Assembly (NCBI GenBank): GCA_019894975.1
Contig: JAGXNO010000023.1
Coordinates: forward strand, 1-56,566
DNA from: Promethearchaeota archaeon
Lineage (GTDB): Archaea > Asgardarchaeota > Lokiarchaeia > Sigyniarchaeales > SOKP01
Direction of reading: 5' to 3'
DNA length: 56,566 nucleotides
Notes under the pieces: generated by a model
Told to the model about the DNA's origin: nothing
What the model saw: the letters and a program-made list of their open reading frames with translations, nothing else
Database searches by the model: none
Part shown: positions 1-56,566 of the stretch, one piece after another
Position numbering within the stretch: position 1 is the first letter of the stretch
How the letters are laid out: the number at the start of each line of letters is the position of its first letter
Position numbers and translations under genes: made by a program

Positions 1-41
1 AGAAAATCTCTTCTTTTCTTCTCATTTTCTGGGGAAATCAT
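1..41 (-). CDS. Possible 5' end of a CDS running off the window (MISPENEKKRRDF...)
   Basis: ATG at 41-39 on the minus strand, open to the window edge; too short to identify. Confidence 0.35.
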   Translation of the reverse strand, partial: MISPENEKKRRDF

Positions 42-112
42 TACCAAATATAGTTTATCCTAACTAAAATTTCGACAGAAAAGTATATTAGTAATCCATA
101 CAAATTTGTATA

Positions 113-254
113 TATCTAGAAATCTAATTTTTGTCTTTTGGTAGTGTGCTTCGGTGCACTTTAAAAATTTACCTTCTTCTTATTGAATGGATTTGACCAT
201 GTAATTTGGTCGCACTGGTAGGAGTCGCCTTTTATCTTAGATATTATTTTTTTT
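113..254 (+). ncRNA. Candidate structured ncRNA, copy 1 (AUUUUUGUCUUUUGGU motif, cUUCGg hairpin, second two-part hairpin); ends approximate
   Basis: 127-147 is identical to the reverse complement of 35378-35398. Stems: 143-149/154-160, 177-185/216-224, 195-199/207-211. BRE/TATA-like GAAAAGTATATTA at ~78-90; T-tract at ~247-254. Confidence 0.65.
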
Positions 255-345
255 AACCAATCTTAAACGTATTGCTGCTTGTCCTTTCTCTAAAATTAAA
301 AAATATAAATCCCCAAATGAATTCTGGCAAAAATAAGATAAGAAT

Positions 346-2187
346 CTAAAAGGAATATTTTCCTTCTAAAATCTCTTGATAAATTTCTTTAGTAAGAGGA
401 ACATATTCAGAACTATTTGGCAAAAGTAAAAATAGTGGAGCATCAATTTCATTTACATTGAATCCTTCTGCTTTTAGTTTTACTTTCTGAATTTTATGAG
501 TAGCCGTAAAATCAAACTTATCAATAATTCGAATGAACTTAGGGACTGCATAATTTGGCAGATATTTTTGTAAAAACTTCAAAAATTCTTTAAAATCGAC
601 ATCTTCCTCAGTTCTTTTATGGATTGAAACCATTCCCGCACGACCCTCGGTATGGGGGATGAGAACGCCATAAACAGAGCATATATCAATTTGCTCAAAA
701 GTATTAATTACTGATTCAACTTCTTCGGTAGATACGTTTTCACCCTTCCACCTAAATGTGTCACCTAAACGATCAACAAATTGAATATGTCCAAAACCAA
801 TATCTCTTACTAAATCTCCTGTATTTATATACATATCCCCGGGTCTAAGTGCATTACGAAATACTTTTTTTTCCGTTGCTTCCTCATCTTTATACATATA
901 AAAGTTATCAGGATCTTGTATTTGTCCTAGCAATAATCCAACTTCACCTGTTCTTACTTTTTTCATTCGATCTCTCTCATTTCGAAAGGGTTGATCTGTT
1001 TCCATATCATATCTTACAATTGCATAAGGTGTTAGGCACACTCCGCAAGTTTTATCAATATTATGTATATTTGCAAAATTTGGGACAAAATCTTCTGTAG
1101 CACCATAAAACTCTCTAACTTCTTTAATCCCAAACCTTTTTTTGAAATCTATCCACATATCTAGCCTAAGACCGTTTCCAACTATTTTTACAATAGGATT
1201 ATCAGCATCATCTGGTTTAGGTGGTTGATTATATAAATATCTACATATTTCACCCACATAATTAAAACATGTTGCATTGAATTTCCTAGTTTCATCCCAA
1301 AATTTACTAGCACTGAATTTTCTGGCAATTGCCATTGCAGAACCACTGTATAGCGCTGCAGCAAAAGCTACTTTAATTCCATGACTATGAAATAGAGGGG
1401 TTGTAATATAAACTATATCTTCAGTTTCTAAACCCACAACCATGTGTCCCCACCACGTCATCGCGTTTAATATAGAAGAATGTCTTAAAATCGCAGCTTT
1501 AGGCAGTCCTGTAGTTCCTGAGGTAAAGATATACACAAATGGATCTTTCATTAGAATCTCAGAGGTTGTAGGGGGATTACTAATATCAGAACCAGAAAGT
1601 TTTTCTTTTAAATTGATATACTCCTCTGGTGTTTTCATATCACCCTTATCAGTCACAAAAAAGAGGTGTTTTTCTTGTTCTTTAGTAAGTTCTAATTCAG
1701 ACTTGACATCTTGGAAGGCTTGAACAAGTTCTTCCCCAATAATATATACTCTCCCAGGAGTATGGGTCATACTATGAATCAATGGTTGTTGACGTAGATT
1801 AGTATTAATCAATGAGGATATAACCCCCAATTTGCCCATCGCTATAATTATAAACATATAATCTGAACGATTTTCCACAAATATAACTGCTGTATCGCCT
1901 TTCTTGAGAAATTTAAGAAAGAAATTAGAATAACGATTAACCTGTTCATTATATTCTTTATGGGTATATTTTTCATCTTCATATAATAACGCCAAACTAT
2001 CGGGATAATCTCTTGCATGCTCCTCTGTTCTAAGACCGATAGAATACTTTGTTTCAGCCGTATGGGCTGCCATCCAGACCACGCCCTTCATTATCCAAGG
2101 AGTTTTCTCATCCCATGATGGCTGTATCTTAGCCTTATATTCGTCAGCTGATATTACATAAGGATTCTTTTGTTCCTTTTCTTCCAT
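346..2187 (-). CDS. Long-chain acyl-CoA synthetase, FATP/SLC27 (FadD6)-like
   Basis: AMP-binding motif YIFTSGTTGLPK; FATP motif FVDRLGDTFRWKGENVST. Confidence 0.9.
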   Translation of the reverse strand: MEEKEQKNPYVISADEYKAKIQPSWDEKTPWIMKGVVWMAAHTAETKYSIGLRTEEHARDYPDSLALLYEDEKYTHKEYNEQVNRYSNFFLKFLKKGDTAVIFVENRSDYMFIIIAMGKLGVISSLINTNLRQQPLIHSMTHTPGRVYIIGEELVQAFQDVKSELELTKEQEKHLFFVTDKGDMKTPEEYINLKEKLSGSDISNPPTTSEILMKDPFVYIFTSGTTGLPKAAILRHSSILNAMTWWGHMVVGLETEDIVYITTPLFHSHGIKVAFAAALYSGSAMAIARKFSASKFWDETRKFNATCFNYVGEICRYLYNQPPKPDDADNPIVKIVGNGLRLDMWIDFKKRFGIKEVREFYGATEDFVPNFANIHNIDKTCGVCLTPYAIVRYDMETDQPFRNERDRMKKVRTGEVGLLLGQIQDPDNFYMYKDEEATEKKVFRNALRPGDMYINTGDLVRDIGFGHIQFVDRLGDTFRWKGENVSTEEVESVINTFEQIDICSVYGVLIPHTEGRAGMVSIHKRTEEDVDFKEFLKFLQKYLPNYAVPKFIRIIDKFDFTATHKIQKVKLKAEGFNVNEIDAPLFLLLPNSSEYVPLTKEIYQEILEGKYSF

Positions 2188-2377
2188 TTTCTTGTTTAAA
2201 ATAGCATCTAATTATTGAGTATGCATAGATTTTTAAAAAATAAAATGTTTTTGATCAGTCCGGATTATACTTAATAGTCCAAATTGGTTCCATTTTACTT
2301 AGCTATCTTATGATTAGAAGAAAAAAGAGATAAGTATAGATAAGAAAAGCAGATTCCTAATATTCTCTATATTCACC

Positions 2378-2704
2378 CTAATACCATGTTCGTTGAGATT
2401 TTTTAAGATTGTCTGGCATATCTTCATAAGGAGATATTTCCTCTTCTAATTTGCACTCAACTCCGTATCTTAAATTGGTTTGGGGGTGAACATATCCTGT
2501 TTTTGAAATTCCATTAGCGGCTCTTAATGAGGTCCTTCTTGATATTAAAGAAGCGCCTTTTATATAGAAAAATTTCCACTTGTCTTCATCTTCAAGAAGT
2601 TCTATGAAAATTCCATCGTCCATATCTGAATCAGACTCAATGGGACGAAATTGCCCGGAATCATCATTCCATTTTAGCATAAAATTACCTTTTTTCTCAG
2701 CCAT
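2378..2704 (-). CDS. Hypothetical protein, possible single gelsolin-like domain
   Basis: Strand-strand-helix pattern GIFIELLE..KWKFFYIKGASLISRRTSLRAANGI resembles the gelsolin repeat core. Confidence 0.4.
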   Translation of the reverse strand: MAEKKGNFMLKWNDDSGQFRPIESDSDMDDGIFIELLEDEDKWKFFYIKGASLISRRTSLRAANGISKTGYVHPQTNLRYGVECKLEEEISPYEDMPDNLKKSQRTWY

Positions 2705-2987
2705 ATTTACACCTAATTAAGGAATTATTCTATAAGAAATTTAATTCAATTATAATTTTATTTTCTTTGGTATTTATTATAAAATTAATATTATTTTAAT
2801 CTTATTTTAAAGATACTATAAGATCCATTGCTAAGATTTGTTATTTTCTTGATGCTACCTAAATTTTTTAAAACAAACATATAGAATTGAAAATTTTAAA
2901 TTCACTACTTTTTTTTAACTATCATTAGAAAACAAGTAGGTTATTGTTTTAAGCCTCACTTAAAGGATATAAATTTGGGATTTAACA

Positions 2988-3716
2988 ATGCTGCAAGTTA
3001 ATCAAGATGTAATTAGAATTTTTGATTTTGACTACTTAATTTTTGATATTATTCTCTTATTCTTATTCATATCTATTCTGATTATACAAAGAAAATATGT
3101 CCCGCTTTTAGTTGGTATCTTATGTGGAATATTGTTTTTAATAATAGATGGCATGATTTGGTGGAATACGGGAATTCGAGAGATATATCCCACTAACTTA
3201 AAAGTAGCAGTTGATTTTATGATGGATTTTAGTTATGGATTGTTAGCTTTTAGTTGGGTAATGATTATGTTTGAAAAGAATAATATGAAAGAGATTATCT
3301 TTTGGACTGCTTTGTTATATGGAGGTTGGTTTATGATTGCTACCTTATCTCAAATCTTACCCTTGACTGATATTGAAATTACTACGATAAGACATATGAA
3401 GCACCTAAGAATAGTTGAAATTTCAGTCGTAGTTTTTGGCTATTTACTTTTATTGTTTTTGGGATATAAGTATAAAGCGATACTCTTTATCTTTTGGGTG
3501 GGAACTATGCTTTCTTTCATGATGGAATCATATTTGCTTTTTACAGGAATCAGGTCTTCTGGCTTTGAATTGTTATTATATGATTCTCTAATTTTAACGA
3601 ATCAAGGGATTCCATATTTATATATTATTTTTGATAAAATTCTCCCAAAATTAAGGGAAATGATTAAGAATCGAAAGAACGCAAAGGAAGAGATTGTTGA
3701 GATTACTCACACTTAA
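2988..3716 (+). CDS. Multi-pass membrane protein, unknown function
   Basis: About 7 hydrophobic segments. Confidence 0.75.
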   Translation: MLQVNQDVIRIFDFDYLIFDIILLFLFISILIIQRKYVPLLVGILCGILFLIIDGMIWWNTGIREIYPTNLKVAVDFMMDFSYGLLAFSWVMIMFEKNNMKEIIFWTALLYGGWFMIATLSQILPLTDIEITTIRHMKHLRIVEISVVVFGYLLLLFLGYKYKAILFIFWVGTMLSFMMESYLLFTGIRSSGFELLLYDSLILTNQGIPYLYIIFDKILPKLREMIKNRKNAKEEIVEITHT

Positions 3717-3826
3717 TAAAGATAAAAGATATTCTTTAGTTTTTGAATGAAATCAATAGTTACTTCTTATTTATCTTTAGAATGGTAAATTTTATGTGGT
3801 AGCAGAAATATACTTTACAAAGTGAA

Positions 3827-5536
3827 ATGAAAATAATTGATACTCATACCATCACAGAATTTCTTGCAAATCATATCAAATCTCTTTCGTTAAAGGAAAT
3901 TGAGGAGATTATTGAAATTCCTCCCCCAAACATCAGCTTTTCGTATGCTTTTCCTGTGTATCGATTAAGTAAAATCGAAAAGAAAAGCCCAAAAGAGATT
4001 GCTAAAAATTTAGCTGCAGAAATACCTTTACCGGACTATTTAAATAAGATAGAAGCAGATGGTCCCTACCTAAATTTCAAAGTTAAACCCTCATTTGTTA
4101 TTGAGAACATATATGGACTAAATCATGATTATGGAAGGATGTATGAAATAGAAAAAAAAAGCAAACCATTAAGAATTGTAATAGAATACCCTTCAACTAA
4201 CACCAACGGTCAGCTCCATATTGGTCATTTGCGAAATATGTTAATAGGTAGTTCTATGGCGAATTTATTCCGATATAAAAAGCATGAAGTATTCGAAGTA
4301 AATCTTTATAATGATAGGGGTATTCATATCTGCAAATCCATGCTAGCGTATAAAAAATGGGGCGAAGATCAAGAACCTACTAAAAAGCCTGATCATTTTG
4401 TAGGAGATTTTTATGTAATGTATAATGAAATGCAAAAAAAGGATGAAGATTTGATGAATGAAGCTCATGAATTATTACGTTTATGGGAGAGTGAAGATCC
4501 TAAAACGCGAATGCTATGGGAAAAAATGAGGACGTGGGCTATAGATGGGTTCGAAGAAACATTTAAAAAGTTAGATATTTCACATGTAAAAGAATATTAC
4601 GAGTCTATAATTTATACTAAAGGCAAGGATATTATAAAAGAAAACTTAGAGAAAGGAATATTTAAGAAAACTGAAGATGGGGCAATTTATGCTGAATTAG
4701 AAGAGGAATACGGTTTACCGAATAAGATTCTATTAAGACGAGATGGGACTTCAGTATATATTACTCAGGATATATACCTTGCGTTTGTTAAGAAACATGA
4801 TTTCAATTATGATAAATCGTTATATGTTGTTGCAAATGAGCAAGATATGTATTTTAAGCAATTATTTGCTGTGCTAGATATGATTGGGTTCAAGGAAGAT
4901 AAGCATCACCTCTCTTATGGTATGATTTTCCTTCCGGAGGGGAAAATGAAAAGTAGAGAGGGGACAGTAATAGACGCTGACGATTTAATTGAAGAAGTAT
5001 TAGAACTTGCTTATAAAGAGGTAAACAAAAGGTATCCCTCTCTTACTGAAGAGGAAAAAGTAAAAAGAGCGAAGATTATTAGTATGGGAGCACTAAGATT
5101 TTTCATTTTAAAATTTAATTTAAAATCCGATTTTATATTTGATCCAAAACAAAGTATTTCCTTTGAAGGGGAGACTGGACCATATATCCAATATTGTTAT
5201 GCAAGAATTGAATCAATTATAACAAAATCAAAAGAAACTATTGATACAGATATTAAATGGGAACTATTAAACCATGAGACAGAAGAGAATTTGATCAAAC
5301 ACTTAAATTATTTTCCAGAGATTATCGATCAAGCGGTTCAGAAATATACTATTCATATCATTCCTCAATATCTTCTAACCTTGTGCCAAATTTTTAGTTC
5401 TTTTTACAGTTCGTGCCCTGTTATTTCTGATGATAAACAATTGGAAACAGCAAGGCTATTATTGATAAAATGTGTACAAATTGTAATTAAAACGGGTCTA
5501 GACCTTTTAGGAATTGATACTTTAGACAAAATGTGA
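3827..5536 (+). CDS. argS: Arginyl-tRNA synthetase
   Basis: HIGH motif (LHIGHLRN), KMKSREG, GETGPYIQYCYARI anticodon-domain motif. Confidence 0.95.
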   Translation: MKIIDTHTITEFLANHIKSLSLKEIEEIIEIPPPNISFSYAFPVYRLSKIEKKSPKEIAKNLAAEIPLPDYLNKIEADGPYLNFKVKPSFVIENIYGLNHDYGRMYEIEKKSKPLRIVIEYPSTNTNGQLHIGHLRNMLIGSSMANLFRYKKHEVFEVNLYNDRGIHICKSMLAYKKWGEDQEPTKKPDHFVGDFYVMYNEMQKKDEDLMNEAHELLRLWESEDPKTRMLWEKMRTWAIDGFEETFKKLDISHVKEYYESIIYTKGKDIIKENLEKGIFKKTEDGAIYAELEEEYGLPNKILLRRDGTSVYITQDIYLAFVKKHDFNYDKSLYVVANEQDMYFKQLFAVLDMIGFKEDKHHLSYGMIFLPEGKMKSREGTVIDADDLIEEVLELAYKEVNKRYPSLTEEEKVKRAKIISMGALRFFILKFNLKSDFIFDPKQSISFEGETGPYIQYCYARIESIITKSKETIDTDIKWELLNHETEENLIKHLNYFPEIIDQAVQKYTIHIIPQYLLTLCQIFSSFYSSCPVISDDKQLETARLLLIKCVQIVIKTGLDLLGIDTLDKM

Positions 5537-5546
5537 GGAATCAAAC

Positions 5547-6446
5547 ATGAACTTTTTTAATTTTGGAAAAGAAATAAATGAAGATACTCGTTTTGTTATT
5601 TTTGGTGTACCTTGGGATTATTTAACTTCCACTGATCTTCCTAATTCTTCAACTTCTCCTGAAACTATCAGAAATTTAACAGATGATATTGGATATACTA
5701 CTGAGATGGGATTTTCTATTCCAAACCTTCAAGTAGCAGATATAGGAGATGTTGAAATCGAACCTACGGATGTAGAAGGAAATCTTAAGATTATAGGTAG
5801 CTTCCTTAAAGATATCTATATTCAAAATGATAATATTATCCCAGTAATGATAGGGGGGGATCATTTCTGTACTTATCCCATAGTAAAAGCTGTAGGTGAT
5901 CAATTAAAGACAAAAGAAGATTTTGGGGTATTAGTGTTTGACTCTCATTTAGATTTTTATCAGGAATGGGATAAGGGTGTTTACTCTCACGCAACAATAT
6001 CTCATAGAATTTTTGATTTAGATTATATGAATAATAAAAATTTATTAATTGTTGGAACTCGTGATATTGATATTGAGGAAAGAGAATTAGCAAGCACAGA
6101 AAAACTTGAATATATTAATGCTTATCATATCATTGAGGGTGTAGATTATTATATAGAACGCATTACGACATTTTTTGAAAAATCAAATATCAAAAAGCTT
6201 TATGTTTCAATTGATATTGACGCATTAGATCCCTCAATTGCCCCTGGTACGGGATATGCGATACCTGGTGGGTTTTCCTATCGGGAAATGTGGAAAATCC
6301 TGAAAGAAATAGCTGTGAAGTTTAATATTATTGGTTTTGATCTTGTTGAGGTGGCTCCGAATTTGGATTTAAAAAATAATGTGACATGTATCTTGGCCGC
6401 AAAATTGATCGTTGAATTTATGTCATTTATCAACAGCAATATTTAA
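5547..6446 (+). CDS. speB: Agmatinase (ureohydrolase family)
   Basis: GGDH, DSHLD and SIDIDALDPSIAPGTG motifs. Confidence 0.85.
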   Translation: MNFFNFGKEINEDTRFVIFGVPWDYLTSTDLPNSSTSPETIRNLTDDIGYTTEMGFSIPNLQVADIGDVEIEPTDVEGNLKIIGSFLKDIYIQNDNIIPVMIGGDHFCTYPIVKAVGDQLKTKEDFGVLVFDSHLDFYQEWDKGVYSHATISHRIFDLDYMNNKNLLIVGTRDIDIEERELASTEKLEYINAYHIIEGVDYYIERITTFFEKSNIKKLYVSIDIDALDPSIAPGTGYAIPGGFSYREMWKILKEIAVKFNIIGFDLVEVAPNLDLKNNVTCILAAKLIVEFMSFINSNI

Positions 6447-6457
6447 TAGTGATTTAA

Positions 6458-7417
6458 ATGTCGGAAAAGAATTTAGAAGATATTTTAAAAAGAGTAAACC
6501 AACTGAAAATAACCAGCGAAACTAGTATAGTAAGCCTCATTAATTCACTAAAAAATGCTGGATTTAATGCTAAAAGGCTAGCTATGGCCTGTGAAATTTA
6601 TGATGAAATGATTAATGATGAGGAATGCATAAAATTCTTTGGTTTAGCAGGAGCTCTAGTTCCTGCAGGAATGCAAAGAGTAGTATATGATTTCATAAAA
6701 GAAGGATTTATTGATATTTTGGTGACTACAGGTGCAAATATTACTCATGATTTAGCAGAAGCTTTAGGTTATCACCACCTGCAGGGAGGAAATATGAATA
6801 AAGACGATTTTGATGATTCACAACTACATAAAGCCGAAATAAATAGGATTTATGATGTCTATATGCCAAATAAGGTTTATAAAGGGATTGAAGATTTTGT
6901 CTCAAAACTCGAGATATCTGATTCTCAAATGTCTGTAAGCTCCTTCTTAAATTTTCTCGGAAAACAACTTCCAAAAGACTCTCAATCGATTCTTAAAATT
7001 TGTGAACAAAAGAAAATCCCTATTTACTGCCCTGCTTTTACTGACTCAGGGCTTGCTTTACAATTAGGATTCCATAATCAAAATATAAATTTAAATCATT
7101 TTAAGGACATGCTGGAGATGGTTAACCTAGCGTGGGATGCCAAGAAAGCAGGAGTATGTATTGTTGGAGGAGGTGTACCGAAAAATTTTATAATGCAATC
7201 CCTCCAATTTTGCCCAAATTCTGCTACATACGCGATCCAAATCACAATGGATCGTCCCGAACAAGGAGGATTAAGTGGGGCTACACTGGAAGAGGCAATA
7301 TCATGGGGAAAAGTAAATGAAAAAGCAAAATATTCCACAATTATATCTGATGCAACTATTGCATTACCACTAATATTATGGTTTCTTAAAGAATCCCAAA
7401 AGAAGAAGAAAAACTAG
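6458..7417 (+). CDS. dhs: Deoxyhypusine synthase
   Basis: TTGANITHD, GGGVPKNF and GGLSGATLEEAISWGK (active-site Lys) motifs. Confidence 0.92.
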   Translation: MSEKNLEDILKRVNQLKITSETSIVSLINSLKNAGFNAKRLAMACEIYDEMINDEECIKFFGLAGALVPAGMQRVVYDFIKEGFIDILVTTGANITHDLAEALGYHHLQGGNMNKDDFDDSQLHKAEINRIYDVYMPNKVYKGIEDFVSKLEISDSQMSVSSFLNFLGKQLPKDSQSILKICEQKKIPIYCPAFTDSGLALQLGFHNQNINLNHFKDMLEMVNLAWDAKKAGVCIVGGGVPKNFIMQSLQFCPNSATYAIQITMDRPEQGGLSGATLEEAISWGKVNEKAKYSTIISDATIALPLILWFLKESQKKKKN

Positions 7418-7432
7418 TATTTAGTGTTGTTT

Positions 7433-7897
7433 TTACGAAAAAACTCCTTTTAATTTTTGATCAAGAGTCTTAGAATCGTTTCCATAAATTTCATCCAACT
7501 TTGTTTTAAATTCCCTAAATTGAGAGACTTCTGATAAATTTTTCCCCATATTTAAAGAAGAGAATTCATCTATAGCGTGCTTTAATAGAGGTTGAACAAT
7601 TTTATGAATATACTTTTCAATTTTTTTTGATCTGTCTAAAATAACATACGATGTTAAAACTTCAGGTTCAAAACCATCGTTTGACATAATTTTATCCTTG
7701 GTGAATACAATAGTAAACTTCTTACCTTGAAAGTATTCAATGGAACTTTCCATAAATGCTGACTCTGCAAAAGATAAGATGGCATCAAGTAAACCACTTC
7801 GGAGATCTATATCAATTTTTCCTTTATCCGTCTTATGAAAAGTTTTCTTGACTAGTGTAAAACCTCTAAACATTAATCCTGCTTCTCGAACAACCAT
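7433..7897 (-). CDS. Longin/roadblock-like small protein
   Basis: DLRSGLLDAILSFAESAF helix followed by IEYFQ..FTIVF strands, typical of Asgard longin-type domains. Confidence 0.55.
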   Translation of the reverse strand: MVVREAGLMFRGFTLVKKTFHKTDKGKIDIDLRSGLLDAILSFAESAFMESSIEYFQGKKFTIVFTKDKIMSNDGFEPEVLTSYVILDRSKKIEKYIHKIVQPLLKHAIDEFSSLNMGKNLSEVSQFREFKTKLDEIYGNDSKTLDQKLKGVFS

Positions 7898-8030
7898 CTT
7901 GAATAATTAAAAGAGATACTGATGAATAAAAACTGTTTTCAATACTTTAATTATACCTACTAATTTTAATAAACTCTTTGGCATTCGCTTAAATTATAAG
8001 ATTTTTTATAATTGTATTATTCTAAAGACT

Positions 8031-9212
8031 ATGATTGATAAACAAAAAATTAAATCCTGCGCAGAAAATATTACCCGAAGTATAAACATAAAAAAGGACG
8101 GTGAGTTTGTCTATATAAAAGGGAATACGTTTAGCCAAGATCTTCTGGAAGAAATTGGATTAAGTGTTCTTAGAAAAGGAGGAATTCCCCATATTAATGC
8201 AACAAGTGATTATTACGAGGAAACGACTTGGCAAGATGACCTAATTAAAGCGAAGACAATAGAAAACCCAAAATTACCTTTTCTGGAAATGATAAAAAAA
8301 ATGGATGCTTACATCGTTATTGAATATCCTGAAAATCCTGTGATTCGAAACGAAGCACCAAAAGATAAACTTGAAGCTTACCAAAAATCAACGGCTCCAT
8401 TAAGAGATATTCTCTATGGATTTAAAGAAGAGTTTGCTCCTGGAAAAAAATGGTGTTATGCCGCTTGGCCTTCTAAAAAAGCAGCTAAATTTTTCAATAT
8501 CAAATACTCCTTATTTGAAAAGTTTATAGTCGATGGAATGAGCATTCCAGCTGAAGAATTTACTCCAATAGTCAAGAATTTAGGAGATAAATTCGAAAAT
8601 GCATCAAAAGTATATGTGAATGATGATAATGGTACAGATTTCTGGGTGTCAGTCGAGGATCGTACAAGAATTCTAGATGATGGAATACTATCTGAAGAAC
8701 AAATTGCTTTAGGGGATCTTGGGGGAAATCTACCTGCTGGTGAAGTATTTTTCGCACCAAATGAAACTCAAGGGGAAGGTACTATATTTTGCCCTTTAAC
8801 TAAAGAACGATACACTCATAAATTTGTTAAAAATGTGGAATTACCTTTTAAAGAGGGTAAATTAATCTTAGATAAAGTTACTGCCGACTCAAATTTGGAG
8901 ATTCTAACTGAGGCTTTTAAGAAAGGTGAACGGATCGATAGAGCAAATAAAGTTCCTGAACTCAGAACATATAACATTGGGGAACTCGGTATTGGATGCA
9001 ATCCTGTTATAACCAAAGCTATTGGGTATATACTCACAGATGAAAAAATAAATGGGAGTATTCATGTTGCTTTTGGATTTAATAAAAGTTTTGGTGGAAC
9101 TTCGATTAGCCAAGTCCATTGGGACTTTGTTACTGCCCCAAACGCAAATATAACTGTAGAATATAAAGATAATTCTAAGAAAATTATAATGGAGAATGGA
9201 AAACTAGTTTAG
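8031..9212 (+). CDS. Aminopeptidase, M29 family
   Basis: NLPAGEVF, GELGIG, DEKINGSIHVAFG and HWDFV motifs. Confidence 0.9.
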   Translation: MIDKQKIKSCAENITRSINIKKDGEFVYIKGNTFSQDLLEEIGLSVLRKGGIPHINATSDYYEETTWQDDLIKAKTIENPKLPFLEMIKKMDAYIVIEYPENPVIRNEAPKDKLEAYQKSTAPLRDILYGFKEEFAPGKKWCYAAWPSKKAAKFFNIKYSLFEKFIVDGMSIPAEEFTPIVKNLGDKFENASKVYVNDDNGTDFWVSVEDRTRILDDGILSEEQIALGDLGGNLPAGEVFFAPNETQGEGTIFCPLTKERYTHKFVKNVELPFKEGKLILDKVTADSNLEILTEAFKKGERIDRANKVPELRTYNIGELGIGCNPVITKAIGYILTDEKINGSIHVAFGFNKSFGGTSISQVHWDFVTAPNANITVEYKDNSKKIIMENGKLV

Positions 9213-9219
9213 ATTGTTT

Positions 9220-9738
9220 TCAAGCTGTTCTTTCATTAATATAATTTCCTTTACTCATTTTTTGTTCCAAATAATTTATAATTTTTTCTAAAACTAATTC
9301 CTTAAATGTTATCCGATCTGCCTTAAAATTATATCTATTGACTTTGGTTACCTTTTTAGTCGAAAATCCAACATAAACTGTACCAACCGGCTTTTCAGGA
9401 GTTCCTCCTGTTGGTCCAGCAATACCGCTGATACCTATCCCGATATCAACATCAGCAAGTATTCTTATATTACGAGCTAACTGATCGACAACATTTTCGG
9501 ATACAGCTCCATACATTTCAAGAGCACTAGGATTTACATTTACTAAATCTATTTTAGCTTGATTACTATAGCATACAATCCCCCTTTCAAACACCTTTGA
9601 TGCTCCAGAGATATTAGTTATCATATGTGAGATGTATCCTCCTGTACAAGATTCTGCAATTGCAATTTTTATGTTATTCTGGTTGAAATTTTTAATAATT
9701 TTGCTTAATCTTTCCTTAATCTCCATATTATTAACCAC
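9220..9738 (-). CDS. pncC: CinA C-terminal domain / NMN deamidase PncC
   Basis: AESCTGG, YSNQAK, GAVS and ISGIAGPTGG motifs. Confidence 0.85.
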   Translation of the reverse strand: MVNNMEIKERLSKIIKNFNQNNIKIAIAESCTGGYISHMITNISGASKVFERGIVCYSNQAKIDLVNVNPSALEMYGAVSENVVDQLARNIRILADVDIGIGISGIAGPTGGTPEKPVGTVYVGFSTKKVTKVNRYNFKADRITFKELVLEKIINYLEQKMSKGNYINERTA

Positions 9739-9929
9739 CTTTGAAATTCAATTTTTTTCCATAAGAATTACAAAATCTTGCTCCTTCAGTCAAAAAGATA
9801 CGATGTAAACATTAATTAAATAATTAATTTATATTAATTAATAACAAATATAAATAAATAAAAAAATAATATCTTATAATTTTGTAATTATTGCATATAT
9901 TACGGTATTCTTAATAAAAAAATAACAGA

Positions 9930-10481
9930 GTGAATTATATGGGTAAAAAAGATGATGCACAAAAGGGATTTGTCTTTAAAATAACTGTGATTGGGGATGG
10001 CGCTGTAGGGAAGTCCTCACTAATCAAAAAATATACTCAAGGTAGCTTTAAAAAAGATTATATTAAAACTTTGGGAGCTCAGTTTTCAAAATATGATGAA
10101 GAAATCGAAGGAAATAACTGTAAATTATTTTTTTGGGATATAGCAGGCCAAAGAGAATTTGATTTCATGCGTCCGACGTTTTACAAAGGCTCAAAAGCCG
10201 CTATAATAGTATTCAGCCATACCGACGATGATAGTTTTGATCATATTCCTGAGTGGCATGAAGATATTAAAAATTATACTGGAGAACTCCCCATTGTTTT
10301 ATTCGGCAATAAAACAGATTTAATTGATGAAAATAATACAAAGGATGAGAAGACTGCTAAATTAGTAGAAGAAAGAGATTTTCTTGGTTATTACAAGACA
10401 TCTGCAAAGACAGGACAAGGTGTATTTGAAGCATTTCAGGCAATAATTAAAAAGTTATATCATAAATACAAAGACGCTTAG
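9930..10481 (+). CDS. Rab-like small GTPase
   Basis: GDGAVGKS, WDIAGQ, NKTD, TSAK. Confidence 0.93.
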   Translation: MNYMGKKDDAQKGFVFKITVIGDGAVGKSSLIKKYTQGSFKKDYIKTLGAQFSKYDEEIEGNNCKLFFWDIAGQREFDFMRPTFYKGSKAAIIVFSHTDDDSFDHIPEWHEDIKNYTGELPIVLFGNKTDLIDENNTKDEKTAKLVEERDFLGYYKTSAKTGQGVFEAFQAIIKKLYHKYKDA

Positions 10482-10484
10482 AAA

Positions 10485-10784
10485 ATGTATGATGGTATTG
10501 ACGAAAGCTATCCGAAGATATTATTCTTTTCATCGACTCACTGTGCTCCGTGTGCTCCTGTATCGGAAATGCTAAAAAGAATAAACATATCTATGTTTGG
10601 TAAAAAATTAAGAATAGAAAAAATTTCAATAGATCTTGAAGAAAATCGGCACCTTACTCAAGAATATCGGATCAGTTCAGTTCCAACATTAATAATAGCA
10701 GAAAAAAGGATATCAGTAAATATTGCAGAAGAGGAAATTATTGATGCGATTTTATACGCATTTATTTCATCAGTAAAGTTATGA
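10485..10784 (+). CDS. Thioredoxin/glutaredoxin-fold protein
   Basis: CAPC motif and SVPTL cis-Pro motif. Confidence 0.8.
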   Translation: MYDGIDESYPKILFFSSTHCAPCAPVSEMLKRINISMFGKKLRIEKISIDLEENRHLTQEYRISSVPTLIIAEKRISVNIAEEEIIDAILYAFISSVKL

Positions 10785-10852
10785 GTTATAAATTTGATTT
10801 AAAATAAAGAATAGGAAATAAGAATACTAAGAAAAGAGGAAAGTTATAAATT

Positions 10853-11332
10853 ATGGACAGACAGTTACTCTCGAAAATTTTAGCCCAAATGAGAAAGAAT
10901 TTGAAAGAGGGAAAAACGATCGGGGATATGAAGGTTGGAGCTCTTCTGGCTTTAGGACACCAACTCGAAGCGATTTTCTACTATTTAGGCCACGAGTTGG
11001 GCACTACTTTGAAGGTAAAGCAATCAAAAGATATTAATCAGATTCCTAATGATTTAAAAGATTTAATATCTCAATTCAATCTAGGTGAAATTGAAATCAC
11101 TGAAGCGACAGATGAGATAATTGAATTGAAAATGAAAGACCATTCATCTATTAAAGATCTTATCAAAAAGGGGATAAAAGCAACAGGGAGTTTTTGCTCA
11201 TTTGAAGCAGGATTATTGGCGGGGATAGTGGAAAAATTAAGTGATCGGAATTGCTTTGCTCAAGAGATTGGGTGTAGTATGGAAACTGGCGAGGATAATT
11301 GCAAATTCATGGTAATTTTTCAGACGGAATAA
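10853..11332 (+). CDS. V4R-domain (Bet3/TRAPP-fold related) protein
   Basis: CSFEAGLLAGIVE...EIGC......CKF V4R signature. Confidence 0.85.
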   Translation: MDRQLLSKILAQMRKNLKEGKTIGDMKVGALLALGHQLEAIFYYLGHELGTTLKVKQSKDINQIPNDLKDLISQFNLGEIEITEATDEIIELKMKDHSSIKDLIKKGIKATGSFCSFEAGLLAGIVEKLSDRNCFAQEIGCSMETGEDNCKFMVIFQTE

Positions 11333-11495
11333 AAAATATTAGTAAATTTTTAATCTTTCGAAAGACTGATATGGTCGAAATTAACTTTATTCTAAATATA
11401 ATATGTTCATGAGAGTGAAGAAGAAAATTATTAATATGTATAAACTATATTGAATATAATAGAAAATATTAAGATTCGAAATTATGTGATATACC

Positions 11496-12023
11496 ATGGC
11501 GAATAGTGACTATACTATTAAAATTGTGTTGCTTGGCGAAGCGGGAGTAGGTAAAACTTCACTCGTTTACCAGTTTATGGAAAAAAAATTCCGAGATAAC
11601 TATAAACAAACCTTGGGTGTAAATCTTCTGAAAAAAGATATGCACATCGAGGGATATGGCAGTGTGTCAGCTCAAATTTGGGATCTTGGAGGGCAAGAAC
11701 CTTTTAAAGCATTAAGGAAACTTTATTTAGAAGGTGCTAATGGAGGATTAGTAATTTTTGATTTGACTGAAAGTAAATCCTTTGATAAACTCCCGGAATG
11801 GATTGAAAGTTTTAAAAATGCAAGAGGGGAACAACCTTTATTATTAATAGGAAATAAATCTGATTTAGGAAATACAATAAAGATAAAAGAAAAAGAAGCA
11901 GGTAATTTTGCCAAGAACAACAATATGGAATTAATTATTACCTCTGCAAAAACTGGCCAAAATGTTGAGGAAGCATTTATTAAGTTAACTAAACGTATTT
12001 TAGATAATTTGAGTAATAGATAG
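11496..12023 (+). CDS. Rab-like small GTPase
   Basis: GEAGVGKT, WDLGGQE, NKSD, TSAK. Confidence 0.93.
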   Translation: MANSDYTIKIVLLGEAGVGKTSLVYQFMEKKFRDNYKQTLGVNLLKKDMHIEGYGSVSAQIWDLGGQEPFKALRKLYLEGANGGLVIFDLTESKSFDKLPEWIESFKNARGEQPLLLIGNKSDLGNTIKIKEKEAGNFAKNNNMELIITSAKTGQNVEEAFIKLTKRILDNLSNR

Positions 12024-12250
12024 TTGTTTGATTAGCAAGAATTTCTTTTTTCATTATTTTTTATATAAAAATACTATAATTATAATATCCTTACCATCAA
12101 AATTTAGTGATTTTAGGCTCATCAATATTTTATATCTACCACCTTTATAAAGGAAGATTTATTTAAATACAAATAACATAAGAACCATACAAAGTAGAAT
12201 ATTTTTTTATTTCTCAATTTTAAAATCCCAATTATCACCCTAAGATTATT

Positions 12251-12931
12251 ATGTCAAAAGAAGATAGTAAATTTGAAGAAAAAGATGAGGAGGCTTTTGA
12301 GGAGGGGGAGGAAAAGCTAGATGGTAAATACGATTATGAAACAGACTTAGATTACAAGATAGAAAATGTAGTCGCGACGGTTGTTGTTGAGATTACCGAA
12401 AAAATAGACCTTAATCAAATTGCAAGACGCCATGCGGATGTAGAATATAATCCAGAACGTTTCCCAGGACTGGTAATGAGAATTGAAAAACCTCGAGCCA
12501 CAATTCTAATTTTCTCAACAGGAAAAATGGTTGTCACAGGATTGAGACAAGCAGCAGAAGCCGAAAGAGTGGTTGATAAAGTCGTAAAGAATATCAGGAA
12601 GGCAGGGATAAAAGTATCTAATCCTGTAATTACTATTCAAAATATTGTAGCCTCTGGTGATCTTCACACAAATATAGACTTAAACATGGCAGCTATCGTT
12701 ATGGAATATGCTATGTATGAACCCGAAGTGTTTCCCGGATTGATTTACCGTATGCAAGAACCTAAAACAGTTTTCTTAATTTTTAGCACTGGAAGGATAG
12801 TGTGTACAGGTGCTAAACGAAGAGATATTGTAAGAGACGCAGTTTTGAAGTTAAATCAACAAGTTCGAGACCTTGGAGTGGCTAAAAAGGATATCGGAGA
12901 CTCTGAGTATCAAGATATTACTTTTATTTAA
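12251..12931 (+). CDS. tbp: TATA-box binding protein with acidic N-terminal extension
   Basis: Two TBP repeats: YNPERFPGL..LIFSTGKMVVTG and YEPEVFPGL..LIFSTGRIVCTG. Confidence 0.97.
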   Translation: MSKEDSKFEEKDEEAFEEGEEKLDGKYDYETDLDYKIENVVATVVVEITEKIDLNQIARRHADVEYNPERFPGLVMRIEKPRATILIFSTGKMVVTGLRQAAEAERVVDKVVKNIRKAGIKVSNPVITIQNIVASGDLHTNIDLNMAAIVMEYAMYEPEVFPGLIYRMQEPKTVFLIFSTGRIVCTGAKRRDIVRDAVLKLNQQVRDLGVAKKDIGDSEYQDITFI

Positions 12932-13017
12932 TTTTTTTATTCTTTTTCTTATTTTTATTAAACTAAATGAGATTACTCGTTTAATTTTAAATTATTTAGA
13001 GTGAGAGTCTGCTTATT

Positions 13018-13353
13018 TTATACTACTTTTTTGCTATTAATGGCATCAATTGAGTTAAGGTATTCATTATATAACGTGTTCAGTAAATTAAACTCCTTAG
13101 CTTTAGTAAGAGCGAAAAGAAGTAACTGATTTAAACTAACTTCGTTATTAGAATCATAAATATCTTCGATTTTTAAGAGATCGCTATGTTGATCAAGAAA
13201 ATTGCACAAAATATACCTATTTTCTTTTCTCATATTAACTTTATTCAGAGTACCATACATTCGGAAAATCAATGGAGCTTGAAACTTTACATTATTATTT
13301 CGGAATGAACGCAATTCTTTAAGATTTTTATATCTCTCTATATGAGCCGACAT
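13018..13353 (-). CDS. Hypothetical protein
   Basis: 111-aa non-overlapping ORF with ATG start. Confidence 0.6.
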   Translation of the reverse strand: MSAHIERYKNLKELRSFRNNNVKFQAPLIFRMYGTLNKVNMRKENRYILCNFLDQHSDLLKIEDIYDSNNEVSLNQLLLFALTKAKEFNLLNTLYNEYLNSIDAINSKKVV

Positions 13354-13469
13354 AAATAAATAATTTAAAATCTCATTATTGAAAAGGAGTATTATTTGGA
13401 TATTATCAATTTTTTTATGCAGAATAGTTTAATCCTTTAAACTGCTATTGAGGGTTCTTCTTGGGTTCT

Positions 13470-14111
13470 TTATATATTTATATAATATACATCCTGATTG
13501 GAGTTGTAACCTACAATTTTGTTTTTTACGAGTGTTTCAAGCACACTTTTTAACCATTTTGTATTTGTATTGATAGAATTTTTGATTACGTCAAATCTAA
13601 GTCCATCATTAACAGCTAATAAAAAGAGAATTTTACTTTTAACCGGTAATTGGTCTGAATTTTGTATTTTCTTAAATCTTTCCTCGATATCATATTCTTT
13701 TGTTCTTAATAAAGCAACATCATTACTTAATTTCGTAATGACCGCATCAGTAGTCTGGAATGCATCCAAGCTAAATTTAAAAAAGGCTTCTAACTGGCCC
13801 CTTAGCACTTCCTCTTGTAATTCCTTATCAATTTCTTTATTGAATTCCTCGAGGAGCTCTAAATAATCATTCCCATCATCAAGAGAAGAAGGTCTTAAAA
13901 CTAAGACTATAATCATTTCTTTTAGTTCATTATAGTAGGAAACGGAGTTCCACTGTTTTTCTTCTGTAATTATATGGGATTCGGTAAAATTATGCGATAT
14001 TGTTATTTGTTGAACAATTGGGTCTGGAATTTCTAGATCTTCAGGGTATCTCATGTAAATGGTTCCACCGATAACATCGTCCCATTTTATTAAAAAAATA
14101 CCCGCCGGCAT
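13470..14111 (-). CDS. uDENN/longin-like N-terminal domain fused to a C-terminal winged helix
   Basis: N-terminal LIKWDDVIGGTIYMRYP matches the uDENN/longin start pattern; C-terminal KILFLLAVNDGLRFDVIK...VLETLVKNKIVGYN is wHTH-like. Confidence 0.6.
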   Translation of the reverse strand: MPAGIFLIKWDDVIGGTIYMRYPEDLEIPDPIVQQITISHNFTESHIITEEKQWNSVSYYNELKEMIIVLVLRPSSLDDGNDYLELLEEFNKEIDKELQEEVLRGQLEAFFKFSLDAFQTTDAVITKLSNDVALLRTKEYDIEERFKKIQNSDQLPVKSKILFLLAVNDGLRFDVIKNSINTNTKWLKSVLETLVKNKIVGYNSNQDVYYINI

Positions 14112-14340
14112 TATGGATTATTTTAGAATTTGTTTTATTTTATTTCTAAGTATGCTCTAAGAAAAATAACCTTATTAATAAAATAATAACATTTATTAAT
14201 AAAAATTTAGGTGTTCTTGATCTATTCTGTCAATTAAAATATCACTACATTATAACAGATAATAAAAATTTAATCAGATAGAGAAAGATTATCTAAAAAA
14301 ATAAATAGACCAATGGTAATTTGTCACTTAGTGAGATTAT

Positions 14341-14607
14341 TTGAATGTCTATTATGTTTATATCTTAGAAACGATGGCAACCAATGGGAAGAAAAGGTAT
14401 TATACGGGATATACTAACAACTTATATAGAAGATGGAATGAACATCGAAGTGGGCAGGGGGCAAAATTCTGTCGGGGAAAAAAATCTATTGATTTAAAAT
14501 ATTTTGAGACGTTTACCACTAGAAAGGAAGCAATGAGAAGAGAATTAGAAATAAAAACTTTTTCAAGAAAGCAAAAGAGAGAGTTAATAAATAGTATTTT
14601 TACTTAA
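14341..14607 (+). CDS. GIY-YIG nuclease, UPF0213-like
   Basis: YYVYIL...YYTGYTNNLYRRWNEH...EAMRRELEIK. Confidence 0.9.
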   Translation: MNVYYVYILETMATNGKKRYYTGYTNNLYRRWNEHRSGQGAKFCRGKKSIDLKYFETFTTRKEAMRRELEIKTFSRKQKRELINSIFT

Positions 14608-14626
14608 ACATGAATAGAGGTAAATA

Positions 14627-15439
14627 GTGGTAAACAAAAACTTTATAGTCTGCTTAGCAGGATTACCCGCATCAGGTAAAACAACTTTTGCTAAGATACT
14701 TAGAGATATTATTAAAAAGAAGTTCAATACGGAAAAGGTTTTTACTATTGATCCTGATGTTATTCGACAATCGATAATCCCTATCAAATTCGATTATAAA
14801 TTTGAGCCTGAAGTAAGAATTAAAAATTTAACAGAAATAAGAGTAAAATTACATGAGGGAAATATTGTAATTAGTGACGATTTAAACTACTATACTAGTA
14901 TGAGACACGATTTAAAGAAACTATCAGAAGATTTTAATATATGCCTCTTCATAATACATATCTCTACTCCTCTTAAAATTTGTTTAAAATGGAATAAAGC
15001 AAGAGGAAAACCTATACCAAATAAAATTATCAGAAGAATTAATAGGAAATTTGACAATTTTTACAAATATAATTGGGATAATCCTGAAGTTAATTATGAT
15101 ATGTCTCAAATACAAGATTTAAATAAAAAAGTTGAGAATCTTGTTGAAAAATTCATGGAAAGTGTAAATCACCCAAAAAAGGTAATCGAATCAGAAGGAA
15201 AAGCAAAAATAGAATTAAATATCGAAAATGAAAATCTAGATAAAATTACACGTGAATATGTAGGAAAACTTTTTCTAGATTCTAAGCTTTCAACCATGAA
15301 AAAATCCATTTTAAAGGCAAGGAAATTTTTTATAAAACTCAACAAAAATAAAAATTTAAAAGCTAATGAGATTCCAATAGCTTTTAGAGACTACTTAGAA
15401 GAAAGATTGGATATCTCAATTCCGAGGGACATTTTCTAA
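14627..15439 (+). CDS. pstK: L-seryl-tRNA(Sec) kinase (PSTK; Kti12-related family)
   Basis: GLPASGKTT P-loop, DDLNYYTSMR and NKARGKPIP...KFD...YNWD, as in archaeal PSTK. Confidence 0.8.
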   Translation: MVNKNFIVCLAGLPASGKTTFAKILRDIIKKKFNTEKVFTIDPDVIRQSIIPIKFDYKFEPEVRIKNLTEIRVKLHEGNIVISDDLNYYTSMRHDLKKLSEDFNICLFIIHISTPLKICLKWNKARGKPIPNKIIRRINRKFDNFYKYNWDNPEVNYDMSQIQDLNKKVENLVEKFMESVNHPKKVIESEGKAKIELNIENENLDKITREYVGKLFLDSKLSTMKKSILKARKFFIKLNKNKNLKANEIPIAFRDYLEERLDISIPRDIF

Positions 15440-15537
15440 TTCAATATTATAAAAATTAAAGGAAAAGAAAATAAAGCATAAATACTTTAATCACTTGTGT
15501 TTACATAGCTAATTTTAATTAATTATTCCTATAGATT

Positions 15538-17823
15538 TTGAAAATGACAGAAGAAAGAAACATAAAAGAAACAACCAAATTAAGAATCGAAAGGCTTGCA
15601 AAAGGTCGAAGTGGTCGTTCTCTTTGTTATATTGATCAAGATGTAATGTTTAACTTAGGGCTTAATACGGGAGACATCATTGAAATAAGAGGAAAAAAGA
15701 AGAGTACGGGTATTGCTGTTTCGAGTGCTGATGATAAAGGTAAGGGGATTATAAGATTAGATGGACTTCAGAGACTTAACGTGGGGGCAACTATTGGAGA
15801 ATTTGTTTCAGTTAAGTTAACAGAAGTATGTCCTGCTATTGAAATTGTATTAACCCCTACAAGACCTAATATTGATTTAAAGAGACAGGCAGATGCAATT
15901 AAGAGTAAATTAATTGATAAACCATTAGTAATTGGAGATATAGTTGATGTTTATGGAACATTTGTTCAAAGAGAAGACAGTGATAATCCAATGTCAGATA
16001 TTATGAAAATGTTCCAATTAGGTTCGAAAAAAAGAGCAACATTAGGAACACTAAGATTAATTGTTGAGAACCTGAAACCCTCAGATAGAGTGGTTAAAAT
16101 TACTCGTGATACAATAATAAAGGTAAATAAAAGGGTTGCTGTTTTAAATGTCTCAGGTGGTGTTGTTACTTACGATGATGTTGGAGGGTTAACTGATGAG
16201 ATTCAAAGAATTCGGGAGATGGTTGAATTACCTCTGAAGCATCCTGAGTTATTTCATCGATTAAATATTGATCCCCCAAAAGGAGTCTTATTCTATGGTC
16301 CATCGGGAACAGGGAAAACATTAATGGCAAAAGCTGTATCTCAAGAATCACACGCTAATTTTATTACTATAAATGGTCCAGAAATAATGAGCAAATTTTA
16401 TGGAGCAAGTGAAGGCAGACTTCGCGAGATTTTTAGAGAAGCTGAGGAAAACGCCCCATCAATTATATTTATTGATGAAATTGATTCAATTGCTCCAAAA
16501 AGAATGGACACCTCAGGAGAGGTTGAAAGACGTGTAGTTTCTCAATTGCTGTCATTAATGGATGGTTTACAAGGTAGAGGTGAAATAATTTGCATAGGTG
16601 CTACAAATCGAATTAACTCTTTAGATGAGGCGTTAAGAAGACCTGGCCGATTTGATAGAGAGATTGAATTTGGTGTTCCTAATGTAAAAGGAAGAAAAGA
16701 AATTTTCCAAATCCACACCAGAGGGATGCCTTTAGAAGAAGATGTAAATCTAGATGAATACTCTGAGACAACTCACGGATTTGTTGGTGCTGATATTATG
16801 GCAATATGTAGAGAGGCTGCCATGTTTTCATTAAGAAGAATTTTACCTAAAATTAATTTAGATGAACCTATCCCTGGGGATGTAATTCAAGAATTAAAGA
16901 TTAAAGATGAAGATTTTTTAAAAGCATCCAATATGGTTGAACCCTCAGCTATGCGTGAAGTAATGATTGAAATTCCCAATTGCTCCTGGGAAGACATCGG
17001 GGGATTGGATGAGATTAAGGGAGAATTACAAGAAGCTGTTGAATGGCCTTTAAAATACCCTAAGCTATTTGAAAAAGCAGGAATACGTCCTCTAAACGGT
17101 ATTCTTCTTTTTGGTCCACCCGGATGTGGAAAAACACTTCTTGCAAAAGCAATTGCTACCGAAAGCAAATCAAATTTCATAGCAATTAAAGGTCCGGAGA
17201 TTTTTTCCAAATGGGTTGGAGAAAGTGAAAGAGCGGTAAGAGAAATTTTTCGTAAAGCACGACAAGCAGCTCCTTCAATTATATATTTTGATGAAATTGA
17301 TGCAATAACGGCGGGAAGAGGATCCCATGAAAGTACACACACTTTTGCTTCAATAGTTAATCAAATTTTGGTAGAGATGGATGGTATTGAAAAAAGAAAG
17401 GGAATAGTGACTATTGCAAGTACGAATCGCCCAGATATTGTCGATCCTGCTTTCTTAAGACCAGGAAGATTTGATCGCTTGATATATGTTAAGGAACCAG
17501 ATTTCGAAGCAAGATTGAAAATCTTGGAAGTTCATTCAAAAAATATGCCTTTAGCTGAAAATGTATTACTAAAAGAAATTGCTCAAAGTACTGTGGGTTA
17601 CAGTGGTGCTGATTTAGAAAATGTATGTCGTGAAGCAGGTATGGAGGCAATTAGAGAAAAAATGGAGACTTTGGATAAGATAGAAAAGAAACATTTTGAA
17701 TTTGCTTTATCAAAAATTAAATCAACATTGCCTAAAGAAATAACTGAAAGATATGAAAGTATCGCTAAACAGATTACAGAATCCAGAAATTTAACTGAAT
17801 CGAAAGCAGATTTCTACAAATAA
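15538..17823 (+). CDS. cdc48: Cdc48/VCP-family AAA+ ATPase
   Basis: N-domain plus two AAA modules ([16 protein letters not shown]; RPGRFDR twice). Confidence 0.95.
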
Positions 17824-17948
17824 ATTAGATTTTTATTAATTTACTCTCTCATTTAATCTTTTTAATTTATTATTAAATCAATAGTCAATTGTTTAATCTT
17901 AAATAGTTCATTATCTAGCTTATGATCAAATAAAGATAAAAGCTAAGT

Positions 17949-19088
17949 ATGAAATTAGTAAATTCTCAAAAAGACAGGTTGGTTTATCTTTTACAGAAAT
18001 TAGTACAGATTCCGACAGAGAATCCCCCGGGGAAAACTGAAGAAGTAGTAGAGTTTTTAATTACAGAAGTTTTCAAGGAAGAAGAAGGATTTCATAATGA
18101 AGTAGTAACTCATCTTAAAAACAAAATTAAGCTTCATAATCTTATTACTAGAATTGGATCGGGGAAAAAGAAAATAATACTCTCAGGTCATTTTGATGTA
18201 GTCCCAGTGGGTGATTCATCTAAATGGGATTATCCGCCATTCTCCGCGAGAATTATAGATGATAAATTATATGGTCGTGGATCTGCTGATATGAAAGGGG
18301 GAATTGTTTCATTAATTGGGACTTTGAAATCCTTGAGTAGAGAAAAAAAGTTTTTAGAAAATTATGAGTTAATATTCCTTGGAACTGCTGATGAAGAAGC
18401 TGGAATGTCAGGTTCCCTAACACTAACGAACAAAGGAATTATTAATGATGCAATTTTGTTAATAATCGGTGAACCAACCGGCCTTAACATTGGTATCGCT
18501 GAAAAAGGAGTTTTGTGGGTTAAATTAAAACTTTATGGTAGGGCTGCCCATGGATCTATGCCTGAAGAAGGAATAAATGCAATTGAAGGAGCCTTGAAGA
18601 TCATTCCAAAATTAGGAAAATGTTTAAGAGATTTCAATAATCCAGTTTTAGGATCATCTTCAATTAATATTGGTAAAATTAAGGGTGGTAATAAGATAAA
18701 TGTAGTACCAGATTATACTGAATTAGAAATTGATTTTAGAATAATACCTGAACAAAACGTGGGGGATCTAATTAATAGCCTAAAAATGATTGATCCTGAA
18801 CCATTCAAAATGGATATCGAAATATTAAATAACCTTCCAGCATTACAATCAGATTCAAAACACCCCTTTATTAGGAATCTGAAAAGAATAAGCAATATGG
18901 AATTAATAGGATTGCCGTATGCTACAGATTTAGCTAAGTTCATTACAACAGATAATCCCGTTCCGTTTGTAATTTATGGTCCAGGAAATCCAAATGATGT
19001 TCATAAAATAAATGAGTCAATTTCTTTAAACCAAATATTTTTGGCAACAGAATCCTTAACAGATGCGCTCTTAGAGACTTATTTATAG
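17949..19088 (+). CDS. M20 metallopeptidase (ArgE/DapE-like)
   Basis: GHFDVVP, GRGSADMKGG, DEE, GEPT and C-terminal His. Confidence 0.9.
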   Translation: MKLVNSQKDRLVYLLQKLVQIPTENPPGKTEEVVEFLITEVFKEEEGFHNEVVTHLKNKIKLHNLITRIGSGKKKIILSGHFDVVPVGDSSKWDYPPFSARIIDDKLYGRGSADMKGGIVSLIGTLKSLSREKKFLENYELIFLGTADEEAGMSGSLTLTNKGIINDAILLIIGEPTGLNIGIAEKGVLWVKLKLYGRAAHGSMPEEGINAIEGALKIIPKLGKCLRDFNNPVLGSSSINIGKIKGGNKINVVPDYTELEIDFRIIPEQNVGDLINSLKMIDPEPFKMDIEILNNLPALQSDSKHPFIRNLKRISNMELIGLPYATDLAKFITTDNPVPFVIYGPGNPNDVHKINESISLNQIFLATESLTDALLETYL

Positions 19089-19108
19089 TACATTTTTAAT
19101 ACGTAGAA

Positions 19109-20731
19109 TTAATAAAATTCTTTTATAAATTTTCTTCGAAAGGAGTCAGGATTTATACCATCTTTCAGTATAAAATCTTCGGTTTTCCTATAAAGCTCTA
19201 ACATCATATCGTATAACTCTTTATACTTGATATTAGGAAGGATTACATCAGAATGTTGTATATTTATGAAGTTGTTTATAATCTCACTCCAATTTTTACT
19301 ACTGTTTTTATTTTCATAATAAGATTTAGCACTTCTTAATGCCGCACCTAAAGCAGCAGAGTTCGTAACTTCAAAGTACCTTACTTTAGTATTAAATACA
19401 TCTGCGGCAACTTGTAAAATTTCTCTATTGACTGAAGCACCTCCGGTAGCGTAAATTTCATCTGGTTTTTCTTTAATCCACTCGGAATGTAATCGCATAG
19501 ACAGGAATTGGCATTCAATTATAGCTCTTATATTTCCTTCTAAATCATCTTTTTCCAATCCAAACCTGTATACTTTAGGTCCTAATACTAATGGTACTAT
19601 TTCAGGATAAAAGTAAGGTAGAATAATCTTGCCATAATTACCCGGAGGTGTTGCCTTTAGAACCTCTGAAAACTGAGCCCAATTTAAACTGAATTTTTCT
19701 TTAATGTTTTCTCTCGCTAATGAGCCATTTTTAAAGCATATCAAACTCATGTAATCTCCGGTGGGTGCACCAAAAACAATACCTTCCCCGTTTAAATCTA
19801 GCCTTAGCTTTTCCATATAACTAAAATATGTGTCGCTTGTTCCTAAACTTATAGCCACTTTACCTTTACCAATAACACCTGTACCTATTAAGCTGTTTGG
19901 ATTATCTCCAGACCATGTTATTAGAAGTGTTTCCGGATTAAATTCGTATTTTTTAATGAAATATGGGGAAATTCTACCAATTACATCGTATGAGTTTGAA
20001 AGGTTAGGAAGTTTTTTATTTAACAAGGGTGCTGTAGCTTCTAGAGCCCTATTGTCCCATTGTTTGGTTTCTATGTTCATTAAATTCATCCCTGATCCAT
20101 CACCGTGATCGATAGGGGCATTTTTTCCAAGTAAAATTGAAGCCATAAAAGAACTTACTAAGTGTATAACCGAAGTTTCTCTGTATTCTGTTGGATTTTC
20201 TTGATAAAACTTGCGTATCTGTGGACCTGAAAAACGTTCAAATGTATTTGATCCCGTTATTTTTATCGTTTCTATCATACCACCTAAAACGTTGCGGATT
20301 TCTTCACATTGTTTTGAAGTGCTTGAATCCATCCATATTGGGGAAGATTTGCGTGTGAAACAAACTCTAATCTGATCAACGATGAGTTCATTCGGATCTA
20401 GGTTTTCAAGTTTTTTCTCGAATTTATCATTTAAATACACAGTACCATGTTGTTGACCTGAGCCAGAAATTGCTTTTATCTCCTGTAATTGGATTTTTAT
20501 TCCTTTCATCAAACCAAAAAGAATATCTAATGCTTCAATCCACATTAAAGGGTATGAATGTATTACCTTATCATCGCTAGAGGGGATAATGCCATTTTCT
20601 GTGTGATATTGAGGTAACTCTCTATCATAATTAATACTGTGCTCATATATGATTTTCTTTGAATTAAAATTGATTAATATAGCAGTTAAACTCTGAGTTG
20701 AGCAATCTAAACCGAGAAAATAGTCAACCAT
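19109..20731 (-). CDS. xylB: Xylulokinase, eukaryotic XYLB-like FGGY kinase
   Basis: GLDCSTQS, SGSGQQHG, PIWMDSST, ERFSGPQIRK, GDNPNS, SLGTSDT. Confidence 0.85.
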   Translation of the reverse strand: MVDYFLGLDCSTQSLTAILINFNSKKIIYEHSINYDRELPQYHTENGIIPSSDDKVIHSYPLMWIEALDILFGLMKGIKIQLQEIKAISGSGQQHGTVYLNDKFEKKLENLDPNELIVDQIRVCFTRKSSPIWMDSSTSKQCEEIRNVLGGMIETIKITGSNTFERFSGPQIRKFYQENPTEYRETSVIHLVSSFMASILLGKNAPIDHGDGSGMNLMNIETKQWDNRALEATAPLLNKKLPNLSNSYDVIGRISPYFIKKYEFNPETLLITWSGDNPNSLIGTGVIGKGKVAISLGTSDTYFSYMEKLRLDLNGEGIVFGAPTGDYMSLICFKNGSLARENIKEKFSLNWAQFSEVLKATPPGNYGKIILPYFYPEIVPLVLGPKVYRFGLEKDDLEGNIRAIIECQFLSMRLHSEWIKEKPDEIYATGGASVNREILQVAADVFNTKVRYFEVTNSAALGAALRSAKSYYENKNSSKNWSEIINNFINIQHSDVILPNIKYKELYDMMLELYRKTEDFILKDGINPDSFRRKFIKEFY

Positions 20732-20746
20732 GGTTTTTATAAACCC

Positions 20747-21088
20747 TTATTTCTCTGGAAGTAAAAATTCGGATAAATCTTTTCCTATCAATTTTCTTCC
20801 TCTTTCACTTGTAACTGCAGCTGCTATTTCAAACCGATACCCTTCAATAGCATCAGCGTACATAGTTAAACGTCTGACGAAGTAGTTAATCGTTTCCTCA
20901 AAATGCTCTGGTTTTGTTTCAAAAATACCAGACCCCTTTAAGCCACTATTAGTTGCCCATGTTTCCCATGCTACTGCAGGTTTGATAACTGGAGGGAATG
21001 GAAATACTTTCTCAACCTCAAGATATTTTTTCCCTACATCATCATTTTTTTCCACGGGATACCAAACATTAATTAAAACTCTTATCAT
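20747..21088 (-). CDS. Hypothetical protein
   Basis: 113-aa ORF co-oriented with neighbours. Confidence 0.7.
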   Translation of the reverse strand: MIRVLINVWYPVEKNDDVGKKYLEVEKVFPFPPVIKPAVAWETWATNSGLKGSGIFETKPEHFEETINYFVRRLTMYADAIEGYRFEIAAAVTSERGRKLIGKDLSEFLLPEK

Positions 21089-21192
21089 TATTTACAACTT
21101 CTTTTTATTTAATAATTGAAAATTAAAAATTGGGGAACCTTAAAAATTTTGTTTAGATTTTTAGTTAATTTATAATGTTTAACTAATAGAAT

Positions 21193-22344
21193 CTATAAGT
21201 CATTTATGAAATTTTCAATTCTATTCATTGCCTCTTTTAGCTTCTCCATTTCAGTCGCATAGGAAATTCTTATTGTATCATCTGAAAATGATCCAAAAAT
21301 AGATCCGGGTACAACTGCTACAGCTTGCTTCTTCATAAGGTTTCTTGAAAATGTTGCACCATTCATGTCAAAATTCTTAGTTGAGGGCATAATATAAAAG
21401 GCTCCAAGAGGTTTGGTTGAATCAAAACCAATTTCTTTCAATCTATCATAGACAAATAACCGCCTATCATCAAAGCTTCTCCAAATCTTATCAAAAAATT
21501 TGGTATCCATTTTTAGAGCTTCAATAAATCCGTATTGAGCAGCATGATTAGTACCAGCAACCGTGTATTGATGGTAATTTTCCATTAAATCAATCAGTTC
21601 TTTAGAAGCAACAATATATCCCAATCTAAAACCCGTTGCCGAAAAAAGTTTTGACATAGCATTTATGGTTATAGTACGCTTAAACATTCCATCTAAGGAG
21701 GCGGGGCTTGTATGCATTAGACCATCATAGATATAATTTTCATAGACTTCATCTGTAATCAGATATAAATCATTTTCTATTACTACCTCGGCTAATTCTT
21801 CTAGTTCCTTTAAACTTAATGCATAACCCGTGGGATTATTAGGGGAATTAATAAGGATCGCTTTAGTTTTGCTGGTTATAGCTTTTTTTATATTGTCTAT
21901 GTTAAAACTAAAATCTTCATTTCTCTCTGCTTCTATTACTTTTACCCCAAAAAAAAGGCCACAATAAAAATATGATACGAAATTAGGAGAACTGATGACT
22001 AATTCGTCACCAGGATTGAAAATCGAGGCATAGGCTAATGTAATTGCCTGGCTCCCTCCATTTGTGACCATAATGTTCTCCTTCCAGTCAGTTTGGATAT
22101 TATTTACTTTGTTGAGTTTAGCTTCTAATAATTGTAGTAACTCAGGTGTTCCTCTGGTAGGAGCATACATTGTGATTTTATTTTTTAGGGCATTAATATT
22201 TCCTTGGATAACAGGATCAGGAGTCTGAAAGTCTGGTTGACCAATCCCTAGACTTATGACATCAGATCGTCCAGAAGCCAGATCAAATAATTCTCTAATA
22301 GCAGACTTGGGAGCTTTTGATACTCGATGAGATACTTCTTTCAT
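21193..22344 (-). CDS. PLP-dependent aminotransferase, class I/II
   Basis: NSPNNPTG, DEVY, SKLFSATGFRLGY. Confidence 0.93.
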   Translation of the reverse strand: MKEVSHRVSKAPKSAIRELFDLASGRSDVISLGIGQPDFQTPDPVIQGNINALKNKITMYAPTRGTPELLQLLEAKLNKVNNIQTDWKENIMVTNGGSQAITLAYASIFNPGDELVISSPNFVSYFYCGLFFGVKVIEAERNEDFSFNIDNIKKAITSKTKAILINSPNNPTGYALSLKELEELAEVVIENDLYLITDEVYENYIYDGLMHTSPASLDGMFKRTITINAMSKLFSATGFRLGYIVASKELIDLMENYHQYTVAGTNHAAQYGFIEALKMDTKFFDKIWRSFDDRRLFVYDRLKEIGFDSTKPLGAFYIMPSTKNFDMNGATFSRNLMKKQAVAVVPGSIFGSFSDDTIRISYATEMEKLKEAMNRIENFINDL

Positions 22345-22435
22345 TATAAATACTCTGTATGAATCTATCTGTTTTATTAATACAAGTTTAAATAAAACTT
22401 TACAAAAAAGAGTCTTTACAAACTATTAAAATTTT

Positions 22436-22996
22436 TTAGACATTTACTCCATGATTAGTTAAGATTTGTTTCACCAAGAGGAGAAAAGCTTCCTCTATGT
22501 TTTCTCCTAATTTTGCACTTGTCTCGATGAAATGACTAGCCTTTATTTTTTCAGCTAAGTCTTTTCCTTTTTCAGTAGGAACTACTCTATCATCGGTTAA
22601 ATCAATTTTATTCCCTATTAACACGTACACTCCTTCTTTTCTAATATACTTTTTGAAATCTCTTAACCATCTCGATTTTACGCTATCAAATGTATTGTAG
22701 CGTGTAACGTCATAAACAAGTAAAGCACCTTCACAACCTTGAAAATACATAGATCTAATCACATTATATTTCTCTTGACCCGCTAAATCCCACATTATCA
22801 ATCTGATTTTCGTATTTACTTCTTCTAAATCAACATCTTTTCGAATTATGTTAGCACCTAGTGTAGGTTTATAATCCTCTTGAAAATTTTCCTCACAAAA
22901 TCTGTTTAGAAGGCTTGTTTTACCTACTGCGGCCTCACCTAATATGACTATTTTATAAACAAATTCTCTTAATTCTTTTGCTTCTTCCGTGCTCAT
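22436..22996 (-). CDS. Rab-like small GTPase
   Basis: GEAAVGKT, WDLAGQE, NKID, ETSAK. Confidence 0.93.
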   Translation of the reverse strand: MSTEEAKELREFVYKIVILGEAAVGKTSLLNRFCEENFQEDYKPTLGANIIRKDVDLEEVNTKIRLIMWDLAGQEKYNVIRSMYFQGCEGALLVYDVTRYNTFDSVKSRWLRDFKKYIRKEGVYVLIGNKIDLTDDRVVPTEKGKDLAEKIKASHFIETSAKLGENIEEAFLLLVKQILTNHGVNV

Positions 22997-23195
22997 TATG
23001 CATTTAATATATTATCTTTAGTATATTTAAGACTATCAACAATTTTTGATCTTAAATATTCGCTTGAGTGGATTTATTTATATTAATTTGTAATTTGACT
23101 TTGAAGTATTTAATATTTTCCTCATTTAATTATAACAAGTTATTTAATTAGGATTTAATAACCAAATAGTAATTGAAGTAATGTTATTCGCAAAT

Positions 23196-23759
23196 TTAAT
23201 ACTTTTTTTCCATTTTCAATTTTAGAGTAAAAGTATTATGGTTTGGATCCTCGACATCTTCTTTTTCTCCAAAATGTACTACTCTATATTCTGACGGGAG
23301 TGATTTTTCTAAAGAATACACTAAAAATCCTTTGAATAAATCACATGGTACGCCAATTTCAGTGCAAAAAATGCATTTTTGAACAAATATAACAATGAGA
23401 TTTTGTGTTTTTTCAACAATTTCAACGTTCCAATCGGTAACTATAATTGAGTTTATTTCTGAAACAATTTCTTCAAAATTTTTACCATAAGGAAATAAAT
23501 AAAAAGAAAATTTCTTCCCAATTTCAAAAAGGAGCATAGAAGAATCATATAACAGACAATTTTGAGCAGCAATAATTTTTTTAAAAGAAAATAAATCTAA
23601 ATATTGGTTTTGATCCTCATCTCGTATGTTTTTTAAATGGAGCATTTCGGCTTCTTTTAAAATGGATTTCATTCCATCATAATCAAGTATATCATGATAT
23701 GCCTGAAGAAGTGCAGTAATTACGTTATACCTTACTTCTCCTTTATAATCTCCAATCAT
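23196..23759 (-). CDS. Divergent V4R-like protein
   Basis: CIFC....PCDLFKGFL pattern of V4R/HNOX-like folds. Confidence 0.55.
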   Translation of the reverse strand: MIGDYKGEVRYNVITALLQAYHDILDYDGMKSILKEAEMLHLKNIRDEDQNQYLDLFSFKKIIAAQNCLLYDSSMLLFEIGKKFSFYLFPYGKNFEEIVSEINSIIVTDWNVEIVEKTQNLIVIFVQKCIFCTEIGVPCDLFKGFLVYSLEKSLPSEYRVVHFGEKEDVEDPNHNTFTLKLKMEKKY

Positions 23760-23820
23760 TTGTTCTTAATTTCTATATGTTATATTAAAAAATTAATAAT
23801 ATGTGTAAATTATAGATAGT

Positions 23821-24366
23821 TTAATTTAATTTTAGTTCAATATCAAATTTTTTGAGAGCGTGAACAACTAGTTTTTTGAAAGCTGCTTCAACATTATCAC
23901 CGAGTTTTGCACTAGTCTCAATGTAATCACTTGCATGAATTTGATCTGCTAAAATTTTACCATTTTCTGTAGATACAGCGTCTTTATTCCTTAAATCGCT
24001 CTTTTTTCCAATTATAATATAAATTCCATCTGATCGTGCAAATTTCTTAAAATCTTCGAGCCATTTTGATTGAATTCGATCAAAGGTCGATGAACGAGTT
24101 ATATCAAAGACCAAAAGACAAGCAATGCATCCTTCAAAAAACATCTTTCGGGTTAAATCGTATTTATCCTGCCCGGCAATGTCCCATATTGCTAGTTGAA
24201 TCTCAAATTCCTCAATTTTTAGCTTTTTCATCACAATATTGACACCTAGTGTTGGTTGATAATCATCTTTAAAACTCTCATCAATATAACGATTAATTAA
24301 CGATGTCTTACCAACGGCACCATCACCAAGAAGTGCCAATTTCAAATTAATCTTTTTTTTTACCAT
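23821..24366 (-). CDS. Rab-like small GTPase with atypical G4 (KKSD)
   Basis: GDGAVGKT, WDIAGQ, ETSAK; G4 reads GKKSD instead of GNKxD. Confidence 0.9.
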   Translation of the reverse strand: MVKKKINLKLALLGDGAVGKTSLINRYIDESFKDDYQPTLGVNIVMKKLKIEEFEIQLAIWDIAGQDKYDLTRKMFFEGCIACLLVFDITRSSTFDRIQSKWLEDFKKFARSDGIYIIIGKKSDLRNKDAVSTENGKILADQIHASDYIETSAKLGDNVEAAFKKLVVHALKKFDIELKLN

Positions 24367-24383
24367 TTTATATTAACTCATTA

Positions 24384-24812
24384 TTAAATATCCAAAAGAG
24401 TTAAGCCAAATTGAGAGTCTTCAGCTCTGTTTAGCTTTTTATCAATTTCAAAAATATAAACTTCACCTGTTATTGAGACTATGCTTGGTTGGAACAAATG
24501 TCCCCCCAATATCGTATAGTCCTTTGTGCCCATAGAGGCATGGAGGTGAACTATTGGTTCCCCATCTTTAAATGATATATTTCCCATACATGAAACTAGT
24601 TCAACGAAGCTATTATATTCTTTTCTCAAATATTCTTTAGATTCGAAGTCAAAATACCCTAAAGTGAATTTTTTCAAAGCTCCAATACAATTTATCAAAC
24701 CTGATTTGATATTATAATCTTTTATCATTTTGATTATAGAATCAATTAAATCTTCATCAGGCTCAACTTTTCCTATTATAACACGTTTAATCTTGGATTC
24801 AATAGACCTCAT
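24384..24812 (-). CDS. PPC/DUF296 domain protein
   Basis: ELVSCMGNIS...HLHASMG...GGHL. Confidence 0.9.
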   Translation of the reverse strand: MRSIESKIKRVIIGKVEPDEDLIDSIIKMIKDYNIKSGLINCIGALKKFTLGYFDFESKEYLRKEYNSFVELVSCMGNISFKDGEPIVHLHASMGTKDYTILGGHLFQPSIVSITGEVYIFEIDKKLNRAEDSQFGLTLLDI

Positions 24813-24876
24813 TATTACTTCTCAAGGTTCTTAATTTAAAACTTATTCTATATGAATTCTCAAACTCTATTTAAAC

Positions 24877-25428
24877 TTACTTATCTATTCCTATATTTAT
24901 TATAACTTGAGAGACTAATTTTCTGAAGGCATCTTCAACATTATCACCATTTTTGGCACTTGTTTAGATAAAATCACTAGCGCGCATTTCATCTGCAAGT
25001 CTCTTTCCGTCCTCTGTTGATACAGCAATAGATTCTTCTAAATCTATTTTATTCCCTATTAGGACGTAAGCTGGCTTTTTTTCAGAATATTTTTGTAAAT
25101 GTTTTAGCCACTTGGTTTCAATGTTTTCAAAGGTTGACTGCCTGGTAGCGTCATAAACAAATAAAGCTCCCATACATCCTTGAAAAAACATCGCTCGAGA
25201 TAGATCATATTTAGCTTGACCTGCAATATCCCATAGAACTAATCTTGCTGATAGGTTTAATTCTTCAACTTTTAGCTTTTTTACAACTAAGTTCACCCCA
25301 AGAGTAGGTTGATAATCCTCTTTAAAGCGATGCTGGATATATTGATTAACGAGAGATGTCTTACCGACTGCTGGATCTCCCAATAATGCTAATTTTAGTA
25401 CTAGTTTCTTCGGGTGATTTTCTGGCAT
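24877..25428 (-). pseudogene. Rab-like GTPase interrupted by an in-frame TAA (24964-24966)
   Basis: The frame continues after the stop as TSAKNGDNVEDAFRKLVSQVIINIGIDK*; TAA sits where the E of ETSAK belongs. Confidence 0.8.
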
Positions 25429-25585
25429 TTTTTAATTGTTCTCTTTAAATCAAATTTACATATCAAATAAATTCAGTTTTTTTATATTTGAGCCAAAATG
25501 GCAATTGTTATTCTTTGTGATAAAACATCTATCATCTAACTACCATCACTTTTTTAACATTTGATGTCCTTATTTATTATATAAC

Positions 25586-25663
25586 ATGGATGTGGATGCT
25601 ATGAGTAAAAAAACTAGTTTCTTAAAATTAATAGAAGTCACATCCATCATTATTATTAGGTAA
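25586..25663 (+). CDS. Putative ileS leader peptide MDVDAMSKKTSFLKLIEVTSIIIIR
   Basis: ATC ATT ATT ATT run just before AGG TAA, ~120 nt upstream of ileS; alternative start ATG at 25601. Confidence 0.75.
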   Translation: MDVDAMSKKTSFLKLIEVTSIIIIR

Positions 25664-25770
25664 TTTATTTACTCATGAAGTAGATTCTCGTAGCCTTTTT
25701 CCACATCCTGCTTCATGAATAACAAAGACCATGATTTTGTTCTTGTAAATTTAAATAAGAATTTTATTTT
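25586..25770 (+). promoter_or_regulatory. Candidate translation-coupled attenuator/switch of ileS
   Basis: Mutually exclusive pairings: 25586-25594/25639-25647 and 25601-25609/25668-25676; 25588-25605/25687-25708; hairpin 25673-25683/25708-25718. Confidence 0.7.
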
Positions 25771-25780
25771 AAAAATTTAA

Positions 25781-28669
25781 ATGTGTTTGAAAAGTAATGA
25801 TATGGTGAAAGATATGTCTTATAATGAAAAAGAAGTAGAAATAATTCAATTCTGGAATAAGAACCAGATTTTTGAAAAAAGTATAGAGCAGAGACCAGAG
25901 AATAAACCCTATGTGTTTTATGATGGCCCCCCATTTGCAACGGGGTTACCCCATTATGGTAATATCTTAAGTATTGTTACAAAAGATGTGTTTCCAAGAT
26001 ACTGGACTATGAAGGGGTACCGTTGTGAGAGAAAGTGGGGTTGGGATTGCCATGGTCTCCCAATAGAAAGTACTTGCGAAAAAGCCCTTAATATAAAACA
26101 AAAAAATGAAATTTATGAGATGGGTATATCAGAATTCAATGAATATTGTCGATCAAAAGTATTATGGAATGCCAATGAATGGAAAAAAATTGTTGAACGA
26201 ATGGGAAAATGGATAGAATTTGATAATTCCTATAAAACCATGGATAATACGTATATGGAAACCGTGTGGTATATTTTTAAGAAAATCTATGAAGAAGGTT
26301 TTGTCTATAAAGGTAAAAAGGTATTGTTTTATTGTCCGAGGTGTGAAACCCCCCTTTCTAACTTTGAAATTTCAATGGATAATAGTTATAAGGATGTTAC
26401 CGAAGAATCTATAACAGCAAAATTCAAATTGAAAGAAGATCCAAAAACATTTCTGTTAGCTTGGACTACAACACCTTGGACTTTAATAGGAAATGTGGCA
26501 TTAGCCATAAATAGTGATTTAGTATATGTTAAAGTGAAAGTTGATGATGAATTTTTAATTTTGGTTAAAAATAGAATGGATATTCTCAAGAATGAATATG
26601 AAGTAATAGGAGAATTCACCGGAAAAGAACTTTTAAATAAGAAATATGAACCTTTATACCAAATTTCTGATAGCTCCAACGGAAATGCTCACATTGTTAT
26701 TGATGGAGGTGAGGAAGTGCTTTCCGATGAAGGAACAGGAATAATACATTTGGCGATTTACGGGGAATTTGATTATGAGATGATAAAAAAATACAATTTG
26801 TCAATAATTCAACATATCGGTGAGCATGGCGAGTTGAAAAGTGGCCCAAATGATTGGATTGGGATGTGGTTTAAAGATGTAGATGGAAAAGTTTTGGAGG
26901 ACTTGAAGCAGAGAAACTTATTATTTCATTCAGAAGATTACACACATTCTTATCCATTTTGTTATAGATGTGATACTCCGCTAATTTACAATGCTCTTGA
27001 TGCGTGGTTTATAGATATTCAGCGATTAAAATCAAGACTCTTGGAGACTAATAAAAGTATTAAATGGTATCCTAAGGAGATTGTTAAAAGATACCAAAAC
27101 ATAATCGAAACAGCTCCCGACTGGTGTATTTCTAGAAATCGGTTTTGGGCGACAGCTATACCGATTTGGATGTGCGATGAATGTGATGAAATTAAAGTGA
27201 TTGGCTCAGTTAAAGAATTACAAGCGAGCGCAATCGAAGAGGTTCCTAACAGTTTGGATCTACACAAGCACATAGTTGATGAAATCCATCTAAAGTGCCC
27301 AAGTTGTAAAAAAGTCATGAATCGAATTTCAGAAGTTTTTGATTGCTGGTTAGAATCAGGATCAATGCCATTTGCTGCAAAACATTACCCTTTTGAAAAT
27401 GTGGAATGGTTTGGTATAAATTTTCCTAGTGATTTTGTTTCAGAGTACATTGGACAAGTAAGAGCATGGTTTTATTATATGCATGTAATATCAATTCTTG
27501 TAGTTAATGATATTCCTTTTAAAAATGTAGTTGTAAATGGTAATATTCTCGCTGAAGACGGAACTAAAATGTCTAAATCGAAGCGAAATTTTCCCGATCC
27601 AAACCTAATAATTGAGAAGTATGGTGCAGATGCTTTGAGAGTTTATTTATTATCATCACAATTAATGAGGGCTAAAGATTTAAATTTTAAAGAGGAAATT
27701 ATAAAACAAGTTTACCGTAGATTTAATCTATTACTAATAAATGTTCTAAAATTCTATTCAATGATTGAAACTAAGGATATAGAGACGGATATGCCCTTTT
27801 CAGACAATATCTTAGATAAATGGATTATCAGCTTGTTAAATATCTTAATTCGGAATGTTACTGAGAGAATGGAGGATTATGATACCGCGGAAGCAAGTAG
27901 GTTTTTCTTTGCTTTTATCGAGGACCTCTCCACGTGGTATGTTAAAAACAGTAGAGATCGATTTAAGAGTGAAAATATCAATGAAAAATCTTCTGCCATG
28001 AATACTTTATCATATGTACTTTCTAACTTGTCGAAATTACTAGCCCCTCTTACTCCGTTTATATCTGAGATGATTTACCAAAAATTAAAAGAAAGAGAAT
28101 TAGTTAATTTAACTTCTGTACATTTGGAATCGTGGCCAGAATATGATGAAAAGCAAATTACTCCATTGGTACATGAAAAGATGGAATTATCAAGAGAAGT
28201 TGTAAGGAGATCACTGGAATTAAGAGAAAATTCTAAGATACCTGTTAGGCAGATATTACAGAAAGTAATATTAAGGGGATTGTCTCTTGATAATGAATAC
28301 TTGCAAGTTATTGCAAACGCTATAAATGTTAGAGAGGTATTAATCGAAACAGGAGAGGAAACTGATCTTACAGTTGAACTAGATACAGAAATAACAGAAG
28401 AATTAAAACTTGAAGGTATAGCCAGAAATCTGATTAGAAATTTGAACAACTATAGAAAGAAAATGAAATTATCACCGAAAAATCGAATTGATCTATATAT
28501 AACTACAAAAAGTAAGGAAATTCTGGAATCACTTGAAATTCATGAAGAAAACATTAAAAAATTGATACAAGCAGATAATATATTTAAAAATATTGAAGGC
28601 AAGAGTAGTGTTAAAAAATTTAAAATAGATACTCACCTAATTGAAGCATATTTAGAGGTAAAAAATTAA
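25781..28669 (+). CDS. ileS: Isoleucyl-tRNA synthetase, IleRS2/eukaryote-like type (probable start 25814 after GGTGA)
   Basis: FYDGPPFATGLPHYGN, GWDCHGLP, WTTTPWTL, DWCISRNRFW, KMSKS. Confidence 0.95.
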   Translation: MCLKSNDMVKDMSYNEKEVEIIQFWNKNQIFEKSIEQRPENKPYVFYDGPPFATGLPHYGNILSIVTKDVFPRYWTMKGYRCERKWGWDCHGLPIESTCEKALNIKQKNEIYEMGISEFNEYCRSKVLWNANEWKKIVERMGKWIEFDNSYKTMDNTYMETVWYIFKKIYEEGFVYKGKKVLFYCPRCETPLSNFEISMDNSYKDVTEESITAKFKLKEDPKTFLLAWTTTPWTLIGNVALAINSDLVYVKVKVDDEFLILVKNRMDILKNEYEVIGEFTGKELLNKKYEPLYQISDSSNGNAHIVIDGGEEVLSDEGTGIIHLAIYGEFDYEMIKKYNLSIIQHIGEHGELKSGPNDWIGMWFKDVDGKVLEDLKQRNLLFHSEDYTHSYPFCYRCDTPLIYNALDAWFIDIQRLKSRLLETNKSIKWYPKEIVKRYQNIIETAPDWCISRNRFWATAIPIWMCDECDEIKVIGSVKELQASAIEEVPNSLDLHKHIVDEIHLKCPSCKKVMNRISEVFDCWLESGSMPFAAKHYPFENVEWFGINFPSDFVSEYIGQVRAWFYYMHVISILVVNDIPFKNVVVNGNILAEDGTKMSKSKRNFPDPNLIIEKYGADALRVYLLSSQLMRAKDLNFKEEIIKQVYRRFNLLLINVLKFYSMIETKDIETDMPFSDNILDKWIISLLNILIRNVTERMEDYDTAEASRFFFAFIEDLSTWYVKNSRDRFKSENINEKSSAMNTLSYVLSNLSKLLAPLTPFISEMIYQKLKERELVNLTSVHLESWPEYDEKQITPLVHEKMELSREVVRRSLELRENSKIPVRQILQKVILRGLSLDNEYLQVIANAINVREVLIETGEETDLTVELDTEITEELKLEGIARNLIRNLNNYRKKMKLSPKNRIDLYITTKSKEILESLEIHEENIKKLIQADNIFKNIEGKSSVKKFKIDTHLIEAYLEVKN

Positions 28670-28743
28670 CATCTCTTCTTTCAATCTCAAAATTAGGTTG
28701 CAACTCCGTAAAATTATTATATTTTTTTATTCTTTTCATAGTT

Positions 28744-30168
28744 ATGCTCAAAATCTATAATACAATGACAAGAGAGAAAGAAGTATTTAATCCTCTCGAA
28801 GAAGGCATTGTAAAGATCTACACTTGCGGCCAAACTGTTTATGATGATGTACATATTGGAAATGCAAAAACATACAGTTCGTGGGATGTGATAATACGTT
28901 ATCTACGATATAAAGGATATAAAGTACTTCATGTACAAAATTTCACAGATGTGGGTCATTTAACTGATGATGCTGATCAAGGAGAGGATAAAATTGAAAA
29001 AAGAGCACGGGAACGAAAAATTAACCCATGGGAACTTGTTGATAATCAAATTGAAGAGTATTGGCATGTGATTGATGATTTAAATATTAACAGACCAAAT
29101 ATTTCTCCCCGAGCGACCTCCCTCATTCCTGAAATGATTGACATTATTAAGATCCTCTTAGAAAAAGGCTATGCCTATGAAGTAGAAAGCAATGTCTATT
29201 ATGACGTTTCTAAATTCAAAGATTATACGAAGCTTTCTAAGTTAAAACTCGATGAAGAATCAGCAAAAGCACGAGTGGATCAAGATCCATTAAAAAAGAG
29301 TCCATTTGACTTTGCTTTATGGTTAAATGCTAAAAAGGGAGACCAAATGCATATTATGAGATGGAACTCTCCTTGGGGTGAAGGATATCCTGGATGGCAT
29401 CTTGAATGTTCCGTTATGTCGATGAAATATCTAGGAGAGACTATTGATATTCATTGTGGGGGAATAGATCACATCCCTACTCACCATCCAAATGAAATAG
29501 CGCAAGCTGAGGCTGCAACTGGTAAAAAATTCGTTCGAACATGGATGCATGCGGAATTCATAACTTTGAATGGCAAAAAAATGAGTAAAAGCCTTGGGAA
29601 TTATGTAACTGCTAGGGAATTAATTGATCAACATGGAGGTTTAGTAGTTCGAATGGGCTTAGTGCCTGGTCATTATAGATCTGCTGTAGACTGGAATCCA
29701 GATGTTATAGCAAATGCGAAGAAAAATGTTGAAAGAATTCAGAATAGCCTGAGTTTAATAAAAGACTCACCTGGGGGCACAAAAACTAATTTGAATCAAG
29801 CAATTGAAGAAGTACAAAAGTCTTTTGAAGAAGCTATGGATGATGATTTCAACACACCAAAAGCTTTTGCAACGATTCACGATTTCATCAAACAAATAAA
29901 TTCCTCATTAGATAATAAAAAAGACATCCTCAATAAAGCAAGAGAAGTTCTTGTTGAATTACTCGGAGTCTTGGGACTCGACTTCACTAAAAAGAAAGGA
30001 ATTGATGATGCAAAAATAGATGGCTTAATGGAACTCATTATTTCATTAAGGGATAAATCGAGGAAAGAAAAAAATTATGAATTGAGCGATGAAATTAGGG
30101 AAAAATTGCGGTCTACAGGCATTCAAATTGAAGATACTGAAGATGGACCACGTTGGAAAATGAGTTAA
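28744..30168 (+). CDS. cysS: Cysteinyl-tRNA synthetase
   Basis: CGQTVYD..HIGN, PGWHLECS, HHPNE, KMSKSLGN, DDDFNTP. Confidence 0.95.
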   Translation: MLKIYNTMTREKEVFNPLEEGIVKIYTCGQTVYDDVHIGNAKTYSSWDVIIRYLRYKGYKVLHVQNFTDVGHLTDDADQGEDKIEKRARERKINPWELVDNQIEEYWHVIDDLNINRPNISPRATSLIPEMIDIIKILLEKGYAYEVESNVYYDVSKFKDYTKLSKLKLDEESAKARVDQDPLKKSPFDFALWLNAKKGDQMHIMRWNSPWGEGYPGWHLECSVMSMKYLGETIDIHCGGIDHIPTHHPNEIAQAEAATGKKFVRTWMHAEFITLNGKKMSKSLGNYVTARELIDQHGGLVVRMGLVPGHYRSAVDWNPDVIANAKKNVERIQNSLSLIKDSPGGTKTNLNQAIEEVQKSFEEAMDDDFNTPKAFATIHDFIKQINSSLDNKKDILNKAREVLVELLGVLGLDFTKKKGIDDAKIDGLMELIISLRDKSRKEKNYELSDEIREKLRSTGIQIEDTEDGPRWKMS

Positions 30169-30187
30169 ATTTAAAAAAAATTGAGAT

Positions 30188-30616
30188 TTAGGGTGCAACT
30201 AAAAGCTGCTTTTTGTCGAAATCTTCGGGATTTCCTCCTTCTTCAATAAAAGCACTGTATCGTTTCAGACTCTTCAAAATCAGATCTGCTACGTTCTTAT
30301 AAGTTTTAGTATACTTCTTATCGTTAAATTCACCCCAGAGCATCACTTCTGTTTTATCCTTTTTTGGAGTTAAAAAGTAACCAATAGAATTAATATTACC
30401 TTGCTCTATATGTATAGCCATTGATTCATTTTCAACACTTTCAGTGTTAATTATGTTAAGATCACCGAGATTTGTTTTAAGAAGCAAATTATCAGGACTC
30501 TGCTCTGCATCGTCAACAACCGGATTCCATCTAGAGACAATACCCGCATCCATTACTATATTAAAAATACTCTCAAGTGAAGATTCAATTTCAATTTTTC
30601 TTTCTATTCTTGGCAT
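30188..30616 (-). CDS. SRPBCC/START-like protein
   Basis: IERKIEIESSLESIFNIVMD...RWNP N-terminus and C-terminal helix. Confidence 0.7.
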   Translation of the reverse strand: MPRIERKIEIESSLESIFNIVMDAGIVSRWNPVVDDAEQSPDNLLLKTNLGDLNIINTESVENESMAIHIEQGNINSIGYFLTPKKDKTEVMLWGEFNDKKYTKTYKNVADLILKSLKRYSAFIEEGGNPEDFDKKQLLVAP

Positions 30617-30793
30617 TATTTCACCTTTTTTTGGAATTCATAAATTACTATGATAAACTATCTTTTATACATTTGTGTGAACTTGATTAACTAATAAAAA
30701 TGGTTAAAACATTATTAAGAGAAGGAAAGTTTTATTTGTATTAATTTGAAGATTGAATATAGAATCATTATAATTTAATTGGTGGGATAATAA

Positions 30794-31549
30794 ATGGATT
30801 TAAGAGATATGACTGTTTGTATAACAGGAGCCGCAAGTGGTATTGGACACGCAATAAGTCTAGGTTTTCTTGAAGACGGAGCCAAAGTTGTAGCTCTAGA
30901 CATTAATAAGGATGGATTAGGACCACTTAAAGAAAAAGGAGCCATTACAAAGATTATCGATGTTACTGATTTTACTCAGGTAAGTTCGATGGTCAAAACA
31001 GCTGTAGATGAAACAGGACGTCTTGATGTCCTTTTCAACAATGCAGGGGTTGGGAGAATAAGAAATATTCATGAATTTAAGGATGATGAATATGAACAAG
31101 TGATTCGTGTCAATCTTTTTGGACCTGTTTATGGAATACGTGCTGCAATTCCCGTTATGAGATCTCAGAACTTTGGTCGTATAATTAACCTTGTATCCCG
31201 AGCTGCTGAAGCGGGAAATAATCGAATGGCTCCTTACAATTCCTCTAAAGCTGCTCTATGGTCAATAACAAGAAGTGCTGCTGTTGAAAATATCGAGTAT
31301 GATATTTTAATCAATGGTATGATTCCTGGACCCACAAAAACACGTATGATGCCACAAGGACAAGATCCTAAGGTTGTTTACCCTTCTGCAAAGTGGATGG
31401 CTACATTACCCTCAGGAGGGCCTACAGGAAAGGTCTTTTGGAATCAAAAAGAGTATGTTATGTTTGATAAAGAGAATGTCTCCTTTCGGTTTTTTAAGAG
31501 AAACTGGAAAACTGGTGAAAATACAGCATTAAATTTAGATGAGAGATAG
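30794..31549 (+). CDS. Short-chain dehydrogenase/reductase
   Basis: TGAASGIG, NNAG, YNSSK. Confidence 0.93.
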   Translation: MDLRDMTVCITGAASGIGHAISLGFLEDGAKVVALDINKDGLGPLKEKGAITKIIDVTDFTQVSSMVKTAVDETGRLDVLFNNAGVGRIRNIHEFKDDEYEQVIRVNLFGPVYGIRAAIPVMRSQNFGRIINLVSRAAEAGNNRMAPYNSSKAALWSITRSAAVENIEYDILINGMIPGPTKTRMMPQGQDPKVVYPSAKWMATLPSGGPTGKVFWNQKEYVMFDKENVSFRFFKRNWKTGENTALNLDER

Positions 31550-31554
31550 ATCTT

Positions 31555-32343
31555 ATGGTTACTGAAAAATTTGATTTAGGAGAGGTACAGATTGAAGCTT
31601 TAGTCAATGGATCAGGTGATATTATTATTTTATTACCAGGTCTGGGAGGAGATGCTACTAATTTTAATTATTTCACCCCTTTACTTAATATCGCAGGTTA
31701 TAAGACAGTAGCTATTAACATGAGAGGAATTGGATTAAGTAAAGGTCCTCTTGTAGACTTAACGCTACATGATTTTGCTAATGATATTGCTGGCGTGATA
31801 AAATGTCTAGGGGAAAAACCTGTTCATGTACTAGGGTGGGCATATGGAAATCGTGTGACTCGATGCCTTGCGGAAGATTACCCACACTTAGTTAGTACGG
31901 TTATATTAATAGCAGCAGGGGGTAAAGTTCCACCTGATGAAGATACATCAAAAATGTTTGCGAAATTGTGGAAACCAAACTTAAGTGGAGAAGAAAGATT
32001 AAAGGCAATTAAATTTTCACTTTTTTCACCCTCAACAGATATGGAAATAATAATACGGTCAATGAGCGGGAGGAAAACATGGCCAGAAGCAACTCAATCG
32101 CAATCAAAAGCAAATATAGCAACTCCAATTGATGAATGGTGGAATGGTGGAAAAGCACCTATGTTGGTTATACAAGGCACAGATGACCGAATGGCAGTTC
32201 CAGAAAATGGCAGAATTCTAAAAAAAGACAATCAAAAAAGAGTTAAACTGATATATTTAGAGAAAGCAGGTCATCTTATGATTTATGAGCAACCAGAAAC
32301 GATTGCTAACAAAATAATATCATTTATTTCAAATTTAACCTAA
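31555..32343 (+). CDS. Alpha/beta-hydrolase fold protein lacking the nucleophile Ser
   Basis: MRGIGLS, elbow GWAYG, QGTDD, AGH. Confidence 0.85.
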   Translation: MVTEKFDLGEVQIEALVNGSGDIIILLPGLGGDATNFNYFTPLLNIAGYKTVAINMRGIGLSKGPLVDLTLHDFANDIAGVIKCLGEKPVHVLGWAYGNRVTRCLAEDYPHLVSTVILIAAGGKVPPDEDTSKMFAKLWKPNLSGEERLKAIKFSLFSPSTDMEIIIRSMSGRKTWPEATQSQSKANIATPIDEWWNGGKAPMLVIQGTDDRMAVPENGRILKKDNQKRVKLIYLEKAGHLMIYEQPETIANKIISFISNLT

Positions 32344-32402
32344 ATTTCACTTGATTCAAATAAAGTAATGAGGAAAAAAATTAAAAAATGGAATAAAAAA
32401 GA

Positions 32403-34154
32403 TTACTCTTGGAATTTTTCTAGAAGTTCCTCAATTTCTGCCTGAATAACTTCGGGTTTCTTTGCCGTTTTACCCTTTATCGCGAGTTGCCTCTCTATAA
32501 TTGGTCTGTGGAGCGTGTTCATGGCACAGAAAGGGATCTCCCGAACTTTAGTAGGGTCATCAGGATCTATGACTCCGTAATGGACAAGACAGCTACATAC
32601 TCTGTCAAGATCGAAGTTGTAAGCATCTTGGAAATGCATACTTGATATGAGTAAATTACGTGTATGTAGGAAATTTGCGGCAGAGTTAAAGTTTGGGTTC
32701 ATTACCAATCTAGCAAACCCTTGATAAGTTTTGCTGGTTAGGATTTTTCCAGGTTCTTTAATAAAGCGTGCTGCACCTGCGAAGTAGTACGCCTTTATAA
32801 TTTGACGATATCCTAAATCAGTCATGTCATCCACGAACTCTCCGATTTTTGAGAAAATTGGACCAAGATCGTTTAGGTTTATACCCTTTAGCAGCCCTGT
32901 AGGCTTAGGAACTTCACGCTCTTGAACCATATCCCATACTTTGTTCGACCATTTGATTAATCCAGTGACATCGAAGTAATCCTCGAGGGCTTCCCACTCT
33001 CCCTTGTCGTTGATTATTATTATTGAGCAAAAGCCGCAGTCCTGATGACTTGTCATGCTAAACGCGGGCATTTCGTCAAACCAAGCAAGTAATTGAGTCA
33101 TTTTGGCTGTAGTTGCGATAGGATAAAATTGACCGATTGCTCCATTCGTATGTTTATTTATTGCTTCTTTAAGATCAGAAGTGGTATATCTAATATCCAT
33201 TAATTCTTCGAAGCTGATACGACCTGTTAATGATACAGGCTGGAATATAACACCAGAAACAACATCAGAATTATCCCTAGCATAATCTAAAATATTTCCG
33301 ACTTGATTATCATTTATCCCTTTAGCGATAACTGGGACTAACACAATTCCAAAAAATCTAGCTTTTCGGGCGTTTTCTATAACTCTCTTTTTAAGAGGCC
33401 AAAGGTTCACACCTCGTATTTTTTTCCAGACCTCAGGAGCATCAGTTGCATCAAATTGTAAATAAATCGCATTCATTCCTGCTTCCTGGCATTTTTTAAG
33501 GAATTCGGGTTCTTTACCAAATCTAACACCATTAGTCGTTACCATTAATTCAGTAAATCCTAGTTCCTTTCCTTTTCGAATGATATCGGGGAGATCATCT
33601 CTAACAGTAGGTTCTCCGCCTGATAATTGGAGTAATACAGCAGGAACAGGCTTCATTGATCGAAAATGTTCCATTATTTGTACAATTTGATCAAATGAAG
33701 GTTCTACTATATATCCTTTAGCACTTGCGTTGGCAAAACAAATAGGACATGTAAGATTGCATCGATTAGTAATGTCTATTAAGCAAATATTTGGGGCGCT
33801 TTTGTGATTGGAACAAAGTCCACAATCATAAGGACACCCTTTATTAACTTCTTTAATTCCCGATGAGACAGATTCTGGTTTTGTAGTTGTATTTACAGTA
33901 GATCCTATGCTTGTTGTGAATCCTTGTTGCCATTTGTAATCTTCGGGATTAATTGATAACTTATCTTTAAATTCTCCATGATCTTTACAATTCTTTACCA
34001 TCATAACCCAGTTTGTTTCTGGATCAACTACGATATCAGCGGGAATGTGCTTCATACACTCAGGGCAGAGAGAAGTTGTCTTCCTAATTATCTCACCGTA
34101 TTGTTTCTTTTCCTTTTTATTAGTTTGAGTCTCAAGCTCAGTCATAAACATCAA
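32403..34154 (-). CDS. tes: Tetraether lipid synthase (Tes / GDGT-MAS, MJ0619-like) radical SAM enzyme
   Basis: SLCPEC..C..HG N-terminal metal site, CPYDCGLC..H, CNLTCPICFA, C-terminal MHFQDAYNFDLDRVCSCLVHY...IPFCAMN. Confidence 0.85.
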   Translation of the reverse strand: MMFMTELETQTNKKEKKQYGEIIRKTTSLCPECMKHIPADIVVDPETNWVMMVKNCKDHGEFKDKLSINPEDYKWQQGFTTSIGSTVNTTTKPESVSSGIKEVNKGCPYDCGLCSNHKSAPNICLIDITNRCNLTCPICFANASAKGYIVEPSFDQIVQIMEHFRSMKPVPAVLLQLSGGEPTVRDDLPDIIRKGKELGFTELMVTTNGVRFGKEPEFLKKCQEAGMNAIYLQFDATDAPEVWKKIRGVNLWPLKKRVIENARKARFFGIVLVPVIAKGINDNQVGNILDYARDNSDVVSGVIFQPVSLTGRISFEELMDIRYTTSDLKEAINKHTNGAIGQFYPIATTAKMTQLLAWFDEMPAFSMTSHQDCGFCSIIIINDKGEWEALEDYFDVTGLIKWSNKVWDMVQEREVPKPTGLLKGINLNDLGPIFSKIGEFVDDMTDLGYRQIIKAYYFAGAARFIKEPGKILTSKTYQGFARLVMNPNFNSAANFLHTRNLLISSMHFQDAYNFDLDRVCSCLVHYGVIDPDDPTKVREIPFCAMNTLHRPIIERQLAIKGKTAKKPEVIQAEIEELLEKFQE

Positions 34155-34168
34155 TATATGTTTTGAAA

Positions 34169-34215
34169 TTTAATTAAATTAATGTTTTAATTAAATAATG
34201 TTTTAATTAAACATT
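34169..34215. promoter_or_regulatory. Triple palindromic TTTAATTAAA array upstream of tes
   Basis: TTTAATTAAA at 34169, 34186 and 34202; the last two lie in a direct repeat of TAATGTTTTAATTAAA. Confidence 0.45.
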
Positions 34216-34290
34216 GGAATCTTTTAAATTTTATAGTATTATTGATAGTATCTATAGTATTATTAAAAAAACTCCAAATTTTTAATAACA

Positions 34291-34415
34291 CTAGATATTT
34301 TCCCCCTATTTTTGATATTTTTGTAAACTCTCTTGCAAAGGGCAAAGTGCCTTTGCCTTTTTTCCTTGAAGATTTCTATAATCTTCAGCTAAAAGAGAAT
34401 ATAGAGAATATCTAG
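34291..34415 (+). ncRNA. Candidate multi-branched structured RNA
   Basis: 12-bp closing stem 34291-34302/34404-34415 encloses hairpins 34335-34356 and 34367-34387 and tandem AUUUUUG motifs. Confidence 0.5.
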
Positions 34416-34570
34416 AGCAACAAGGTTGGTTAATTTAAAGACCGATTATTAGGTTTATATTAAATTATTTTTTCAATAGAGGGTAGAAATATATAAATAT
34501 TAAAGGCTTTTAATTAAATGACAGAAATATCACAAAAGATAAAAGAGTTTTAAATTAAACTATAAGGGTA

Positions 34571-35107
34571 ATGGATATGGACAAAGAAAAAGACGATAAA
34601 GGAAATATTTTATTAGCAGATTCTTATGAAACACATATTACTGCCTTGCAGTATATAGAGAATAAGAAAGAAATTAGGGAAGAAGTCTATAAAGATACTA
34701 CTTTATGGGGGAATAAATTAGGAAATGATTTCTTGTTTGATATTGTTAACCTCTTAAAATGGGAATTGGATGAATTATCACATCCGGATCCAGCTTATCA
34801 AGAACATAAGTTCATCAGAGTTAGCAGTTTATTAAGAAATTTTAAATCTGAACTTCGGGAAAAAGGAGACTTGGAAGAAGCCCTTAACGACTATATAGAG
34901 GAATTAAACGAATTTAGGTTCACCACGTCAAGAGAAGGTTCTTATCCTGGAGCACCTGAAATAGACATCCCGATCACAGCCGAACAAATCAAGGAAAGAC
35001 TGTATGATATACGTCGATTTAAAATTGAGGTATATAAGAGTGCTCTAGAAGAGTACAAGAAGAACAAAGAAGAATATAATCATTTCATAGATATTCCAGA
35101 CGTTTAA
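34571..35107 (+). CDS. Hypothetical acidic, helical protein
   Basis: 178-aa ORF, no recognised motif. Confidence 0.7.
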   Translation: MDMDKEKDDKGNILLADSYETHITALQYIENKKEIREEVYKDTTLWGNKLGNDFLFDIVNLLKWELDELSHPDPAYQEHKFIRVSSLLRNFKSELREKGDLEEALNDYIEELNEFRFTTSREGSYPGAPEIDIPITAEQIKERLYDIRRFKIEVYKSALEEYKKNKEEYNHFIDIPDV

Positions 35108-35257
35108 ATAAGAATTTTTTTTAAATTTGTTACCTTCCATTTTTGTAAGAGCCAGTTTGTTTTTTTCTGTTACTTGATAAATATTTATGACTAAAGTTTT
35201 ATTAGCTTAACCATTTCACTATCTTTCTGTTAAATCTTACTTTTGCATGAAGTTCTC

Positions 35258-35420
35258 TAAAAAATCTCTTAAGAGAATCTCCGAAAACGAAGAAGGTAGA
35301 GCCCCCTGCCAACGGACGCAATATTAGCGTCAAAAAATACAATAGGGGGAGGAGGGCGAAATCAGAGTGTAAAATTTACACTACCAAAAGACAAAAATCC
35401 AGGGTGTAGGCAGGAGGCAT
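35258..35420 (-). ncRNA. Candidate structured ncRNA, copy 2 (homolog of 113-254); ends approximate
   Basis: Same 21-nt motif and same order of stems, with compensatory changes; locally GC-rich; T-tract follows on the minus strand (~35259-35264). Confidence 0.65.
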
Positions 35421-35663
35421 ATTAGGTTTAATTTTTTTTGATTTTTTGATCTATTGTATTTTAATAATTTAATTTGTGATGTATTTTTATAAATTATGGT
35501 ACAATTTTCATCCTAAAGATAGTATATGTTTAGGCGTTTATAAATAAAATTAATGGTGGTTACAATTTCCCATTCAATTAAATAATAATTATAGTTAATA
35601 TTATTAATTCTATAGAGTATTATTCAAGTTATATGGTTAAAAAACTGTCTTTTTGATTTTATA

Positions 35664-36062
35664 ATGATGAGTGACAATAAAGAACAGACGGTAGGAAGAC
35701 CAGAACCAGAATTTAAATTTACAATTTTCACGGTAATATGGATTATAATAGGTTTTATTGCCTCCTGGATAAATATGTTAGTTATTTTAGATACGATGCA
35801 AATTTGGTCATATTTAAGCGTAATATTTACAACTATCATTCCTGGAGTTATCATTGGATTAAAAGATAGATATTGGGGATATGGGTATATGGGGGGTTTT
35901 GCGATTGCGGGTATTCCTTTTTCCTTCTTCAAAGATTCTCATGGTTATCTATTTGTTGGCTGGTATACATTCGCAACAGCCCTTTTTATATTTATTATCA
36001 TCATGCTTATTTTTTGGACAGCATGGAGATCGATTTCTGCAATTAAACGAGTAGAAGATTGA
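35664..36062 (+). CDS. Small membrane protein (~4 TM)
   Basis: Hydrophobic segments. Confidence 0.75.
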   Translation: MMSDNKEQTVGRPEPEFKFTIFTVIWIIIGFIASWINMLVILDTMQIWSYLSVIFTTIIPGVIIGLKDRYWGYGYMGGFAIAGIPFSFFKDSHGYLFVGWYTFATALFIFIIIMLIFWTAWRSISAIKRVED

Positions 36063-36082
36063 TAAAGAATTTGACATAAATC

Positions 36083-36289
36083 TTACATTAAAATAAGTTG
36101 TTTACATTTAACGCAGAGTTTGGCTTCGGTTCTAGCTTTTTCAGCACATTTCATGCAATATTTTGTTTTACATGAGGGGCAAGTATACACTTTTCCTTCA
36201 ATATCCCCCTTATGGAGAAGACAGAAGTTCTCATTTACTTTGATAGAAGGGGGAAGAACGGGAGGAGGAGGATTTTTTTTGATGTCCAT
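36083..36289 (-). CDS. Small RING-like zinc-finger protein with Pro-rich N-terminus
   Basis: CLLH-x10-CPSC-x4-CMKC-x10-CVKC gives eight ligands in RING-like spacing. Confidence 0.65.
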   Translation of the reverse strand: MDIKKNPPPPVLPPSIKVNENFCLLHKGDIEGKVYTCPSCKTKYCMKCAEKARTEAKLCVKCKQLILM

Positions 36290-36334
36290 GATATTATATT
36301 AAAAAATAAGGTGTTTAGTAAAGAACCAATAAGA

Positions 36335-36805
36335 CTATGAAAGACTAGGAATATTTTCAATGTGAACACTTATAACGTTAGCCACAGCCATGAATTTTTG
36401 ATTGATATCTTCGACAGATAGGTCTCCTGTATCTATCATTTCTCCGATAAAATAGGTTTCATAGTAACAACGCTCCATTTCGTAGCACAGGCCTGTGGTG
36501 TGAAGGATTTCTTTACTCAAACTGAGTTCGTTCAGTACATTCGAAATTCCTTTTACGAGATCGGGAGAAAACTCTTTCAATTTTATGAGAATTTTTTTAA
36601 TGTTCTTTTTCTGTGTTGGAAAGCAACTAATTTTAACAACGTCTTCCCTTGAAATGAAGATTAACAGATAATAAGGAGAACTCATAATTTCTTCTTTAAT
36701 TTCGGAGGGGAAAATTGGATTGTTATCTAATTCATTATTAGTTAAAATTAAGCCAACTGAAATCTTATTTTTTTGTGCGGAATTGTCGGGTTCCATAATA
36801 ATCAA
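36335..36805 (-). CDS. Hypothetical protein with ACT-like C-terminal domain
   Basis: ILIKLKEFSPDLVKGISNVLNEL...ILHTTG...VISVHIE alternating strand/helix pattern. Confidence 0.5.
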   Translation of the reverse strand: MIIMEPDNSAQKNKISVGLILTNNELDNNPIFPSEIKEEIMSSPYYLLIFISREDVVKISCFPTQKKNIKKILIKLKEFSPDLVKGISNVLNELSLSKEILHTTGLCYEMERCYYETYFIGEMIDTGDLSVEDINQKFMAVANVISVHIENIPSLS

Positions 36806-36987
36806 AATCTTTAGAGTAATTAATGGTAATATTTCTGAAAACTATATAAATTTTTATGATTTTTTTTGAATTTTTTTTAAGATATTTCCCCCAAGTAATA
36901 CTAAGATATTATTTGTATTTTATATATAAGTCTTTTTTAGGTTATTTGAGGATAGTATACATCAGTTTTTTAGGTTAAGTCTTTAAT

Positions 36988-37476
36988 ATGTCTTTCTATA
37001 ATAAAGTAAATAGGAATTATGGTTTTAATTTAGAAAAACTTAGATCTCAAGAAAATCTTTTTCATGCTATCTATTTTTTAGATTACGAATCTGGTTCACT
37101 ACTTGTAAGCAATAGGTTTTCAAAAAACTTAAGCTTCTTAAAAGATGATTTAATTTGTAGCTTTCTAAATGCAATTAATTTGTTTATTAACGAATTGAAG
37201 GAAGGGGCCAGGGAAGAAATTCAAGAAATTAATTTTAAAGACACAAGAATATTATATGAGAGGGAAGGTCGTTTAGTAGTTATAGCAATTACAAAGAAAA
37301 ATGATCTTCATATAGAAAGAGGAGTTATTAGGGAAATTCTAGAGGACTTTTATTATCGATTTAAAAATCATATTAATAATTTCAATGGTTCCATAGCTCC
37401 AGCTATTAGCGATTATAAAAAAAGACTTGAATGCATGAATTTAGACTCGCTATTCAAGTTCAATACAAAGATTTAG
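36988..37476 (+). CDS. Longin-like domain protein
   Basis: AIYFLDYESGSLLVS...DLICSFLNAINLFINEL...IQEINFKDTRILYE...ILEDFYYRF longin pattern. Confidence 0.65.
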   Translation: MSFYNKVNRNYGFNLEKLRSQENLFHAIYFLDYESGSLLVSNRFSKNLSFLKDDLICSFLNAINLFINELKEGAREEIQEINFKDTRILYEREGRLVVIAITKKNDLHIERGVIREILEDFYYRFKNHINNFNGSIAPAISDYKKRLECMNLDSLFKFNTKI

Positions 37477-37479
37477 AAC

Positions 37480-38841
37480 TTAGGATGAATCATTATCATC
37501 TTTCTTAAGCTTCTCAACTTCAGATTCAAATTTATCCACAATATCTTTAGCATCTTTTTTTATTTCAATCTGATGTTCAACTATTTCCTTTTGTTCATCA
37601 ATATCTTTTGCTCTTTTCTCAATAGTGCTTAGTATTTTTTCAGCAGTGCCATTGATATCAGGATGCAACTCCCTCAAATGAGCTGTAGTATCTTTTTTAC
37701 GATCAATCATAAAAGCTTTTTCTTCTATAGATTTTTCTATTTTTTCTGCTGTCCCCTGTATGTCCGCGTGTAGTTCTACTCGTTTAGCGAGACTTTCTTT
37801 TTGTCGATCCATCATAAATGCCTTTTCTCCAATTGTTTTACTTATAGCTTCAGCTTTTTCATCAAGATTAGGATGAACATCTAAATGTTTATCTTTTTCT
37901 CGGGTAATTAAAAAGGCTTTCTCTGAAACAACATCTTTTATAGCTTCCGCTGCTTTATCCATGTCAGGATGAAGACTTATACGCTGTTCATCTAGTTCTT
38001 TTTGTTTTTCCATCCTAAATGCCTTCTCAGATACAGCCCCCTCTATTGCTCCTGCTACCTTATCTCTGTCAGGATGAAGACTGAAGCGTTGTTTTTCTAA
38101 TTCTTTTTGCTTTTCCACCCTAAATGATTTCTCAGACACAGCACTCTCAATAGCTTCTACTGCTTTACCCATATCAGGATGAAGAGAGGTACGCTGTTCA
38201 TCTAATTCTCTTTGTTTTTCCATTCGAAAAACTTTCTCAGACACTGTTCCTTTTATAGCTTCAGCAGCCTTATCCATTTCAGGATGAAGACCAGTACGCT
38301 GTTTGTCTAATTCCCTCTGTTTTTCCATCCGGAAAGCTTTCTCAGAAACTTTGCCCTCTATTGCCTCTGCAGCCTTGTCCATTTCGGGATGGAGAGCGAT
38401 ACGTTGCTCATCTAATTCTCTTTGTTTTGCCATCCTAAAAGCTTTCTCAGACACTGTTCCTTGTATAGCTTCAGCAGCCTTATCCATTTCAGGATGGAGA
38501 GCGATACGTTGTTCGTCTAATTCTCTTTGTTTTTCCATCCTAAAAGCTTTCTCAGACACAGTACCCTCTATTGCCTCTGCCGCTTTATCCATTTCAGGAT
38601 GTAATTCTTTCAATTGGGCTGTAGTTTCTTTATGACGATCAATTCTGAAGGCTTTTTCTTCAATTATATCCGAAATTAATTTCGTACTTTCTTCAAAAGC
38701 TCTTTTTCTTTCATCCTCAGTAATTCTTAGGTAAGATTCTCTATCTTCCTTTTCTTTCTTATAGAGATCATCTACCATTTTTTTATCTGCTTCAATTTCT
38801 TCCTTAGTTGGAGGTTTTTCATTCTCAGCCAATATTCTCAC
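37480..38841 (-). CDS. Charged helical protein with about ten 35-aa tandem repeats
   Basis: Repeat unit LHPEMDKAAEAIEGTVSEKAFRMEKQRELDEQRIA. Confidence 0.85.
   Translation of the reverse strand: MRILAENEKPPTKEEIEADKKMVDDLYKKEKEDRESYLRITEDERKRAFEESTKLISDIIEEKAFRIDRHKETTAQLKELHPEMDKAAEAIEGTVSEKAFRMEKQRELDEQRIALHPEMDKAAEAIQGTVSEKAFRMAKQRELDEQRIALHPEMDKAAEAIEGKVSEKAFRMEKQRELDKQRTGLHPEMDKAAEAIKGTVSEKVFRMEKQRELDEQRTSLHPDMGKAVEAIESAVSEKSFRVEKQKELEKQRFSLHPDRDKVAGAIEGAVSEKAFRMEKQKELDEQRISLHPDMDKAAEAIKDVVSEKAFLITREKDKHLDVHPNLDEKAEAISKTIGEKAFMMDRQKESLAKRVELHADIQGTAEKIEKSIEEKAFMIDRKKDTTAHLRELHPDINGTAEKILSTIEKRAKDIDEQKEIVEHQIEIKKDAKDIVDKFESEVEKLKKDDNDSS
37600..38604 (-). repeat. Coding tandem repeat, 105-bp period, ~10 copies degrading towards the C-terminus
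   Basis: Periodic LHP..D..AEAI...SEKAF motif. Confidence 0.9.
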
Positions 38842-38979
38842 TTTCTCAAAGTTAAAAACCTGTTTTTAAATATAATAGTTGAATTGGTATTTAATTTTTT
38901 TTAGATTTAGATATAGAAATTATTTTAATTCATTCACAAAATATCTTTATTCAATCTTTGCTATTTAATCTTTTTAGGT

Positions 38980-39729
38980 TTATTTAATAGGTATAGGCTC
39001 AAACGAATCGTCTGGAATTTGTTCCATTAAGCTTAACATTGTTAGTTTCATATTAAGCATTTCTATTGCTTCCAAATTCAATTTTTTAGATTTTTCTGAA
39101 TCTTTTGATAAGTTACATTTAGCAAACAATCTATTTAACTCTTGTAATAATTTATCAATGAGTTTCTCTTGGTTATCTAAACTAATTTCCTGATTTTTCA
39201 ACCAACTATCTATTTCACTCTTAATTTGAGTTTCATCACCATTATTTGTCTCATAACTCACTAGGACTTCTTGGTTAGTATTTAAATTAGAAATATAGGA
39301 TTGATCTTGATACATTGGTTTAATTAATAATCCTAAGTTTGTTATTAAGGGTTGAGTTTCAAGTTTTTCTAATGAATCGGTTAAAAATTCTAGTACTTGA
39401 TTTTCAGGAGTAATTTTTGAATAGTTCATATATTTTTGAAGAAAAAACATAATTGTGTTTTTAACAAGAATTTCTTCATAATCATAGATATTTTCAGGTT
39501 TAATTTCAAGAGTATTAGTTATACATGTATAAAGTGAATTCATAAAGGGTTTGTTGTCTTGAAACAATGAAAATTTGTTTACAAAGTTGAGAATATCACC
39601 AATAATTTCAAGTTTGTTTTCTTCTGGTTCTGCATTGCAATAATGATTAAGACCTTGCTCCAAGTCAAAGTTTTCGTCGGAGATTGATAAGAGTTGCTTT
39701 ATCTCAGAAAAAACAGAACTAAGATCCAC
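38980..39729 (-). CDS. Hypothetical protein
   Basis: 249-aa ORF, no recognised motif. Confidence 0.7.
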   Translation of the reverse strand: MDLSSVFSEIKQLLSISDENFDLEQGLNHYCNAEPEENKLEIIGDILNFVNKFSLFQDNKPFMNSLYTCITNTLEIKPENIYDYEEILVKNTIMFFLQKYMNYSKITPENQVLEFLTDSLEKLETQPLITNLGLLIKPMYQDQSYISNLNTNQEVLVSYETNNGDETQIKSEIDSWLKNQEISLDNQEKLIDKLLQELNRLFAKCNLSKDSEKSKKLNLEAIEMLNMKLTMLSLMEQIPDDSFEPIPIK

Positions 39730-39863
39730 AATAAGTTATTTTGTTAATAATCTTTATAAAAGCTTTTCATTTTTGAAAAAGATGAAAGTCAAAAATTTTA
39801 AAATGCAGTGATGATTAAGGCTTTCTTACCATGCTTTTGTGGCATTTTAGAAAGGTTTTTTAG

Positions 39864-39892
39864 TCTTGATATATATCATCTCTTGATATATA
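39864..39892. promoter_or_regulatory. Candidate PadR operator
   Basis: Perfect palindrome TGATATATATCA (39867-39878) and direct repeat TCTTGATATATA (39864, 39881) just upstream of the padR-ABC operon. Confidence 0.5.
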
Positions 39893-39919
39893 GCAAATAT
39901 AAAATATAAGGTTAAACAC

Positions 39920-40486
39920 ATGGCAGAAAAAATAGCTGAAAAATTTGAAAATGCCATGAAAATTGGATTTATTAGTGCCCTTATTTTAATTGTCCTCGAA
40001 AAAGACACTTCTTATGGATATAAAATATGTAAGCAAATTGAAAGACGGACATTAGGGATATGGAATCCAGCCTCTTCAACTATGTATACTGCTCTAAAAG
40101 ATATGACGGAAAAAGGATTAATTACCTTCATAGAAAAACAAGTTGATGGAAGAAATAGAAAAATTTATGAAGTTACCCCGAAAGGTAAAGAAACATTGAA
40201 AATAATGCTTGAAAAACATAACGCTATTGAAGAATCAATTGAGACATTAAAAATTGCAATGCTAGGAGATGAAAAGGGTGAATTACCTAAAGGGTTTCAT
40301 AAAATTGGTCCTTTTGATCTTATTTTAAATAGATTGGATGAGAAATCTGATGATGAGAAGTTAGAATATCTAAAGCTTCAAAAATTGAGATTCTCTATAG
40401 ATAAAGAGAGATTAACTACAACCTTACAAAGAATTGAAGAAAATATTACACTTCTAAATAAGAAATTAAATAAAAAAGAGAGTTAA
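39920..40486 (+). CDS. PadR-family transcriptional regulator
   Basis: SYGYKI...STMYTALKDMTEKGLI...RKIYEVTPKG. Confidence 0.9.
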   Translation: MAEKIAEKFENAMKIGFISALILIVLEKDTSYGYKICKQIERRTLGIWNPASSTMYTALKDMTEKGLITFIEKQVDGRNRKIYEVTPKGKETLKIMLEKHNAIEESIETLKIAMLGDEKGELPKGFHKIGPFDLILNRLDEKSDDEKLEYLKLQKLRFSIDKERLTTTLQRIEENITLLNKKLNKKES

Positions 40487-40489
40487 ATA

Positions 40490-42256
40490 ATGAATTCATT
40501 TCGGATGATTTTTAAATATTGGTTGAGATCGAGGAAGTTTTTCATTCTCGAATTTACATACTTAGTAGTTTCAACAGTTTTTTACATGATGATACCTATC
40601 TTTATTGGGAGAATGGTTGGGGGCCTTCAATCAAGCGCACCCGTAAGAGCGTTTATATTTAATTTTTTTATTGTTTTATTATTTGCTACATTACATTATA
40701 TAGCAAACAGGGCAGCAAGACTGAGAGGAGCGGAAGTTTCATCTAGAGCTGTTTATCATCTTCGTACAGATATAAGTAATGCTATTTATCGACAATCATT
40801 TTCTTACTTTGATAAAACTGAGACAGGACAACTAATATCAAGGGCCACTAGCGACATAGAAGAAACTCAAATGATATTTGGGATGGGTTTAACATTAGGA
40901 CTCCAATCCATACTTCAAATAGGAGGTGTTATTATTGGTTTTCTATTTTTTAATGTGCTTTTATCATTAATATTAATACCCACGATTGGTTCTTCACTTC
41001 TTCTCTCATATTATATTGCTAAGAAATTAAAACCGATTTTTATGGACACAAGGGAAAGTTTTGGTGATTTAACAAGTACAATACGGGAGAATATTGTTGG
41101 TGCTCAGGTGGTACGCATGTTTAGTACTCAAGATAAAGAACGACAAAAATTTTTGACAAATAATAAAAGATTTTATGATGCCAGCGTTTCCTCAGTAAAA
41201 TACAATTCTCTATACTTACCCGCAATCTACATTATTATGGGTGTTATGACCATAAGTAATTTAGTGATAGGTGGTATTCGGTTTATTGAAGATCCTTCGG
41301 TTTTTGAAATAATAGTTACACTTCAATCCTATATTATTGCCCTTGGTTTTCCATTAATGATGTTTGGTCAAATAATGTTATCTTATATTCAGGCAGATGC
41401 GGCACTCACTCGTGTCAGAGAGGTTTTGGAATCAACCCCAGATATAAATGACCGTCCTGATGCTATTCCAATCGGAGACGACGCACCCTTAAAAGGGGAT
41501 ATTAAATTCGATGACGTATCTTTTGGATATACACCAGATCATAGAATATTAAAAAATGTGTCATTTGATGTATCTAGTGGGAAAACTATAGCAATATTGG
41601 GAACGACAGGATCAGGAAAATCAACAATTATTAACTTAATACCACGTTTTTACGAAGTTACTGAAGGTTCTATAAAAATTGATAACAGGGATATTCGTGA
41701 ATACTTAGTAAAGGATCTTCGTAAAAATATAGGGATTGTTTCTCAGGAAACTTATCTGTTCAATAAAAGTATAGCAAAAAATATTGCATATGGGAAAGAT
41801 GATGCAACTGAAGAAGAAATAGTAGAAGTATCAAAAATTGCTAATCTACATGACTTTATTATTACTTTACCTAAAGGTTATGATTCTATTGTTGGGGAAA
41901 GGGGAACAAGACTATCAGGAGGTCAAAAGCAACGCTTATCAATAGCGCGTGCTTTGTTAATAAAACCAAAAATCTTAATTCTTGATGATTCTACAAGCTC
42001 TGTTGATGTTGAGACTGAATACCAGATTCAAAAAGAATTGCTAAGAATGATGAAAGACACTACCACTATTATAATCACTCAGAGAATTTCTACAATTAGA
42101 GGTGCCGATTATATATTAATTCTAGACAGAGGAAGAGTTGTCGGATTTGGAGATCATGATGAGTTAATTGAATCAAACGTTTTATATAAACAAATCTACC
42201 AAACACTTTACATCAAACAAAAATCAAAAATTCAAGCAGAAGAGGAAACTAATTAA
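40490..42256 (+). CDS. Heterodimeric ABC exporter subunit (degenerate-site half)
   Basis: TMD plus NBD; GTTGSGKS, LSGGQ, Walker B LDDS, switch Q in place of H. Confidence 0.92.
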   Translation: MNSFRMIFKYWLRSRKFFILEFTYLVVSTVFYMMIPIFIGRMVGGLQSSAPVRAFIFNFFIVLLFATLHYIANRAARLRGAEVSSRAVYHLRTDISNAIYRQSFSYFDKTETGQLISRATSDIEETQMIFGMGLTLGLQSILQIGGVIIGFLFFNVLLSLILIPTIGSSLLLSYYIAKKLKPIFMDTRESFGDLTSTIRENIVGAQVVRMFSTQDKERQKFLTNNKRFYDASVSSVKYNSLYLPAIYIIMGVMTISNLVIGGIRFIEDPSVFEIIVTLQSYIIALGFPLMMFGQIMLSYIQADAALTRVREVLESTPDINDRPDAIPIGDDAPLKGDIKFDDVSFGYTPDHRILKNVSFDVSSGKTIAILGTTGSGKSTIINLIPRFYEVTEGSIKIDNRDIREYLVKDLRKNIGIVSQETYLFNKSIAKNIAYGKDDATEEEIVEVSKIANLHDFIITLPKGYDSIVGERGTRLSGGQKQRLSIARALLIKPKILILDDSTSSVDVETEYQIQKELLRMMKDTTTIIITQRISTIRGADYILILDRGRVVGFGDHDELIESNVLYKQIYQTLYIKQKSKIQAEEETN

Positions 42257-42268
42257 GGAGGGAAAAAG

Positions 42269-44788
42269 TTGGAAAACAATAATAAACAGGAAAAGGAAGA
42301 GGAAGAACAACAAGAAATAATCCAACCCAGTGCAGGCGCTCATCATAAATTTATGATGGATTTTGAATCAATAGAACTAGACAATTCTCGAAGCGCTTTA
42401 TGGAGATGGTTATTTTCCTATTTAAAACCATTTCGAGGGAAATTTTCTATTTATCTTATCTTCTTACTAATTGGTACATTGATAACTGCCATTACACCGC
42501 TAATTACATCTAGTATCATTGATAAAGGGATTATTGCGGGAAATATGCCATTTATTTTAATAATGAGTATCACATATTTTTCTTTACTATTATTTATGGC
42601 TATTACAACTTACTACTCACAATATGGCATGGGAAAGATGTCTCAAAGAATAACTTTTGATATAAGAAATGATCTTTTCTATAAACTACAAGACATGTCC
42701 CTAACTTATTTTGACCAAAGATCATCAGGGGATATTATGTCCATAACTACTAATGATGTTACTTTGCTTAACCAATTAGTAGGGGGTCAATTTGTGGGGA
42801 TAATTACTAGTATTGTTTCAATTGCTCTTACCGTACTTATCATGTTTATGCTCAACCCATTTTTAGCGTTAATTAGCTTGCCAGTTTTCCCTATATTCCT
42901 ACTTCTAACCGGTTTCTTTAGGAAGATGGCCATTGGATTATTCAAAGAATCTAGAAAGACAATTGGAAAGGTTACATCTTCTATACAAGAAAATATTGCT
43001 GGTGCAAAAGTAGTTCAAGCTTATGGTCAAGAAAAAAAAGCATCTTCGGAATTTGATAGAGCAAATAAAGCAAACTTTAATGCAATGATGAAAATACGGA
43101 GATATATGGCAACAATATTCCCATTAATCAACTTAATAACTACAGCCCTAACTGCTATTATTTTATTAGCTGGCGGTTTTAGTTTGCTAGGTAATGTTTC
43201 AATTTTCAATAAGACAGTTACGGTAGGTGTATTAAGCGCATTTATTGGGATATTGGGCCAATTCTTTCGACCATTTATGATGTTAATGCAAATTCAACAA
43301 GTTATTAATTCCGCAATGGCAGCAAGTGATCGTATTTATTCTTTATTAGAAGAGAAAGTTGAAATTCCAGATGATGAAAGTCCATTACTTTTTAATGATG
43401 TAAAAGGTATGGTAGAATTCGAAAGTGCGAGTTTCGGGTATATTTTAAACAATGAAAATGAGGAATCAAAAACGTCAATGATGTCTGGTCATCCAAGTAT
43501 GGAACAACATCCGATGATGAAACAAGCGTTGGAATTTATAAAAACCTTTCCTGAACCATATTCATCATTTATTATGAAGAATCTGATGCTAATACCGCCA
43601 GATTTAACCCGAAAACTAATGATGAGCTTAATGGGCTCAAAACCAGAAGAAATTCCAGATAAAATTGACACTTTCCTTGGGGAGTCTAAATATGCAGTAC
43701 CTAATACTGAATTTGCTAAATTGCATCCTGAATATAAAACTTCCTTTCATAAAGATAATGCAACCGAAGATGGTCAACCGATGAAAGAGGGACTTGAAAA
43801 ACCATCATTTTCTTTTGAGAGTATGATCCCCCCAGAGGCTATATCCATGATGGTTAAGTTTTTAGAAAGATCCCTTGGTTCTAAAACAGGTATGCAACAA
43901 ACCAGTGGGATGGGTGGAGAAGCTGGTGGGATGATGGGTGGTGGGATGAGCCAGATGACACCTCAGTCTATACTTCAAATGCTTGCAACTATAACAATTC
44001 CTCCAGAAGTGTATGATGATATTCCAAAGATAATTAAGGAAGCGATAATTGAACAGAAAACACTCATCCAACATTTGCAATCCAAAGGTTATGTTCTAAA
44101 AGATCTTTCTCTTAATATACCCGCAGGGACAACGGTGGCTATTGTAGGGGAGACTGGTGCGGGTAAGACAACGTTAATTAAATTGATTGCTCGATTTTAT
44201 GATTTAAATGACGGAAGTATACTTATTGATGGTATTGATATAAAGAATGTTCGTAAGAAGGATTTAAGAGATTTAATTGGGTTGGTTCCTCAAGACGCCT
44301 TTCTTTTTACAGGTTCTATAAAGGATAATCTTCTCTATGCCTTTGAGAACCCAACTAAGGCAGAAGAAGAAAAGATGATAGAAGTTTCAAAATTCTTAGG
44401 ATTGCACAATTTTATAGAAACTCTTCACAAGAAATATGATACTAAGTTAAAAGAAAATGCATCCAATATCTCAATTGGTCAAAGACAATTAATTGCTTTT
44501 GCTCGGGCATTGATTACAGATCCTAAAATCTTAATATTGGATGAAGCTACATCCTCGGTTGACCCCTATACCGAAACATTGATTCAAGATGCTCTAAACA
44601 AAGCACGTGAAGGAAGAACCACAATTATTATAGCTCATCGACTTTCAACGATAAAGAATGCAAACCTCATAATAGTTCTGGATTCTAATACGAAAGGTAT
44701 AGTAGAGCAAGGAAAACATGAGAGTTTGTTAGCATTGAATGGAAAATACAAGCGGTTATTAGATATGCAACACCGTGATATCGGCTAA
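42269..44788 (+). CDS. Heterodimeric ABC exporter subunit with a ~215-aa insertion in the NBD
   Basis: TMD, GETGAGKT, ISIGQ, LDEATS, AHRLST. Confidence 0.92.
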   Translation: MENNNKQEKEEEEQQEIIQPSAGAHHKFMMDFESIELDNSRSALWRWLFSYLKPFRGKFSIYLIFLLIGTLITAITPLITSSIIDKGIIAGNMPFILIMSITYFSLLLFMAITTYYSQYGMGKMSQRITFDIRNDLFYKLQDMSLTYFDQRSSGDIMSITTNDVTLLNQLVGGQFVGIITSIVSIALTVLIMFMLNPFLALISLPVFPIFLLLTGFFRKMAIGLFKESRKTIGKVTSSIQENIAGAKVVQAYGQEKKASSEFDRANKANFNAMMKIRRYMATIFPLINLITTALTAIILLAGGFSLLGNVSIFNKTVTVGVLSAFIGILGQFFRPFMMLMQIQQVINSAMAASDRIYSLLEEKVEIPDDESPLLFNDVKGMVEFESASFGYILNNENEESKTSMMSGHPSMEQHPMMKQALEFIKTFPEPYSSFIMKNLMLIPPDLTRKLMMSLMGSKPEEIPDKIDTFLGESKYAVPNTEFAKLHPEYKTSFHKDNATEDGQPMKEGLEKPSFSFESMIPPEAISMMVKFLERSLGSKTGMQQTSGMGGEAGGMMGGGMSQMTPQSILQMLATITIPPEVYDDIPKIIKEAIIEQKTLIQHLQSKGYVLKDLSLNIPAGTTVAIVGETGAGKTTLIKLIARFYDLNDGSILIDGIDIKNVRKKDLRDLIGLVPQDAFLFTGSIKDNLLYAFENPTKAEEEKMIEVSKFLGLHNFIETLHKKYDTKLKENASNISIGQRQLIAFARALITDPKILILDEATSSVDPYTETLIQDALNKAREGRTTIIIAHRLSTIKNANLIIVLDSNTKGIVEQGKHESLLALNGKYKRLLDMQHRDIG

Positions 44789-44897
44789 AAAGAATTTTCT
44801 TCTTAATTTTAAATAGTTATCCTTTATTTTTTCATAAACCTAATTTAGAATCTTTCCTTTTTAGATATAAACAACCATTCCTATTGGTGAACTACTA

Positions 44898-45620
44898 ATC
44901 CCATATTTTGAATATTCTGGAAAAAGGATATTCTATCAAGTCAAAAATAATGAGTCTCCACGGGCTCTTATATTTATTCATGGATCAGGTGGAAATTCAG
45001 ACATTTGGAAAGATCAATTAAACTTGAATGTAAATTATAATCTATACACACTGGATTTACCTTCTCATAGTAAATCCGACGAGTTTTCAGAACACTCGCT
45101 TGAATTATATGTAGATGTTCTTAGGAAATTCATTGAACATTTAGATTTAAAAGATGTAATCCTAGGCGGACATTCATTAGGTGGTGCAGTGATACAATCT
45201 TATTATTTTAAATATCCAAATGATGTCACTGCTTTATTATTAATTGGAACTGGGGGAAGATTACGAGTTTTACCTTCAACATTAGTAACTGTGAAAAATA
45301 ACTTCCCAAAGTTTATTGAAGATATGAATGATGATCGTAAAAATGAATTTTTAAAAACTCCCGGGAATGTTTGTTATGATGATTTTAAGATTTGTGATGG
45401 ATTTGATATACTTGATAAAACTGATTTAATCAACATTCCTTGTTTAATTTTAGTTGGTAAAGAAGATGAGATGACTCCCGTAAAATATTCAGAATTCTTT
45501 CACAAAAAGATAGAAAATTCTGAGCTAGTGATAATTGATAATGCAGGACATTTAGTTATGATGGACCAACCAAAGAAATTAAATGAAGCAATAGAAAATT
45601 ATATAAATAATTATCTCTGA
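44898..45620 (+). CDS. Alpha/beta hydrolase; true start probably ATC at 44898 (track start 45024 truncates the fold)
   Basis: The upstream in-frame segment encodes PYFEYSGKRIFYQ...LIFIHGSGG; GHSLGG, D and H catalytic motifs follow. Confidence 0.8.
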   Translation: MPYFEYSGKRIFYQVKNNESPRALIFIHGSGGNSDIWKDQLNLNVNYNLYTLDLPSHSKSDEFSEHSLELYVDVLRKFIEHLDLKDVILGGHSLGGAVIQSYYFKYPNDVTALLLIGTGGRLRVLPSTLVTVKNNFPKFIEDMNDDRKNEFLKTPGNVCYDDFKICDGFDILDKTDLINIPCLILVGKEDEMTPVKYSEFFHKKIENSELVIIDNAGHLVMMDQPKKLNEAIENYINNYL

Positions 45621-45632
45621 ACCCTAAAATAG

Positions 45633-46433
45633 ATGCCGAGAGTATATACTTATGGTCCTTTTCAATCAAGGCGATTAGGCCTCTCATTAGGTATAAATGT
45701 GCTACCTAATTATAAATTATGTACTTTCAACTGTGTGTATTGTGAAATTGGAATTACAGAAAAGGATAGTCTAGTTTCTCCCGATTTCAGAATTAAATTA
45801 CCCCCTTCTGCTAGTTTTAGAAAAGAATTAATTTCAATATTAACTCATGTTCCACATTTAGATTCCATTACCTTTGGCTATAATGGAGAACCAACTCTAA
45901 ATGAAAACTTATTGGATTTTTTAAAAATTGCCACAGAAGTAAGGAATAAATTAGATTGGATAAAACAGCAACCAAAGTTGACGATCTTTACGAATTCTAG
46001 TACAATTCATCATAAAATAATCAGAGAGAGAATAAGAAATTTTGAGTTAGTATTAGCTAAGCTAGATGTGGCTACTAGTGAAGATTTTAAGCGTACAAAT
46101 CGTCCACACCTAAATTCTCCTAATATTGGAACAATTATAGATTCTTTAGCTAAATTGAAGCAAATAATGCCTAAAGATCATAAATTAACAGTTCAAAGTT
46201 TACTTTATAATTCATATAGAGAAGATTTCATGCCAAATAATAATGAAAAAAATATAATTGAATTAGCCAATGCTATTAAAAGAATTAAACCAGATTATGT
46301 TCAAATCTATTCAACAGCAAGAATTCCCGCAGAATATTTTGTATATAGTATTGATGACATCAGAAAACAAGAAATAGTTAAGTATATAGAAGAAATAGTT
46401 CAAGATAAGAATGTTCAAGTCAATTTCTATTAA
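45633..46433 (+). CDS. Radical SAM protein (COG0731/TYW1-related)
   Basis: YGPFQSRRLGLSLGIN, CTFNCVYC, GEPTL. Confidence 0.85.
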   Translation: MPRVYTYGPFQSRRLGLSLGINVLPNYKLCTFNCVYCEIGITEKDSLVSPDFRIKLPPSASFRKELISILTHVPHLDSITFGYNGEPTLNENLLDFLKIATEVRNKLDWIKQQPKLTIFTNSSTIHHKIIRERIRNFELVLAKLDVATSEDFKRTNRPHLNSPNIGTIIDSLAKLKQIMPKDHKLTVQSLLYNSYREDFMPNNNEKNIIELANAIKRIKPDYVQIYSTARIPAEYFVYSIDDIRKQEIVKYIEEIVQDKNVQVNFY

Positions 46434-46519
46434 CTATTTTACAAATATTTTAATAGTGTATAGATAAAACCATATTATTATTCAAGATTTAATCTTAGGT
46501 TGTATATAATTTTTATATT

Positions 46520-47533
46520 GTGAGGTACATGAAAGAGGAGTATATTGCGGGTATTGATATAGGGGGAACATGGATTCGAGTTGCACTATGTACAAAAGAT
46601 TTAAAAGAAGATAATATTATAAAGAAAACATCTAAAACATTAAAGGAAACAAAATTCTCGATTAGTAAGTCGGTTTGTGAAATCTTATCTGAATTATTAA
46701 CAGAAAATCAAATAAAGAAAGAACAACTCATCGGGATAGGAGTAGCTTCAGCTGGTCCTTTAAATATACATACAGGAGTAGTTTTCAATAATGCAAATCT
46801 TGGATTCAGAGTGATTCCCTTAAAGGAGCCAATTGAGCAAAATTTTCCAGGAATACCTTTGTATTTCATTAATGACGGCAGTGGTGCTGTACTTGGGGTG
46901 TATAACTTCGAAGCTGAGGAAGAGGAAAGAGATAACTTAGTCTATATTACCATTTCAACGGGAATCGGCGGGGGAGCAATTTGCAATGGTCACTTATTAT
47001 TGGGGAAAGAAGGAAATGCGGTGGAAATTGGACATGGATCAGTTGAACCCCGAAGTAAAGTGAAATGTAAATGCGGAGCATATGGATGTTGGGAAGCATA
47101 TAGTTCTGGTACCGGGGTACAATCAAGAACTTTGGATGCACTAGAAAAGAGAGATTCTAATGCAGATAAATTACTAGAGATCGTAGGTGGAGATATATCC
47201 AAAGTTACCGCTAAAGAAATCTTCCAGGCAGCACGTGAAGGCGATAATCTGTCAAGAAAGATTGTGGATGATTGTATCTTCTATAGTAAAGTGGGAATAG
47301 GTTTAATTAATACTTATTATGATTGTTCAGCAATATATATCGGAGGAGCGATGATGAGAGATAAAGAACAAATTATACCTCATATAGTTAAACAATTTGA
47401 AGATGATCCCCTTATGTTTACAATTAATCACCCACCAAAAATAAAAACTACAAAATATGAAGACGAAATTGGGCTAATGGGTGCTTTAACATATGCAAAA
47501 TATAGAATTGAAGAAAACAAAACACTTATTTAA
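46520..47533 (+). CDS. ROK-family sugar kinase
   Basis: GIDIGGT, STGIGGG, EIGH, CKCGAYGCWE. Confidence 0.92.
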   Translation: MRYMKEEYIAGIDIGGTWIRVALCTKDLKEDNIIKKTSKTLKETKFSISKSVCEILSELLTENQIKKEQLIGIGVASAGPLNIHTGVVFNNANLGFRVIPLKEPIEQNFPGIPLYFINDGSGAVLGVYNFEAEEEERDNLVYITISTGIGGGAICNGHLLLGKEGNAVEIGHGSVEPRSKVKCKCGAYGCWEAYSSGTGVQSRTLDALEKRDSNADKLLEIVGGDISKVTAKEIFQAAREGDNLSRKIVDDCIFYSKVGIGLINTYYDCSAIYIGGAMMRDKEQIIPHIVKQFEDDPLMFTINHPPKIKTTKYEDEIGLMGALTYAKYRIEENKTLI

Positions 47534-47551
47534 GGATAAATAAATCATTAA

Positions 47552-49000
47552 GTGGGGAATATGGAAGAATTAAATTTACTCTTTACTCCAAGTGGGATTC
47601 GGGGGAGAATTGAAAAAGATCTTAGTCCCCAGATTGTTAAAAAAATTGCAATCGCATTTGGTATGTTATTGAAAAATAGTGATAAAAGATTAATTATCGG
47701 TAGAGATACTAGACCAAGTGGGAAAGAATTTGAAAAAGAAGTTATTGAAGGATTAATTATAAATGGTTTTAAAATAATAAATGCAGGAATTTGCCCAACC
47801 CCCATTATAATTCATGCTAAAAATAGACTTAACATTCCAGGAGGTGTTATAATTACAGGATCTCACAACTCTGAAGAATGGAATGGTTTAAAATTACTCT
47901 CTACTGAAAATTTTCTAGACAAAGCTGAAATGGAGGAAATCAAAAAGAGATTAAGTTCAATTAATTTAAAGGCTTTTTCTCATAAGAAAATAAAAACTTA
48001 TGAACATATAGAAAATTTGAATCCTTTTTTGCATTACACTCAAGATCTCTTTAAGCACATTGATCTAAAAAGCATTATCTCTGGAAATAACCTTAGAGTA
48101 GTAATTGATTCAGGTGCGGGAACAGGTAAGTTTGCGACTCCTCAAATATTAAAAAAGATGGGTTGCAAAGTTAGATTGATAAATAATAAATTGCTTGTTA
48201 AAAGTGCATTTCCTCGAGGAATTGAACCGAAAGAAACCAATCTTAGAGATTTAATAATGGAAGTATGGCAAGGTAAGTATGATCTGGGTTTTGCTCACGA
48301 CTCAGATGCAGATAGATTAGCTATTATTGGTGATGATGGTGCTTACTATACAGGAGATATTGGCCTGTCACTTATTGCAGATGATTATCTAAAAAACTAT
48401 GGTAATTCAAGTAAAGAAGTGATTATAATTACGAATATTGCTTCCTCATTACGATTTGAAGTATTGGCAGAAAGATACAATGCAAGAGTAATTCGCACAT
48501 CAATAGGAGAGAGATATTTAACTGCGAAAATGAATATGTTGATTAAAGAAAAGGGTAATGACCCGGAGATTCTATTAGTATTTGGGGGGGAAGGTTCAGG
48601 TGGAGGATTAATATTTCCTTATTTTAATAAAACTAGAGATGGGATTTTTGCCGCGGCAAAAATTATAGAAATACTGGTAAAGACTGAACAAAAAATATCA
48701 GATTTAGTTTCCAATCTCCCTAAGTATTATTCCCACAGAGAAAAAATCGATATTAGAAATGTCAATGTTAGTATATTAATTGATCGTATTAAAAAAGAGC
48801 TTATTGAAGAAGGTGAGGATGCAGTGCAAACTGACCTTGATCTACGATTTGGTGTGGGTAAAGAATGGTTTATATTAATTCATCCTTCTAATACAGAGCC
48901 AGTTATTAGAGTTATCAGCGAAGCAAAAAGAAAATCTTTAGCAAGAGTGTATTGTGAAGCTACAGCTGAACTTGTAAAGTTAGTTCTTTCAAGGATGTAA
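47552..49000 (+). CDS. Phosphohexomutase (PMM/PGM/GlmM family)
   Basis: ITGSHN, DSDADR, GGEGSGG, PSNTEPVIRVISEA. Confidence 0.9.
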   Translation: MGNMEELNLLFTPSGIRGRIEKDLSPQIVKKIAIAFGMLLKNSDKRLIIGRDTRPSGKEFEKEVIEGLIINGFKIINAGICPTPIIIHAKNRLNIPGGVIITGSHNSEEWNGLKLLSTENFLDKAEMEEIKKRLSSINLKAFSHKKIKTYEHIENLNPFLHYTQDLFKHIDLKSIISGNNLRVVIDSGAGTGKFATPQILKKMGCKVRLINNKLLVKSAFPRGIEPKETNLRDLIMEVWQGKYDLGFAHDSDADRLAIIGDDGAYYTGDIGLSLIADDYLKNYGNSSKEVIIITNIASSLRFEVLAERYNARVIRTSIGERYLTAKMNMLIKEKGNDPEILLVFGGEGSGGGLIFPYFNKTRDGIFAAAKIIEILVKTEQKISDLVSNLPKYYSHREKIDIRNVNVSILIDRIKKELIEEGEDAVQTDLDLRFGVGKEWFILIHPSNTEPVIRVISEAKRKSLARVYCEATAELVKLVLSRM

Positions 49001-49153
49001 TTTTTTTTAATTTTCTAATTATAAACTATCATATTTTATAGCCCGCTATTTTCCCATTCACTCTTTAATAATTCGACCGACCGTTAATTTTAAATATTAA
49101 AGTATACTCTTTTTTCTTCAAACATATTTGTTGATAAATCATGGATATGAAAC

Positions 49154-49419
49154 ATTATAGACGGATTGGATTGGTTCGTGGAGATATGCTAATCCGTAAT
49201 CCGTTTAGTAATACTTCAATGGCCATGACATTAATGTATGTGAAGGTTTGAGTACATAACTTCCATGCATTATCCTCATAAATTCGTAAAATCAACAAAA
49301 CTTTGAAATTTTCCCTGATACTTCTTATACAATAACTCAATAGCAGTATCGCTTTTTGATTTAAATCCAAATTTCTTACAAGTCTTCTACACTGTAATAG
49401 CTCTGATGCTCAAAGACTT
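49154..49419 (+). ncRNA. Candidate structured leader or ncRNA with four hairpins
   Basis: Stems 49158-49175/49188-49207, 49232-49245/49260-49272, 49317-49322/49345-49350, 49380-49386/49413-49419; G-U pairs favour the + strand. Confidence 0.5.
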
Positions 49420-49493
49420 CAAAATAGGATAATTAAATATGTTTTTTAATTGAAAATAAAAAGTATAAAAAAAATAGAGGAAAAAAAAAAGAG

Positions 49494-49712
49494 GTGAAAA
49501 AGTTGTTAAATTTAAAGGAATGGGCAGTAGAAAGAGATTCTGTTTTGGTTGAAAATTATCAAGAATACAATGGAGAAGAGAAGTCAAATCGAAAATTAAG
49601 AGAACTTCAGTTAAATGGCTTATATAATCCGAGATACTGTGAAGAGAAAGAATCATACAGAGTTAATCTAGGCGCCCTAAGGTCTTATTACAGTATAGGT
49701 CATCCACGCTAA
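49494..49712 (+). CDS. Small hypothetical protein (possible TTG start at 49503)
   Basis: GAGGTG SD-like motif 6 nt before the TTG. Confidence 0.5.
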   Translation: MKKLLNLKEWAVERDSVLVENYQEYNGEEKSNRKLRELQLNGLYNPRYCEEKESYRVNLGALRSYYSIGHPR

Positions 49713-49815
49713 AGAGGCAAATCATTATAATGTCAGCAGATAAAATCAAGATAGGACTAGGACAGGATCAATTAGAATCAAATAAAATTTTTTTAGTAGT
49801 TTAATTTTCTTTACT

Positions 49816-51642
49816 TTATTTATTTAGTTCATCCAAAATTACATGAGCTAGTTTTTTACTCACAATTTGAGATACTTCTTCTAAAGTAGCTTTTTTAATA
49901 TTATTAACACTCCCAAAGTGATTAAGCAATTTATTTCGAGTCATTGGCCCTACACCCTCGATATCATCTAATACGGATCCAATTAGACGTTTTTTTCTTA
50001 ACTTCTTATGAAGCTTAACAGCAAATCTATGAGATTCATTTCTAATCCTTTGGAGTAATTTTAGAAGAGGTGAATTTTTTGGGAGTACAATTGGAATTTT
50101 CTCATTCGGGACATAGATTTCTTCATATTTCTTGGCTAATCCAATAATAGGTATTTCGAGACCTAATTCATGTAATACAGATATCCCCGCGTTCAACTGT
50201 CCTTTCCCTCCATCAACGACTATCAAATCGGGAAGCACTAAATTTCTTTTTAGAATCATAGTATACCTTCTCTTTAAAACTTCTTTCATCATCGCTACGT
50301 CGTCAGGAGTAGATTTACTTTGTATTTTGAAATGTCGATAATATCTATTATATGGTTTTCCTTCTAAAAAATAAACCATTGACCCAGTTGCATCTTGACC
50401 TTCAATATTAGAAATATCAAAACCTTCAATTATTCGCGGTTCTTTTGAAAGGTTCAATATTTCTTTTGCTTCTTTTAAAACTTCTTCTCTGAAATCAGTC
50501 TCATTCATTTTAATAAGTTCCATTTCCTCCTGCTGTTGAACTATAACTTTAGCGTTCTTATTTGCAATTCTAATTAAACTTGATTCATATTCATCGATTG
50601 AAGCTCTAACCTGTAGGTCTTTTTTTATATCGTTCAGGAATTTGATAAGGACATTAAATTTTTCATTTATTTTAGGAACTATTATCGCTTCAGGTAATTG
50701 TGCCTTGAATTCTTGATAGTACTGCTCTAATATCGAAGTAAAAATCTCACTTTTATAGACTAATTTTTCTCTTAAATCAAAATCAAATGAGCTTTTATTT
50801 ATTATTCTACCTTCCCTAATATGAATAATAACCATTGCCAAAAAGTATCCTTCGCTATAATATCCAACTATATCCTTATTAGATACATAATCTAAAAAAA
50901 CATGTTGTTCATCGGTTGCATGATCAATATCTTCTAATTTATCTCTCCAAAAAGCAGCCACTTCAAAATGCTGTTCTATTGCCGCAATTTGCATTTTATC
51001 TTCTATTTCCTTTTTTAATTGGCTTGTCTCTCCTCTTAAAAACAGTTCTATTTTATTTATATTATCTCGATATTCTTCCTTAGTGATTTCAGTGAAACAT
51101 GGGCCCGGGCAAAGTTTTAATTGGAAGTATAAACACGGTCTTTTTCTTTTTTTAATGGGTTTCTTACACGAACAATAGGGAAAAATTTTTCTTAGATCTC
51201 TTAGTATTCTAATAATCTCCCTTTTATCTGTATATGGCCCCAAAAAGACATTATCTTGAGAAAACTTCTCAGGATTTCTTATTACTCTTACCCGAGGGAA
51301 ATCTTCTTTGTAAAAGAACGCAACCCAGGGATAAGTTTTGGAATCCCTCATAATAACATTATACCGAGGTAAATGCTTTTTAATCTGAATATTTTCTAAG
51401 AGCAGCGCTTCTTTTTCATTTTCAGTTACTATATATTCTATAGAATGAATTTTGCTTACTAATTCTTTAATCTTCTCTTCATAATAAGGATCGTTATAAC
51501 TTGTCTTTAGGAAGTATTGATTTACTCTTTTTCTCAAATTTATTGCTTTACCAATATAAATTATAATTCCTTCATTATCTGAAAAAAGGTAAACTCCTGG
51601 TTCATTTGGTAAACTTTTTCTTTGTAGATCTAATTTCTTCAT
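49816..51642 (-). CDS. uvrC: Excinuclease ABC subunit C
   Basis: PGVYLF..IYIGKAINLRKRV, FDISN, DGGKGQ, RNESHRFA, HhH. Confidence 0.96.
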   Translation of the reverse strand: MKKLDLQRKSLPNEPGVYLFSDNEGIIIYIGKAINLRKRVNQYFLKTSYNDPYYEEKIKELVSKIHSIEYIVTENEKEALLLENIQIKKHLPRYNVIMRDSKTYPWVAFFYKEDFPRVRVIRNPEKFSQDNVFLGPYTDKREIIRILRDLRKIFPYCSCKKPIKKRKRPCLYFQLKLCPGPCFTEITKEEYRDNINKIELFLRGETSQLKKEIEDKMQIAAIEQHFEVAAFWRDKLEDIDHATDEQHVFLDYVSNKDIVGYYSEGYFLAMVIIHIREGRIINKSSFDFDLREKLVYKSEIFTSILEQYYQEFKAQLPEAIIVPKINEKFNVLIKFLNDIKKDLQVRASIDEYESSLIRIANKNAKVIVQQQEEMELIKMNETDFREEVLKEAKEILNLSKEPRIIEGFDISNIEGQDATGSMVYFLEGKPYNRYYRHFKIQSKSTPDDVAMMKEVLKRRYTMILKRNLVLPDLIVVDGGKGQLNAGISVLHELGLEIPIIGLAKKYEEIYVPNEKIPIVLPKNSPLLKLLQRIRNESHRFAVKLHKKLRKKRLIGSVLDDIEGVGPMTRNKLLNHFGSVNNIKKATLEEVSQIVSKKLAHVILDELNK

Positions 51643-51831
51643 ACACAGGTAATTTTTATGACAATTTTTTTAAAATCTATTTTATCAAAGTACTTAATCC
51701 TACCAACAAGTAGAACCTACTGTTATTAAATAGTAAGAGAGGATAAATTTAATTTATTATTATAAAATTGAACTATCTATCTTATAATTAGTAAAATTTG
51801 TTAATGAAAGAAAACTATTATTTTAGAAATT

Positions 51832-52065
51832 ATGGTAAATATTCGAATATGTCCAAAATGTAAGGAGGCAACGTTAAAAAGTGGGTTTAATGTATCAGGC
51901 TGGTTAGCACCGAATTTTGTGGAGTGCCAAAAATGTGGATATGCAGGTTATTTTTATATTGAAATAGATCCTGAAGATTATAAATTAGATCCAGAAGATC
52001 CAATCGATCCTGAGGATTATAAACTGGATCCAGAGGATAAATTAAGTGATAGCGAAGAATTTTAA
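51832..52065 (+). CDS. Small zinc-ribbon protein with duplicated acidic tail
   Basis: CPKC...CQKCGY; IDPEDYKLDPED twice. Confidence 0.75.
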   Translation: MVNIRICPKCKEATLKSGFNVSGWLAPNFVECQKCGYAGYFYIEIDPEDYKLDPEDPIDPEDYKLDPEDKLSDSEEF

Positions 52066-52118
52066 GAAGATTAAATTTATTAAATCATTTTTTCTATAAC
52101 CCTTCAAGAATAAATTAA

Positions 52119-53063
52119 ATGTGCTTAATAATGGACCAATTATTAAAAGATGCGGATAGAATAAAGTCTTTAGAAATTCAAGGAGCAACGAATATAGCAA
52201 ATCATGCGATTCAGTTCTTAAGTGATTATACTAAAAGAATGAAGCCTGACAACATTGACTCTTGCTTTAAAAAACTATACAACGCTGTGGATATTTTAAT
52301 TGAGACTAGACCAACTGAACCTGCAATGAAAAACGGTCTGAAATTTATCATGAACAAATTAGAGAAGGAGAAAGAAAGCTGTTATGCAGAGTTCATTTCA
52401 GATGTTATAGAAAAATACAAAAATCAATATCATGACATGCTGCAATCTGCTAAAAAAAGAATTGCTGTAATAGGTGCTCGACGAATTCCGTCAGTGGATA
52501 AGAAGTTTACTGTTATGACTCACTGTCATTCTAGTTTAGTTTCAGCTATTCTATTGGAAGCAAAAAATCAAAACAAAAATTTCAAAGTGGTTAATACAGA
52601 GACACAACCCAGATTACAAGGGAGGAAAACAGCAAAGAAATTAGCAGACGCAGGGATAGAGGTAACTCATGTTGTTGATAGTGCTATGAGGTGGGCAGTA
52701 AGACATTTTGAAGTAAATCTGATTATAATCGGAGCGGATAGTATAACAAGTGAGGGAACTATAATTAATAAAATAGGATCACGACTTTTAGCATTAGTTG
52801 CACATGAGGAGCATGTACCGTTTTATGTTGCTTCACCATTGTTAAAATATAATCCTGAGACGAATCTTGGAATTTTAGAAACGATTGAAATGAGGGATCC
52901 AAAAGAAGTGTGGGAGAATCCTTCGAAAGGAATCGCAGTGCAAAACCCTGCGTTTGAGACCGTTTCTAGACGTTATATTGATGGATTAATCACTGAAGCG
53001 GGAATTTTTGCTTCAAGTCATGTCTCAAATTATTTTGAAAAATTGTATCCAGAAATGATATAA
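52119..53063 (+). CDS. Ribose-1,5-bisphosphate isomerase (eIF2B-like family)
   Basis: IQGA, TRPTEP, MTHCHSS, ETQP, GADSIT, NKIGS, NPAFE; adjacent to RuBisCO. Confidence 0.85.
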   Translation: MCLIMDQLLKDADRIKSLEIQGATNIANHAIQFLSDYTKRMKPDNIDSCFKKLYNAVDILIETRPTEPAMKNGLKFIMNKLEKEKESCYAEFISDVIEKYKNQYHDMLQSAKKRIAVIGARRIPSVDKKFTVMTHCHSSLVSAILLEAKNQNKNFKVVNTETQPRLQGRKTAKKLADAGIEVTHVVDSAMRWAVRHFEVNLIIIGADSITSEGTIINKIGSRLLALVAHEEHVPFYVASPLLKYNPETNLGILETIEMRDPKEVWENPSKGIAVQNPAFETVSRRYIDGLITEAGIFASSHVSNYFEKLYPEMI

Positions 53064-53079
53064 GAAATTATTTAGCTTT

Positions 53080-54354
53080 TTAGCCCCATTTTTCAAGAGC
53101 TCTAGCTAATTCATGGTGATCTTTTGCATATTCCTTTAAATCATATCCTTCTAAAACAGAAGAAATAGCTTGTCTTATTGCACGAGCTCCTGCCTCAGTT
53201 CCGTCAGGATGTCCATGACATCCTCCACCAAATTGGTAAACTGCATTTGAGCCTAAAATATTCATTAATTCGGGAATATGTAGAGGACTTAAACCTCCAG
53301 ATGCAACAGGTAATGTTGGTTTAATATTGTGCCAGTTTTGATCAAGAGTTGTTAAATTATTTCCCTCAATTTTCTGTTCGGTAATGCATTTATTGATTTC
53401 AATTACCTCATCTTGGTCTCCTTCCATTTTTCCGACAACGGTGCCTGTGTGTAATTGATCCATTCCTATTAATCTCATTAACTTTGCTATGGCTAACATC
53501 GTTATTCCATGCTTCTTATTTCTTGTAATTGCGGCATGCATTGCTCTATGAGCATGAATTACAATATTTTTATCATCTAAATAATCTCTAATCTCTTGCA
53601 GAGCTGAAAAACCAACTGTTAATATATCTAGCATAACATATTCACCCCCGTTTTCAATTACAAAATCAGCTCTTTTTTTCATAGTAGTTAATGGAGCTGT
53701 TATATTTGGCATGTAAATCTTTTTTTCTCCAGTTTCAATCTCTACTTTATCACGTATCTTGAGTGTTTCTTCAATTCTTTTCTCAAACTTATTAAAAGAC
53801 ATACTTGTTAAGTTTTCATCGTCTTTGACAATATCTAAACCTCCACTCCATGCCTGACCACATACATTTGCATGTTCAATTTCGTTTAGACCAACTTTTG
53901 GTTTAACAATCGTCCCCAATAAGGGTCTATCATAAATTTTCGTTAACTTTCTTACCCCGTCAATTCCAAATTTAGGACCTTTATACGCAGAAACTATACT
54001 CTTGGGAAAGCTAATATCTAATAATCTTAGATAATCAAGCACTTTCATTCCAAATATATTTCCCGCAATTGCACTTAAAATTTGAGGTAAGTTTCCCGCT
54101 TCAAAAAGCTCTTTTGTATAAGCTATTTTTACTATATTGTTAGTAGCATCTATGTAAAATGCTGAGGGTTTGAGCTTTTCAGCAATATCTGCAGATAAGG
54201 TCGCAATTTTAGTCCAAGTGCCAATTGAGCTTTCTTTAGCAATTTCTTCGCAAGCTTGTTCTAGGTCTCTGCATTCAGATGATTTTTCTACGTAGTACAT
54301 AGCTATTAAATCATCTTCATTTGGTTTATAATCTAAATTAACATAATGGACCAT
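53080..54354 (-). CDS. rbcL: RuBisCO form III large subunit
   Basis: ESSIGTW, KPKVGL, KDDE, HAHRAMH, GKMEG, SGG, QFGGG. Confidence 0.95.
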   Translation of the reverse strand: MVHYVNLDYKPNEDDLIAMYYVEKSSECRDLEQACEEIAKESSIGTWTKIATLSADIAEKLKPSAFYIDATNNIVKIAYTKELFEAGNLPQILSAIAGNIFGMKVLDYLRLLDISFPKSIVSAYKGPKFGIDGVRKLTKIYDRPLLGTIVKPKVGLNEIEHANVCGQAWSGGLDIVKDDENLTSMSFNKFEKRIEETLKIRDKVEIETGEKKIYMPNITAPLTTMKKRADFVIENGGEYVMLDILTVGFSALQEIRDYLDDKNIVIHAHRAMHAAITRNKKHGITMLAIAKLMRLIGMDQLHTGTVVGKMEGDQDEVIEINKCITEQKIEGNNLTTLDQNWHNIKPTLPVASGGLSPLHIPELMNILGSNAVYQFGGGCHGHPDGTEAGARAIRQAISSVLEGYDLKEYAKDHHELARALEKWG

Positions 54355-54488
54355 ATTATTCCACCACTATACATAAAATCTAATTATATTAAGTTGAATA
54401 TCTCAAAAAGAAATTAGTTAATGAACTATATAAATAAAATCGTAAAAAATTAATAATATTTTTAATTATATTACTGAGTGCTTAAATA

Positions 54489-54800
54489 ATGAGTCAAGAT
54501 CAAAGTAAAGATTTAACTATTATTGTAAAGGATCTAAGTTTTAAAAGTGATCAACACGTAGAAGATTTAGTGAGATTTTTAGCAGAATTATTGCCACAAA
54601 TCGATGTCAAGCGTGATGGGAATGAAATCGGAGTCTCAATGCCAGAAAAGTTATCTAAAAAAGTTTTAAAGCTTAGAATTAAAAAATTCTTGTATAAGAA
54701 AGGATTAAATAAGGATTTTAGACCTATTTCATTAAAAACAGAGGATAAGGAAGGATATACAATAAAAGAAAAGAAAATAATAGACTTAAGCTACTACTAA
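54489..54800 (+). CDS. rpl22e: Ribosomal protein eL22 (L22e)
   Basis: LSKKVLKLRIKKFLYKKGL...FRPIS....GYTI resembles the eL22 core. Confidence 0.75.
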   Translation: MSQDQSKDLTIIVKDLSFKSDQHVEDLVRFLAELLPQIDVKRDGNEIGVSMPEKLSKKVLKLRIKKFLYKKGLNKDFRPISLKTEDKEGYTIKEKKIIDLSYY

Positions 54801-54850
54801 TTCTTATTTTTACTAAATATTATTATATAAAATAATTACTATATCTATTT

Positions 54851-55819
54851 GTGTCTGTAAAAAAGACCGATTTAATTTTATCAATCACATCAATAGATGA
54901 CTTGATGAGATGTATTAATTTAGCGAGTTTATTAGAGCTAGCGGGTTGGCCTAAACCTGGAAATGTACATCGAACTAAAGATTTCGAAGATACATTATTT
55001 GAACACTTTTTAAGCGGAATTGCAGCAATACAACCGAATTTTAGAAAGTTTTGCACCAAAATATTTGATAAATCTTCTAAGGATAATTATAGTTTTATTG
55101 AAATGGGATTATTTTTTAAAGATGCTGTAGAAAAAATGATGAGTTGGCAAAGTGGGGGTAATGTATTACTTGGGCATATTTTAATATTAGCTCCCCTTAG
55201 TGCAGCGGGAACTCTATGTTTAAAGTCTAAAGCTAATAAACTATCCGATTTTAAATGTTACTTAAATAAAATTATTGATGACTCTACAGTAAAAGACACA
55301 ATAAATCTCTATGAAGCTATAAGATTATGCAATCCTGGGGGTTTAGGGAAGATCAATAAGTACGATATAAATAATGAGAATGCTCTTAAAGATCTTCGCA
55401 ATGATCAAATAAACTTAAAAAAAATATTTGACCTATCAAAAGATTATGATTTGATTAGCTCAGAATATTCGACAGGATTTAACATTATATTAAACAAGGG
55501 ATTACCTTATCTACTTCAAATGTATGAGGATTATAAGAATCCCAATATTGCAACTGTGAATACATTTTTAAAGATTCTTTCAGATCATCCAGATTCTCTT
55601 ATAATAAGGAAATCAGGAATTAATTCTGCTCAATCTGTCTCAAAATTAGCCCAAAACATATTAAAGGAAGGAGGAATTTCGTCTCAAAAGGGTTTAGAAC
55701 TAACTATCGAATTGGATAAAAAACTTCAAGAAAAAAAAGGTAAACTGAATCCAGGAACCACAGCAGATCTTGTTGCAGGAATCCTGTTTTGTGCTTTGGT
55801 TTTTGGTCTAAGGTTATAG
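54851..55819 (+). CDS. CitG-like triphosphoribosyl-dephospho-CoA synthase family protein
   Basis: PKPGNVHR, GGNVLLGHILILAPL, NPGTTADL. Confidence 0.85.
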   Translation: MSVKKTDLILSITSIDDLMRCINLASLLELAGWPKPGNVHRTKDFEDTLFEHFLSGIAAIQPNFRKFCTKIFDKSSKDNYSFIEMGLFFKDAVEKMMSWQSGGNVLLGHILILAPLSAAGTLCLKSKANKLSDFKCYLNKIIDDSTVKDTINLYEAIRLCNPGGLGKINKYDINNENALKDLRNDQINLKKIFDLSKDYDLISSEYSTGFNIILNKGLPYLLQMYEDYKNPNIATVNTFLKILSDHPDSLIIRKSGINSAQSVSKLAQNILKEGGISSQKGLELTIELDKKLQEKKGKLNPGTTADLVAGILFCALVFGLRL

Positions 55820-55879
55820 ATTCAAAAAAAATATTTGATAGAAATGATTTATTGTTATTATTGTTTTTAAAGAAATAAA

Positions 55880-56248
55880 TTGGATCAGATTCATATGGAA
55901 TTCTGTGATGAATGCGGCGGAGCCATGATGCTCCCCTCTAATGTTAATGGACGAGTAATGTTTAAGTGTAAATGCGGAGCAACAAAAGATTTTTCTTCAG
56001 AAAAATCTAAAGCGTATAAATTGACCACTAAGATAGAACACTCTATTAGAAGTGAAGTCACCAACTTAACAGAAGTCATAAATTGGAAGGAAGAGAATTT
56101 AAGAAGTACAATTAAGGATTTTAAATGTCCAAGTTGTGGTTATGATAAAGCACATTTAGAAACAAGGCAAACCCGAAGTGCTGATGAAGGAATGACCCAT
56201 TTTATAACATGTCTAAAGTGTGGTCGACATATAAAAATAGGAAGTTAA
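55880..56248 (+). CDS. tfs: Transcription factor S (TFS/RpoM)
   Basis: MEFCDECG N-terminal ribbon; CPSCG...QTRSADEG..F..C..CG. Confidence 0.9.
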   Translation: MDQIHMEFCDECGGAMMLPSNVNGRVMFKCKCGATKDFSSEKSKAYKLTTKIEHSIRSEVTNLTEVINWKEENLRSTIKDFKCPSCGYDKAHLETRQTRSADEGMTHFITCLKCGRHIKIGS

Positions 56249-56257
56249 CCAAAATCC

Positions 56258-56557
56258 CTATTGATTAAATAATCTATTTATTAACAATTGTTTTCCTTCT
56301 TCTTCGTGAAAAGTTATTTGAACTATTTTGTTTTTACTCTTAAATCCAGATAAAATTTCAATTTGATTTGAAGCAATCTTTAACTTGTTTTTAAGGAAAT
56401 TGATCAATTCATTATTAGCTTTATTTTTAATCGGTTTTGCTCTAACATGAACGATAAGGAAATTCTCTCCATTAATAACTTCTTGCCTTTTTGAGTTTAC
56501 CTTGACATCAATGCGGAGTTTAAATGTATATTTATCCAATTGTTCAATAAATCTCAT
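56258..56557 (-). CDS. DUF167/UPF0235 (YggU-like) protein
   Basis: VRAKPIKNKANNELINFL...ILSGFKSKNK. Confidence 0.85.
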   Translation of the reverse strand: MRFIEQLDKYTFKLRIDVKVNSKRQEVINGENFLIVHVRAKPIKNKANNELINFLKNKLKIASNQIEILSGFKSKNKIVQITFHEEEGKQLLINRLFNQ

Positions 56558-56566
56558 TGTCTAAAC

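Follow-up and report, generated by a model that had tools for sequence, protein, structure and literature searches.

Small RNAs bound by Sm, Lsm or Hfq proteins, namely the Sm-class snRNAs, the archaeal SmAP-associated sRNAs and the bacterial Hfq sRNAs, are among the described molecules that come closest to the RNA reported here: the length is ~120-170 nt, an A-U5-G tract stands single-stranded between helices, the terminal stem runs out into a U-tail, and a separate exposed pyrimidine-rich stretch might base-pair. The Y RNAs, which associate with Ro60, and the bacterial Y-like RNAs are comparable as well, with ~100-120 nt, a long end-to-end stem whose outer part is conserved, an internal pyrimidine-rich region and a 3' U-tail. 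The bacterial sRNAs of the RsaE/RoxS type use C-rich tracts against the Shine-Dalgarno (SD) sequence, and such C-runs (CCUCC, the anti-SD core of the 16S tail) are exposed by the commonest paralogue of our RNA. Finally, the orphan classes raiA, OLE and HEARO were, before their functions were known, in a similar position: defined by covariation and conservation, lineage-restricted, without a partner and uncatalogued. Beyond the universal ones, very few structured non-coding RNAs of Asgard archaea are known to us.

The RNA was found in a contig of a Promethearchaeota archaeon (JAGXNO010000023.1; 56,566 nucleotides, all of which were analysed and are called the window below). However, it departs from each of these systems. 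Measured against the Sm-site criterion R-A-U(3-6)-G-R, it has G-A-U5-G-U, invariant and unpaired between helices P1 and P2, with the last position a U and not a purine; binding of such a protein is here only proposed, and an invariance over 20 nt exceeds by far what Sm or Hfq sites require. The Y RNAs, with which Rfam gives no match, have nothing that corresponds to the internal hairpins and the invariant strand, and the TROVE/Ro gene (PF05731) was not found in this genome, which is 95% complete. Unlike the RsaE/RoxS type, other paralogues of the RNA do not have CCUCC, and in many members the tract is paired to a leader or to inserted hairpins. The 16S rRNA of a relative ends in GGAUCACCUCCA; only ~18% of the ORFs here have an SD-like 4-mer, versus 8% in shuffled sequence, and SD use looks modest. 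In comparison with raiA, OLE and HEARO the RNA is smaller, archaeal, and multi-copy with diversified paralogues.

Fold and identity of the RNA family

The initial annotation had noticed an exact 21-mer at 127-147 on the plus strand that returns at 35398-35378 on the minus strand, and the recurrence stands, with none expected by chance in shuffles. The same genome has a third exact copy, on contig C125, and the whole family has hundreds of members, where a two-copy family had been described. Of the three copies in the genome copy 1 is truncated, and copies 2 and 3 are intact (the features of copies 1 and 2 are collected in Table 1). In copies 2 and 3, a segment of 13 nt situated 3-5 nt upstream of the conserved block is complementary to a purine-rich 3' segment, and with this 5' arm their folds reach z = -5.2 and -6.05, versus -2.6 and -1.6 without it.

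Table 1. Features of copies 1 and 2 of the RNA in the window
Feature	Position	Strand	Remarks
Copy 1, 5'-truncated copy of the RNA	127..236	+	covariance model (CM) match of 53.9 bits; alignment to full-length relatives
Copy 1, retained part of the invariant U-rich single strand	127..142	+	
Copy 1, P2 hairpin	143..160	+	7 bp, UUCG loop
Copy 1, P2a	140-142 with 171-173	+	3-bp base of P2
Copy 1, P3 hairpin	195..211	+	5 bp, 7-nt loop
Copy 1, orphan P1 3' arm	215..226	+	partnerless in copy 1; followed by GCC and the T-tract 230-233
Copy 2, intact member including the 5' leader arm	35284..35462	-	CM core 35420-35292
Copy 2, leader arm	35451..35462	-	12 nt; perfect complement of J2/3 at 35334-35345 (35462-35451 with 35345-35334, 12 bp)
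Copy 2, P1 5' arm	35406..35418	-	pairs with 35301-35313; fold z -5.2
Copy 2, invariant single strand J1/2	35383..35404	-	
Copy 2, P2 hairpin	35366..35382	-	
Copy 2, pyrimidine-rich J2/3	35332..35354	-	CCUCC inside; 3' half 35334-35345 pairs with the leader arm
Copy 2, P3 hairpin	35315..35331	-	
Copy 2, P1 3' arm	35301..35313	-	T-tract at 35284-35287

The intact RNA has ~125-170 bases and is built, from 5' to 3', of P1 (13 bp), the U-rich strand CCUGGAUUUUUGUCUUUUGG, P2 on a 3-bp base, the joining strand J2/3, P3, the trinucleotide NCC and a short T-tract. On an alignment of 36 diverse members (A3), made with MAFFT independently of the covariance model, the helices were written as P1 of 13 bp, P2a of 3 bp (GGU with RCC), P2 of 7 bp and P3 of 5 bp; in some members the inner part of P1 is preceded by a 1-nt bulge. 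In A3, 95.1% of the cells are paired and 20 of the 28 pairs change on both sides; no shuffle out of 500 is as good, and partners slid along the alignment pair in 34-51% of the cells. The covariance model R1 realigned 106 matches, 104 of them distinct, and in this alignment, which is fitted to the model, 95.1% of the cells are paired, 26 of the 28 pairs are compensatory and the double-change cells number 530 versus 121 in shuffles. The 20 column pairs with the highest mutual information are all pairs of the model. For the intact genes the fold is shown by this covariation among aligned sequences.

Two stems of the initial annotation, its hairpin A and its inner 5-bp stem, are real and correspond to P2 and P3, both of which covary across the family. 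Its outer stem B is spurious: in the 36 sequences only 66.7% of its cells are paired, 83 of 500 shuffles are as good and sliding the partner changes little. The 3' arm of stem B in fact pairs with a 5' arm that had not been seen, that of P1, so that the boundaries and the architecture had to be redrawn with P1 as the terminal stem and with copy 1 no longer as a full member. The strand was assigned correctly, since the helices contain 85 G-U against 13 A-C combinations (61 against 12 without a near-invariant pair), and this fixes the strand.

The consensus of the 104 sequences contains CCUGGAUUUUUGUCUUUUGGU, each position at 90% or more, and the start of P2, the CCCUA core of J2/3 and the U-run before P3 are conserved as well. 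The invariant unpaired U-rich stretch measures 20-22 nt; to our knowledge it is among the longest invariant single strands outside rRNA and tRNA. P1 keeps the sequence of its outer 7 bp, while its inner pairs are free to covary. P1 is followed by NCC (ACC in 32 members, UCC in 24) and then by the short T-tract, whose presence downstream had been noted before; TTT occurs in 82 of 101 tails versus 61 of 101 in a control window. Some members are expanded: L042 and L121 have an additional hairpin after P2, and in L087, L116 and L125 the C-rich tract is interrupted by an insertion of ~30 nt whose G-run pairs with the C-run.

The conserved block might also be read as coding. A frame of 14 codons begins with an AUG at the P1 5' end and ends in P2; copies 2 and 3, like many relatives, have it open. 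A leaderless micro-protein is nevertheless hardly credible, because the AUG is present in only 60 of the 104 distinct members, the frames span anything between 4 and 39 codons, the invariant 21-mer falls into two different reading frames, 28 members have a 1-nt insertion inside it, and the conservation acts at the nucleotide level, with covarying helices.

Upstream of the copies no sharp promoter signal is found at a fixed distance, the region being merely A-rich. An A/T-rich motif (GATAAAAATTTAAA-like) precedes 18 of 98 copies, 29-117 nt from the leader arm, and occurs in control regions too. The BRE/TATA-like promoter that had been placed ~25 nt upstream of the 21-mer is not confirmed; in intact copies this position is inside the RNA.

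The initial annotation did not recognise the family, and the searches agree with it. Over the whole window Rfam 15 returns no match at the gathering score; at E<=10 the three loci return 7 weak matches, none of which overlaps the element. ARAGORN finds neither tRNA nor tmRNA, and the full-text literature search gave nothing on this RNA. We conclude that the RNA family is undescribed, lying outside Rfam and the literature searched.

Several known classes were tried and rejected individually. A tRNA-like fold does not fit, with a P3 loop that is not a T-loop and a continuous P1 of 13 bp; a tRNA-like D-arm, and a SECIS element on the opposite strand, were dropped after inspection of the alignment. 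For box C/D there is no C box, and CUGA occurs in one paralogue class only; for H/ACA the tail is NCC and not ACA. In a K-turn reading the would-be 1n adenine covaries as a Watson-Crick pair (pair 48-68 in the 36-sequence alignment, 54-123 in that of 104). The element has no match either to RF00001, the 5S rRNA (a fold of helices I-V with sequence motifs in loops C and E). At E<=0.001, RF00001 is matched in 9 of 55 genomes, all at least 90% complete, of the Lokiarchaeal family in which the RNA occurs (f1), versus 5 of 5 in its sister family, and is not matched in this genome. The f1 relatives have 5S genes apart from the element; these are AT-rich, show the loop C and loop E motifs and score 25-32 bits against the RF00001 gathering score of 38 (L203-L206, in G023, G022, G065 and G005). 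Therefore the element is not a substitute for 5S, and standard annotation will miss the 5S genes of f1.

Distribution and genomic neighbourhood

A search of Asgard genomes with a covariance model had been suggested by the initial annotation, and in the matches to R1 the pairings are kept to the extent given above. In an order-wide draw the RNA is present in 123 of 131 f1 genomes (~94%) and in 12 of 13 genera, in 2 of 14 genomes of the sister family f2, both belonging to genus g8, and in none of 5 genomes of two further families of the order. In a phylum-wide draw all 25 f1 genomes have it, and the 125 genomes of 26 other families give 1 weak match (26 bits). Thus, the RNA family is confined to one Lokiarchaeal (Promethearchaeota) family and one neighbouring genus and is essentially absent elsewhere in the phylum; it is therefore not an ancestor-like universal RNA. 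Genomes of f1 carry 1-18 copies, usually 2-4. Of 24 genomes of the genus, 23 contain an 18-mer core, and the 20-mer CCTGGATTTTTGTCTTTTGG occurs in more than 120 stretches of public genomes, nearly all of them labelled Promethearchaeota or Promethearchaeia. The g8 copies are divergent: they do not have CCCUGG and keep the U-tract, the context of P2, GAUUUCGCC, P3, P1 and an ACCUUU tail.

Among 2.9 million viral contigs there is 1 match. This sole IMG/VR match, L238 (IMGVR_UViG_3300029288_000001, 107-126), is a divergent copy at the extreme end of a 225-kb contig classified as viral, which may be a misclassified Asgard fragment. The motif is also seen on contigs binned as Patescibacteria or Saccharibacteria (L109, JANBVM010000030.1; L083, CAZNER010000049.1). 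L109 holds two full copies of the Lokiarchaeal RNA and is therefore probably a mis-binned Asgard contig.

The genes around family members have mixed orientations. About 70% of the copies have a same-strand gene downstream and about 30% face a convergent one; the median distance to the next ORF is ~260 nt, across an AT-rich spacer. One paralogue, in 28-29 loci, sits between a divergent gene for a small 4-TM protein and a same-strand downstream radical-SAM gene, a lipid gene (tetraether-synthase-like) with an HMPTM zinc ribbon. The neighbours of copy 2 match those of this paralogue: they lie at 35664-36062 (+) and 32403-34154 (-), and the product of the former, of 132 aa with about four predicted membrane helices, is 53% identical to the cluster representative and has no Pfam family; as the divergent neighbour of the RNA it is conserved in ~29 genomes. 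Copy 2 thus shares its strand with the downstream radical-SAM gene, and the claim that the element is antisense to both flanking ORFs fails for this copy and does not describe the family. A Ski2-like helicase, an HhH protein and small proteins without a Pfam match recur as neighbours too; no integrase or transposase is among the recurrent neighbours.

The spacer between copy 2 and its radical-SAM gene (window 34155-35291) is ~1.1 kb long versus ~0.3-0.5 kb in most relatives. It contains an ORF of 178 aa at 34571-35107 (+) without a Pfam match, which may be an insertion or a spurious ORF.

These surroundings bear on a cis-acting role, in which the RNA would be a leader or riboswitch: its three-way junction would sense a ligand or a protein, and P1 with the U-tract would terminate transcription and so control the downstream gene. 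The build is aptamer-like, with a closing P1, covarying helices and invariant joining strands, the T-tract comes directly after P1, a same-strand gene follows the majority of the copies, and 28 copies are located 270-530 nt upstream of the same-strand radical-SAM gene. However, about 30% of the copies face a convergent gene, the downstream genes are otherwise unrelated (helicase, small proteins of no known kind), and the next ORF typically begins only beyond the AT-rich spacer. In addition, one genome has tandem copies, and the divergent g8 copies are not beside the lipid gene. We therefore regard a riboswitch as unlikely.

Copy 1 and the mobile-element reading

Homology of copy 1 to the family begins exactly at AUUUUUG, and in the alignment the P1 5' arm and CCCUGG are absent. 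The copy scores 53.9 bits with the covariance model versus 124.8 and 111 bits for the intact copies, and its P1 pairs are flagged as non-standard in the match. A 12-mer complementary to the orphan P1 3' arm is absent from the whole assembly. The closest relatives of copy 1 are the full-length genes L152, L113 and L089, and their 5' arm matches the orphan 3' arm of copy 1.

Copy 1, which is 117 nt from the contig end, adjoins the gene of an AMP-binding enzyme. Orthologues of this gene are 73-85% identical in 6 relatives, and at none of these 6 orthologous loci is there an RNA copy beside it; the DNA homology to them stops at about window 265, just beyond the T-tracts of copy 1. Copy 1 is hence at a rearrangement or insertion boundary, as evidenced from the loci without the copy and from the end of the homology. 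Since it has no P1 5' arm and sits at this synteny break, it is truncated, and it is probably defunct. We are highly confident of the combined statement that the RNA genes form a genuine structured-RNA family and that copy 1 is a truncated member of it.

A reversed defect is seen in L017 (G011:C64:37600-37691), a 3'-truncated copy that covers model positions 13-111 and has no P1 3' arm. In G129, contig C14 (~3373-3784 and 149087-149498; L230, L232) carries an 870-bp block twice, in direct orientation, 146 kb apart and with 82% identity. Each block holds two tandem RNA genes at a distance of 288 nt; the two blocks may have arisen by an old duplication or mark the borders of an island.

Truncated copies such as these, the position of copy 1 at a synteny break, the variable copy number, several copies near contig ends and the duplicated two-copy block of that one genome would suit a mobile or recombination element of DNA, either MITE-like with terminal inverted repeats or an attachment site, whose helices would be features of the DNA; P1 is formally a 13-bp terminal inverted repeat. 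We find this very unlikely. The arms covary rather than being conserved, and only one strand tolerates G-U. The copies within a genome are divergent paralogues with ~74% column identity, not near-identical repeats, and orthologues keep their synteny across genera, so that a MITE or intergenic repeat was rejected. The initial annotation had named target-site duplications among the signs of a MITE, and none is visible at the ends. The single match among the viral contigs and the lack of a recurrent integrase or transposase neighbour point the same way. If the RNA genes served as an integration target, as tRNA genes do, this would not conflict with the main explanation, a stand-alone gene for a structured RNA.

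Leader pairing and proposed mode of action

Many members have, upstream of P1, a leader segment that is a perfect complement of the 3' half of J2/3. Within 600 nt upstream, 20 of 98 members contain a stretch able to form at least 10 uninterrupted Watson-Crick pairs with J2/3, versus 1 of 98 downstream, and the arms mostly begin 23-42 nt before P1. The distance from arm to P1 varies, and the helix was judged by statistics of cognate versus non-cognate sequences: in 130-nt windows a 10-bp complementarity occurs in 20% of cognate and 2.6% of non-cognate comparisons and in 5% of the reversed-sequence control. Leader arm and J2/3 change together in several distinct compensating variants, copy 2 included, and in one paralogue class the complementarity spans ~30 nt. 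There are also variants in which the C-run of J2/3 has an inserted local G-run as its partner instead. No more than a fifth to a third of the members show a clear leader arm.

From this leader or local pairing we infer that J2/3 tends to be held in a helix, and that the primary transcript has to begin 5' of the leader arm. Counting this arm, many members would form a pseudoknotted RNA of ~160-170 nt, as predicted from the complementarity of the two strands.

The resulting order of strands (leader, P1-5', P2, J2/3, P3, P1-3') is that of the nested double pseudoknot of HDV-like ribozymes. In those ribozymes P1 has 7 bp, P3 with L3/P1.1 has 3 bp, and J4/2 contains a conserved catalytic C. The topology follows from the fold and the leader pairing, and a self-cleaving or self-processing ribozyme could be imagined on this basis. 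However, it is highly improbable, and we place it slightly behind the mobile element. Compared with such ribozymes, the RNA has much longer helices (leader helix of 10-14 bp, P2 of 7 bp on its 3-bp base) and much larger joining strands, and the strand of 2-3 nt between P3 and P1-3', where the catalytic C would be placed, is variable. Rfam scans give no HDV-type family, and many members do not have the leader arm on which the likeness depends.

We favour, with somewhat better than even confidence, a stand-alone gene for a small structured RNA, most likely the RNA of a ribonucleoprotein (RNP); the readings as cis-regulator, mobile DNA, ribozyme or coding sequence come after it.

We suggest the following mode of action. 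The RNA would act in trans. The invariant U-rich strand, with A-U5-G and then a second U-run, would be the docking site of a conserved protein, for which the Sm-like archaeal proteins are the best candidates. The paralogue-specific J2/3 would be the base-pairing module, and in many copies the RNA's own leader would mask it. This scheme of a trans-acting RNP RNA with a docking U-tract and a maskable pairing module is tentative, and our confidence in it is low.

In favour of protein docking, the strand is unpaired, invariant across paralogues and composed of two U-runs, the first of which is A-U5-G. No sites complementary to it beyond chance were found in this genome, which counts against a base-pairing role of the invariant strand. 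LSM-domain genes are present in all these genomes, at 3-6 per genome and mostly 3-4. Their count has no clean correlation with the presence of the RNA, being 3-4 almost everywhere, including genomes without it; the LSM genes are thus necessary for the proposed mechanism, but permissive only, and they do not discriminate. For J2/3 no trans target stood out in this genome: the exact complementary 11- and 12-mers are its own antisense and matches at chance level, and one 14-nt match within a coding region of contig C141 is about what chance would give. The 16S and 23S genes are missing from this genome and from two single-contig relatives, save a 16S 3' fragment.

A bolder version takes A-U5-G as a true Sm site. 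The RNAs would then belong to small RNPs of the Asgard lineage bound by an Sm ring, a prokaryotic counterpart of the Sm-class snRNP architecture, with J2/3 masked by the leader until the particle matures. We consider this a long shot, a little less probable than the riboswitch; if true, it would bear on the origin of Sm RNPs.

With the covariance model, hundreds of 'empty' islands rich in GC can now be annotated in these AT-rich genomes, and together with the RNA as a bait the model provides a handle for finding the protein partner. The level of constraint, with the RNA kept in nearly all f1 genomes and its paralogues diversified, implies an important role in the cell.

Follow-up and report, generated by a model that had tools for sequence, protein, structure and literature searches.

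The stretch of DNA analysed here (the window, 56,566 nt of a Promethearchaeota contig) carries near its start a motif that resembles the Sm site of eukaryotic snRNAs, and raises the question of whether this motif belongs to an RNA and, if so, what would bind it there. The bare motif is of little help: as the sequence-only reading of the locus had cautioned, it is common in an AT-rich genome, and RAU4+G matches 7060 times in this one (3.9 Mb, 32% GC), so that the weight rests solely on conservation and position.

A family of structured RNA genes

The motif is the core of a real, conserved family of structured RNA genes of ~120 nt, with homologs in two taxonomic families of Lokiarchaeia, that of the genome studied here (the first family) and a second one. 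Within the window the 16-mer core is matched twice with at most two mismatches, at 127-142 (+; copy A) and 35383-35398 (-; copy B), against 0.21 matches expected, and the identity between both copies covers 21 nt (127-147 and 35398-35378), the last five of which open the 5' side of hairpin P2. Contig C125 has one more copy; beyond these three, the covariance model finds none in the genome. In intact copies, ~120 nt long, the 5' arm of the 10-bp helix P1 is followed by the core, P2, the pyrimidine-rich linker 2 and hairpin P3; the other arm of P1 then closes the fold, and a pyrimidine tail comes last. A pairing of copy B that looks like an additional, switch-like one is this ordinary P1 of the family. 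The fold is a closed three- or four-way junction, the second family having an extra hairpin. Copy B is the intact gene of the window, and its features and neighbours are as follows:

35301..35420 (-), intact RNA gene, copy B, ~120 nt (covariance model, fold z -5.2, RNA-library contigs)
35418-35409/35310-35301 (-), helix P1 of copy B (covariance model)
35383..35404 (-), full core of copy B with the family-specific CCCUGG (copy comparison)
35382-35366 (-), hairpin P2 of copy B (covariance model)
35365-35332 (-), linker 2 of copy B (covariance model)
35331-35315 (-), hairpin P3 of copy B (covariance model)
32403..34154 (-), radical SAM gene with HMPTM zinc ribbon (Tes-like), the usual downstream neighbour of class-B copies
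35664..36062 (+), unnamed 132-aa gene, the conserved divergent neighbour of class-B copies

Covariation supports the helices. Among 59 copies, double changes were seen in 21 of the 22 pairs, in 140 cells (shuffles, 41.6; slid controls, 40-63), counts that come from related sequences and are not usable as a p-value. All seven pairs of P2 covary, and this hairpin starts ~10 nt after the first U tract and 1-2 nt after the GG that follows the second, adjoining the core in both families; the earlier proposal that the motif lies inside an RNA and abuts a stem-loop is thus borne out. The helices and linker 2 vary freely, and in the second family the linker-2 region is itself a hairpin.

The copies form paralog classes that sit at stable but differing loci. 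One class lies between the 132-aa gene and the Tes-like radical SAM gene, which in the window is parted from the copy B RNA by a gene on the opposite strand; in the second family, synteny with THUMP and pfkA extends across three genera. Since the downstream gene differs in identity and direction among copies, an independent RNA is favoured over a leader. A leader peptide or small ORF was likewise rejected: the distance from AUG to core falls in different frames, many copies have no AUG and the core never varies. One paralog class (L016, L129, L138 and L173) carries, ~35 nt upstream of P1, a hairpin with another U tract that resembles the core.

No Rfam match was obtained on the element at gathering or E-value thresholds, ARAGORN found no tRNA in the window, and we found no description of the family in the literature on Asgard small RNAs; it is uncatalogued. 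5S rRNA, SRP RNA, RNase P RNA and tRNA are discarded as identities, separate normal genes for them existing (for 5S, only in closed genomes). As side observations, genome G000 has a selenocysteine tRNA by ARAGORN, only 16 tRNA genes and no rRNA found in the assembly, and its RNase P RNA (C86:41383-41706) carries near the 3' end an A-U5-GG that two relatives lack.

The element is present in two sediment metatranscriptomes. In one of them, five contigs of 63-114 nt all fall within 35305-35405 and leave the flanks uncovered; three have no base changes and two end in adapter sequence. Run X2 reaches a depth of 124 on the element and of 2-4 on tes, a difference that is no expression level, since these contigs are unstranded and pool relatives and so are uninformative on strand, ends and level.

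Elsewhere in the window, a 453-aa gene of 105-nt tandem repeats (37480-38841) has a weak match to the hAT dimerisation domain, and three related genes 1.0-1.4 kb apart (22436-25428) appear small-GTPase-like, judging from a P-loop read from the repeat.

The copy at the start of the window is truncated

The copy that had first drawn attention is a genuine member of the family, but it is a 5'-truncated relic that retains the core, the intact gene being copy B at 35418-35301 (-). Its parts are:

127..142 (+), invariant core of truncated copy A, with U tracts 128-132 and 136-139 (pattern search, copy comparison)
143..160 (+), hairpin P2 of copy A, 7 bp (143-149/154-160), two G-U pairs, C(UUCG)G loop (sequence; family covariation)
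161..194 (+), linker 2 of copy A, pyrimidine-rich and paralog-specific
195..211 (+), hairpin P3 of copy A
215..233 (+), orphan 3' arm of P1 (215-226) and pyrimidine tail (comparison with the intact relative L214)
346..2187 (-), acyl-CoA synthetase gene, convergent with copy A

Copy A begins at the first U tract, without the P1 5' arm and the CCCUGG of intact copies. Neither upstream of copy A nor elsewhere in the assembly is there a 5' partner for arm 215-226; in L214, the closest relative of copy A, the 5' arm is present. The fold of copy A is no better than that of shuffles (z -1.6), as against -5.2 for copy B. Its 126 upstream nt show no homology to a paralog promoter above that of shuffles, and the acyl-CoA synthetase homologs in 12 relatives have no RNA copy alongside. 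Three other copies (L093, L454 and L208) also break within a few bases of the core; the contig starts 126 nt upstream of copy A, and its truncation may be a misassembly. A reading of copy A as an attL/attR remnant is unsupported: the copies that were checked have no integrase nearby, and the neighbours that are truncated fall into other paralog classes than the intact ones.

The U-rich strand is probably the one transcribed

We think it quite likely that the RNA is read on the U-rich strand. In fixed columns, G-U pairs outnumber A-C by 86 to 38. The count of GNRA loops is 20 versus 5, and the UUCG hairpin of copy A, with its two G-U pairs, points the same way, as does a TATA box that all eight copies of one Promethearchaeum class carry at a constant spacing, ~30 nt ahead of P1. 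A symmetric count is weak (G-U 159 versus 129), runs of U come after P1 whichever strand is read, and in the first family a TATA box at fixed distance was looked for and none was found.

Two U tracts are the only part that survives across families

Since the first sets of copies had been selected by the core, copies were re-collected by linker 2 alone. In this collection the exact 21-nt core is present in 72 of 79 copies, six have one to three changes and one is truncated; the idea that the motif is the invariant part of the RNA therefore holds, the core being the sole deeply invariant part. The first family has A-U5-GUC-U4-GG and the second A-U4-GUC-U5-GG, of equal 15-nt length and in the same place 5' of P2, while the CCCUGG of the first-family core is absent from the second. 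A-U4/5-GUC-U4/5-GG directly 5' of P2 is the only part that survives across families; the comparison thus reduces the deeply conserved element to two U tracts with an intervening GUC, both tracts being kept in the two families, which is the conservation check that had been proposed. This core is not enriched in UTRs.

The core had also been described as a mostly unpaired stretch, which stands for the U4 runs (unpaired probability 0.8-1.0, and unpaired in the averages of both families) but not for the whole of it: ViennaRNA pairs the flanking GGAU and GUCU in a 4-bp hairpin of -1.2 kcal/mol, and the 21 identical nt enter P2. The predicted hairpin, which never covaries and takes different halves in the two families, may conceal part of the core.

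Distribution, and copies on viruses and mobile elements

The core is matched in 32 of the 36 genomes of the genus, with almost no control matches, and occurs on more than 120 GTDB contigs, nearly all from Promethearchaeota (Lokiarchaeia). By covariance model, 120 of the 126 genomes of the first family have the RNA, in 1-18 copies each. In the second family, which includes Ca. Harpocratesius, Promethearchaeum syntrophicum and Ca. Lokiarchaeum ossiferum, diverged homologs with the pattern occur in 13 of 14 genomes, and the cultured species have full copies, four in P. syntrophicum and three in L. ossiferum. Pattern and model matches in other Asgard classes lie in coding regions or are chance, in searches of low sensitivity; since model R2 misses first-family copies too, the family is "not found" rather than "absent" outside these two. 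NCBI labels such as Hodarchaeota are unreliable here, the L108 contig being identical in sequence to a contig (166,701 bp) of the same-genus genome G002. Two motif-bearing contigs labelled Saccharibacteria and Patescibacteria (L071 and L093) are probably misbinned Loki or Loki-virus DNA.

A viral contig of 224,826 bp (IMGVR_UViG_3300029288_000001; L414:14-150) carries a full RNA copy after short genes that include an HNH endonuclease; other viral pattern matches are mostly chance, and this is the sole real copy. Shortened copies, with a short stem, the core and a brief linker, lie just upstream of a gene in L046 (4560-4720) and L212 (9960-10100), within look-alike Cdc6/RadA clusters; that of L212 also has RPA, and in L046 a reverse transcriptase follows ~2 kb downstream. 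The full viral copy and the shortened ones on these elements suggest mimicry. Near-exact cores without helices are found 3-7 nt after the stop codon of a HAD-like gene in four Promethearchaeum genomes (L385, L394, L399 and L382). In L211 (2394-4171; G003:C7), two bare cores with a common 14-nt extension are direct repeats 1.76 kb apart that flank a 529-aa gene. Genome G077 (L451-L456) has 18 copies, with tandem pairs 288 nt apart; identical copies surround a single 404-aa gene, and copies also lie where a repeated 894-aa gene block ends.

What reads the core

The core is very probably a protein docking site, the best reading of an invariant, largely unpaired stretch of mixed bases without a robust pairing partner. 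That it might instead be an antisense guide pairing with a conserved cellular RNA is highly improbable. The first-family core does pair with 16S rRNA near 713-733 at -24.5 kcal/mol, beating 98-100% of shuffles; the duplex, however, depends on some six G-U pairs, and in 151 copies none of these U positions is a C. The rRNA used for scoring came from the other family, and that family's core does not pair at this site; the target was one of 16 comparisons. No pairing of the core with 16S, 23S, tRNA, RNase P RNA, SRP RNA or mRNA holds up.

The leading candidate for the docking protein is an SmAP ring, a plausible reading that we hold tentatively. Archaeal SmAPs bind U-rich single-stranded RNA (PMC3710371, PMC12817955), and, as had been pointed out, archaea encode such rings: in this genome three canonical SmAPs bearing the Sm1 and Sm2 motifs are accompanied by a longer, fourth Sm-like protein. 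The likeness of the core to the U7 Sm site also speaks for this reading. Most genomes of the order give three strong LSM matches, most other Asgards two; in a tree of weak resolution the order has two long-branched, fast-evolving SmAP1-type paralogs (L356-L359, L462-L530); the third SmAP is possibly an independent step towards a mixed ring. We propose that the family would consist of trans-acting small RNAs whose core is read base by base, not by pairing, by an Sm-like ring, probably mixed from the order's three canonical paralogs, which would account for the invariance of the non-U bases. The ring would protect the RNA and leave the variable pyrimidine linker free for purine-rich targets, a role analogous to that of Sm for U7 or of Hfq for sibling sRNAs. 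A more ambitious version, a snRNP-like particle with a sequence-specific Sm-type site and a mixed ring of duplicated SmAPs, guided to targets, mimicked by Asgard viruses and perhaps acting with aCPSF1 as U7 does with CPSF73, we regard as improbable.

The likeness to an Sm site is partial. A-U5-G or A-U4-G is present in nearly all 226 full copies, next to a hairpin, but strict PuAU4-6GPu fails: a U follows in both families, a U precedes in the second, and tract 2 has no A. The Sm sites of snRNAs are not enclosed by a closing stem. Here the covarying P1 encloses the core, so that a ring would be unable to thread on in the way it does in snRNPs. Further points against an SmAP ring are that families f3 and f4 have three SmAPs and no RNA detected in incomplete genomes, that a target for linker 2 was looked for and none found, the second family folding this region into a hairpin, and that the weak hairpin may hide part of the core.

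The strongest named rival, though an unlikely one, is that the core is a site for aCPSF1 (FttA), a KH-domain nuclease that ends transcription at U tracts. The RNA would then be a terminator mimic, its downstream P2 blocking cleavage and the RNA titrating the factor, and viruses and mobile elements would carry copies to loosen termination. What the enzyme requires is a stretch of 18 nt or more with two U4 tracts, and this applies to its Loki ortholog as well (PMC8716108). The core, with two U4-5 tracts and no more, is a candidate site; aCPSF1 is encoded in all 11 genomes tested, and copies do occur on the 225-kb viral contig and in Cdc6/RPA/RadA elements. The bare cores after stop codons fit either SmAP or aCPSF1. 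Recognition of U tracts leaves the invariant GUC, GG and CUGG unexplained, however, and aCPSF1 is universal in archaea, as the RNA is not. A fully invariant core of mixed bases suggests a dedicated reader, which might be another RNA-binding protein (KH, RRM or an exosome cofactor) or, the strand being unproven and the RNA contigs unstranded, an A-tract reader bound to the A-rich strand. We consider this rather unlikely: no candidate gene is linked to the copies, and the U-rich strand is favoured by its G-U pairs, by the GNRA loops and by the TATA box.

Very unlikely, in our view, is an element acting at the DNA level, be it a recombination or attachment core, a MITE, an origin box or an operator. 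The few copies that break at the core (at 127 in the window, and in L093, L454 and L208) and the direct repeats around the 1.76-kb cassette would fit such an element; three covarying helices with G-U pairs, stable synteny (THUMP-pfkA included) and cover in RNA libraries speak against it, as do the want of a tyrosine integrase near the copies checked and of dyad symmetry. A secondary use of the core as a recombination site is possible.

Comparison with known RNA classes

The Sm-class snRNAs U1, U2, U4 and U5 have a PuAU4-6GPu site flanked by stem-loops (PMC3710371). The family shares with them a small structured RNA, an invariant A-U tract-G by a hairpin and a multi-gene organisation; unlike them, it lacks the flanking purines, has two tandem tracts and a site enclosed by P1, and shows no splice-site pairing, no U6 partner and no Rfam match. 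It does not belong to that class, having neither the purine flanks nor an open site nor an Rfam match. The snRNP-origin relevance that the sequence-only reading had drawn from the motif is unsupported, homologs being found, in low-sensitivity searches, only in two Lokiarchaeia families.

U7 snRNA, whose non-canonical Sm site is AAUUUGUCUAG, shares UUUGUCU with the core (PMC12360213), and likewise has a hairpin directly 3' of the site and a pyrimidine-rich free segment. The RNA described here is twice as long and folded in a closed junction, no target was found for it and there is no evidence of the Lsm10/11 type; a guide-segment search against mRNA in one genome gave only scattered matches of 12-13 nt, and the 7-nt likeness may be chance.

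By analogy, the family may function in the manner of small RNAs bound by Sm or Hfq. Its copies resemble SmAP- and Hfq-bound trans-acting sRNAs and SmAP2 3'UTR motifs (PMC5587771, PMC12817955) in being intergenic and multi-copy with a U-rich site, class B having in addition an anti-SD-like tract as in such sRNAs; they differ in the invariant internal site, which is not loosely U-rich, in the terminal stem and in a far stronger structural conservation. With aCPSF1-dependent terminators (PMC8716108) they share two U4 tracts within 18 nt, but their core lies near the RNA 5' end inside a junction and has invariant non-U bases. Y RNAs combine a stem closed by the 5' and 3' ends, a pyrimidine-rich loop, paralogs and viral copies. 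The family is like them in all these traits and in size; a Y RNA was rejected on the lack of a Ro60/TROVE gene in the genome (95% complete) and of an Rfam match.

Significance

Whether archaeal Sm proteins serve as stable, eukaryote-like RNP scaffolds or as loose, Hfq-like chaperones is an open question (PMC3710371), and no dedicated Sm-site RNA in archaea was described in the literature searched. New here are the test of the core independent of the core itself, the shifted core in cultured species, the third SmAP, aCPSF1 as a rival, the viral copy and the finding that copy A is truncated. The family is a real, uncatalogued one that comes with a testable candidate Sm hypothesis, and with copies in both cultured Lokiarchaeia the choice between scaffold and chaperone becomes directly testable. 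Should aCPSF1 or some other protein prove to be the partner, this is still a near-universal, virus-borrowed and so far unlisted RNA of an Asgard lineage.

Follow-up and report, generated by a model that had tools for sequence, protein, structure and literature searches.

Can an archaeon use the translation of a short, isoleucine-rich reading frame to adjust expression of an isoleucyl-tRNA synthetase? Leader-peptide attenuation is a textbook bacterial mechanism and needs coupled transcription and translation. In a full-text literature search of incomplete coverage we found leader-peptide attenuation described for bacteria only, and no archaeal report. The locus considered here lies on contig JAGXNO010000023.1 of assembly GCA_019894975.1, positions 1 to 56,566 of which (forward strand) are referred to below as the window; positions are numbered along it. 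An earlier reading made from the sequence alone had noticed a peptide rich in isoleucine codons encoded just upstream of an isoleucyl-tRNA synthetase (IleRS) gene, together with RNA segments that could pair in alternative ways, and had proposed ribosome-mediated attenuation in an Asgard archaeon. The host does belong to that group (Promethearchaeota, kingdom Promethearchaeati). Here we compare the locus with its relatives, and we consider it likely that the leader is a gauge, read by the ribosome, of Ile-tRNA(Ile) charging.

The leader region is a 350-nt gap with a small GTPase gene on one side (24964-25428, minus strand, divergent from the leader) and a 962-codon IleRS ORF on the other, in a window with a G+C content of about 32%. 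The divergent gene is one of two small GTPase genes with a TIGR00231 domain at 23821-25428 on the minus strand, separated by short unannotated ORFs; such paired small GTPase genes are a typical Asgard gene set. The window contains no tRNA genes. The product of the downstream gene scores 825.5 bits against the ileS equivalog model TIGR00392, for which the cut-off is 621.4, and the sequence-only reading was therefore right to call it an IleRS. It is not the housekeeping ileS, however, but an auxiliary, DPANN-like enzyme, which we call IleRS2 (gene ileS2). The genome has two IleRS genes, the other encoding a canonical archaeal enzyme of 1061 amino acids on another contig (G000:C142:53700-56900), and the canonical enzyme and IleRS2 are 37% identical.

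Of the 54 species-level genomes of the genus, 30 carry ileS2, and it was found in none of the other sampled families of the order. The gene looks like a spare synthetase gained horizontally, because the closest relatives of IleRS2 outside the genus are from DPANN archaea (55-66% identity) and the next closest from CPR bacteria (about 50%); its patchy presence in the genus likewise points to a horizontal origin. A Shine-Dalgarno sequence, GGTG, is kept 7-8 nt upstream of the ileS2 start codon. The start codon itself is ATG in the window (25814-25816) and ATT or ATA in about 20 of the 30 orthologs (for example among loci L003 and L005-L013); at two loci, L009 and L043, an in-frame GTG is followed immediately by a stop codon, so that no canonical start is possible. 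This pattern suggests that the start codon of the spare synthetase is deliberately weak and non-canonical. The features of the leader and its surroundings are as follows.

25542-25559, plus strand: putative BRE/TATA element of the leader transcript, ACCATCAC followed by T6AACA here and ACCGTAA followed by TATTTTTTAGA in most orthologs
25586-25596, plus strand: E1, the 5' switch segment (N-TGGATGTGGA), of which TGGATGTGGA is invariant in 30 loci
25598-25605, plus strand: 5' strand of helix b2, which includes the AUG of the upstream ORF (uORF) and pairs with 25687-25694
25601-25663, plus strand: leader uORF, 20 codons from a conserved ATG, ending I-I-I-I-R-stop
25639-25647, plus strand: E2, partner of E1 inside the uORF, overlapping the first codon of the Ile run
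25646-25657, plus strand: Ile run of four codons, ATC ATT ATT ATT, followed by AGG and TAA; ATTATTATT is invariant in 32 of 32 loci
25673-25718, plus strand: hairpin H, with arms at 25673-25683 and 25708-25718 and a loop that holds the 3' strands of helix b
25687-25694, plus strand: 3' strand of b2, in the loop of H
25700-25708, plus strand: E3, the second partner of E1 (TCCACATCC), nearly invariant, at the 3' end of the H loop
25721-25741, plus strand: small A/U hairpin with a U-rich 3' arm, conserved in the closest subclade only
25762-25770, plus strand: oligo-T block, T4-A-T4 here and T5-T10 in orthologs, 45-65 nt before the ileS2 start at all loci
25804-25816, plus strand: Shine-Dalgarno sequence and start codon of ileS2
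25814-28669, plus strand: ileS2, the DPANN-like second isoleucyl-tRNA synthetase

Taken from this one genome the case is weak, since short ORFs with a run of at least four Ile codons precede about 38 long ORFs in this AT-rich genome, and the leader folds only modestly better than its shuffled versions (z = -1.99); the evidence must therefore come from relatives. Our comparisons draw on metagenome-assembled genomes of one genus, so that the orthologs are kin. A uORF is present at 32 of 32 ileS2 loci, comprising all 30 of the genus and two more divergent loci from a public genome collection. From the conserved ATG to the stop codon its frame holds no stop in any of 30 aligned loci, whereas the two alternative frames contain 109 and 65, and orthologs differ in length by 6 or 12 nt, which keeps the frame. 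Variation is free in the N-terminal half, but the Ile run at the C terminus is fixed: it comprises 3-5 codons, ends 0-1 codon before the stop, and lies within a final stretch of 12 codons of which up to seven specify Ile. Judged by these alignments, the leader is far beyond what chance would produce.

The sequence-only reading had given the uORF 25 codons. Read from 25586 to 25663 the frame does encode a peptide of 25 residues ending in TSIIIIR-stop, but its start is likely to be the ATG at 25601, which leaves 20 codons. We take 25601 as the start because the codon there is ATG in 29 of 30 aligned loci and GTG in the remaining one, whereas that at 25586 varies, being ATG in 4, GTG in 25 and CTG in 1 of the 30, and ACG in the divergent locus L113. 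E1 resembles a Shine-Dalgarno site for this start. It contains GGAUGUG, one mismatch from the ideal GGAGGUG, 6 nt upstream of the AUG, the same spacing as that of GGUG before ileS2; the 3' end of 16S rRNA in the genus, taken from another genome, reads GGATCACCTCC. No 16S rRNA gene was found in the assembly to which the window belongs. In the single-contig genome of the genus that carries locus L047, the archaeal 16S model matched over its last ~125 positions only (G022:C1:871810-871932), and the 16S rRNA gene of that genome may be interrupted or fragmented.

Transcription probably begins a few bases upstream of E1. We place the start there because bases of E1 and others 5' of the AUG covary (described below), which does not fit a leaderless transcript beginning at the uORF AUG but does fit the conserved BRE/TATA-like element about 32 nt upstream of E1. 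The T5 tract of this element and its flanking A are invariant in the 30 orthologs, and its position and conservation are consistent with promoter function. The same arrangement of CCGTAA and a T-rich stretch is shared by the sequences upstream of the ileS2 leader, of a second, leucine-rich leader discussed below, and of cysS, and may be the local form of BRE/TATA. The cysS gene, the only CysRS gene of the genome, lies 75 nt downstream of ileS2, and the element there (CCGTAAA and a T-rich stretch, window 28700-28746) is about 25 nt upstream of its ATG. This probably gives cysS its own promoter, and the spacing suggests a leaderless mRNA; the joint regulation of ileS and cysS envisaged in the sequence-only reading is thus doubtful.

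That reading had sorted the RNA pairings of the leader into two sets: a set (a) comprising 25586-94/25639-47 and 25601-09/25668-76, and a set (b) comprising 25588-96/25700-08 and 25598-605/25687-94, which would invade an 11-bp hairpin (25673-83/25708-18, with a T5 tract in its loop), followed by a small hairpin at 25721-41. All of these segments are found at those coordinates, and an inverted-repeat scan recovers 25586-602/25631-47, 25601-16/25661-76 and 25669-83/25708-22. Across orthologs the first helix of set (a), E1:E2, pairs in 281 of 288 cells (97.6%) in 32 loci. E2 is variable at 7 of its 9 positions and a standard or G-U pair is almost always kept; double changes are of two kinds, four sequences having A-U in place of G-C and L113 having C-G in place of U-A. 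Moreover, E2 is written with codons that are rare in this genome, TCC (7.9% of Ser codons) and ACG (9.2% of Thr codons), which argues that it is constrained at the RNA level besides its coding role. The second helix of set (a), a2, was dropped: it pairs in 85.9% of cells, against 85.6% in column shuffles, and it crosses E1:E2, so that the two together would make a pseudoknot.

Set (b) stands as a real structure that competes with hairpin H. E1 and E3 are almost invariant and paired in 98.9% of cells, so that the support for E1:E3 comes mainly from conservation and from a single compensatory event, an A-U to U-A change in L108. Covariation is plainer at b2, which pairs in 84% of cells as against 43-50% when the partner is slid. 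At the b2 pair 76-186 each column has changed at least seven times on the ileS2 gene tree and the pair is C-G or U-A in 26 of 30 loci; the near-identical loci L012 and L044 differ by such a double change. Hairpin H, paired in 95.8% of cells and extending up to 15 bp in most orthologs, has compensatory changes at several pairs (C-G/U-A/U-G and A-U/G-C) that arose independently several times. One of its pairs is always U-G, U-A or C-G, with columns that changed at least four and at least six times, and in L113 GAAG/CUUC is replaced by GAAAC/GUUUC. The RNAalifold consensus returns E1:E3 for the whole leader and H for the region after the stop codon. On this comparative evidence three helices are kept by evolution: E1:E2, helix b (E1:E3 together with b2) and H. 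A role for the small hairpin at 25721-25741 is uncertain. Ile-run uORFs and covarying helices upstream of ileS orthologs, the natural check on the original proposal, are thus found at the ileS2 loci of the genus.

The notion that the 5' segment has mutually exclusive partners is likewise upheld, the partners being E2 and E3: E1 can pair with either and never with both, the strand being shared. The 5' arm of H is just 4 nt away from b2, and E3 runs directly into the 3' arm of H, so that on steric grounds full helix b and full hairpin H should be incompatible. In most loci a gap of 1-2 nt is left between the end of E2 and the first ATT of the Ile run; in this genome E2 extends into the ATC codon. 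In equilibrium folding the alternatives are nearly iso-energetic, with mean probabilities of 0.28 for E1:E2 and 0.56 for E1:E3; when the footprint of a ribosome is masked, E1 shifts to E3 (0.77). Two features of bacterial leader-peptide attenuators are present, namely a conserved ORF with cognate codons (32 of 32 loci) and exclusive helices of which one strand would lie under the footprint of a stalled ribosome.

A model for how such a leader might work is as follows. Transcription would begin a few bases upstream of E1, and a ribosome would initiate at AUG 25601 and read the 20-codon ORF, the sequence of the peptide mattering little except that the 3' end of the ORF is rich in Ile codons. Two states would be open to the RNA. 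In State I, E1 is paired with E2, right next to the 5' edge of the Ile run, and hairpin H folds downstream of the stop codon; in State II, E1 and the AUG region are paired with the two segments in the H loop as helix b. Whichever Ile codon of the cluster occupied its A site, a waiting ribosome would lie over E2, leaving E1 free as the loop of H emerges from the polymerase. Helix b would then form first, because synthesis of its strands in the H loop precedes that of the 3' arm, and State II would result. A ribosome that reaches the stop codon would uncover E2 and allow State I. By analogy with bacterial attenuators and with the T-box-controlled spare IleRS of Bacilli, State II would raise expression of ileS2 when charging of tRNA-Ile falls. 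We infer the stalling itself, the direction of the response (stall as the ON state, by the same analogy) and the output step.

The oligo-T block, 60-70 nt downstream of E3, may be a termination signal of the archaeal oligo-U type or, alternatively, a TATA box belonging to a second promoter, for ileS2; in the latter case it would loosen the link in cis between leader and ileS2. A canonical terminator, with a stem directly followed by a U tract, is seen in neither state: H is followed by AAUAA, and the oligo-T block lies about 50 nt beyond. Oligo-U is an archaeal termination signal, and archaeal termination needs oligo-U only, so that the bacterial criterion of stem plus U tract may not apply. 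We looked for a conserved stem at the oligo-T block, or a relay hairpin using the 3' arm of H, and rejected both, RNAalifold on 20 loci of the majority clade giving H only; alternative stems near the block can be drawn by eye in several loci. For the gating of U-tract or aCPSF1 termination suggested in the sequence-only reading, folding thus offers no clear connection between switch and oligo-T block. Sequestration of the ileS2 Shine-Dalgarno sequence, that is translational attenuation of the type of the mycobacterial Cys sORFs or ermC, was rejected likewise. Across 30 loci the mean unpaired probabilities of the ileS2 Shine-Dalgarno sequence and start are 0.30/0.44 in State I and 0.33/0.48 in State II, with no consistent change, and no conserved pairing partner for this Shine-Dalgarno sequence was found across the orthologs. 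Our claim is confined to the sensor and the switch; among possible outputs we would rank read-through of the oligo-U block first, mRNA stability second and translation third.

In a DNA search of the 54 genomes of the genus the leader was found only beside ileS2, with the exception of one fragment at a contig end. It stays with the gene in at least three upstream contexts (a divergent GTPase gene, another divergent gene and a co-directional gene of 390 codons). It is absent from about 40 DPANN and CPR loci encoding the same type of IleRS in similarly A+T-rich genomes; at 4 of these a short ORF does finish in a series of Ile codons, but neither E1 nor the leader peptide accompanies it. Nor is there an Ile-run ORF in the 157-nt gap upstream of the canonical ileS. 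A genome-wide family built on the E1 motif was considered and set aside, the other 14 copies lying in coding sequence, mostly at ferredoxin-type CxGCG. A search of 24800-26400 against 4227 Rfam families gave matches at chance level only, none of them inside the leader, and no T-box match up to E = 10.

Cognate-codon uORFs before biosynthetic genes, which the sequence-only reading had suggested looking for, do occur in the genus. We scanned the intergenic regions of this genome for short ORFs whose ends are rich in a given amino acid and then checked the hits across the genus, which gave three. A Trp-rich leader ORF (G000:C98:55032-55127, minus strand; loci L059-L088), with four Trp in seven codons within a GC-rich island, lies about 160 nt before trpB2 at no fewer than 27 of 30 loci. 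A Cys-rich leader ORF (G000:C87:83273-83401; loci L050-L055) lies 99 nt before a cysK/M-type gene at 6 of 8 loci; six of its last eight codons specify Cys, a covarying hairpin stands upstream of the Cys codons, and its start region is complementary to a segment just past its stop. A Leu-rich leader ORF (G000:C11:41654-41776, minus strand; loci L160-L179) closes with 3-7 Leu codons, has a long hairpin after it, and is separated by about 93 nt from the leuA-type gene downstream; it is conserved at 20 of 20 loci. Four cognate leaders in one genus would be hard to explain other than by amino-acid sensing via translation.

These observations bear on three other accounts of the locus. The leader might be a separate small transcription unit, a short mRNA or dual-function sRNA ending at the oligo-T block, with the ileS2 promoter in the block itself and any link to ileS2 in trans or through minor read-through. 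Such an arrangement would make sense of a T-rich block that lies 45-65 nt before a start led by a Shine-Dalgarno sequence, a normal distance for an archaeal promoter, and that is similar to the T-rich element upstream of the leader; it would also agree with our finding no conserved structure that could connect the switch with the start of ileS2. It sits badly, however, with a leader that is found only beside ileS2 and moves with it across neighbourhoods, with regulatory codons that are cognate to the enzyme, and with the three further cognate leader/gene pairs of the genus, and the block has no CCGTAA-like element of the kind seen in the other putative promoters. We consider this account unlikely.

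Less probable still, in our estimation, is that a transcription factor binds E1, E2 and E3 as operator repeats in promoter DNA, the ORF and the RNA pairing being incidental. An open frame with in-frame indels would not be expected of operators, variation in E2 is strand-specific and tolerates G-U pairs, the neighbouring helices b2 and H have repeated compensatory changes, and E1 itself takes part in compensatory changes in L113 and L108. Nor is the motif seen again in any other intergenic region of the genome. What the operator account has on its side is the form of the sites: E1 has GTGGAT repeated in tandem, both E2 and E3 are inverted copies of E1, and E1 and E3 are nearly invariant, as is common for protein-binding sites. 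We give equally little credence to the idea that the uORF encodes a functional hydrophobic micropeptide co-expressed with ileS2, the Ile run being its hydrophobic tail. The last dozen residues are conserved and hydrophobic, as this would predict, but the N-terminal half is poorly conserved and changes in length, and the conserved part is fixed at the level of nucleotides, third codon positions and rare codons included. A peptide role would also leave unexplained why the amino acid of each of the Trp, Cys and Leu leaders corresponds to a product or substrate of the gene that follows.

Read as a charging gauge, the ileS2 leader has much in common with the class of E. coli attenuators to which pheM-pheST, trpL, ilvL, ivbL and leuL belong (general description in PMC1183508): a short leader ORF with a cluster of cognate codons, regulatory codons that adjoin (here overlapping by one codon) one strand of mutually exclusive helices and, in the case of pheM, a position before an aminoacyl-tRNA synthetase gene. 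It differs in that its host is an archaeon with a Pol II-like RNA polymerase, in that its alternatives lack a GC-rich stem with adjoining U tract, in that the long-range helix hides the leader's own Shine-Dalgarno sequence and AUG in a hairpin loop, and in that the regulated gene is a spare, horizontally acquired paralog. The leaderless poly-cysteine sORFs of mycobacteria (Ms5788A type; bioRxiv 10.1101/834739) provide a second parallel, since there too a pause on cognate codons at the end of the ORF remodels the leader RNA, and several such sORFs per genome form an amino-acid-specific set, as Ile, Trp, Cys and Leu do here. Unlike them, the ileS2 Shine-Dalgarno sequence has no conserved partner, and the uORF is probably not leaderless.

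Putting a spare IleRS under the control of a tRNA-Ile charging sensor is a logic shared with the T-box-controlled ileS2 of Bacilli; in Priestia megaterium the spare IleRS2 is induced on a drop in tRNA-Ile charging (10.1101/2022.02.09.479832). A T-box binds uncharged tRNA directly and does not need translation, whereas the leader described here matches no Rfam family and its ORF constraints are not accounted for by a tRNA-binding RNA. Finally, as in the Rho-dependent attenuation of E. coli tnaC, the sensing codons stand at the end of the leader ORF beside the stop, where a held ribosome could shield downstream RNA from a termination factor. However, tnaC senses free tryptophan via the nascent peptide, and the archaeal factor would be FttA/aCPSF1 rather than Rho.

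With its three sister systems, the ileS2 leader would extend leader-peptide attenuation to Asgard archaea. It would be an example of a horizontally acquired spare synthetase tied to the charging status of its host, and it offers an RNA that can be mutated to ask how the ribosome signals to an archaeal Pol II-like polymerase or to a termination factor. As a more tentative extension, which we regard as possible without favouring it, Asgard archaea may possess a set of gauges (Ile for ileS2, Trp for trpB2, Cys for cysK/M and Leu for leuA) with an output peculiar to archaea: the stalled ribosome would set an RNA switch, and the switch would govern whether the Pol II-like polymerase reads through oligo-U or FttA-dependent termination. 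The ileS2 leader would then serve as an alarm, turning on a horizontally acquired and possibly inhibitor-insensitive IleRS upon failure of the resident enzyme. If so, transcription attenuation proper, through coupled translation, would operate in the prokaryotes most closely related to eukaryotes.

What the first reader, a model, noticed from the sequence alone, without database searches (positions are those of the whole stretch)
37480..38841. 35-residue tandem repeat protein resembling nebulin actin-binding repeats
Seen: ~10 repeats with a period of exactly 35 aa in the well-conserved copies, consensus LHPEMDKAAEAIEGTVSEKAFRMEKQRELDEQRIA. Established: nebulin/nebulette/LASP modules are ~35 aa, bind one actin subunit each along the filament, and carry a PE-hydrophobic start followed by S(D/E)xxYK. 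Here PEM is followed by SExxFR at nearly the same spacing (about one residue longer). Lokiarchaeia have actin filaments. Inference: a candidate filament-lining or ruler protein, homologous or convergent, which I do not know as a described Asgard actin regulator. Alternatives: a five-heptad coiled coil, or a GvpC/LEA-like amphipathic repeat.
Basis: partly seen in the sequence, partly recalled or inferred. Interest (0 to 1): 0.8.

Follow-up and report, generated by a model that had tools for sequence, protein, structure and literature searches.

The report
Lokiarchaeal 35-residue helical repeat protein
A widespread group of Asgard archaea carries an undescribed rod-like protein of ten 35-residue helices; it is not detectably related to muscle nebulin but may have evolved on its own to line a repeating partner such as the actin filament, which is untested.

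Summary
The repeat is real: one 453-aa minus-strand ORF with ten 35-aa units (one shortened to 32). It is usually single-copy and syntenic, and is found in 109 of 134 genomes of this Lokiarchaeia family. It has no convincing Pfam, PDB or Atlas relative. It is not a nebulin-family member: no PF00880 hit, no SDxxYK in 47 homologues, and across 317 units the 'Ser' is mostly Gly, while nebulin's actin-contacting D3, K11 and K30 are missing. The resemblance over all eight nebulin positions is marginal (shuffle p 0.03-0.04). The repeats arose by duplicating the C-terminal helix of a 57-68-aa protein that stands alone in Freyarchaeia and Helarchaeales; other lineages expanded it with periods of 37 and 37-41. 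AlphaFold gives unpacked 30-34-residue helices broken at Pro. Best reading: a multivalent helical liner of a periodic partner, Lokiactin the lead candidate (about 0.33). The scan noted this family before in about 24 other genomes.

The parts
37480..38841 (-). Whole gene, 453 aa, GTG start conserved in homologues; highly charged (E 16%, K 14%), no TM segment or signal peptide evident, no Trp or Cys
38644..38820 (-). N-terminal module (aa 8-66): one continuous helix with 96-98 degree (11-residue) hydrophobic periodicity, ending in the first I-x3-I-x-EKAF motif; homologous to a stand-alone 57-68-aa protein of other Asgard lineages
37975..38604 (-). Six homogenised 35-aa core units (aa 80-289), 68-90% identical in DNA
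37669..37974 (-). Three diverged units (aa 290-391), the first shortened to 32 aa
37483..37668 (-). Partial tenth unit running into a conserved C-terminal helix (aa 392-453), pLDDT 75-87 over most of it
38863..38894 (-). Conserved upstream block with a TATA-like element ending about 21 nt before the GTG, kept in all ten loci compared; probable own promoter with a short or absent leader (inference)

Best explanation
A cytoplasmic, non-globular helical tape. SHOWN: each unit is predicted as one 30-34-residue helix, broken for 3-4 residues at x-x-P, with no packing between units; each carries a near-invariant I-x3-[IV]-[GS]-E-K-A-F motif; the array arose by tandem duplication of the C-terminal end of a small ancestral Asgard protein. 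INFERRED: an invariant Lys beside the hydrophobic stripe and an invariant Phe off that stripe are not explained by self-folding, so the motif docks on a partner, and a strictly kept period means the docking site recurs about every 52-56 A. The best candidate among this lineage's known polymers is the Lokiactin filament (55.8 A per strand). The protein would lie along about ten subunits and stabilise or measure a filament of roughly 55-60 nm, working like nebulin but of independent origin and with different contacts. My odds: periodic partner of any kind about 0.55, Lokiactin specifically about 0.33.
For: Two AF2 models give long helices broken at the Pro, pTM 0.19 and 0.32, the second at pLDDT 87.5. 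No clear long-range covariation in 288 two-unit windows. I12 99%, K19 100%, F21 98% over 317 units, with F21 about 130-160 degrees off the I5/I12/I16/I23 stripe. Period 35 in 170 of 178 spacings. A genome of a sister family uses a Pro-less 37-aa unit (37 x 1.5 A = 55.5 A). Lokiactin rise is 27.9 A, so 55.8 A along a strand (PMC9834061). Lokiactin is present in 31 of 33 well-assembled genomes of the family sample. Nebulin-like order of Pro, small residue, acid and aromatic is above column shuffles (p 0.03-0.04 for all eight positions). Module-to-repeat homology: hhalign 91.8%, E 7.5e-7.
Against: No direct evidence of actin binding of any kind. The gene is not linked to actin or its regulators. 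Its distribution is far narrower than Lokiactin's: no convincing match in most Asgard families, nor in the closed 4.4-Mb and 6.0-Mb genomes of the sister family, which by size are probably the two cultured Lokiarchaeia (my inference). A third lineage has periods of 37, 38, 41, 40, 41, looser than a ruler needs. Units are near neutral (mean -0.2). The actin Lys68 that holds nebulin's Tyr is Met in this family's Lokiactin. Any 35-aa helix is about 52 A long, so the length match is weak evidence.
Confidence: 0.33

Rival explanations
1. Self-associating helical rod or fibre: the helices pair into a right-handed or mixed coiled coil with Pro hinges, forming a spacer or scaffold with no external periodic partner; the small ancestral protein is a short homo-oligomeric coiled coil.
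For: Hydrophobic periodicity of the N-module peaks at 96-98 degrees (11-residue type); the repeat peaks at 94-96 degrees on the Eisenberg scale and 100-102 degrees for large hydrophobics. The structural search returns only generic coiled-coil helices, Z up to 6.9. In-register pairing would also conserve the period.
Against: Only 24% large hydrophobics and best heptad a/d occupancy 0.48. Invariant K19, R/K27 and D30 fall on or beside the stripe, and invariant F21 lies off it.
Confidence: 0.25
2. Multivalent binder of some other target (FtsZ, ESCRT-III, an actin-related protein, ribosomes, nucleic acid or an enzyme): the small protein binds one site and Lokiarchaeia multiplied the motif for avidity, so the period only reflects the size of the duplicated segment.
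For: Three different periods in three lineages (35; 37; 37-41) and 4 to 13 motifs per protein. Ongoing homogenisation in one clade. The genomes encode two FtsZ/tubulin-family proteins and three actin-related proteins.
Against: Indels inside the 35-aa array are rare, nearly all one 3-residue deletion, and one clade keeps position-specific units (75% identity at the same position between genomes against 45-48% within a protein), which argues for register constraint. No conserved gene neighbour suggests a partner.
Confidence: 0.22
3. Membrane- or droplet-coating, or LEA-like stress protein: amphipathic helices that fold on a lipid surface.
For: H1 (positions 5-16) is amphipathic, moment 0.54. The gene lies 3.3 kb upstream of a tes-like tetraether synthase gene here, and the small homologue lies directly upstream of tes in Freyarchaeia.
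Against: Whole-unit moment is only 0.2-0.3. Invariance of single residues is unlike LEA or apolipoprotein repeats (own knowledge). Tes is in 290 of 400 Asgard genomes, far more than this family, and the module is not next to tes in the other four families.
Confidence: 0.1
4. True homologue of nebulin/LASP repeats, inherited from the Asgard ancestor of eukaryotes.
Against: No PF00880 match; no nebulin among 44 phmmer hits in 1.84 billion proteins (long hits checked); SDxxYK absent, D3, K11 and K30 unmatched; arrays are lineage-specific expansions; not found in most other Asgard families.
Confidence: 0.04

Closest known systems
Nebulin / nebulette / LASP simple repeat (Pfam PF00880; bioRxiv 10.1101/2021.10.06.463400)
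   Same: About 35-aa tandem units, Pro at the start of a long helix, small residue then acid then aromatic about 14-18 residues later, no autonomous fold.
   Different: G-E-K-A-F instead of SDxxYK; the invariant residues are Ile, Lys and Phe; D3, K11, K30 missing; H1 one residue longer; no loop after H2 in the model; no seven-unit super-repeat, LIM or SH3; no profile match; separate origin.
Beta-thymosin / WH2 tandem actin-monomer binders (PF01290)
   Same: Short amphipathic helix after K-P-D-hydrophobic; the N-module starts with a P-T-x-E-E-I-E helix cap that recalls thymosin's C-terminal helix (own recollection, a lead only).
   Different: No LKKT/V-type motif after the helix; no PF01290 match at these genes in five genomes or in Pfam scans; the cap is a generic helix N-cap.
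Pentatricopeptide repeat (PPR)
   Same: 35-aa period with hydrophobic-K-P-D at the unit boundary.
   Different: PPR is a helical hairpin solenoid (own knowledge); here one straight helix per unit, a charged second half, no hairpin covariation and no Pfam PPR hit.
Gas vesicle protein GvpC
   Same: Helical repeats of about 33-40 aa that lie along a periodic protein lattice (own knowledge); a good functional analogy.
   Different: No GvpA in five genomes of the family (no control genome rang) and no GvpC profile hit.
Known Asgard actin regulators (profilins, gelsolins; PMC7444086, PMC13716822)
   Same: Same lineage and, if the hypothesis holds, same target.
   Different: Globular folds; no repeat-type filament liner is described in the papers found.

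Membership tests
Nebulin/LASP repeat | Tandem simple repeats of 31-38 aa | tested here: met
   35 aa in 170 of 178 spacings, 32 in 6; range
Nebulin/LASP repeat | SDxxYK motif at positions 18-23 | tested here: not met
   Exact motif in 0 of 47 proteins; S 16% (G 58%), D 4% (E 93%), Y 2% (F 98%), K 0% (R 44%); relaxed S[DE]xx[YF][KR] in 27 of 317 units
Nebulin/LASP repeat | Pro at position 5 starting helix H1 | tested here: met
   Pro in 81% of units, but only with H1 one residue longer
Nebulin/LASP repeat | Actin-contacting charged residues D3, K11, K30 | tested here: not met
   D/E 0-1%, K/R 2-4%, K/R 11% in either register (positions)
Nebulin/LASP repeat | Match to Pfam PF00880 | tested here: not met
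   No hit at E<=10 for 6 full proteins and 44 units or at the gene in 6 genomes; HMMER filters and the loose first look can drop weak matches
Nebulin/LASP repeat | HMM-HMM similarity to nebulin | not testable with these tools
   No nebulin sequence was available by reference; surrogate positional test gave shuffle p 0.03-0.04
Nebulin/LASP repeat | H1-kink-H2-loop anatomy | tested here: inconclusive
   AF2 shows one helix per unit with a 3-4-residue break and no loop; position 17 is G/S/D/N/T in 82%, compatible with a kink on binding
Nebulin/LASP repeat | Seven-unit super-repeat or LIM/SH3 domains | tested here: not met
   No peak at distance 7; no such domains
Nebulin/LASP repeat | Actin Lys68 available for the cation-pi contact with Tyr22 | tested here: not met
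   Met in this family's Lokiactin; never Lys in the 30 Asgard actins printed; numbering from actin His73 (own knowledge)
Nebulin/LASP repeat | Binds F-actin, one unit per subunit | not testable with these tools
   Needs experiment
Beta-thymosin/WH2 | Amphipathic helix followed by LKKT/V; PF01290 match | tested here: not met
   Helix followed by G-E-K-A-F; no hit at the genes
PPR | Helix-turn-helix unit with hydrophobic helix B; Pfam PPR match | tested here: not met
GvpC | Gas vesicle gene cluster with gvpA | tested here: inconclusive
   0 of 5 genomes, but no control genome rang; no gvp genes near the locus
Canonical heptad coiled coil | Hydrophobic a/d positions, 103 degree periodicity | tested here: inconclusive
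   a/d occupancy 0.48; peak 94-96 degrees (Eisenberg) or 100-102 degrees (large hydrophobics)
J-domain HPD mimic | Invariant His-Pro-Asp | tested here: not met
   HPD in 128 of 317 units; Lys replaces His in 33%

The most novel reading that the evidence does not exclude
Lokiarchaeia independently evolved a nebulin-like filament liner by multiplying the actin-binding helix of a small Asgard protein; that 60-residue protein would then be an unrecognised Asgard actin regulator, and different lineages expanded it with periods tuned to the 55-A strand repeat.
Probability: 0.25. Interest if true: 0.85.

Novelty: new variant of a known kind. Interest (0 to 1): 0.55.

Why it matters
Described Asgard actin regulators are mainly profilins and gelsolins; I found no side-binding, length-spanning repeat protein in the literature searched. 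If this family lines Lokiactin it would be the first archaeal counterpart of nebulin-type stabilisers and a clean case of convergence, with a visible path from a 60-residue ancestor to a ten-unit tape. Even if the partner is something else, it is an unannotated, nearly core gene of a large Lokiarchaeia family, and the 60-residue stand-alone form is an easy reagent for finding the partner.

Tried and rejected
Pfam hits above cut-off (Dimer_Tnp_hAT E 3.5e-10, Entericidin, UBA_SIK3) are sums of weak short matches that differ between homologues: rejected. Long phmmer hits were a zinc-finger, a TPR, a phage tail and a viral capsid protein: rejected. PDB sequence searches, Foldseek (79), Atlas (8, 52, 80) and VIA (92; only generic long helices, Z below 7) found no relative; nebulin's absence from these lists proves nothing. 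Link to Tes: rejected on distribution. Weak module hits in other Asgard families (E above 1e-4) fall mostly in long unrelated ORFs. P0002 is a repeat N-terminus joined to unrelated sequence on a 1.5-kb contig, probably a chimeric assembly. A direct profile comparison with nebulin was left out because no nebulin sequence was available by reference.

Full report
Observation. The finding is one ORF on the minus strand, 37480-38841, 453 aa. TRF finds a 105-bp period (score 738). Ten units begin at aa 80, 115, 150, 185, 220, 255, 290, 322, 357 and 392; one is 32 aa and the last is partial. The six central units are 68-90% identical in DNA. A profile of the units finds no other copy in the genome. 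A TATA-like block and the GTG start are conserved in ten loci.

Family and distribution. tblastn of GTDB genomes gave 18 loci, mostly labelled Promethearchaeota (Lokiarchaeia), with conserved gene order: DUF362-like gene, 249-aa unknown, repeat gene, convergent longin-like gene, two unknowns, tes-like radical SAM gene. A profile search of 400 Asgard genomes found it in 109 of 134 genomes of the own family, 1 of 14 and 2 of 4 in two sister families, and weakly in one distant family. Most proteins examined in the two largest genera are 445-495 aa; other genera have 230-390 aa. One clade homogenises its units (73% identity between neighbours); another keeps position-specific units. There is no seven-unit super-repeat.

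Origin. The weak distant hits were real. The first 65 residues exist as a stand-alone 57-68-aa protein in four other Asgard families (5/5, 6/6, 2/3, 1/3), named by sources as Freyarchaeia and Helarchaeales hypothetical proteins. Its last 23 residues align with the repeat's H1 and EKAF motif (hhalign 91.8%, E 7.5e-7). So the array arose by tandem duplication of this helix end. The period differs by lineage: 35 with a Pro here, 37 without Pro in genome G132, and 37, 38, 41, 40, 41 in G280. No convincing match was found in the other Asgard families searched or in the closed 4.4- and 6.0-Mb genomes of the sister family, which by size are probably the two cultured Lokiarchaeia (inference). The published Lokiactin co-IP (PMC13716822) therefore probably cannot test this protein.

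Anatomy. AF2 on the full protein gives helices of 24-35 residues (30-35 in full units) broken at L-H-P, pTM 0.19. On the module plus two units with 47 sequences it gives pLDDT 87.5, pTM 0.32 and helices 10-77, 81-111, 116-145. Covariation is weak and mostly local. Structure searches return only generic helices. Over 317 units I12 (99%), I/V/L16, E18 (93%), K19 (100%), A20 (93%), F21 (98%) and R/K27 are fixed. I5, I12, I16 and I23 form one stripe; K19 and R/K27 flank or interrupt it, and F21 points away. Net charge per unit is near zero. This pattern is hard to explain by self-folding and suggests a motif that docks on a partner (inference).

The nebulin test. Wang et al. (bioRxiv 10.1101/2021.10.06.463400) define the repeat by 31-38 aa, Pro5, SDxxYK at 18-23, and actin contacts at D3, K11, S18, D19, Y22 (with actin K68), K23 and K30. 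Family-wide, S18 is Ser in 16% (Gly 58%), D19 is Glu, Y22 is Phe, K23 is never Lys (Arg 44%), and D3, K11 and K30 are unmatched; exact SDxxYK never occurs. Scoring all eight positions against column shuffles gives p 0.03-0.04; the five hand-picked ones give 0.001-0.002 but were chosen after the fact. PF00880 does not hit the proteins, units or genes. A phmmer search of 1.84 billion proteins returned family members and a few unrelated repeat proteins, no nebulin. Actin K68 is Met in this family's Lokiactin. It is not a member of the nebulin family; this does not settle whether it works like one.

Mechanism. The best reading is a multivalent helical tape that lies along a periodic partner. A 35-residue helix spans about 52 A plus the Pro break, and the Pro-less 37-residue unit 55.5 A; Lokiactin repeats every 55.8 A along a strand (PMC9834061). 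Lokiactin is missing from this assembly but present in 31 of 33 well-assembled genomes of the family sample, so this is probably an assembly gap. Ten units would cover about 55-60 nm. Shown: helix-per-unit anatomy, fixed motif, fixed period, duplication origin. Inferred: a partner exists, it is periodic, it is Lokiactin. Against actin: no genomic link, a much narrower distribution than Lokiactin, looser periods in one lineage, and the fact that any helix of this length fits. The co-fold could not be run. I put a periodic partner at about 0.55 and Lokiactin at about 0.33. Rivals: self-associating coiled-coil rod (0.25; the module has 11-residue periodicity), avidity binder of another target (0.22), membrane or LEA-like helix (0.10), true nebulin homologue (0.04).

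Comparison and novelty. PPR, beta-thymosin/WH2 and J-domain mimicry each fail a defining feature, and GvpC has no support. Literature searches found no description of this family or of nebulin-like proteins in Asgard archaea; the library lacks most subscription journals. The scan's first readers noted the same family in about 24 genomes with the same untested idea, which is not independent support. It is an undescribed protein family; functionally it is best filed as a new variant of filament- or lattice-lining helical repeats until binding is tested. Interest 0.55; 0.85 if it proves to line Lokiactin.

Noticed in passing
L110:5253-5447, L120:4814-5008: In Freyarchaeia-type genomes the stand-alone 65-aa homologue sits between a gene that looks like myo-inositol-1-phosphate synthase (my reading) and tes, all on one strand; the repeat gene in Lokiarchaeia is also upstream of a tes-like gene.
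   Followed up: partly
window 32403-34154 (-): Tes-like radical SAM protein just under the NCBIfam cut-off (440 against 450 bits); most genomes of this family hold two Tes-like genes.
   Followed up: partly
window 36988-37476 (+): Longin-like protein (weak Fuz_longin_1 hit, E 0.08) convergent with the repeat gene, stop codons 3 bp apart, kept in all 19 loci.
   Followed up: no
window 39729-39920: The DUF362-like 445-aa gene found between the PadR/ABC genes and the 249-aa gene in 14 of 18 related loci is absent here.
   Followed up: no
window 34571-35107 (+): 178-aa ORF with no counterpart in any of the 18 related loci.
   Followed up: no
G000 whole assembly; C12, C55, C137: Canonical Lokiactin is missing; only three actin-related proteins are present, one (C55, 509 aa) with Cys-rich insertions near its C-terminus. 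The LRR gene next to Lokiactin in relatives lies here without it.
   Followed up: partly
L065, L066: Some genomes of the family carry a second close Lokiactin paralogue (83-85% identity) next to a winged-helix-like gene.
   Followed up: no
L003, L006, L012, L014, L018: Record titles say Hodarchaeota, Hermodarchaeota or Nanopelagicaceae, but gene order matches this Lokiarchaeia family; probably mislabelled bins.
   Followed up: partly
window 51962-52038: Short 39-bp (13-aa) tandem duplication, TRF score 117.
   Followed up: no
L118:4019-4225, L123:7709-7918, L016:1581-1814: Small Pro-rich zinc-ribbon-like ORF (about 70 aa) inside the same gene cluster in several relatives.
   Followed up: no
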